From Ignavibacteriaceae bacterium (GTDB lineage: Bacteria; Bacteroidota; Ignavibacteria; Ignavibacteriales; Ignavibacteriaceae), in the NCBI GenBank assembly GCA_019912505.1, contig JAIOIM010000179.1, forward strand, positions 1 to 24,576: a stretch of DNA of 24,576 bases, written 5' to 3'. Below the pieces are notes generated by a model. The model was not told the origin of the DNA. It searched no databases and saw nothing but the letters and a program-made list of their open reading frames with translations. Position 1 is the first letter of the stretch. Each line of letters starts with the position of its first letter. A program made the translations under genes and the position numbers. Shown here one piece after another: positions 1-24,576 of this stretch.

Positions 1-164
1 ATATCGCAATAATCGTGCGCGGTATGGTTGCCCTCGTCATAATCCCAAAAGCCTAACTCTGAATGCAGGAAAGCGAATGTGAATACTCCAATTATTAAAA
101 GAGCAATACTTTTTGATGTGGCTGATGTTCTAAAAATTAGAATACCTTTCTTTCTTAGAATTAT
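1..164 (-). CDS. Partial small membrane or exported protein (runs off the left edge), possibly DUF2946-like; no ATG/GTG/TTG start visible
   Basis: Manual translation of the minus strand from 164 gives IILRKKGILIFRTSATSKSIALLIIGVFTFAFLHSELGFWDYDEGNHTAHDYCD. The frame is open to the window edge, with a basic N-terminus, a hydrophobic segment and an H-x-x-H-D-Y-C motif. An in-frame TAA lies just upstream. Not in the supplied ORF track. Confidence 0.45.
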   Translation of the reverse strand, partial: MILRKKGILIFRTSATSKSIALLIIGVFTFAFLHSELGFWDYDEGNHTAHDYCD

Positions 165-247
165 TTATCCGTGTATGAAACTTAAATTACTTAGCAAAAA
201 CAAGCAAATTTGTAAGATGACTTTTTAGTCCATTGTTTTTTTCCCAT

Positions 248-688
248 TTAATGAAGCTGGGCTTTACTTACAAATACTATTTCGGGTATTAACGCTTCAC
301 TCTCTTTTTTTATTTTTGAAACAGTATAAACTATAAATAAATATAGGGCAACGAGTCCAAGCCCCAGTACGCTTGAGTATAATTCTTTATTTGCAGAAAA
401 AAAACTCATCCCTAAAAATACTCCTGCAAGTATAAGAATTAACGGAACACCATATATAATTGATGACGCCGCGACTACATTTCTTCCCCTAACCGCAACG
501 CTTACTTTATCGCCGGGTTTAACGCCAAAAGGATCTTTTGCGGAAAGTTTTCTTTTATCGTCCGTTGGTCTGCAAAAAATTTTTGCGCCGCATTCTTCGC
601 ACGAACCTGCTTCCAAAACAAAGATGGTGGCAATTCCATCTTTTACATCGGCGACAATACCTTCCTCTACAAATTTTTCTCGATACAT
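248..688 (-). CDS. rseC: RseC/MucC family protein (SoxR-reducing system / Rnf-associated)
   Basis: N-terminal EEGIV..V motif, CEECGAKIFC cysteine cluster, 'GVKPGDKVSV', two C-terminal TM helices starting 'IIYGVPL'. Last gene of the rnf operon. Confidence 0.85.
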   Translation of the reverse strand: MYREKFVEEGIVADVKDGIATIFVLEAGSCEECGAKIFCRPTDDKRKLSAKDPFGVKPGDKVSVAVRGRNVVAASSIIYGVPLILILAGVFLGMSFFSANKELYSSVLGLGLVALYLFIVYTVSKIKKESEALIPEIVFVSKAQLH

Positions 689-694
689 GAAATT

Positions 695-729
695 AATGTA
701 TAATGTACAATGAATAATGTATAATTTAA
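695..729 (+). repeat. Heptamer tandem array (AATGTAY family), 5 units
   Basis: AATGTAT AATGTAC AATGAAT AATGTAT AATTTAA, read directly in the rnfB-rseC spacer. Confidence 0.85.
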
Positions 730-774
730 TGACGCTTTGGGAGTTTCAATTTATACTCTCAAAGTTTTAAATAG

Positions 775-1611
775 TTAGTTTGTTAATTCAAGCTCTTCAA
801 CTTTTACACGCGGATGAATTGTGTCTAACGCTTTTGTTGAACACTTATCAAACGGTATTTTACTTATATCAATTTTTGAGTAATCAATAATAGCAAGGTT
901 GTCTTTCATAGTAATTCCACCTTCCGATTTACGCGCGCATATCTGGCATCCGATACAAGCAGCGGAGCAAACTTTGCGCGCTGTTTTAGGATCATCGTGG
1001 TTTTTGCAGAAAACAAATATATCTCTCTCAGCAGGATGCATTTCAATTACATCACGCGGACATGCTTTTGCACATAACCCGCAACCGGTACAAAATTCTT
1101 CTATTACAACAGGCAAATCATTTTCGTTCATATACATTGCCCCAAACTGGCAGGCTTCTACACATTCACCGCCGCCGAGACAGCCGTCTAAACACATTTT
1201 ATCACCGCCGGCAATTAGAGCCATTGTTGAGCAGCTATTCGGTCCGCTGTAAATTGCGTTTTCTTTTCTTGCTGCTTCAATGTTTCCACCACGGCATAAA
1301 ACACGTGCAACCATCCTGGTTCCTCCGTCAGGTTCAAGTCCGAGTATTTTTGCTATCTCTCCCGTTACATCGGAATCTGCAACCGGACAACTGCCGGGAG
1401 AAATTTGCCCACTTACAACTTTAACGGCAAAGTCGTAACAACCTGCATTACCGCACGCGCCGCAATTTGCATTGGGCAGCAAATCATTCACTTCACCAAT
1501 TCTAGGGTCTTCATAAACCCGTAATTTTTTATCTGCAATTGCAAGCGCACCGGCAAACAAAAAGCCGAGTCCGCCCATAGTTAAAACTGCTATTATCAGA
1601 GAGAAGTCCAT
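775..1611 (-). CDS. rnfB: Rnf electron transport complex subunit B (membrane-anchored polyferredoxin)
   Basis: N-terminal TM anchor, LPNANCGACGNAGC FeS motif, CLGGGECVEAC, CTGCGLCAKACP and CIGCQIC motifs; operon context. Confidence 0.93.
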   Translation of the reverse strand: MDFSLIIAVLTMGGLGFLFAGALAIADKKLRVYEDPRIGEVNDLLPNANCGACGNAGCYDFAVKVVSGQISPGSCPVADSDVTGEIAKILGLEPDGGTRMVARVLCRGGNIEAARKENAIYSGPNSCSTMALIAGGDKMCLDGCLGGGECVEACQFGAMYMNENDLPVVIEEFCTGCGLCAKACPRDVIEMHPAERDIFVFCKNHDDPKTARKVCSAACIGCQICARKSEGGITMKDNLAIIDYSKIDISKIPFDKCSTKALDTIHPRVKVEELELTN

Positions 1612-1623
1612 CTCATCTAACCT

Positions 1624-2616
1624 TTATTCTTTTATTAAAAACTTATTAAAACCAGAAGAGATAATCTCTTTTCCATTTGAATCTACCAAAAGTGCTTCCG
1701 TGTTTTTTAATGATTCTACTAATTTCATTCCTTTTACTTCTCCAAGAACAAATACAGCTGTGGAAACTCCATCCGCCCATCTATTATTATCGGCGACAAT
1801 AGTAACACTTTGTAAACCTTGTGCCGGGTAACCTGTTGCCGGGTTAATAATATGATGATACCGAATACCATTAACTTCAAAGTATTGTTCGTAATCGCCC
1901 GAAGTAGCAACTGCACTGCCGTTAAGTTTTAATTTTGTAAGCAACGCCTGTTGATTACGCGGGTGCTTTACTCCGACAATCCAATTACTTCCAACTCCTT
2001 TTATTTCGCCGCCTGCATTTACAAGCGCATCATTTAAACCGGCTTGCTTCAATACATCAACAGCTTTATCAACTGCGTAACCTTTTGTAATAGCGCCGAA
2101 GTTAAACATAATTTTATTTTTTCTTAAAATTTTATTGTCGGCAAGAAGTTTAACATTCTTCCAACCCGAATGTTCTACTGCGTATTCAATCGAATCTTTT
2201 GCAGGTATAGAAGGGTTGTCCCCGTCAAATCCCCAGGAATGTGTCAGTGCTTCAAGGCTTACATCAAAAGCTCCGCCGGAAATATTCCATAGCGAATCGC
2301 TGATTTTCATAAGTTTAAAGAGTTCACTACCGATAACCAATAATGTATCTGTTACATGGTTTATTTTATAAACTTCACCTTTCGGATGGTATGAAGTAAA
2401 CAAATCATCTATTCGTTTTATTTCGGCAAACGCATTTGATATTGCTTCATTCGCTTTAACTTCATCAAGAGTTCGCACTTGGATTTCGACAATTGTGCCC
2501 AGCAGAATCTGTGAACGTTTTACCGTTATCGGTTCATTATCACTGCTGCCTGCGATAAAATAACCGATAGCAAAAAAAGCAATAAACAATCCTATGTATA
2601 GCAAAACCTTTTTCAT
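1624..2616 (-). CDS. apbE: FAD:protein FMN transferase (ApbE family flavin transferase)
   Basis: Motifs GTIVEI, GAFDV, AITKGYAVD, NAGGEI, ATSGDYE, YHHIINPATGYP, ADGVSTA. N-terminal hydrophobic anchor with no lipobox Cys. The ORF track starts at a TTG (2619); the ATG at 2616 is the more likely start. Confidence 0.93.
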   Translation of the reverse strand: MKKVLLYIGLFIAFFAIGYFIAGSSDNEPITVKRSQILLGTIVEIQVRTLDEVKANEAISNAFAEIKRIDDLFTSYHPKGEVYKINHVTDTLLVIGSELFKLMKISDSLWNISGGAFDVSLEALTHSWGFDGDNPSIPAKDSIEYAVEHSGWKNVKLLADNKILRKNKIMFNFGAITKGYAVDKAVDVLKQAGLNDALVNAGGEIKGVGSNWIVGVKHPRNQQALLTKLKLNGSAVATSGDYEQYFEVNGIRYHHIINPATGYPAQGLQSVTIVADNNRWADGVSTAVFVLGEVKGMKLVESLKNTEALLVDSNGKEIISSGFNKFLIKE

Positions 2617-2629
2617 CAAATCAACTCTT

Positions 2630-2664
2630 CATTGTACATTATACATTGTACATTGTACATTATT
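2630..2664 (-). repeat. Heptamer tandem array (AATGTAY family), 5 units, opposite orientation to 695-729
   Basis: Plus strand reads CATTGTA CATTATA CATTGTA CATTGTA CATTATT in the spacer upstream of apbE. Confidence 0.88.
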
Positions 2665-2667
2665 TTC

Positions 2668-3411
2668 TTAGATCGTTTCAATTTTTATAAGGACTTTATT
2701 CGGTGCACATGCTAAAACATCGCCTGCGTGTGAAGCGAATCCGCTTTGTTTGCACAACTCATGTCGGCAAGTTGATGTATGAACATTAACCAAACCGTTT
2801 TCTAACTTTAAGCCTGTTTTCCCCTGCGGTCCAGTAACACTTATGTTTTTATAATTTCCGTTTAAACTAATTTTATCAACTAACCCATTTTCATTTTCAA
2901 TTACAACAGTTCTATTGTTTCCCCGCAATAAGGAATTAATCAAATTACTTTCGTTGTATTCAGCTGAAAAAAAATACTCTGCTTTTCTATTTTGTAATTT
3001 GCTGCGCAAGTAAATAAACGAGCCGTTAAAATCTTCATTTGGATTATAGATAGATACTTTATCATCGCTTAAAAGAATATCTCCCTGCACACGGCGGTTC
3101 ATTTTAACTATACGAAAAGTAACATTACCCCTGCCGGAAAATGAATTATTACCATCAGCGGAAAAATATGCTTTTTGTACAACCTCTTTTATTTTGTTTT
3201 CAGCCATGATAATCGGCTGCTGACTACTTCCGGTCTTTTTTACAAATGCTCTAACTGCTTCGGCAATTATCTTTTCATCTGCAGGCAAAAAGCCATGTAC
3301 CGAAAAAGAGTTTTTATTTTTTCCGTTAAATATTTTTGCTGTGCCAAAGCCGGCACCGAGAGCAACGGCAGAAACTCCTATCGATTTTAGAAACGAGCGG
3401 CGTGAAATCAT
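2668..3411 (-). CDS. Tat-signal protein with C-terminal NusG domain II-like domain
   Basis: N-terminal twin-arginine motif SRRSFLK plus a hydrophobic stretch. C-terminal STCRHELC...LACAPNKVLIKI matches the NusG_II-type C-x4-C...C-x-PN pattern. Confidence 0.72.
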   Translation of the reverse strand: MISRRSFLKSIGVSAVALGAGFGTAKIFNGKNKNSFSVHGFLPADEKIIAEAVRAFVKKTGSSQQPIIMAENKIKEVVQKAYFSADGNNSFSGRGNVTFRIVKMNRRVQGDILLSDDKVSIYNPNEDFNGSFIYLRSKLQNRKAEYFFSAEYNESNLINSLLRGNNRTVVIENENGLVDKISLNGNYKNISVTGPQGKTGLKLENGLVNVHTSTCRHELCKQSGFASHAGDVLACAPNKVLIKIETI

Positions 3412-3512
3412 TTTATTTATTCTCCTAAAATTTTATAAACTTTTTATTTCCATTGGCGTTAACAATTTACAATCCATCTTTTAGCCGATGAAGTGCTGTT
3501 AATGATTAATTG

Positions 3513-4085
3513 CTAAATCATCCCAGCAAAGCCCATAAAAGCCAATGCAAGAATGCCGGCAACAATAAGAGTAATCGGCGCGCCCCTAAATGAAACGGGC
3601 ACATCCGATAGTTCAAGTTCTTCTCTTATACCTGCCATTATAGTAAGCGCAAGCGTAAAGCCCGCACCGGCGCCAACGCCAAACACAATACTCTGAATGA
3701 ATGTATACTCGCGCATAGAAATAAACAACGCTAAACCGAGTATTGCACAGTTAGTTGTAATCAGCGGAAGAAATATTCCGAGTGCACGGTAAAGCGGCTG
3801 GCTTACTTTCTTTATTACCATCTCAACAAACTGCACTAATGATGCAATTACAAGAATGAACGATGGTATTTGCAAAAACTCCAACTTATAAGGGACAAGC
3901 AAAAGGTTGTAAAGCAGCCAGCTTACAATAGCGGTTATAACCATTACAAACGTAGTTGCCATACCCATCGATACAGCGGATGATGTTTTATTTGAAACAC
4001 CGATAAACGGACAAATACCAAGGAAGTAAGCAAGCACAAAGTTATTTACAATTGCCGCGGAAATAAAAATAATAAACAGTTCCAT
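3513..4085 (-). CDS. rnfA: Rnf electron transport complex subunit A
   Basis: NNFVLAYFLGICPFIGVS and LGIFLPLITTNCAILG motifs; polytopic membrane protein of 190 aa. Confidence 0.95.
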   Translation of the reverse strand: MELFIIFISAAIVNNFVLAYFLGICPFIGVSNKTSSAVSMGMATTFVMVITAIVSWLLYNLLLVPYKLEFLQIPSFILVIASLVQFVEMVIKKVSQPLYRALGIFLPLITTNCAILGLALFISMREYTFIQSIVFGVGAGAGFTLALTIMAGIREELELSDVPVSFRGAPITLIVAGILALAFMGFAGMI

Positions 4086-4086
4086 T

Positions 4087-4779
4087 TTATATTCCCTCCT
4101 GCGCCGCTACTGTTCCGGCAGATTCGCTTTTGGTTTTATTTCTGTACTGATCAATTAATGATTCTTTTTCAAGATTCTTTTTACGGTCGGTGTACATATT
4201 TATAAACCCTAACATCAAGCCAAGCGTTAAAAAAGCACCCGCGGGAAGAATCATAATAAGCCAGGGTTCAAAAGCGTTTGGTAAAACTTGATAGCTGAGA
4301 AATGTTCTTGATCCGATAATTTCCCTGATTCCTCCAAGGGTAATTAATGCTATAAAAAATCCCGAACCCATTCCGAGCGCATCAAGAATAGAGCGGAAGA
4401 CTGTGTTCTTAGACGCAAATGCTTCCTGTCTTCCAAGGATTATGCAGTTAACAACAATAAGCGGTATAAAAGGTCCGAGCGCCTTGCTTAACACCGGGAA
4501 CCGAGCCTTCATTACTAAATCTACAATAGTTACGAAAGTAGCAATGATAACTATATAAGCGGCAATACGAACCTGGTTGGGAATTAATTTTCTAATAATT
4601 GAGATTAACATACTTGCCATTACAAGAACAAATGTTGTTGCCAGTGCCATTGCAATACCGTTTATTGCAGATACAGTAACGGCAAGAGTTGGACACATGC
4701 CAAGTACTTGTTTGAAAATGGGATTTTGCTCCCACAATCCTTTTAAGAATTCTTTTGAAAGAGGAGTATGTTTTGCCAT
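4087..4779 (-). CDS. rnfE: Rnf electron transport complex subunit E
   Basis: NPIFKQVLGMCPTLAVT, IPNQVRI, LGPFIPLIVVNCIILGR and PAGAF motifs. Confidence 0.95.
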   Translation of the reverse strand: MAKHTPLSKEFLKGLWEQNPIFKQVLGMCPTLAVTVSAINGIAMALATTFVLVMASMLISIIRKLIPNQVRIAAYIVIIATFVTIVDLVMKARFPVLSKALGPFIPLIVVNCIILGRQEAFASKNTVFRSILDALGMGSGFFIALITLGGIREIIGSRTFLSYQVLPNAFEPWLIMILPAGAFLTLGLMLGFINMYTDRKKNLEKESLIDQYRNKTKSESAGTVAAQEGI

Positions 4780-5342
4780 TATATTTTTCCCTCCTTCTTT
4801 AACTCGCGCATTATTGAGATACCATCATCCACTATAGCTACAACAGATTTGGATGAAATTGTTGCTCCGGTTATTGCCTGTATTTCATTTGGTTTCGATG
4901 GCTCAACACCTTTAACCAAGATTATCATTGGTGAAGTTTCTAATTTTTTAAATTGATTTCTGAAATGATCTTCGGTAACTTTTGTACCGAGTCCGGGGGT
5001 TTCAATTTGTTCGAGTATTTCTAACGCCGTTATTTTTTCAAGGTCGGGGGATAGTCCAACCATTAATCTAATTTTGCCTTGAAATCCGTTACCGGAATAA
5101 ACCAAGGAATAACCCAAAGGAATTTTGTCATCGCCAAAAACTTTATAAACCTCAACACCGGAAGCTTTAACTAATTCGTAAGTTTTTGCTGCGGGTTGAA
5201 CATTAAATATTGCTTCTTCTGTTTGAGCTTTTAGATTTGCGGCGATGAGCGGACTTGCCCAGTTGTTTACACGCGATAATAAACCGCCTGAAATTACGCC
5301 AATGCTGCTAAGAGTTAAAATCATTTTAACTACGGTATTCAT
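4779..5342 (-). CDS. rnfG: Rnf electron transport complex subunit G (187 aa; start corrected from the ORF track's 5507)
   Basis: GFQGKIRLMVG, ETPGLG and the flavinylation motif ITGATISS. The ATG at 5342 overlaps the rnfD TGA (ATGA), and the stop overlaps the rnfE ATG (TAATG). Confidence 0.92.
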   Translation of the reverse strand: MNTVVKMILTLSSIGVISGGLLSRVNNWASPLIAANLKAQTEEAIFNVQPAAKTYELVKASGVEVYKVFGDDKIPLGYSLVYSGNGFQGKIRLMVGLSPDLEKITALEILEQIETPGLGTKVTEDHFRNQFKKLETSPMIILVKGVEPSKPNEIQAITGATISSKSVVAIVDDGISIMRELKKEGKI

Positions 5343-6322
5343 GCTGCCGCTCCTTTCACAGCTCCGAAAATTTTCGGAACAGTAAAACGGTTGATTATCG
5401 GAACGAATGCATTCATAAATAATATAGAATACATCACGCCTTCCGGCAGTCCGCCGAATAACCGGATAACGACTAACACGAATGAAATACCGATACCGAA
5501 TATCCACATTCCTTTATTAGTAACAGGAGAAGTTACCCAATCGGTAGCCATAAAAAATGTACCGAAAAGAAAACCGCCGGATAACAATTGGAATAATGGA
5601 GTAGGGTACTTTACCGGATCGATAAAATAAAACAAAGTGCCGAAAACAAGTATACCAATTATCATCGAAACAGGAATGCGCCAATTTACAATTCCTATTA
5701 CGATTAAAAAAATTCCTCCGGCAAGTATAGCCATCGCATTAGTTTCGCCAAGCGATCCGCCTGTATTGCCGAAAAACATTTGGCTTAACCCGGCAGTAAT
5801 TTTATCAAATTTAAAAGCCGCAAGTGGTGTTGCCGATGTAACTCCGTCAACCGCAAAACTGTTCGGGCTCCAGGTAGTAATTGCCACAGGAAAAGACGCC
5901 TGAAGAAATGCACGCCCTACAAGCGCGGGATTAAAAATATTGTAACCCAAACCGCCGAATATTTGTTTTCCCAAACCAATCGCTACAACAGCACCAATTG
6001 CAGTTGCCGACAATGAAAAATTTGGCGGTAAAGTGAGCGCAAGCAGCAAGCCTGTTAATGCGGCACTGCCGTCTACTATTGCTAATTTCTTTTTTCGTAT
6101 GGTCTGTACTATATATTCGGTTCCCACCGCAAAAACTACGGCGGTAGTGATTATAAGTAATTGATAAACTCCGAAAAATAAAACTGCCGAGATAACACTT
6201 GGTACTAATGCAGCTAAAACCATCCACATTACTTTTTTTGTAGTCCACTGGTTGTGGAGGTGTGGTGAAGTAGTAAGCTCAAGTTTATTTATTTTTTCGG
6301 CTTCAGAAATAGTAGTTGCCAT
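5339..6322 (-). CDS. rnfD: Rnf electron transport complex subunit D (327 aa; start corrected from the ORF track's 6475)
   Basis: SPHLH, DGSAALTGLLLAL, FGGLGYNIFNPALVGRAF, the flavinylation-site region DGVTSATPL, GSLGET and ATDWVTSP. The track's upstream extension overlaps rnfC. Confidence 0.93.
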   Translation of the reverse strand: MATTISEAEKINKLELTTSPHLHNQWTTKKVMWMVLAALVPSVISAVLFFGVYQLLIITTAVVFAVGTEYIVQTIRKKKLAIVDGSAALTGLLLALTLPPNFSLSATAIGAVVAIGLGKQIFGGLGYNIFNPALVGRAFLQASFPVAITTWSPNSFAVDGVTSATPLAAFKFDKITAGLSQMFFGNTGGSLGETNAMAILAGGIFLIVIGIVNWRIPVSMIIGILVFGTLFYFIDPVKYPTPLFQLLSGGFLFGTFFMATDWVTSPVTNKGMWIFGIGISFVLVVIRLFGGLPEGVMYSILFMNAFVPIINRFTVPKIFGAVKGAAA

Positions 6323-6351
6323 ATAGCTATTTATCTTTTTTTGAATCCTAA

Positions 6352-7683
6352 TTAATTTTGTGATATTGCTCTTTGTCTTTGAATCTGCATTACACGCTGC
6401 TTGCCCAAACGTAACCATTGAACAAGAGGAATGTTCGCGGGACACGTATAAGCGCAGGTTCCGCATTCCATACAAACAGTAATTCCAAGCTGCTCAGCAT
6501 CTTCAAAACGACCGAGTTGTGAATATCGAACAAGTTTAGTAGGCATTAAGTTTAGCGGACAAACACTAACACATTGTCCGCATTTTAAGCACGCTGTTTC
6601 TTCGCCTTTTGAAATTTCTTTCTCGGTAAGAACAATAATGCCCGAAGTTGCTTTAAGAACCGGCGCCATCAAATCGTGTTGCGCTACGCCCATCATCGGT
6701 CCGCCTACAATTGTTTTTACCGCGTCATCCGTAACTCCGCCGCAAAAATCTAAAACATCTTTTAACGGAGTACCAACGGGCACTAAAAGATTTTTCGGAT
6801 TTTTTATGCCAAGCCCGGTTACGGTTAATGCAGCCGTTAACGAAGGTTCACCTTTAACCACAGCATCGTAGACAGCAACTGCTGTTCCGATGTTTTGTAT
6901 TACGGCACCCACTTCAAGCGGAAGTTTTCCCGGAGGAACTTCGCGTCCGGTAATTGCTTTGATAAGCATTTTTTCGGCGCCCTGCGGGTATTTTGTTTTT
7001 AATGAAAATACCTCGATGTTATTTTCACCGGCTGTCGCATTGGTCATAATTTTTATTGCATCGGGTTTGTTATCTTCAATACCGATATAACCTTTTTCAA
7101 CATTTATTGCTTTTAATAAAAGCTTTAACCCTTCAATTACTGCTTCAGGTCGTTCAACCATAAAACGATAATCGCGTGTTAGGTAAGGCTCGCACTCGCA
7201 CCCGTTAAGAATAACGAATTCAATTTTTTTATCTTTTGGCGGAGTTAGTTTTACATAGGTCGGGAACGCCGCACCACCCTGTCCTACAATACCCGCAGCC
7301 TTTACTCTTTCTTTTATTTCTTCTTGAGTTATTGTTTCGTAACTGAGAGGAGGCAAATAATTACTTTCTGCCTGACCATTGGTTTTAATAACTATTGTAT
7401 CTTTCGGAAATCCGAAAGGAGTTGATTGCTTACCTATACTTGTTACTGTTCCACAGACCGAACTGTGAATAGGGGCGGAAATAAACCCGTCAGCCTCGGC
7501 AACAACCGAACCAACAATAACAGCGGTGCCTTTTTTTACAAGCGCAATTGCTTCTTTACCGAGATGTTGATTTAGGGGAACAAAAATTTCCTGAGGTGCG
7601 GGCATAACCTCAAAAGCAATATGTTCGGTTAATTCTTTGTATTCACGGGGATGTACCCCGCCGCGAAATGATTTTGTTGCCAC
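6352..7683 (-). CDS. rnfC: Rnf electron transport complex subunit C (GTG start)
   Basis: FRGGVHP, GIVGQGGAAFPT, NGCECEPYLTRD, YPQGAEK, GGPMMG, and two 4Fe-4S motifs (CLKCGQCVSVCP, CMECGTCAYTCP). Confidence 0.96.
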   Translation of the reverse strand: MATKSFRGGVHPREYKELTEHIAFEVMPAPQEIFVPLNQHLGKEAIALVKKGTAVIVGSVVAEADGFISAPIHSSVCGTVTSIGKQSTPFGFPKDTIVIKTNGQAESNYLPPLSYETITQEEIKERVKAAGIVGQGGAAFPTYVKLTPPKDKKIEFVILNGCECEPYLTRDYRFMVERPEAVIEGLKLLLKAINVEKGYIGIEDNKPDAIKIMTNATAGENNIEVFSLKTKYPQGAEKMLIKAITGREVPPGKLPLEVGAVIQNIGTAVAVYDAVVKGEPSLTAALTVTGLGIKNPKNLLVPVGTPLKDVLDFCGGVTDDAVKTIVGGPMMGVAQHDLMAPVLKATSGIIVLTEKEISKGEETACLKCGQCVSVCPLNLMPTKLVRYSQLGRFEDAEQLGITVCMECGTCAYTCPANIPLVQWLRLGKQRVMQIQRQRAISQN

Positions 7684-7773
7684 GTTTTTTCTCTCTCTTT
7701 TTTTTCAACTTAAAGAGAACAATTATCCGGCATAGAAGCCGGTGGTTAACTAAAAAATCAGATACCTCATTTA

Positions 7774-7789
7774 TGCTAAAACTGTGCCA
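7774..7789 (-). promoter_or_regulatory. Candidate sigma-54 (-24/-12) promoter for the rnf operon
   Basis: Minus strand reads TGGCACAGTTTTAGCA: GG-N10-GC spacing and a perfect TGGCAC -24 element, about 90 nt upstream of the rnfC start. Confidence 0.62.
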
Positions 7790-7855
7790 GCAAACAATGA
7801 TGTTACAACAACTAATATCGTCTATTTTAGAACTTAAACGTACAATTTTAATTAT

Positions 7856-7875
7856 TTTGCTAAACATTTAGCAAA
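7856..7875. promoter_or_regulatory. Perfect palindromic operator or upstream activator-like site
   Basis: TTTGCTAAA-CA-TTTAGCAAA (9-bp arms, 2-bp spacer), 66 bp upstream of the -24 element. Confidence 0.55.
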
Positions 7876-8030
7876 TATTCTTTTCAATTGTGGGAAAAAA
7901 TAAAGTTAGGAATGGGAAGAATTATTGATGGACTTGAAGAATCGGCGGAGTGGGAATTTAAAAATTTTAATCGAATTATTTTAAAATGTTTTTACGGCAG
8001 CAACTTTTTGTAGCAGACTCATTTCCAATC

Positions 8031-8064
8031 TAAAATAAAAAAGGCGGTCTTAAAAAGACCGCCT
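8031..8064 (-). terminator. Rho-independent terminator of the large surface-protein gene
   Basis: 10-bp stem AGGCGGTCTT/AAGACCGCCT (8042-8064), followed on the minus strand by TTTTTATTTT, 25 nt after the stop codon. Confidence 0.85.
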
Positions 8065-8089
8065 AATTAGAGAGAACTATTTCAACAAC

Positions 8090-11000
8090 TTACTTTAGAA
8101 GCATCATCTTCTTTGTAAAGTTTGTGCTGTTTGTTTTCATGTTGTAGATGTAAACACCACTTGCAAGATTTGCACCGTCGAAATTGACTGTGTATTTGCC
8201 AGGAGCATAATCCATATCAACTAATGTTTTTACAACCTGCCCAAGGATGTTGTAAATTGTTATCGTAATACGTTCGTTGTTGGCAACAGAGAACTCAATC
8301 TTTGTTGAAGGGTTGAACGGGTTTGGATAGTTTTGCTTTAGTTCGAATTCTGTCGGAACAGTTGTTTCGTTCTTAGCATTGCTGATGCCATCAACCATTT
8401 TATAGACCGAGCCTTTACCGGTACCGGCGAACAAAGTATTGTCAGAAGTATTCACTGTAATAGAGCTTACTTCAAATCCGCTCATTCCGGCTTTCTGCCA
8501 GGTTGCGCCATCGTCTTTCGATACTAATACGCCGCCCATCCAGGTACTGACAAATATGTTATTGCTTGCATCGGTATTTACCGAGTATATGTATTGTGAA
8601 GATACATCAGTGTTAACTTTCAACCAGCTATCACCGAAGTTCGTTGAGCGGTAGATACCGCTTCCGTAGGTTCCTGCAATAACTACATTATTAGTTGAAA
8701 CACCAAGTGCATATATAAAATTATAAGCTATGTTTAATCTTACCCAATCTTGACCATCATTTACCGATCTGAACAGACCACCATCGAATGAGCCGGCATA
8801 TACGTAACCATTGCTTGCAACAGTTATGCTGCGGATATTCATTGAAGTAATACCGCCGTTTATTATCTGCCATGTTGCGCCATTGTCAATTGATTTGTAA
8901 ACCCCATAACCCCATGTTCCGGCATAGATGATGCCGTTAGCTGCAACTGTTAACACGCGAATTTCTTTTTGTGATAATTCGGTAGCTGACCAGTTTGAAC
9001 CATTATCGTTTGATAAGTAGATACCTTTTTCAGTAGCTGCAAGTATATTACCATTCTGTGCTGTTGCCATCGACCAAATGTAATCTACACTCATGCCTTC
9101 ATTTATCATAGTCCACGACTCATCTGAAGCCGCACGATAAATAGAGCCTCCCACCGTTCCGGAGAGTAAGTTGCCATTCAGATCATGTGCTAACGATGTT
9201 ATCATCTGATTACTTGTTAGGCTGCTATACTGCTGCCATGAACCCGCCGGTGCTGATGTCTGCTCGGTTCCGCCAACTTTTACGGAAGCTTGAGATGAAT
9301 TGTTCAGCAGATTAGGATCAGTCGGGTATGTTGACTCGATACTAGCCACGTTTACAACTGTCGTATCTACAGGAATGCTGCCGATAAATAATTTATCATT
9401 GAACTGACCTTGTCCCTCGAGGAACTTGCAGATCATTTGTCCGTTCTGTACACCGCTTACAAAATTAACTTTTGCAAGAGGCGCTAGAACCGTTCCTGTA
9501 ATATTTATATATTGAATTTTCAGATACTTTGCTTCGTAGAAGTTGTAAATAACATTCTGAAAAGAAGTACCGTTAACACTTACGCCACCGCTCCATGATG
9601 TACTGTCGCCGTCTATATTAACAAGTACAGCCGAACCATTAGGTGCAGTAATTGAGAAGTTGTTAGCTGTTGAAAGCATAGTACCGTCTACGTGGAATAC
9701 GTTTAATACAGGGTTAGTACCTGCGAGGAAAATGCCGCCCCATTGGTAAGTGGTAGTACCGTTATTGGTATATGCACCAAGCGTTGCGGACAAGCTTTTC
9801 AGATATGCTTCGGCTGCTGTAAAATCAATAACCGAATCTTTTCTAACTGTACCATTTGTAGTACTTACACCGTAAATAGGTAGGTTTGTGGAGTTGCCAT
9901 AAACCACATTTCCGGCACATACGGCACCGCTTGTAAATGTTAAATTGTTGCCAACTACTAATACATCTTCCTGACCGTAAGGATATGCGGGGAGTTTGTC
10001 GCCTACGCTATATTGAGCTAGCTGAGCATTTCTACCAACTGCCATTTTACCTTCAGTATCGGCGGAAGGCTGAGTAACATCATAAAGTACAAATACATTA
10101 AATCCTTCAGCATCGCCAAGGTTAAACGAACCTGAACCGCTTGCAGTAACATCAACCTTAACTGTAATTGTTAAAGTTGCATTGGCACCATTAGCTAAGT
10201 TGCCAATAGACCATACTCCGGTAACATCGTTATAAGCACCAACGGTAGCCGAGGAAGAGATAAAATCCACTCCGGCGGGAAGTACATCTGTAACTACTAC
10301 ACCTGTTGCGTCCTTAGGACCCATGTTTGTAGCTAATATTGTATAAGTAACGTTATCGCCGTTTTGTACAGAATCTTTGCTCGCTGTTTTAACAACTTTT
10401 ACATCAGCTTCATTTGGAGGAGGCGGAGGACATATTGTTGGGTTCCAGAATACTTTTTTTGTAATCGGTGTGCCAATAACATTTCCGTCACAATCTAAAA
10501 TAGATACGCCATATTCAACTTCAACCTGTGTATCATTATATCTTATACCAGGCCAGTTAGCTGTAATCTGAAAAGTAGTATCGTTTAATATTTGTGTGTT
10601 TGTATAGTTGTAACCTGTTGTTAAATCAATTGGGAAAACTACTCTCCACCATGTTTGCATCTTTGCTTTTGAAGGATTTGGTGTATGAGTAACCGAGCCG
10701 CCGACTATTACAGGCTGTGGAGTTTCATAACAAACTGGTTCATCAAGTCCCAGCGTTCCGTTCCAGCCGGTAACACAAGGAGTAAGGCTATAAATACCAG
10801 CGTCCCAAGTCATATCGTCTTCGCCGGCTGCTAAACTTGTACAGGTAGTTTTTCCTGTTAAAACATCAGCGTCAGAATCTTTTGCATCGTTAGAGCCTTG
10901 ATCTTTAGCTGTAAATGCTGAGTTAGCAGGTAACACAAATTCAACATAATAATCACCCGGCACTAAGTTGCCGAATGTGTAAATACCATTTGCATCGGTA

Positions 11001-12586
11001 CTTGTAGTGGAAATAAATACATCTGAACAGTTATATAAATTTACAACTACTCCGGGAACTCCGGCTTCACCGTTGTCTTGTTTACCATTTTTATTTACGT
11101 CGTTCCAAACTTTGTTTCCTATTGAAGCAAACGGAACACCGCAATCGAGATAACCCTGGTTTACAGTGCCATCGTCAAAATTTTCATTTAGTGAAGTTAG
11201 TGCATCATTTACCTGAGATGGAGTATAGGCGCTCGAAGCGCCGCTTATTACCGCGTTGGCAATATCTAAAAGTTCATAAACAGTTTTTCCATAAAAATCA
11301 CCGGAAGCGATAACTAATCTTCCAAGTTCCTGCGGGTTGGTTCCGAGAACACCTGCCGCACTAAAATAGACGTTAATTGTAGCTGCGACTAATTGACCTG
11401 CAAGTACGCCTGCTGAAGTTGTTAAAGGATTAACAAGGCTGCCAGTTAATGTATTTGGAGAGCTTCCAGCCGGCAAAAAATTTCTTATTGCGTCGGAAGT
11501 TAAAAAAGTAGCTTTGTTAGCACCGCTGCCAATAGTTAATCCGGCAGGGAATACATTTGCAAAATTTAGCACTCTAATTCTGCCAGGTCCGCTATTATTT
11601 GGGCTTCCCCATCCACCCTGTGTCTGGGTTCTAAATCCGTTAAGGTCGCATAGTTCGGGAGTATACCAGTTAACACTTCCGGTAACTGAAAGATTAGCGA
11701 TAGTGGGAGTTGCAAGAACCAATTTCTGATATGTGTCAGGGTCAGTGCTATGGACATACCTTGTTCCGTGAGGAATAACCACGTTAGCCGTTGCTGTAAT
11801 GGTTGCCGAACTTAAACTGCCTTGAGAAAGTGTTACAACCGGTGTTGCACCACTTGCTGTTGTAGTAGCAGAAGCAGTTGAAAGAACACCATCTGATGTA
11901 CTTAAGGCTACATTAATATTTGAAAGCACATTTCCGTTTATATCGAATGCTGAAACAGTAAATGATGCCGAGTTGCCAATAGATACTGATTGAGTTGAGG
12001 GTGTTATTAACAGGGTATAAACAGGTATTACACTACCCGCATTTGAATTTGCGTCTGCAATTAGTGCAAGTGCACGGGTTTTAACATCTGCAACATTAAT
12101 AGTATTAACATTTAATCCATCGCTAAAATACCAAATAGCTGCCTGAATAGCAGCGGCTTCTTTTTGAACCGAAGATGCCCCGCCGGGATAACCGTAAGGA
12201 TTATGCGGATAATAGTTATTTAATAAATAGGTAATTTGTGCCGGTGTGCTGCCATCATCAGTATATGTGTGAGGTTGCCCTACCGTCCAGAAAACCAAAA
12301 AGTGTTTGATGTCGATACAGTAAAAATTTGCGTTATTGCCGTCAATTGTACCACTTAATGTACCGGCGAAACTTGATTGCGAATTATTAGTGTATGGGTT
12401 TGTATAAGTAATGTTAGTTCCTTTGTCGGTAGCCAATACTTTTGCTACGCTTGAACCTTCAATACCATTTGGGGATTGAAAGTACTGTGGAGGAAAATTT
12501 GTTTCTACTACTTTTTTTGTTTCCTGAGCAAATCCTATCGAAACAAGAAAAAATAGGGACAAGACTGTAAGAAGATTTCTGATCAT
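8090..12586 (-). CDS. Large multidomain T9SS-secreted surface protein/adhesin (putative Cys-Gln thioester domain, SdrD-B, DUF11, choice-of-anchor A, Asp-box propeller, T9SS CTD)
   Basis: Sec signal peptide (aa 1-20). FYCID (Cys90), AIQAAIW and YQKLV (Gln287). ASIGNKVWNDVNKNGKQD (SdrD-B). ADVKVVKTAS...VTYTI.ATN.GP.DATGVVVTDVLP (DUF11). FNVFV...DTEGKMAVG (choice-of-anchor A-like). Five S-x-D/N-x-G-x-x-W Asp-box-like repeats. FELKQNYPNPFNPST...KKMMLLK CTD. Confidence 0.85.
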   Translation of the reverse strand: MIRNLLTVLSLFFLVSIGFAQETKKVVETNFPPQYFQSPNGIEGSSVAKVLATDKGTNITYTNPYTNNSQSSFAGTLSGTIDGNNANFYCIDIKHFLVFWTVGQPHTYTDDGSTPAQITYLLNNYYPHNPYGYPGGASSVQKEAAAIQAAIWYFSDGLNVNTINVADVKTRALALIADANSNAGSVIPVYTLLITPSTQSVSIGNSASFTVSAFDINGNVLSNINVALSTSDGVLSTASATTTASGATPVVTLSQGSLSSATITATANVVIPHGTRYVHSTDPDTYQKLVLATPTIANLSVTGSVNWYTPELCDLNGFRTQTQGGWGSPNNSGPGRIRVLNFANVFPAGLTIGSGANKATFLTSDAIRNFLPAGSSPNTLTGSLVNPLTTSAGVLAGQLVAATINVYFSAAGVLGTNPQELGRLVIASGDFYGKTVYELLDIANAVISGASSAYTPSQVNDALTSLNENFDDGTVNQGYLDCGVPFASIGNKVWNDVNKNGKQDNGEAGVPGVVVNLYNCSDVFISTTSTDANGIYTFGNLVPGDYYVEFVLPANSAFTAKDQGSNDAKDSDADVLTGKTTCTSLAAGEDDMTWDAGIYSLTPCVTGWNGTLGLDEPVCYETPQPVIVGGSVTHTPNPSKAKMQTWWRVVFPIDLTTGYNYTNTQILNDTTFQITANWPGIRYNDTQVEVEYGVSILDCDGNVIGTPITKKVFWNPTICPPPPPNEADVKVVKTASKDSVQNGDNVTYTILATNMGPKDATGVVVTDVLPAGVDFISSSATVGAYNDVTGVWSIGNLANGANATLTITVKVDVTASGSGSFNLGDAEGFNVFVLYDVTQPSADTEGKMAVGRNAQLAQYSVGDKLPAYPYGQEDVLVVGNNLTFTSGAVCAGNVVYGNSTNLPIYGVSTTNGTVRKDSVIDFTAAEAYLKSLSATLGAYTNNGTTTYQWGGIFLAGTNPVLNVFHVDGTMLSTANNFSITAPNGSAVLVNIDGDSTSWSGGVSVNGTSFQNVIYNFYEAKYLKIQYINITGTVLAPLAKVNFVSGVQNGQMICKFLEGQGQFNDKLFIGSIPVDTTVVNVASIESTYPTDPNLLNNSSQASVKVGGTEQTSAPAGSWQQYSSLTSNQMITSLAHDLNGNLLSGTVGGSIYRAASDESWTMINEGMSVDYIWSMATAQNGNILAATEKGIYLSNDNGSNWSATELSQKEIRVLTVAANGIIYAGTWGYGVYKSIDNGATWQIINGGITSMNIRSITVASNGYVYAGSFDGGLFRSVNDGQDWVRLNIAYNFIYALGVSTNNVVIAGTYGSGIYRSTNFGDSWLKVNTDVSSQYIYSVNTDASNNIFVSTWMGGVLVSKDDGATWQKAGMSGFEVSSITVNTSDNTLFAGTGKGSVYKMVDGISNAKNETTVPTEFELKQNYPNPFNPSTKIEFSVANNERITITIYNILGQVVKTLVDMDYAPGKYTVNFDGANLASGVYIYNMKTNSTNFTKKMMLLK

Positions 12587-12626
12587 TTTAATTACTCCTA
12601 AATGGGTTATTTATTTGCAACCACAG

Positions 12627-12642
12627 TACAGATTGCGTACCA
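12627..12642 (-). promoter_or_regulatory. Weaker sigma-54-like motif upstream of the large adhesin gene
   Basis: Minus strand reads TGGTACGCAATCTGTA: a good -24 element, but GT rather than GC at -12; about 40 nt upstream of the ATG. Confidence 0.35.
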
Positions 12643-12943
12643 AACATAATGTTTGTTTTTTAATCTATTTTCGAAGCTTTTTTTATTTTATTTAGGGGTG
12701 CGATGACTCAATATGAGACAAAAATTCTTTTTGATAAAGTATTTTTAGAAATAAAAAGTGGCGGTGGATATTTTTTAATTTCAACAATAAATATTCATTA
12801 TTTTAAGAAAAATGAAGGGAATGGATGAGTAATAATATTTACTTTGGGAGACAGACTATAATAAATGAGTTCGCTCTAAAAAGTCTAAATACTCTAAATG
12901 TATTTCCACGAAAGTGATGATATCATTCAAATACGCAAGGTTT

Positions 12944-12970
12944 CAGATTCCCGTTTTCACGGGGAATGAC
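12944..12970 (-). repeat. Solo REP-like palindromic element
   Basis: Minus strand reads GTCATTCCCCGTGAAAACGGGAATCTG, with ATTCCC...GGGAAT arms. It resembles the widespread GTCATTCCCGnGnAnnCGGGAATC hairpin repeats. Confidence 0.65.
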
Positions 12971-13157
12971 CTTCTGAGTGCGGACCTATAAATTACTTGC
13001 GCTTAGTGAGGTTTTGATTATAGCCCTATGAAGGATGAGAGAGAGAGAAAGGTACAAAAATAGATAAACTATGTTCTATGGAATACAATTAAAATTAATA
13101 ATAGGATTTTATCAGTTTTTAGTAATAGAAGATTGGTTCATTTAAGAAAGTTTGGGT

Positions 13158-13652
13158 CTATTCGATATCCAATTCTTCAAGAATCTTTTCAGCTTCAAGT
13201 ACTTCGCCGTGGGGTACAAGTAGTTTTATTTCATTAACAATATGTTTTGATGTATCGCCTGAAGCGCGAAACAAACTATAATCTGCGCCGCCGAGATGCA
13301 TAGGAGATGCTTTACGCGAAAATACAAATGGGTGTAAGCCCGCTTGCTCAAGGCATTCGGCTGCGTAGCGAATTGTTACTTCATCGCTGCTGCCGTAAAC
13401 ACGAGCCATATTTTGGAAAGTTTCATAATTCTCATGTTCATTGCAGAGAAATTTATCTTCGGTTAACCCGCCGCAATCATTGCAGAATGCCTGAGAGCAA
13501 ATTACACATACGCCGATTGCTTCAACCTTCGGGTGGTTTGTACATTCAACTTCTTCAATTAACAGTGCCCCGCAATTGGGACAAAAATCATTATCGCCAA
13601 CCAACTCGAACTCGCAGATGCCACAGGTTTCTTTATTATTTTTGTTTTCCAT
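13158..13652 (-). CDS. Zinc-ribbon + B-box-like zinc finger + DUF2007 (putative signal-transducing) protein
   Basis: CGIC...CPNCG zinc ribbon; CTNHP..EA..VCVICSQAFCNDC...LCNEH B-box-like motif; C-terminal ...CLEQAGLHP...IKLLVPHGEVLEAEKIL of DUF2007 type. Confidence 0.7.
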   Translation of the reverse strand: MENKNNKETCGICEFELVGDNDFCPNCGALLIEEVECTNHPKVEAIGVCVICSQAFCNDCGGLTEDKFLCNEHENYETFQNMARVYGSSDEVTIRYAAECLEQAGLHPFVFSRKASPMHLGGADYSLFRASGDTSKHIVNEIKLLVPHGEVLEAEKILEELDIE

Positions 13653-13817
13653 TTCTCACTCTTTAAATTATAGTTACAGCAACTAATTAATTTTTTCAAA
13701 TCAAAGTAATCAATAATAGGATCAATTTTAAGACAGAAATTATTTTACAAATAGAATTTTATAAATTTTATACTTTCATACGAGATTACTGCGTAGACGA
13801 TTGGCACGGCTTCACCA

Positions 13818-15707
13818 CTAATCAAGCATGTCTTTAATTTCTTCAAGCTCCTGCCAGCGGTTGTAAAGTTGTTTTATTTTCCCCTTTGTCTGGTGTAGTT
13901 GGTCATTTAATTTAACTGTGTCTTCTGCGTATTTTTCATAATAGTCAGGCGATGAAAATATTCCTTCAATTCTTTCAACTTCTTTTTCGCTTGTAATAAT
14001 TTCTGCCTCAATTGATTCGAGTTCTTTTGTTTCTTTCCAGCTTAATTTTCTTACTTTCGGTTTTTCGCGGGGATCTTCTTTTTTTACTTTGGTTTTGTCT
14101 TCAACCACAGTGGCTTTTAGCCGCGCGTTTCTTTTTTCAATATAGTAATCATAATTGCCTTCGCTAAAATGTGGCGCTCCTATGCCTTCGAGCGCTAAAA
14201 TGCCTGTGCAAACGCGGTTTAGAAAATAGCGGTCGTGACTTACAACTACAACGCATCCTTCAAAATTTATCAGGGCTTCTTCAAGAACCCGCAATGTCGG
14301 CAGGTCAAGATCGTTTGTCGGTTCATCCAACAACAAAAAATTTCCGCCGCGCATTAATATTTTTGCAAGCGTTAATCGACTGAGTTCGCCGCCGGAAAGC
14401 CTGCCCACTTTTGTATTTATCCTGTCATCGGTAAATAAAAACCTGCGCAGGTAGGTCCATACGTTCATTTTGTATTTTCCAAATTGAATAGTATCGTTTC
14501 CTTCGCTTATAGCTTCAAATACTGTATCTTCATCGTTTAATAAAAGTCTTTCTTGATCGACATAATTAAAGATTGTTTTTTCACCTATTTCAATTTTTCC
14601 TTTTTGGGGATGTAGTTCGCCAAGAATTATTTTAAGTAATGTAGTTTTGCCTGTTCCATTATTGCCGACAATTCCGAGTTTTCTTCCTTTTTCAAAAAGC
14701 ATATTCAGATTTTCAAAAAGTAATTTACCGCCGAGTTTTATGCTTACACTTTTTAGCTCAAGCACTTTGTTTCCGAGGCTATCGGCGGGTGGTATTATCA
14801 AATCAACATCAACTTCTTTTTCGGGCGCCTGCTTTGCTGCAATTTCATCGTACTGGTCGAGGCGGCTTTTTGCTTTTGTTCTTCTTGCCTTCGGTCCTCG
14901 CATTACCCAATCAAGTTCGCGGCGTAAAAAATTTTGACGCTTATTTTCTTCTGCCTCTATTATTGCCCGCCGCTCCGATTTGTTTATGAGGTAATCAGTA
15001 TAATTTCCCTGGTGCGAGTAAAACTCGCCGTGGGCAAGTTCAACAATTCGGTTTGCGATGTTATCGAGAAAATAGCGGTCGTGGGTTACAAAAATGAAAG
15101 TGCCTTTATAATTTGAGAGTAAATCTTCAAGCCATTCTATAAAAGATGTATCGAGATGGTTAGTCGGCTCATCGAGTATAAGCAAATCCGGTTCCGACAC
15201 AAGTACAGAACAAAGGGCAATGCGCCGTTTTTCGCCGCCGGAAAGATTTGTAATAAATTTTTCTTTTGCCGGCGCATTTAAATTTTGAATAAGCATATCG
15301 ATTTTTTTTTCGAGATTCCATCCGTCAGCATGTGATATTCTTTCTTCAAGAATATGTTTAAGCGGCGAATCGAACGGAAGCGATTCATACTCATTTATCA
15401 AATCCGTAATATTTTTTGCCCCAGAAACGATATTTTCATAGACCGTTTTTGTTTCATCAAGCGAAAACTCTTGCGACAAAAAACTAACTGACAAATCTTT
15501 TCTTTTTGCTATTTCACCGGTGTCAGCAAAAAGTTTACCGGCAATAATTTTTAAAAATGTTGATTTCCCGGTGCCGTTTCTGCCTACCAGACCTATCCTG
15601 TCTCCCTCGTGTATTGTAAGGGAAGCTTTATTCAGCACAATTTGCTCGCCATAACGAACTTCAATTTCTTTTGCAGTTAAAATTACGGGATTAGCATTAT
15701 TAGACAT
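13818..15707 (-). CDS. ABC-F family ATPase, Uup-like (629 aa; start corrected from the ORF track's 15836)
   Basis: Two ABC cassettes (GRNGTGKS/LSGGE/LDEPTNH and GNNGTGKT/LSGGE/LDEPTND), inter-domain linker ELDWVMRGPKARRTK, C-terminal coiled coil starting KLSWKE, and no TM segments. Confidence 0.9.
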   Translation of the reverse strand: MSNNANPVILTAKEIEVRYGEQIVLNKASLTIHEGDRIGLVGRNGTGKSTFLKIIAGKLFADTGEIAKRKDLSVSFLSQEFSLDETKTVYENIVSGAKNITDLINEYESLPFDSPLKHILEERISHADGWNLEKKIDMLIQNLNAPAKEKFITNLSGGEKRRIALCSVLVSEPDLLILDEPTNHLDTSFIEWLEDLLSNYKGTFIFVTHDRYFLDNIANRIVELAHGEFYSHQGNYTDYLINKSERRAIIEAEENKRQNFLRRELDWVMRGPKARRTKAKSRLDQYDEIAAKQAPEKEVDVDLIIPPADSLGNKVLELKSVSIKLGGKLLFENLNMLFEKGRKLGIVGNNGTGKTTLLKIILGELHPQKGKIEIGEKTIFNYVDQERLLLNDEDTVFEAISEGNDTIQFGKYKMNVWTYLRRFLFTDDRINTKVGRLSGGELSRLTLAKILMRGGNFLLLDEPTNDLDLPTLRVLEEALINFEGCVVVVSHDRYFLNRVCTGILALEGIGAPHFSEGNYDYYIEKRNARLKATVVEDKTKVKKEDPREKPKVRKLSWKETKELESIEAEIITSEKEVERIEGIFSSPDYYEKYAEDTVKLNDQLHQTKGKIKQLYNRWQELEEIKDMLD

Positions 15708-15794
15708 TAGCTCAACTATTTTATTATAAAAAAGTAACCGGCAAATATAGTTTAATTGAAAGACTATCTGTATTGTGGTTAAAAATTGGCCCGA

Positions 15795-15810
15795 TGGCAA
15801 TTGGATTGCA
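15795..15810 (+). promoter_or_regulatory. Candidate sigma-54 (-24/-12) motif facing the SpoIIAA-like gene
   Basis: TGGCAATTGGATTGCA, with GG-N10-GC spacing and TTGCA at -12. Confidence 0.4.
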
Positions 15811-15935
15811 TAAAATTCTCTAATAAATTTAGCCAAATGAGAACTGCGTCAATGCTTATTAAAAAATATTTTAGCATCTTTAAATAGCTCAAAATTTTTG
15901 AAATCTAAAGCAAACAAAAAGCTCCGCGTGCAAGT

Positions 15936-16310
15936 ATGGAAAAAAACTTTAAATATTTTTTAGATGATTCAACAGGCATTTTGTACAAGCACTACTACGG
16001 ACCTATAACAATTGAAGACATTAATTCTTCATGGAATTATGCTATTGTAAATAGTCTTATCCCAAAAAACACAAAAGGTTTTTTGCTCGATTATAGGAAA
16101 GCCAGGCTTAATATAAAGCTTGGCGATTATACCCGGATTGCAGAATATTATTCGCAGCATCTCGAGATATTCCGTGATAAAAAAATTGCAATACTCACTC
16201 AATCTATTGAAGATATTGCAATACCTTCCTTAGTGGAAACATTAGATAATCAATATTTCTCACGACCTTTTTATACTATAGAAGCCGCTCTACAATGGAT
16301 TTTATTTTGA
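15936..16310 (+). CDS. SpoIIAA-like / STAS-SEC14 domain hypothetical protein
   Basis: 124 aa with GPITIED, LLDYRKA, KKIAIL and a terminal F.TIEAALQWI pattern typical of SpoIIAA-like proteins. Confidence 0.6.
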   Translation: MEKNFKYFLDDSTGILYKHYYGPITIEDINSSWNYAIVNSLIPKNTKGFLLDYRKARLNIKLGDYTRIAEYYSQHLEIFRDKKIAILTQSIEDIAIPSLVETLDNQYFSRPFYTIEAALQWILF

Positions 16311-16564
16311 TCGGTAAAATTTTTGAATATCATTTGCCAATGTATTTGTCAAACTGTATAAACACATCAGAATAATAAAGAATATTGGCTGGCTCAATAA
16401 GTATTATTAAAATGTCTGTGGATGCAGCATGTTTATTTTTTTTATTTACTACATTAGCAAAATAAAATAATATCTAAATTCTAAATTGAAAAAAAATAAA
16501 AATTTTGAATTACAGTTATCATCAAAATAAATCAATCCGCCGTAGAAAATAATAGAGGAAAAAG

Positions 16565-16867
16565 ATGAAACATTTTATTGTCCTAATAAATTACATAGCG
16601 CCGCTTGAACAGATTGAAGCGACGACACCTGTTCATCGGGAATTTTTAAAGCATGGTTACGAAAAAGGATTTCTCCTTTTTTCGGGTCCGCGCGTGCCTC
16701 GCACAGGGGGACTTGTGTGTGCGAAAGGGGAAACGCTGGAAGAGGTTGACAGCTTTTTTATGAATGATCCTTATCGAAAAAATAATCTTGCCGATTATGA
16801 GTTTATACAATTCCGCCCTTTAAACAAGCAGCAGTTCCTAACCGGTTGGTTAGAAGAAATAGAGTAA
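16565..16867 (+). CDS. YciI family protein
   Basis: 100 aa with H-REFL, SGP, GG and DPY motifs. Confidence 0.85.
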   Translation: MKHFIVLINYIAPLEQIEATTPVHREFLKHGYEKGFLLFSGPRVPRTGGLVCAKGETLEEVDSFFMNDPYRKNNLADYEFIQFRPLNKQQFLTGWLEEIE

Positions 16868-16872
16868 TGGTG

Positions 16873-16912
16873 GAATGTACAATTCACAATGTACATTGCG
16901 AATTGTACATTC
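16873..16912. repeat. 40-bp near-perfect palindrome built from head-to-head AATGTAC heptamers; possible bidirectional terminator
   Basis: GAATGTACAATTCACAATGTACATTGCGAATTGTACATTC, with one mismatch and no loop, lying between the convergent yciI and GH18 genes. Confidence 0.85.
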
Positions 16913-16921
16913 AAAGCATTG

Positions 16922-18673
16922 TTATTTTAATAGGATCATTTTGCGGGTTTTCGAAAAATTGTCCGATGTTAATGTATAAAAATAAATTCCGGAGACGAGT
17001 TTGCTGCCGTCAAACTTAACTGTGTGTTTACCGGATTCTAACAAACCGCTTACAAGTGTTGCAACTTCCTTACCGAGAACATTAAATACTTTTAAACTTA
17101 CAACAACTCCGCTTGTTGAAGAATGCGCGCTTTCTGTTTGAGGTACTGCAAAAGTTATTGTTGTTGTCGGGTTAAAAGGATTTGGAAAATTTTGAGCAAG
17201 AGAAAATTCAACCGGTGCGATGATAACAGTTACTTCTTCGGCAGAATAGTCTTTTTTATTCCCGTTAAAATCAATCTGAACTAATTTGTATTTATAACTT
17301 CCTTCGCCCAACGATTTATCAACAAAGCTGTAATAGTTTTTTTCTGATGATGTTCCGCTGCCTTTAACAAATCCTGCGAGAATATATTCTTCACTGTTTT
17401 CATATTTTCTGTAAACTTCAAATCCATAATTGTTTGTTTCGGTTGTTGTACTCCAGTTTAAGTTGACCTTGCTGCCATTTACAGAAGCGGTAAATGGATT
17501 TAATTCAACCGGCACATTGCTGTAAAATCTGTTAAACAATTCGTCCCAGTATTCCTGGCGGTCGCCATCGTATCCAAGCGCCCACATACCAACACCACGA
17601 TAATTTTTCGATTGTGCAAGTGCGTATTTTAATCCTAAACTCGAATCAGTATCGTACCAGATTTGATTCCACACTCCGCCCGACTGAAAACGATACCAGG
17701 GTGTTTTATGTGCGGCTGACCATAGCACGCCGTAAGTAGGTCCGTTAACAATATCATTTTTAAAACGTGTTGAACCTACGTATGAAATAACAGATGAACC
17801 CGCGTTTTGAGTTTCGGTAGTCCATTTAAGCCCGTAATAAGGAACACCAAGTATCAATTTATTTGCGTTGTTTGGAATAATACCGCCGTATTGCGTGTTA
17901 ACTGTATTTGTAATGTTTATACTTCCTCCTGTAAGCGGGGCACAAGGTCCGGTTGTTGTACTCCAACTTCCGTAAAAACTGTAGCCCATAATAAAAATGT
18001 AGTCGCAAGCATTTGCAAGACCGGGTAAATCCCATCCGCCCCAATTAACTGCGGGTCCGGCAAAAGAAATTTCTGCCTCAGGTCTTTGAGCTTTTATGTA
18101 TGTGCTTAAATCAGCCATAAACGAATTAATCAGTGCACCTCTATCGGCTGTATTCAAAGATTCAAAATCAACATTTACACCATCAAGACTATATGAGTTT
18201 AATCTGTTTAAAACATTACTGAAGAAATTTTGTTTTGCACTATTATTTGTTAATAAATTATGAATATCGCTTGCAGTAAAGTTTACAGCGGTTAAAATAA
18301 CCTTTACACCATTTTGATGAGCCGCGTTGATAACATCTGTCCAAGGCCAATAAGCAGGATTTGTTATATTTCCTGTGCTGCTTATTTCAAAATCGAAAGC
18401 AGAGATGTGAGTTAGTATATCATATCTTAAATAGTTTCTTGCTGTTTGATATTCCCAATCGGGTAAGTAACCATATATAGCAGTTCCGTTACGTCCAGAT
18501 TTATCAAATTGAAGCGGAACTATTCCTTCGCCGTTTGCCGGAAATTCTGAAGGCAGTTCATCCGTTATCCCGTATTGCAGGTTATCGAAATAGTGGATTG
18601 AGTTTAACTGTCCATACGCAGAAAAAGTTATGATCAAAAATAAAGCAGAAGTTATTAGAGTTTTTTTCATCAT
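16922..18673 (-). CDS. Secreted glycoside hydrolase family 18 protein with an FN3-like module and T9SS CTD
   Basis: Signal peptide; GH18 motifs LDGVNVDFE, FIMGY, LGVPYYG and GVGMWALG; NVPVELNPFTA module; AQNFPNPFNPTT...TRKMILLK CTD. Confidence 0.9.
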   Translation of the reverse strand: MMKKTLITSALFLIITFSAYGQLNSIHYFDNLQYGITDELPSEFPANGEGIVPLQFDKSGRNGTAIYGYLPDWEYQTARNYLRYDILTHISAFDFEISSTGNITNPAYWPWTDVINAAHQNGVKVILTAVNFTASDIHNLLTNNSAKQNFFSNVLNRLNSYSLDGVNVDFESLNTADRGALINSFMADLSTYIKAQRPEAEISFAGPAVNWGGWDLPGLANACDYIFIMGYSFYGSWSTTTGPCAPLTGGSINITNTVNTQYGGIIPNNANKLILGVPYYGLKWTTETQNAGSSVISYVGSTRFKNDIVNGPTYGVLWSAAHKTPWYRFQSGGVWNQIWYDTDSSLGLKYALAQSKNYRGVGMWALGYDGDRQEYWDELFNRFYSNVPVELNPFTASVNGSKVNLNWSTTTETNNYGFEVYRKYENSEEYILAGFVKGSGTSSEKNYYSFVDKSLGEGSYKYKLVQIDFNGNKKDYSAEEVTVIIAPVEFSLAQNFPNPFNPTTTITFAVPQTESAHSSTSGVVVSLKVFNVLGKEVATLVSGLLESGKHTVKFDGSKLVSGIYFYTLTSDNFSKTRKMILLK

Positions 18674-18919
18674 TAGCCAAAATTAAGTAAACAAAATATC
18701 TACTATTAAATTAAACAATCTTGGTTATTATTAAAATATTTTTCGGAAGTTTATGATGAATAGTTTTTCAATTGGCGGGGGAAATGTTTGGCATTAAAGT
18801 CATTCACTACAAACTACTAATTAACAAAACGCTTTAGAGCCAACTATTAAAGCCATACTATTCATAAATATTTTTTTTAAGTTTGTTTATGTTTTATACA
18901 GATTTTATGGAGCATAGCT

Positions 18920-20248
18920 ATGGATAATCTGCTAGCCGCCCGTTTTACGATGGGTCTTTCGCTCGCATTTCATATAATATTTGCGTGCATCGGGATGACG
19001 ATGCCATTTTTAATGGTTGTGTCTCACTGGATGTATTTAAAACGAAAAGATGAAACCTATCTTCGCTTAACAAAAACATGGAGCAAGGGAGTTGCAATAT
19101 TTTTTGCTATCGGTGCTGTCTCTGGCACTGCTTTATCGTTTGAACTTGGGTTGCTTTGGCCTGGGTTTATGAAACATGCCGGAGCAATAATCGGTATGCC
19201 ATTTAGCTGGGAAGGCACTGCGTTTTTTATTGAAGCAATTTGTCTCGGTTTATTTTTATATGGGTGGAATAAACTGAATCCGTATGTTCATTGGGCTGCG
19301 GGTTTAATGGTCGGCGTATCAGGTGTTTTATCCGGTGTCTTTGTAATTACGGCAAATGCGTGGATGAACTCACCAGCCGGATTCGATTGGGTAAACGGGC
19401 AGGCAATAAACATCGATCCATGGAAAGCTATGTTTAATGATGCATGGATAAGCCAAAGCTCACACATGATTATCGGCGCATTCGAAGCAACTGCATTTGC
19501 TGTTGCCGGACTTCATGCTATTTTATTATTAAAGCGAAAAAACAATTTGCTGCATAAACGTGCGATGATAATTGCTCTTGCAATAGGCAGCGTTGCCGCT
19601 GTGCTGCAACCGTTAAGCGGCGACTTTAGCGCAAAAGATGTTGCAAAAAGGCAGCCGATAAAACTTGCCGCAATGGAGGGTCAGTTTGAAACTGAAAAGG
19701 GGGCAGGTTTAACAATCGGAGGAATTCCAAATGAAGAAAAACGAATCACAGAATATGGAATAAAAATTCCGAAAGCGCTGAGTTTTTTAGCTTACGGCAA
19801 TTTTGAAGCAGAAGTAAAAGGATTAAACGATTTTCCAAAAGAAGAATGGCCTCCGGTAGCAACCACACATATTGCATTTCAGATAATGGTTGCTTCGGGT
19901 ACATTTCTTGCAGCCGCTGGAATTCTGTTCTGGATATTATGGTTAAAGAAAAAAGAATGGCTGCTGCATCGCAAATTTTTAATACTCGCAGCAGTCAGCG
20001 CACCGCTTGGGTTTATTGCGTTGGAAGCAGGCTGGATGGTTACCGAGGTTGGAAGGCAACCGTGGATAATTTATAAAATATTAACCACTGCCGAATCGGT
20101 TACGCCGGTTCCTGGACAAGTTTTCCATCTCCTTATTTTTATAATTAGTTATCTAATATTATCGTTCGTTGCAGTTTGGCTTATGAGAAGACAAATAAAA
20201 GCGCTTGATGAAAACATTACCGAAGAACAATTAAAGACGGCGGAGTAA
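18920..20248 (+). CDS. cydA: Cytochrome bd quinol oxidase subunit I (short Q-loop type)
   Basis: FHIIF (heme ligand His), EGTAFFIE, NAWMNSPAGF, SHM, QPIKLAAMEG, QIMV and EVGRQPW motifs. Confidence 0.95.
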   Translation: MDNLLAARFTMGLSLAFHIIFACIGMTMPFLMVVSHWMYLKRKDETYLRLTKTWSKGVAIFFAIGAVSGTALSFELGLLWPGFMKHAGAIIGMPFSWEGTAFFIEAICLGLFLYGWNKLNPYVHWAAGLMVGVSGVLSGVFVITANAWMNSPAGFDWVNGQAINIDPWKAMFNDAWISQSSHMIIGAFEATAFAVAGLHAILLLKRKNNLLHKRAMIIALAIGSVAAVLQPLSGDFSAKDVAKRQPIKLAAMEGQFETEKGAGLTIGGIPNEEKRITEYGIKIPKALSFLAYGNFEAEVKGLNDFPKEEWPPVATTHIAFQIMVASGTFLAAAGILFWILWLKKKEWLLHRKFLILAAVSAPLGFIALEAGWMVTEVGRQPWIIYKILTTAESVTPVPGQVFHLLIFIISYLILSFVAVWLMRRQIKALDENITEEQLKTAE

Positions 20249-20250
20249 TT

Positions 20251-21267
20251 ATGTTATATGTTGTAATAATTTTTTTGCTTGCATCGGTTTATCTTTATTG
20301 TCTCCTTGGCGGGGCGGATTTTGGCGCGGGCATCATCGAACTTTTTACTCGCGGTAAAAATAAAAAACTTACCCGTGCAGTTATTACAAAAGCAATAGCT
20401 CCTATTTGGGAAGCAAATCATATGTGGTTAATAATTACAATTGTAATTTTGTTTAACGCTTTCCCGGCAATTTATGCACAAATATCAATCACACTTTACA
20501 TTCCGTTGATTTTATTACTCGTTGGAATTATATTAAGAGGCACTGCGTTTACATTCAGGCATTACGATGCTATTAAAGACAATTCACAGGAAGTATACTC
20601 TCGTATTTTTGCCGTATCGAGTTTTATTGTTTCATTTTTTCTCGGTATGCTTATAGGCGCGGTTGTTTCTGGAAAAATGATGATGCACCCTACCGGGTTT
20701 TGGGAATCTTATCTGAATCCCTGGTTAAATTTATTTTCAATTTCCACGGGATTATTTATAACTACAATATTCGCGTTTACGGCGTCTGTCTTTTTGATTG
20801 GCGACAATAGCGATGAAATACTTATGCCGGAATTAATACGTAAATCAAAAATAAATTCATTAATTATGGTTACAGCGGGGGCGTTTGTTTTTCTTGCCTC
20901 TATTATAGAAGGTATAGGTTTCGATAGGAGTTTTATTTCAAATCCATTTAGCCTGACGTTTATTGCTTTAGCAACCATAGCGCTTCCATTGTTGTGGAAA
21001 GCAATTGAAACCAGAAAGATATGGCAGGCGCGCATTATAGCCGGTGCACAGCTTTTATTTATTATCTCGGCATTTTATTCTGTTTATTTTCCAAAGATTG
21101 TCATATTTAAGGATGCGGAAAGTTTAACCCTGTTTAATTCTGCCGCGCCTGCAGTTACAATAAATTTGTTAGCATGGGCGTTGCTGATCGGTTCTCTTTT
21201 AATATTTCCCGCGCTCTTCTACTTGCTGCGGGTATTTAAGAGGAAAGAAAACAATGACCCGCTTTAA
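20251..21267 (+). CDS. cydB: Cytochrome bd quinol oxidase subunit II
   Basis: GGADFGAG, PIWEANHMWL, FPAIYA and LRGTAF motifs; starts 2 nt after cydA. Confidence 0.95.
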   Translation: MLYVVIIFLLASVYLYCLLGGADFGAGIIELFTRGKNKKLTRAVITKAIAPIWEANHMWLIITIVILFNAFPAIYAQISITLYIPLILLLVGIILRGTAFTFRHYDAIKDNSQEVYSRIFAVSSFIVSFFLGMLIGAVVSGKMMMHPTGFWESYLNPWLNLFSISTGLFITTIFAFTASVFLIGDNSDEILMPELIRKSKINSLIMVTAGAFVFLASIIEGIGFDRSFISNPFSLTFIALATIALPLLWKAIETRKIWQARIIAGAQLLFIISAFYSVYFPKIVIFKDAESLTLFNSAAPAVTINLLAWALLIGSLLIFPALFYLLRVFKRKENNDPL

Positions 21268-21296
21268 CTGATTTTAATAAGAATCTATCATTGACT

Positions 21297-21325
21297 AAGC
21301 CGCATATATATTACTAATGCGGCTT
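21297..21325. terminator. Hairpin between convergent cydB and gldC; probable terminator
   Basis: 9-bp stem AAGCCGCAT/ATGCGGCTT with an 11-nt loop; only a short T run follows on the plus strand. Confidence 0.55.
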
Positions 21326-21416
21326 TGGGAAGTTCATTTATTGAACCCGTTTCAGATGACAGATCTTATGAAAATAAATTGTTTTGTGAAGAATTTATTA
21401 TCGTAAAAGTGACTGA

Positions 21417-21758
21417 CTAAGATTTTTCTTCTTCCGGTGTAACTTTTTCAAGAAAATCCGAGGCAAAGTCCTCAATCATTTTTGCAGCCTCATCATCTTT
21501 TGTCGACCGCCGGTATGTATCCGCCATCTTTAACATCATTTGATGAAAATGTTTTGACATATCATTTACCATCATTTCCTTTGTCCACAAATCAATGCCG
21601 AGTGTTACTTCTTCGTTTTTATCCCATAAAGAAAGCATTAAGGTTTTAGCTTCGAGTTGTCCTTCAAACCCGGAGTCTGTGGCTTCCCATAAAATTTTTT
21701 CGGGAAGTTTGTTGTCGTCAAGTTCAACGGTCAGTTTAATATCAGAAGTTCTTGCCAT
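21417..21758 (-). CDS. gldC: Gliding motility protein GldC family
   Basis: Recognised pattern IKLTVELDDNKLPEKILWEATD...LSLWD...IDLWTKEM...MADTYRRST. Confidence 0.85.
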   Translation of the reverse strand: MARTSDIKLTVELDDNKLPEKILWEATDSGFEGQLEAKTLMLSLWDKNEEVTLGIDLWTKEMMVNDMSKHFHQMMLKMADTYRRSTKDDEAAKMIEDFASDFLEKVTPEEEKS

Positions 21759-21804
21759 GGCTCATCACGTTTAGTTATTAATAAAACAAAGATAAAAAAA
21801 TAGA

Positions 21805-22161
21805 TCAGTATTCCTTATAAACCGCGAAACCTTTTTTTACGAGTTCATCATTGGCGTTCATATAAGTTCCGTTATCAAGCGGGCACCAAATTTCTGCAAG
21901 ATACCTGCCGTACTTTCCTTTTTTATCTTTTATTGTTTCTATAAACAACTCTTTTTTCCATACAAGCTGCTTCAGATAATCTCTTGAAATTTTCCCTTCA
22001 ACCTTTTGCGCCCCTCTTACCTCAGGGGCATTAATACGGTACAGTCTTAATTTTTCGCCTTTCAGCCAGGTATGAAGACCCAGATCAATATCAACAGTAA
22101 TGGTGTCTCCGTCATAAACTTTTGTTACAAATGCTTTGTAGCGGTACAATGTCGGTTCCAT
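21805..22161 (-). CDS. Thermonuclease (SNase-like) family protein without a signal peptide
   Basis: V.KVYDGDT, RLYRINAPE, KYGRYLA and NDELVKKGFA motifs. Confidence 0.88.
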   Translation of the reverse strand: MEPTLYRYKAFVTKVYDGDTITVDIDLGLHTWLKGEKLRLYRINAPEVRGAQKVEGKISRDYLKQLVWKKELFIETIKDKKGKYGRYLAEIWCPLDNGTYMNANDELVKKGFAVYKEY

Positions 22162-22226
22162 AATCAGCCTTTATTTTTGTTGATGTTAAATTTATCTTTA
22201 ACTATAATAGAACAAATAAAATTTAA

Positions 22227-22775
22227 ATGAAAAAAAGAAATACATCAATAGTTTTTGCAGTTTTTATTTTTAGCTGTGCATCGCTTTACGGACAAAGTTT
22301 TTTGAGCGCCGGCGCATCTCTCGGCGGTGGAACTATAAAAGGAAACTCCCCGGCTCAAACCAGTTATACTTCTTCCGTTTTTATAGAAACAGAAATGCCG
22401 TTTGTTCGCGATGCATCATTACGCATTAGTTTTTTATACGCCGCTGATATTAATTCGATATTACCCGATAACAGGATAATATACACACCTTCTATAAAAG
22501 GTATATCTTTAAAAACTATTGTACGGCAGCCTCTGCAAGACAAATTTTATCTTGAGGAAGGTATAGGAATACTGTTATTAAACGATAGAACCTTTAGCGA
22601 TACAAATGTATTAGACTTTGGAGCCGCAGCGTCATTCCTTGGCGGTATTGATTTTAGAAACGAAATTAATGTTAAAGGTTTTAGGTTTGGCGCCGGTGTG
22701 GAATATGGATTAACATTTACAAATACTCTGGCAGGTTATATCTCGTTTCACTTGCAGGGAGAGTATTGTTTTTAA
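22227..22775 (+). CDS. Small outer-membrane beta-barrel protein (hypothetical)
   Basis: Sec signal peptide, amphipathic alternating strands, and a C-terminal Y-x-F (GEYCF) typical of BAM substrates. Confidence 0.65.
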   Translation: MKKRNTSIVFAVFIFSCASLYGQSFLSAGASLGGGTIKGNSPAQTSYTSSVFIETEMPFVRDASLRISFLYAADINSILPDNRIIYTPSIKGISLKTIVRQPLQDKFYLEEGIGILLLNDRTFSDTNVLDFGAAASFLGGIDFRNEINVKGFRFGAGVEYGLTFTNTLAGYISFHLQGEYCF

Positions 22776-22810
22776 TTCCATCTTACTTCCCACACTGCGT
22801 TAGCAGTTAT

Positions 22811-22834
22811 AAAAAAAGCTGCCGTAGCAGCTTT
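22811..22834 (-). terminator. Rho-independent terminator of the DEAD-box gene (possibly bidirectional)
   Basis: Minus strand reads AAAGCTGC-TACG-GCAGCTTT-TTTT: a C(UACG)G tetraloop followed by a U-tract. A second small hairpin, ACTGC-GTTA-GCAGT, lies at 22794-22807. Confidence 0.85.
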
Positions 22835-22839
22835 AGATT

Positions 22840-24570
22840 TTAATATCTTCTTTTTTTCTCTTTCCGGTTTGGTTTATTTCCGGACGAATATTTCAAATCT
22901 CTCTTTTTAGAAGAGAAACTCCCTTTCTTTTTGCTTCTTCCTCTGTCGGATGATTTACCTTTGTTTGCTGCAATTTCGATAACAATTTCGCGTTTTTTAT
23001 AAACCTGACCCTGGAAGCTATTTAATATTACCTCTTGGTAATTACTATCGGCTTCAAAGAAAGAAAAATTGCGGAGGATTTCAATCTGCCCGATTTCTAT
23101 ATTTCTTATATCGGTATAGTCATTTATAAGCCCTATTAGGTTTTGCGGTTTTATGTTATCCATTGCCCCAAGGTTTATATAAAAGCGCGCAAACTCGGTG
23201 TCAGAGCGATTAAAACTACCCTTAGTATCGCCGCCGCCTTTTACATTTAGTTCGGGTGCGTTCTGGTAGTAATCCAGGAATCTATTGAACTCAACAGACA
23301 CGAATTTTTTTATTAACTCTTCCCGGTCTAACCATTCAAGTTTTTTTAATATCTGCGGAAGAAAGGCATTAATTTTTAAATCATCAACTTCCACTTTTTC
23401 CATTTTATCAATAAGGTGGAAGAGCTGTTTCTCGCAAATTTCTCTTCCGCCGGGTATCGGAAGAAAAGAAAACTTTTTGCCGAGTTTTTTTTCAATCTGC
23501 CCGATTTTATGTTTTTCTCTAACGCTCGAAATAATTATAGAAGTACCGGCTTTACCTGCCCGTCCGGTTCTTCCGCTGCGGTGGGTATAAATTTCAAGCT
23601 CTTCGGGTAAATTATAATTTATAATATGCGTAAGGTTATCTACATCAATGCCGCGTGCCGCTACATCTGTGGCAACAAGAAGTGAAATATTTTTAACACG
23701 GAACTTTGCCATAACTTTATCGCGCTGTATTTGCGTTAGGTCGCCGTGCAAAGGCTCAGCATTATAGCCATCCTTCATAAGCCATTCGGCAACTTCCTGC
23801 GTTTCCATTCTGGTGCGGCAAAAAATAATTCCATATATATCTGGGTGAAAATCGACTATCCGTTTTAAGGCAAGATAGCGGTCTTTTGCATTTACGAGGT
23901 GACAGATATGGTTTACATTTTCGGCACCCGCATTTCTTTTACCAACCGTAATTTCAATTGGTTCAGTCATATAATTTTTTGCAATTGAAGCTACTTCCCT
24001 CGGCATGGTTGCAGAAAACAATAACGTATTTTTTTCGCCGGGGGTTTCATTCAAAATGGATTCAAGGTCTTCCCTAAAACCCATATTAAGCATTTCATCT
24101 GCTTCATCGAGGACAACAGTTTTTATCTTATCAAGCTTTACAACTTTTCTGTTTATCATATCAAGAAGACGCCCGGGTGTAGCCGAAATAATATGAGCAC
24201 CTTTTTTAAGTAATTGTATTTGCCTGTCTATACTTGCACCGCCGAACACAGCGGCAATTCTTATATCTGTTTTATACTTGGCATAACCGGAAAGATCATC
24301 GGCTATTTGAAGACACAACTCGCGTGTTGGCGATAAAATTAAATATTGTGTCTGTTTTGTTTTGGTATCTACATTTTGGATTATCGGCAGACCGAATGCG
24401 GCTGTTTTACCCGTGCCGGTTTGTGCAAGAGCAACTATATCGCCGCACTCCGGGTTTAATAAATACGGTATTACTTCTTCTTGTACCGGCATAGGGGTTT
24501 CAAAACCCTGTTCCTTTATAGCCAGTAAAATTTTTTCTTCAATTCCTAACTCTTCAAATGTCCTAGACAT
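22840..24570 (-). CDS. deaD: DEAD-box RNA helicase, DeaD/CsdA-like, with a C-terminal DbpA-type RNA-binding domain
   Basis: Q motif, AQTGTGKT, PTRELCLQ, TPGRLLD, DEAD, SAT, ATDVAARGIDV and HRSGRTGRAG; C-terminal RFYINLG..D.IKP..L domain and a basic tail. Confidence 0.9.
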   Translation of the reverse strand: MSRTFEELGIEEKILLAIKEQGFETPMPVQEEVIPYLLNPECGDIVALAQTGTGKTAAFGLPIIQNVDTKTKQTQYLILSPTRELCLQIADDLSGYAKYKTDIRIAAVFGGASIDRQIQLLKKGAHIISATPGRLLDMINRKVVKLDKIKTVVLDEADEMLNMGFREDLESILNETPGEKNTLLFSATMPREVASIAKNYMTEPIEITVGKRNAGAENVNHICHLVNAKDRYLALKRIVDFHPDIYGIIFCRTRMETQEVAEWLMKDGYNAEPLHGDLTQIQRDKVMAKFRVKNISLLVATDVAARGIDVDNLTHIINYNLPEELEIYTHRSGRTGRAGKAGTSIIISSVREKHKIGQIEKKLGKKFSFLPIPGGREICEKQLFHLIDKMEKVEVDDLKINAFLPQILKKLEWLDREELIKKFVSVEFNRFLDYYQNAPELNVKGGGDTKGSFNRSDTEFARFYINLGAMDNIKPQNLIGLINDYTDIRNIEIGQIEILRNFSFFEADSNYQEVILNSFQGQVYKKREIVIEIAANKGKSSDRGRSKKKGSFSSKKRDLKYSSGNKPNRKEKKRRY

Positions 24571-24576
24571 ATATCC

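Follow-up and report, generated by a model that had tools for sequence, protein, structure and literature searches.

The searchable literature treats thioester domains (TEDs) as a Gram-positive feature, and the question raised by the locus described here is whether a two-membrane bacterium can carry one as a covalent adhesin. The window, a 24,576-nucleotide stretch of contig JAIOIM010000179.1 from an uncultured Ignavibacteriaceae bacterium, contains a reverse-strand gene in which the initial annotation had proposed a class II-like TED on a protein secreted by the type IX secretion system (T9SS). That assignment is supported by a Pfam TED match, by the class II TEDs 6FWV and 6FWY as the best PDB matches, and by a C-terminal sorting domain (CTD) scoring above its cut-offs. 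From the evidence set out below, we consider it likely that the TED at the tip of this T9SS-anchored protein is a covalent thioester adhesin. The features of the gene are collected in Table 1.

Table 1. Features of the gene and its product, with positions in the window.
Feature	Position	Strand	Residues	Basis
Whole gene, 1498-aa secreted multidomain surface protein	8090..12586	-		ORF list and translation
Putative Sec signal peptide	12527..12586	-	1-20	by eye from translation
TED	11657..12451	-	46-310	Pfam PF08341, AF2 model, VIA-align
Proposed thioester Cys, codon TGT, in YCID (context NFYCIDIK)	12317..12319	-	90	
IQAAIW helix motif (TQxx-phi-W type)	12131..12148	-	147-152	
Big_1-type Ig beta-sandwich inserted after helix 3	11771..12016	-	191-272; last strand 293-310 closes it	
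P-Q beta-hairpin from sandwich to head, bearing Gln287	11711..11770	-	273-292	model strands 254-258 and 268-270
Proposed thioester Gln, codon CAG, in YQKLV (context DTYQKLVLAT)	11726..11728	-	287	
Conserved alpha/beta domain bordered by invariant Cys313 and Cys482	11141..11650	-	313-482	
SdrD B-like stalk domain	10793..11128	-	487-598	Pfam PF17210, 130.9 bits
DUF11/CLIPPER domain	10145..10405	-	728-814	Pfam PF01345, 97.2 bits; TIGR04226, 32 bits (cut-off 30)
Choice-of-anchor A / pAdhesive_15 domain	9398..10120	-	823-1063	PF20597, 175 bits; TIGR04215, 183 bits
BNR/Asp-box (Ycf48- or sortilin-like) beta-propeller region	8387..9229	-	~1120-1400	sub-threshold NF045728, NF010237 and BNR
Type A T9SS CTD	8102..8329	-	1420-1495 of 1498	PF18962, TIGR04183
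Intrinsic terminator-like hairpin, 10-bp stem and T tract, 26 nt past the stop codon	8042..8064	-		

By HMM, motifs and fold, the protein belongs to the TED family. The HMM search that had been proposed as a check of the annotation gives a match of Pfam TED PF08341 to residues 46-310 at 41.7 bits (E 1.7e-10) against a cut-off of 22, with scores of 44.8 bits when residues 40-330 are searched alone and 46.5 bits in the scan of the whole genome; on sequence grounds the resemblance is far beyond chance. Two NCBIfam models stay under their cut-offs, TQXA_dom TIGR03934 (20.8-23.2 bits versus 30.4) and the thioester-forming surface-anchored protein model NF012162 (14.3-17 bits versus 40). Sequence identity to the solved TEDs is 12-15%, and a PDB search with the single sequence returned nothing significant (E 0.5), so family profiles were required for comparison with known structures. 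In the family profile, the YC aligns to the thioester Cys of Cpa-TED1 (4C0Z, E 2.7e-6) and of SfbI (5A0L).

All three published TED motifs are present, with Cys90 in YCID, Gln148 and Trp152 in IQAAIW, and Gln287 in YQKLV. The codons named in the initial annotation were read correctly (TGT at 12319-12317 for Cys90, CAG at 11728-11726 for Gln287), and its interval of 11657-12424 corresponds to residues 55-310. Cys90 is the sole Cys within residues 1-312. The helix motif, within AAAIQAAIWYFSD (residues 144-156), is of the TQxxhW type as claimed, with both Gln148 and Trp152 in place, but it lacks the Thr at the first position and reads IQAAIW, having I where TQxx-phi-W usually has T. Apart from the bond pair, no motif residue is universal among TEDs (Miller 2018).

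Structure prediction, the second check proposed at the outset, produced a confident AlphaFold (AF2) model of the TED (pLDDT 90.3, pTM 0.84), for which the best Foldseek matches are 6FWY (E 1.3e-10) and 6FWV, both class II TEDs. VIA-align scores are likewise highest for class II (Z 16.2 to BaTIE 6FWV and Z 14.3 to EfmTIE86 6FWY) and lower for class I (Z 12.3 to Cpa 2XI9 and Z 11.7 to CpTIE 5A0G, at rmsd 3.2-3.5 A). Superposition on the class II TEDs as a whole gives a high rmsd of 8-9 A, which points to a difference in how the lobes are arranged or in the sandwich. In the model, Cys90 lies at the end of strand 63-69 and Gln287 (model residue 266) at the start of strand 268-270. Alignments to class I TEDs span the insertion as well as both bond residues and extend to model residues 274-278; judged from where the alignments to 5A0G and 2XI9 end, the bond Gln corresponds in each case to Gln287. 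Some 25 residues modelled as a low-confidence linker separate the signal peptide from the TED, which had been described as following it immediately.

Class II TEDs are defined by a beta-sandwich of ~75 residues that separates helix 3 from strand P, by a P-Q hairpin leading back to the head and by a slipknot topology (Miller 2018). The first two are found here, the hairpin at model residues 254-270 and the sandwich at ~169-250 together with 274-287. The Thr/Ser-rich beta segment that had been noted between the motifs is this insertion, and its identity can now be refined. Ig matches cover model residues 166-290, the family profile matches intimin 6TPL (E 3.7e-15), and VIA-align relates it to the Ig domains of intimin and invasin at Z 11.5-11.7. 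The Pfam Big_1 match to the same region is weak. Taken together, the inserted sandwich is a Big_1 (intimin/invasin-type) Ig domain.

Of 105 homologs, 102 retain Cys90 and 101 retain Gln287, as the initial annotation would lead one to expect, while Gln148 and Trp152 are invariant (105/105). The losses are linked within one clade (P0065, P0068, P0084 and P0132), in which the Gln is gone from all four members and the Cys from three; a quick tree places loss of the Gln first and of the Cys afterward, in at least two events. These TED-like copies without the bond pair demonstrate that the fold can persist without it, and the bond in the present protein is a predicted one, both of which favor an alternative in which the fold contains no thioester and acts as a non-covalent binder or structural cap, its Cys and Gln being kept for packing. 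We regard this as unlikely, since the Cys and Gln, along with the helix Gln and Trp, are the best-conserved residues among the 105 homologs, loss of the Gln in that clade is followed by decay of the Cys, and the bond was present in all twelve motif-bearing TEDs assayed by Walden 2015.

The remainder of the protein is consistent with a surface adhesin. The putative signal peptide, read by eye from the translation, has a hydrophobic core and the typical n-h-c regions and ends ...GFA/QE. At the opposite end, the CTD exceeds the cut-offs of both PF18962 (41.9 bits versus 27) and TIGR04183 (41.2 versus 23), and the genome scan recovers identical coordinates for it. The same genome encodes PorU (738.6 bits, cut-off 420) and SprA (745.9 bits, cut-off 200), together with at least 150 matches to CTD cargo. 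Between the TED and the CTD, the alpha/beta domain of residues 313-482 has 17 invariant columns among 83 homologs and a model pLDDT of 91.5, and it returned no match in Pfam or the PDB. From its sequence, the DUF11/CLIPPER domain is a possible isopeptide stalk domain, and an isopeptide bond has been demonstrated for DUF11 in a Gram-negative adhesin (PMC12617251). The assignment of the propeller region is accompanied by a Sortilin-Vps10 match in the homolog P0002.

We propose the following mechanism for this protein. It would be exported by Sec and fold in the periplasm, where Cys90 (strand C) and Gln287, which would reach the head on the hairpin extending from the inserted Big_1 sandwich, are predicted to react spontaneously with loss of NH3, forming a thioester buried beneath the IQAAIW helix. 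Already folded, the protein would then pass through the SprA translocon under the direction of its type A CTD, and PorU would cut off the CTD and attach the C-terminus thus exposed to a glycolipid of the cell surface. The TED would be kept at a distance from the cell by the SdrD-B, DUF11/CLIPPER, choice-of-anchor A and propeller domains. On contact, a target nucleophile, most likely a lysine amine, would attack the thioester, and the resulting isopeptide bond between the target and the Gln287 side chain would tether the cell covalently. In a bioreactor organism, the target would probably belong to the surface or matrix of other microbes or of particles and would not be a host protein. One point against the adhesin reading is that the thioester would need to come through the periplasm intact. 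Alpha-2-macroglobulin of E. coli is a periplasmic thioester protein, so a two-membrane cell can form such a bond in that compartment.

A bond that forms could also serve mainly as an internal cross-link, stabilizing or mechanically locking the tip instead of acting as a reactive harpoon. DUF11/CLIPPER and SdrD-B, both present in this protein, are families with internal stabilizing cross-links, and the access pore to the thioester in class II TEDs is more than 8 A deep (Miller 2018). Against this, characterized bonds bind their target covalently, as SfbI does fibrinogen (Walden 2015), a point mutation predicted to block the bond inactivates the pLS20 adhesin, and the position at the tip fits binding; we find a mainly structural role quite improbable. 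That Cys90 would instead bond Gln148 of the helix, as the invariance of this residue and the older TQXA name might imply, can be rejected with near certainty, because the helix Gln merely hydrogen-bonds the Cys backbone and is dispensable for the bond (Walden 2015, Miller 2018) and because SfbI Cys109 and Gln261 (in YQNLL) align opposite Cys90 and Gln287, which agrees with the original choice of Gln287.

A thioester of the alpha-2-macroglobulin type was considered as well and rejected. Alpha-2-macroglobulin and complement-type proteins, including the periplasmic E. coli ECAM, have the Cys-Gln class of thioester in common with TEDs, with an unrelated fold and a CxEQ motif. None of the 11 Cys of the present protein stands in a CxEQ context, and the bMG3 and MG10 matches are weak, under cut-off and located on Ig-like parts of the stalk.

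Viewed as an adhesin, the protein most resembles the Gram-positive TIE (thioester, isopeptide, ester) proteins with class II TEDs (BaTIE 6FWV, EfmTIE86-TED 6FWY, SaTIE-TED and the pLS20 conjugation adhesin). It shares with them a head of a beta-barrel and three helices, the beta-sandwich between helix 3 and strand P, and the Gln on the P-Q hairpin, and the Cys-to-Gln spacing of 197 residues compares with 204 in EfmTIE86 and 188 in pLS20 p34. The overall plan is also alike, an N-terminal TED behind a putative signal peptide, followed by stalk domains and a signal for covalent anchoring at the C-terminus. The differences are the two-membrane host, the T9SS CTD and PorU in place of LPXTG and sortase, the low identity and high rmsd given above, I-Q for T-Q, and a sandwich that is detectably of the Big_1 intimin/invasin type; the domain is known here from its sequence and a model. 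The choice-of-anchor A domain, Asp-box propeller and 313-482 domain are partners not found in the TIE proteins. Since TIE proteins were defined by a TED, a secretion signal, a cross-linked stalk and LPXTG (Walden 2015), and this protein has the T9SS CTD where LPXTG would be, by analogy it would work like a TIE protein, yet it is outside the family as defined. Class I TEDs (SfbI-TED 5A0L, CpTIE-TED 5A0G, Cpa 2XI9 and 4C0Z) agree with it in the head fold (Z 11.7-12.3) and carry all three motifs, but they have a short linker at the site of the Ig insertion and an extra helix alpha-0 (Miller 2018). With the T9SS-anchored fibrillar adhesins of Bacteroidota (Por_Secre_tail, with stalks that include DUF11/CLIPPER), the protein has the putative signal peptide, stalk and type A CTD in common, and no member of that group with a thioester domain is reported in the searchable literature.

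How widely TEDs are combined with T9SS CTDs was a further question raised by the initial annotation, and the combination proves to be widespread in Ignavibacteriales. Of 201 species genomes sampled from this order, 112 contain a TED match, and an ortholog is present in several sampled genomes that are complete. A CTD terminates 52 of 104 representative homologs, and PF08341 occurs together with PF18962 in nearly every one of the 120 closest clusters listed from public genomes and metagenomes. TED relatives are also found in Anaerolineae and methanogenic archaea. The public names of the homologs are just choice-of-anchor A or SdrD B-like, presumably because of the sub-threshold NCBIfam scores, and under these names the thioester feature is easily overlooked. 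Literature searches for thioester domains in connection with T9SS, Ignavibacteria or Bacteroidota yielded nothing relevant.

This distribution suggests that covalent adhesion probably extends beyond the Gram-positive pathogens. A broader reading, to which we give about even weight, is that thioester adhesion is a general tool of environmental microbes, with one warhead module mounted on LPXTG/sortase, T9SS CTD/PorU or archaeal C-terminal anchors, and that in Ignavibacteriales it is a lineage-wide trait for covalent attachment to cells, flocs and particles in biofilms and bioreactors. If the bond forms, bacteria with two membranes that live away from hosts, for example in activated sludge and biofilms, gain covalent adhesion, PorU anchoring becomes the functional counterpart of sortase anchoring for an adhesin combining thioester and isopeptide bonds, and a new set of self-reactive domains would be available for protein-ligation tools.

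In the metatranscriptome of the same bioreactor study, one identical 240-nt contig covers the 5' coding end of the gene; this is weak evidence of expression, as carried-over DNA could be an alternative source. Among the neighboring genes, which encode a zinc-ribbon protein, an ABC-F ATPase and an rnf operon, no functional tie to the adhesin candidate is evident. The gene is apparently monocistronic, having its own terminator and its own ribosome-binding site, an AGGAG 8 nt upstream of the ATG.

The initial annotation had proposed a class II-like thioester domain (TED) at positions 11657-12424, that is residues 55-310, of a 1498-aa protein carrying a type IX secretion system (T9SS) C-terminal sorting domain (CTD). 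PF08341 matches this region above its cut-off, and the NCBIfam thioester models (TQXA_dom, surf_Nterm_1) fall at the right location with scores below theirs. Cys90, the sole cysteine in residues 1-312, is encoded by TGT (12319-12317) within NFYCIDIK, Gln287 by CAG (11728-11726) within DTYQKLVLAT, and the helix segment AAAIQAAIWYFSD occupies residues 144-156, all as originally read. The TED follows the signal peptide, not immediately but after a linker of ~25 residues, and the TQxxhW-type helix motif is present as IQAAIW, with Ile where Thr is usual.

Features of the TED gene, its product and related loci
Feature	Residues	Nucleotides	Strand	Remarks
TED-bearing ORF		8090..12586	-	1498 aa; one long ORF
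AGGAG				8 nt upstream of ATG
Terminator-like hairpin		8064-8042		strong; just 3' of stop
TED (PF08341)	88-180			41.7 bits, cut-off 22
Big_1	206-268			weak; 21.2 bits, cut-off 34.9
Unassigned alpha/beta domain	313-482	11141-11650	-	adjoins TED
SdrD_B	487-598			130.9 bits
DUF11 (CLIPPER)	728-814	10145-10405	-	97.2 bits
Choice-of-anchor A / pAdhesive_15	823-1063	9398-10120	-	175 bits
Asp-box propeller-like region	~1120-1400			sub-threshold
Por_Secre_tail, type A T9SS CTD	1420-1495			41.9 bits, cut-off 27
Second type A T9SS CTD		16934-17188	-	41.9 bits; ORF 16922..18673
Secreted homologue, Methanomicrobiales MAG		L025:5347-7068
Secreted homologue, Methanobacterium MAG		L026:5446-10401
Secreted homologue, Methanobacteriaceae MAG		L028:2028-3773
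Secreted homologue, Anaerolineae MAG		L027:616-2169

Our first suspicion was that the Gln of the TQ-type helix forms the thioester, but earlier work on TEDs speaks against this: the Gln and Trp of helix TQxx-phi-W can be dispensed with and do no more than touch the backbone of the Cys (Walden et al. 2015, PMC4450167; Miller et al. 2018). In class II TEDs a beta-sandwich insertion of ~75 residues takes the place of the short linker that joins helix 3 to strand P, and the bond Gln lies on the P-Q hairpin returning to the head (Miller 2018). Cys90, the IQAAIW helix and Gln287 in YQKLV fit this layout exactly, with a Cys-to-Gln spacing of 197 residues versus 204 in EfmTIE86 (Cys88-Gln292) and 188 in pLS20 p34.

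AlphaFold2, run on an alignment of 105 homologous domains (A1), gave a confident model of residues 22-335 (pLDDT 90.3, pTM 0.84). It begins with strands, one of which ends in Cys90, followed by three helices with IQAAIW on the second, a run of strands forming the sandwich, a hairpin at model residues 254-258 and 268-270 whose second strand starts with Gln287, and a long closing strand. The first two Foldseek matches in the PDB are the class II structures EfmTIE86-TED (6FWY, E 1.3e-10) and BaTIE (6FWV, E 5e-9), which bears out the class II-like assignment. VIA-align placed 234 residues on each of these (Z 16.2 for 6FWV, 14.3 for 6FWY) and also aligned the model with the class I domains of Cpa (2XI9; Z 12.3, rmsd 3.5 A, model 20-278 on chain 382-587) and CpTIE (5A0G; Z 11.7, rmsd 3.2 A, model 25-274 on chain 101-275). 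Since the class I alignments span the insertion, the hairpin is part of the head. Counting back 12 residues from the end of the aligned Cpa range gives Gln575, which we take to be the bond Gln of Cpa (Pointon 2010), and model residue 266. Counting back 8 residues from the end of the CpTIE range gives Gln267, the bond Gln of CpTIE (Walden et al. 2015, PMC4450167), and the same model residue. If the last aligned segments are gap-free, model residue 266, which is Gln287, would thus occupy the bond Gln position. A profile of the N-lobe (A2) matched Cpa-TED1 (4C0Z, E 2.7e-6), FNE (5DCQ, 4.2e-5), BaTIE (6FWV, 1.1e-4) and SfbI (5A0L), with the family YC aligned to the YC of each. The Cys aligned in 5A0L is Cys109 (chain residue 49), and at the same offset the YQNLL aligned to YQKLV holds Gln261, the SfbI bond Gln (Walden et al. 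2015, PMC4450167). The overall rmsd of the model to 6FWV and 6FWY is high (8-9 A), which suggests that its lobes may be arranged differently from those of the solved class II structures.

The segment between helix and hairpin had been described as a Thr/Ser-rich beta segment; its identity can be corrected. The family profile matches Ig-type domains (intimin Ig domains at E 3.7e-15, invasin, phage tail-tube Ig decorations), and the sandwich of the model aligns with intimin and invasin at Z 11.5-11.7 and 2.2-3.0 A (VIA-align). These intimin and invasin matches indicate that the class II-type insertion is a recognisable Big_1 domain. Two distant relatives with TM or LPXTG anchors (P0074, P0096) likewise give Big_1 scores close to the cut-off at the equivalent place.

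With residues 40-330 as query, HMMER searched exhaustively and gave 386 cluster representatives with E values of 1e-3 or below, 59 of them at E up to 1e-30; full-coverage domains were taken into A1 (n = 105). Gln148 and Trp152 are invariant there, and Cys90 (102/105), Asp92 (98/105) and Gln287 (101/105) are nearly so. The exceptions at the Cys and Gln positions are four T9SS proteins of ~470 aa that keep the TED fold signature, with Cys/Arg (P0065), Ser/Arg (P0068), Ser/Pro (P0084) and Phe/Pro (P0132). They form one clade (SH-aLRT 95, quick ML tree) in which the Gln is gone from all four and the Cys was then lost at least twice, one member retaining it. This is the pattern expected if Cys is kept solely for its partnership with Gln and is suggestive, though a single clade of four is not statistical; the four are probably non-reactive derivatives.

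Proteins combining a TED with a T9SS CTD are widespread in Ignavibacteriales. Of the 120 closest clusters listed (90% identity), almost all contain PF08341 as well as PF18962 (Por_Secre_tail), and choice-of-anchor A and DUF11 are usually present too. Where given, cluster names are "choice-of-anchor A family protein", "SdrD B-like domain-containing protein" or "hypothetical", and named sources are Ignavibacteriaceae, Melioribacteraceae, Ignavibacterium, Melioribacter and Stygiobacter. Pfam scans found TED and CTD above cut-offs in three homologues (P0002, P0017, P0056), the stalk of P0017 consisting of 14 SdrD_B repeats. A TED above cut-off is present in 112 of 201 sampled species genomes of the order (57/86 genera), usually in one to three copies on ORFs of 760-2260 aa; in a phylum-wide sample of 401 genomes, those outside the order gave two weak matches, in a single family. 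Among 104 representative homologous domains, 52 proteins end in a T9SS CTD, 12 in TM-plus-basic or LPXTG-like tails, and 40 are fragments or end otherwise. In a quick tree, a branch (support 98) separates all T9SS-linked domains from most of the other-anchored ones. Homologues with YCID or FCID plus IQAAIW and C-terminal membrane anchors occur in Anaerolineae and in Methanobacterium, Methanobacteriaceae and Methanomicrobiales MAGs; the secreted ones tabulated have FCID, YCID or YCTN plus IQAAIW, and two archaeal members end in a hydrophobic anchor and basic tail. With these archaeal and Anaerolineae homologues, the thioester module appears to occur across domains of life and envelope types.

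The DUF11/CLIPPER domain, directly followed by choice-of-anchor A, also scores above the cut-off of the NCBIfam model for isopeptide-forming fimbrial domains (TIGR04226; 32 bits, cut-off 30). Taken with the TED, the result is a thioester-plus-possible-isopeptide architecture on a T9SS anchor. A 2025 isopeptide survey (PMC12617251) showed such a bond in the DUF11/CLIPPER domain of a Gram-negative adhesin and found domains of this kind frequently together with Por_Secre_tail, which argues for a thioester tip on stalk-type cross-link domains. The style is that of TIE proteins, the Gram-positive thioester adhesins, whereas the anchor here is T9SS. The domain adjoining the TED (residues 313-482) has a confident alpha/beta model (pLDDT 91.5) and 17 positions invariant among 83 homologues, including a TFTQGGWG motif and Cys313 and Cys482, possibly a disulfide. 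It has no Pfam match and no solved-structure match at E < 1 with Foldseek, the best VIA-align Z among 48,161 chains being 4.2; the only proteins with similar predicted domains are T9SS or SdrD-B proteins that are uncharacterised.

The source MAG (85% complete, 831 contigs) encodes PorU (738.6 bits, cut-off 420), SprA (745.9 bits), at least 150 type A CTD proteins and one TED, that of the 1498-aa protein. Close relatives carry the label Ignavibacteriaceae or Ignavibacteria. The analysis establishes the TED family and fold, the motifs and their conservation, the sorting signal and the T9SS machinery; we infer that the thioester forms, is displayed and reacts with a target amine. The protein would be exported by Sec and fold with spontaneous formation of the Cys90-Gln287 thioester, then pass through the T9SS, where PorU would remove the CTD and the C-terminus would be anchored, leaving the TED displayed at the far end. 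Attack by a target amine would link that amine to Gln287. TEDs are described as adhesin domains of Gram-positive Firmicutes and Actinobacteria (Miller 2018; Gago-Cordoba 2021; Monzon 2021/2022), and our literature search for thioester domains with type IX secretion, Ignavibacteria or Bacteroidota gave no relevant match. The TED is visible to automatic Pfam annotation; in the literature searched, a T9SS-anchored one is not described. The initial observation was thus real and its reading as a T9SS-displayed class II-like TED is supported, the novelty being a known warhead in a new envelope, anchoring system and ecological setting.

DNA of the locus is present in bioreactor metagenomes. A small metatranscriptome belonging to the same study contains one 240-nt contig identical to the 5' coding end (12339-12578), and two other small RNA runs yielded nothing; this single contig is a weak hint of expression, with DNA carry-over possible. 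Having its own AGGAG and a hairpin directly past its stop, the gene looks monocistronic. Its neighbours encode a zinc-ribbon protein, an ABC-F ATPase and rnf products, with no evident link to it seen. A second type A CTD in the window ends a 583-aa ORF.
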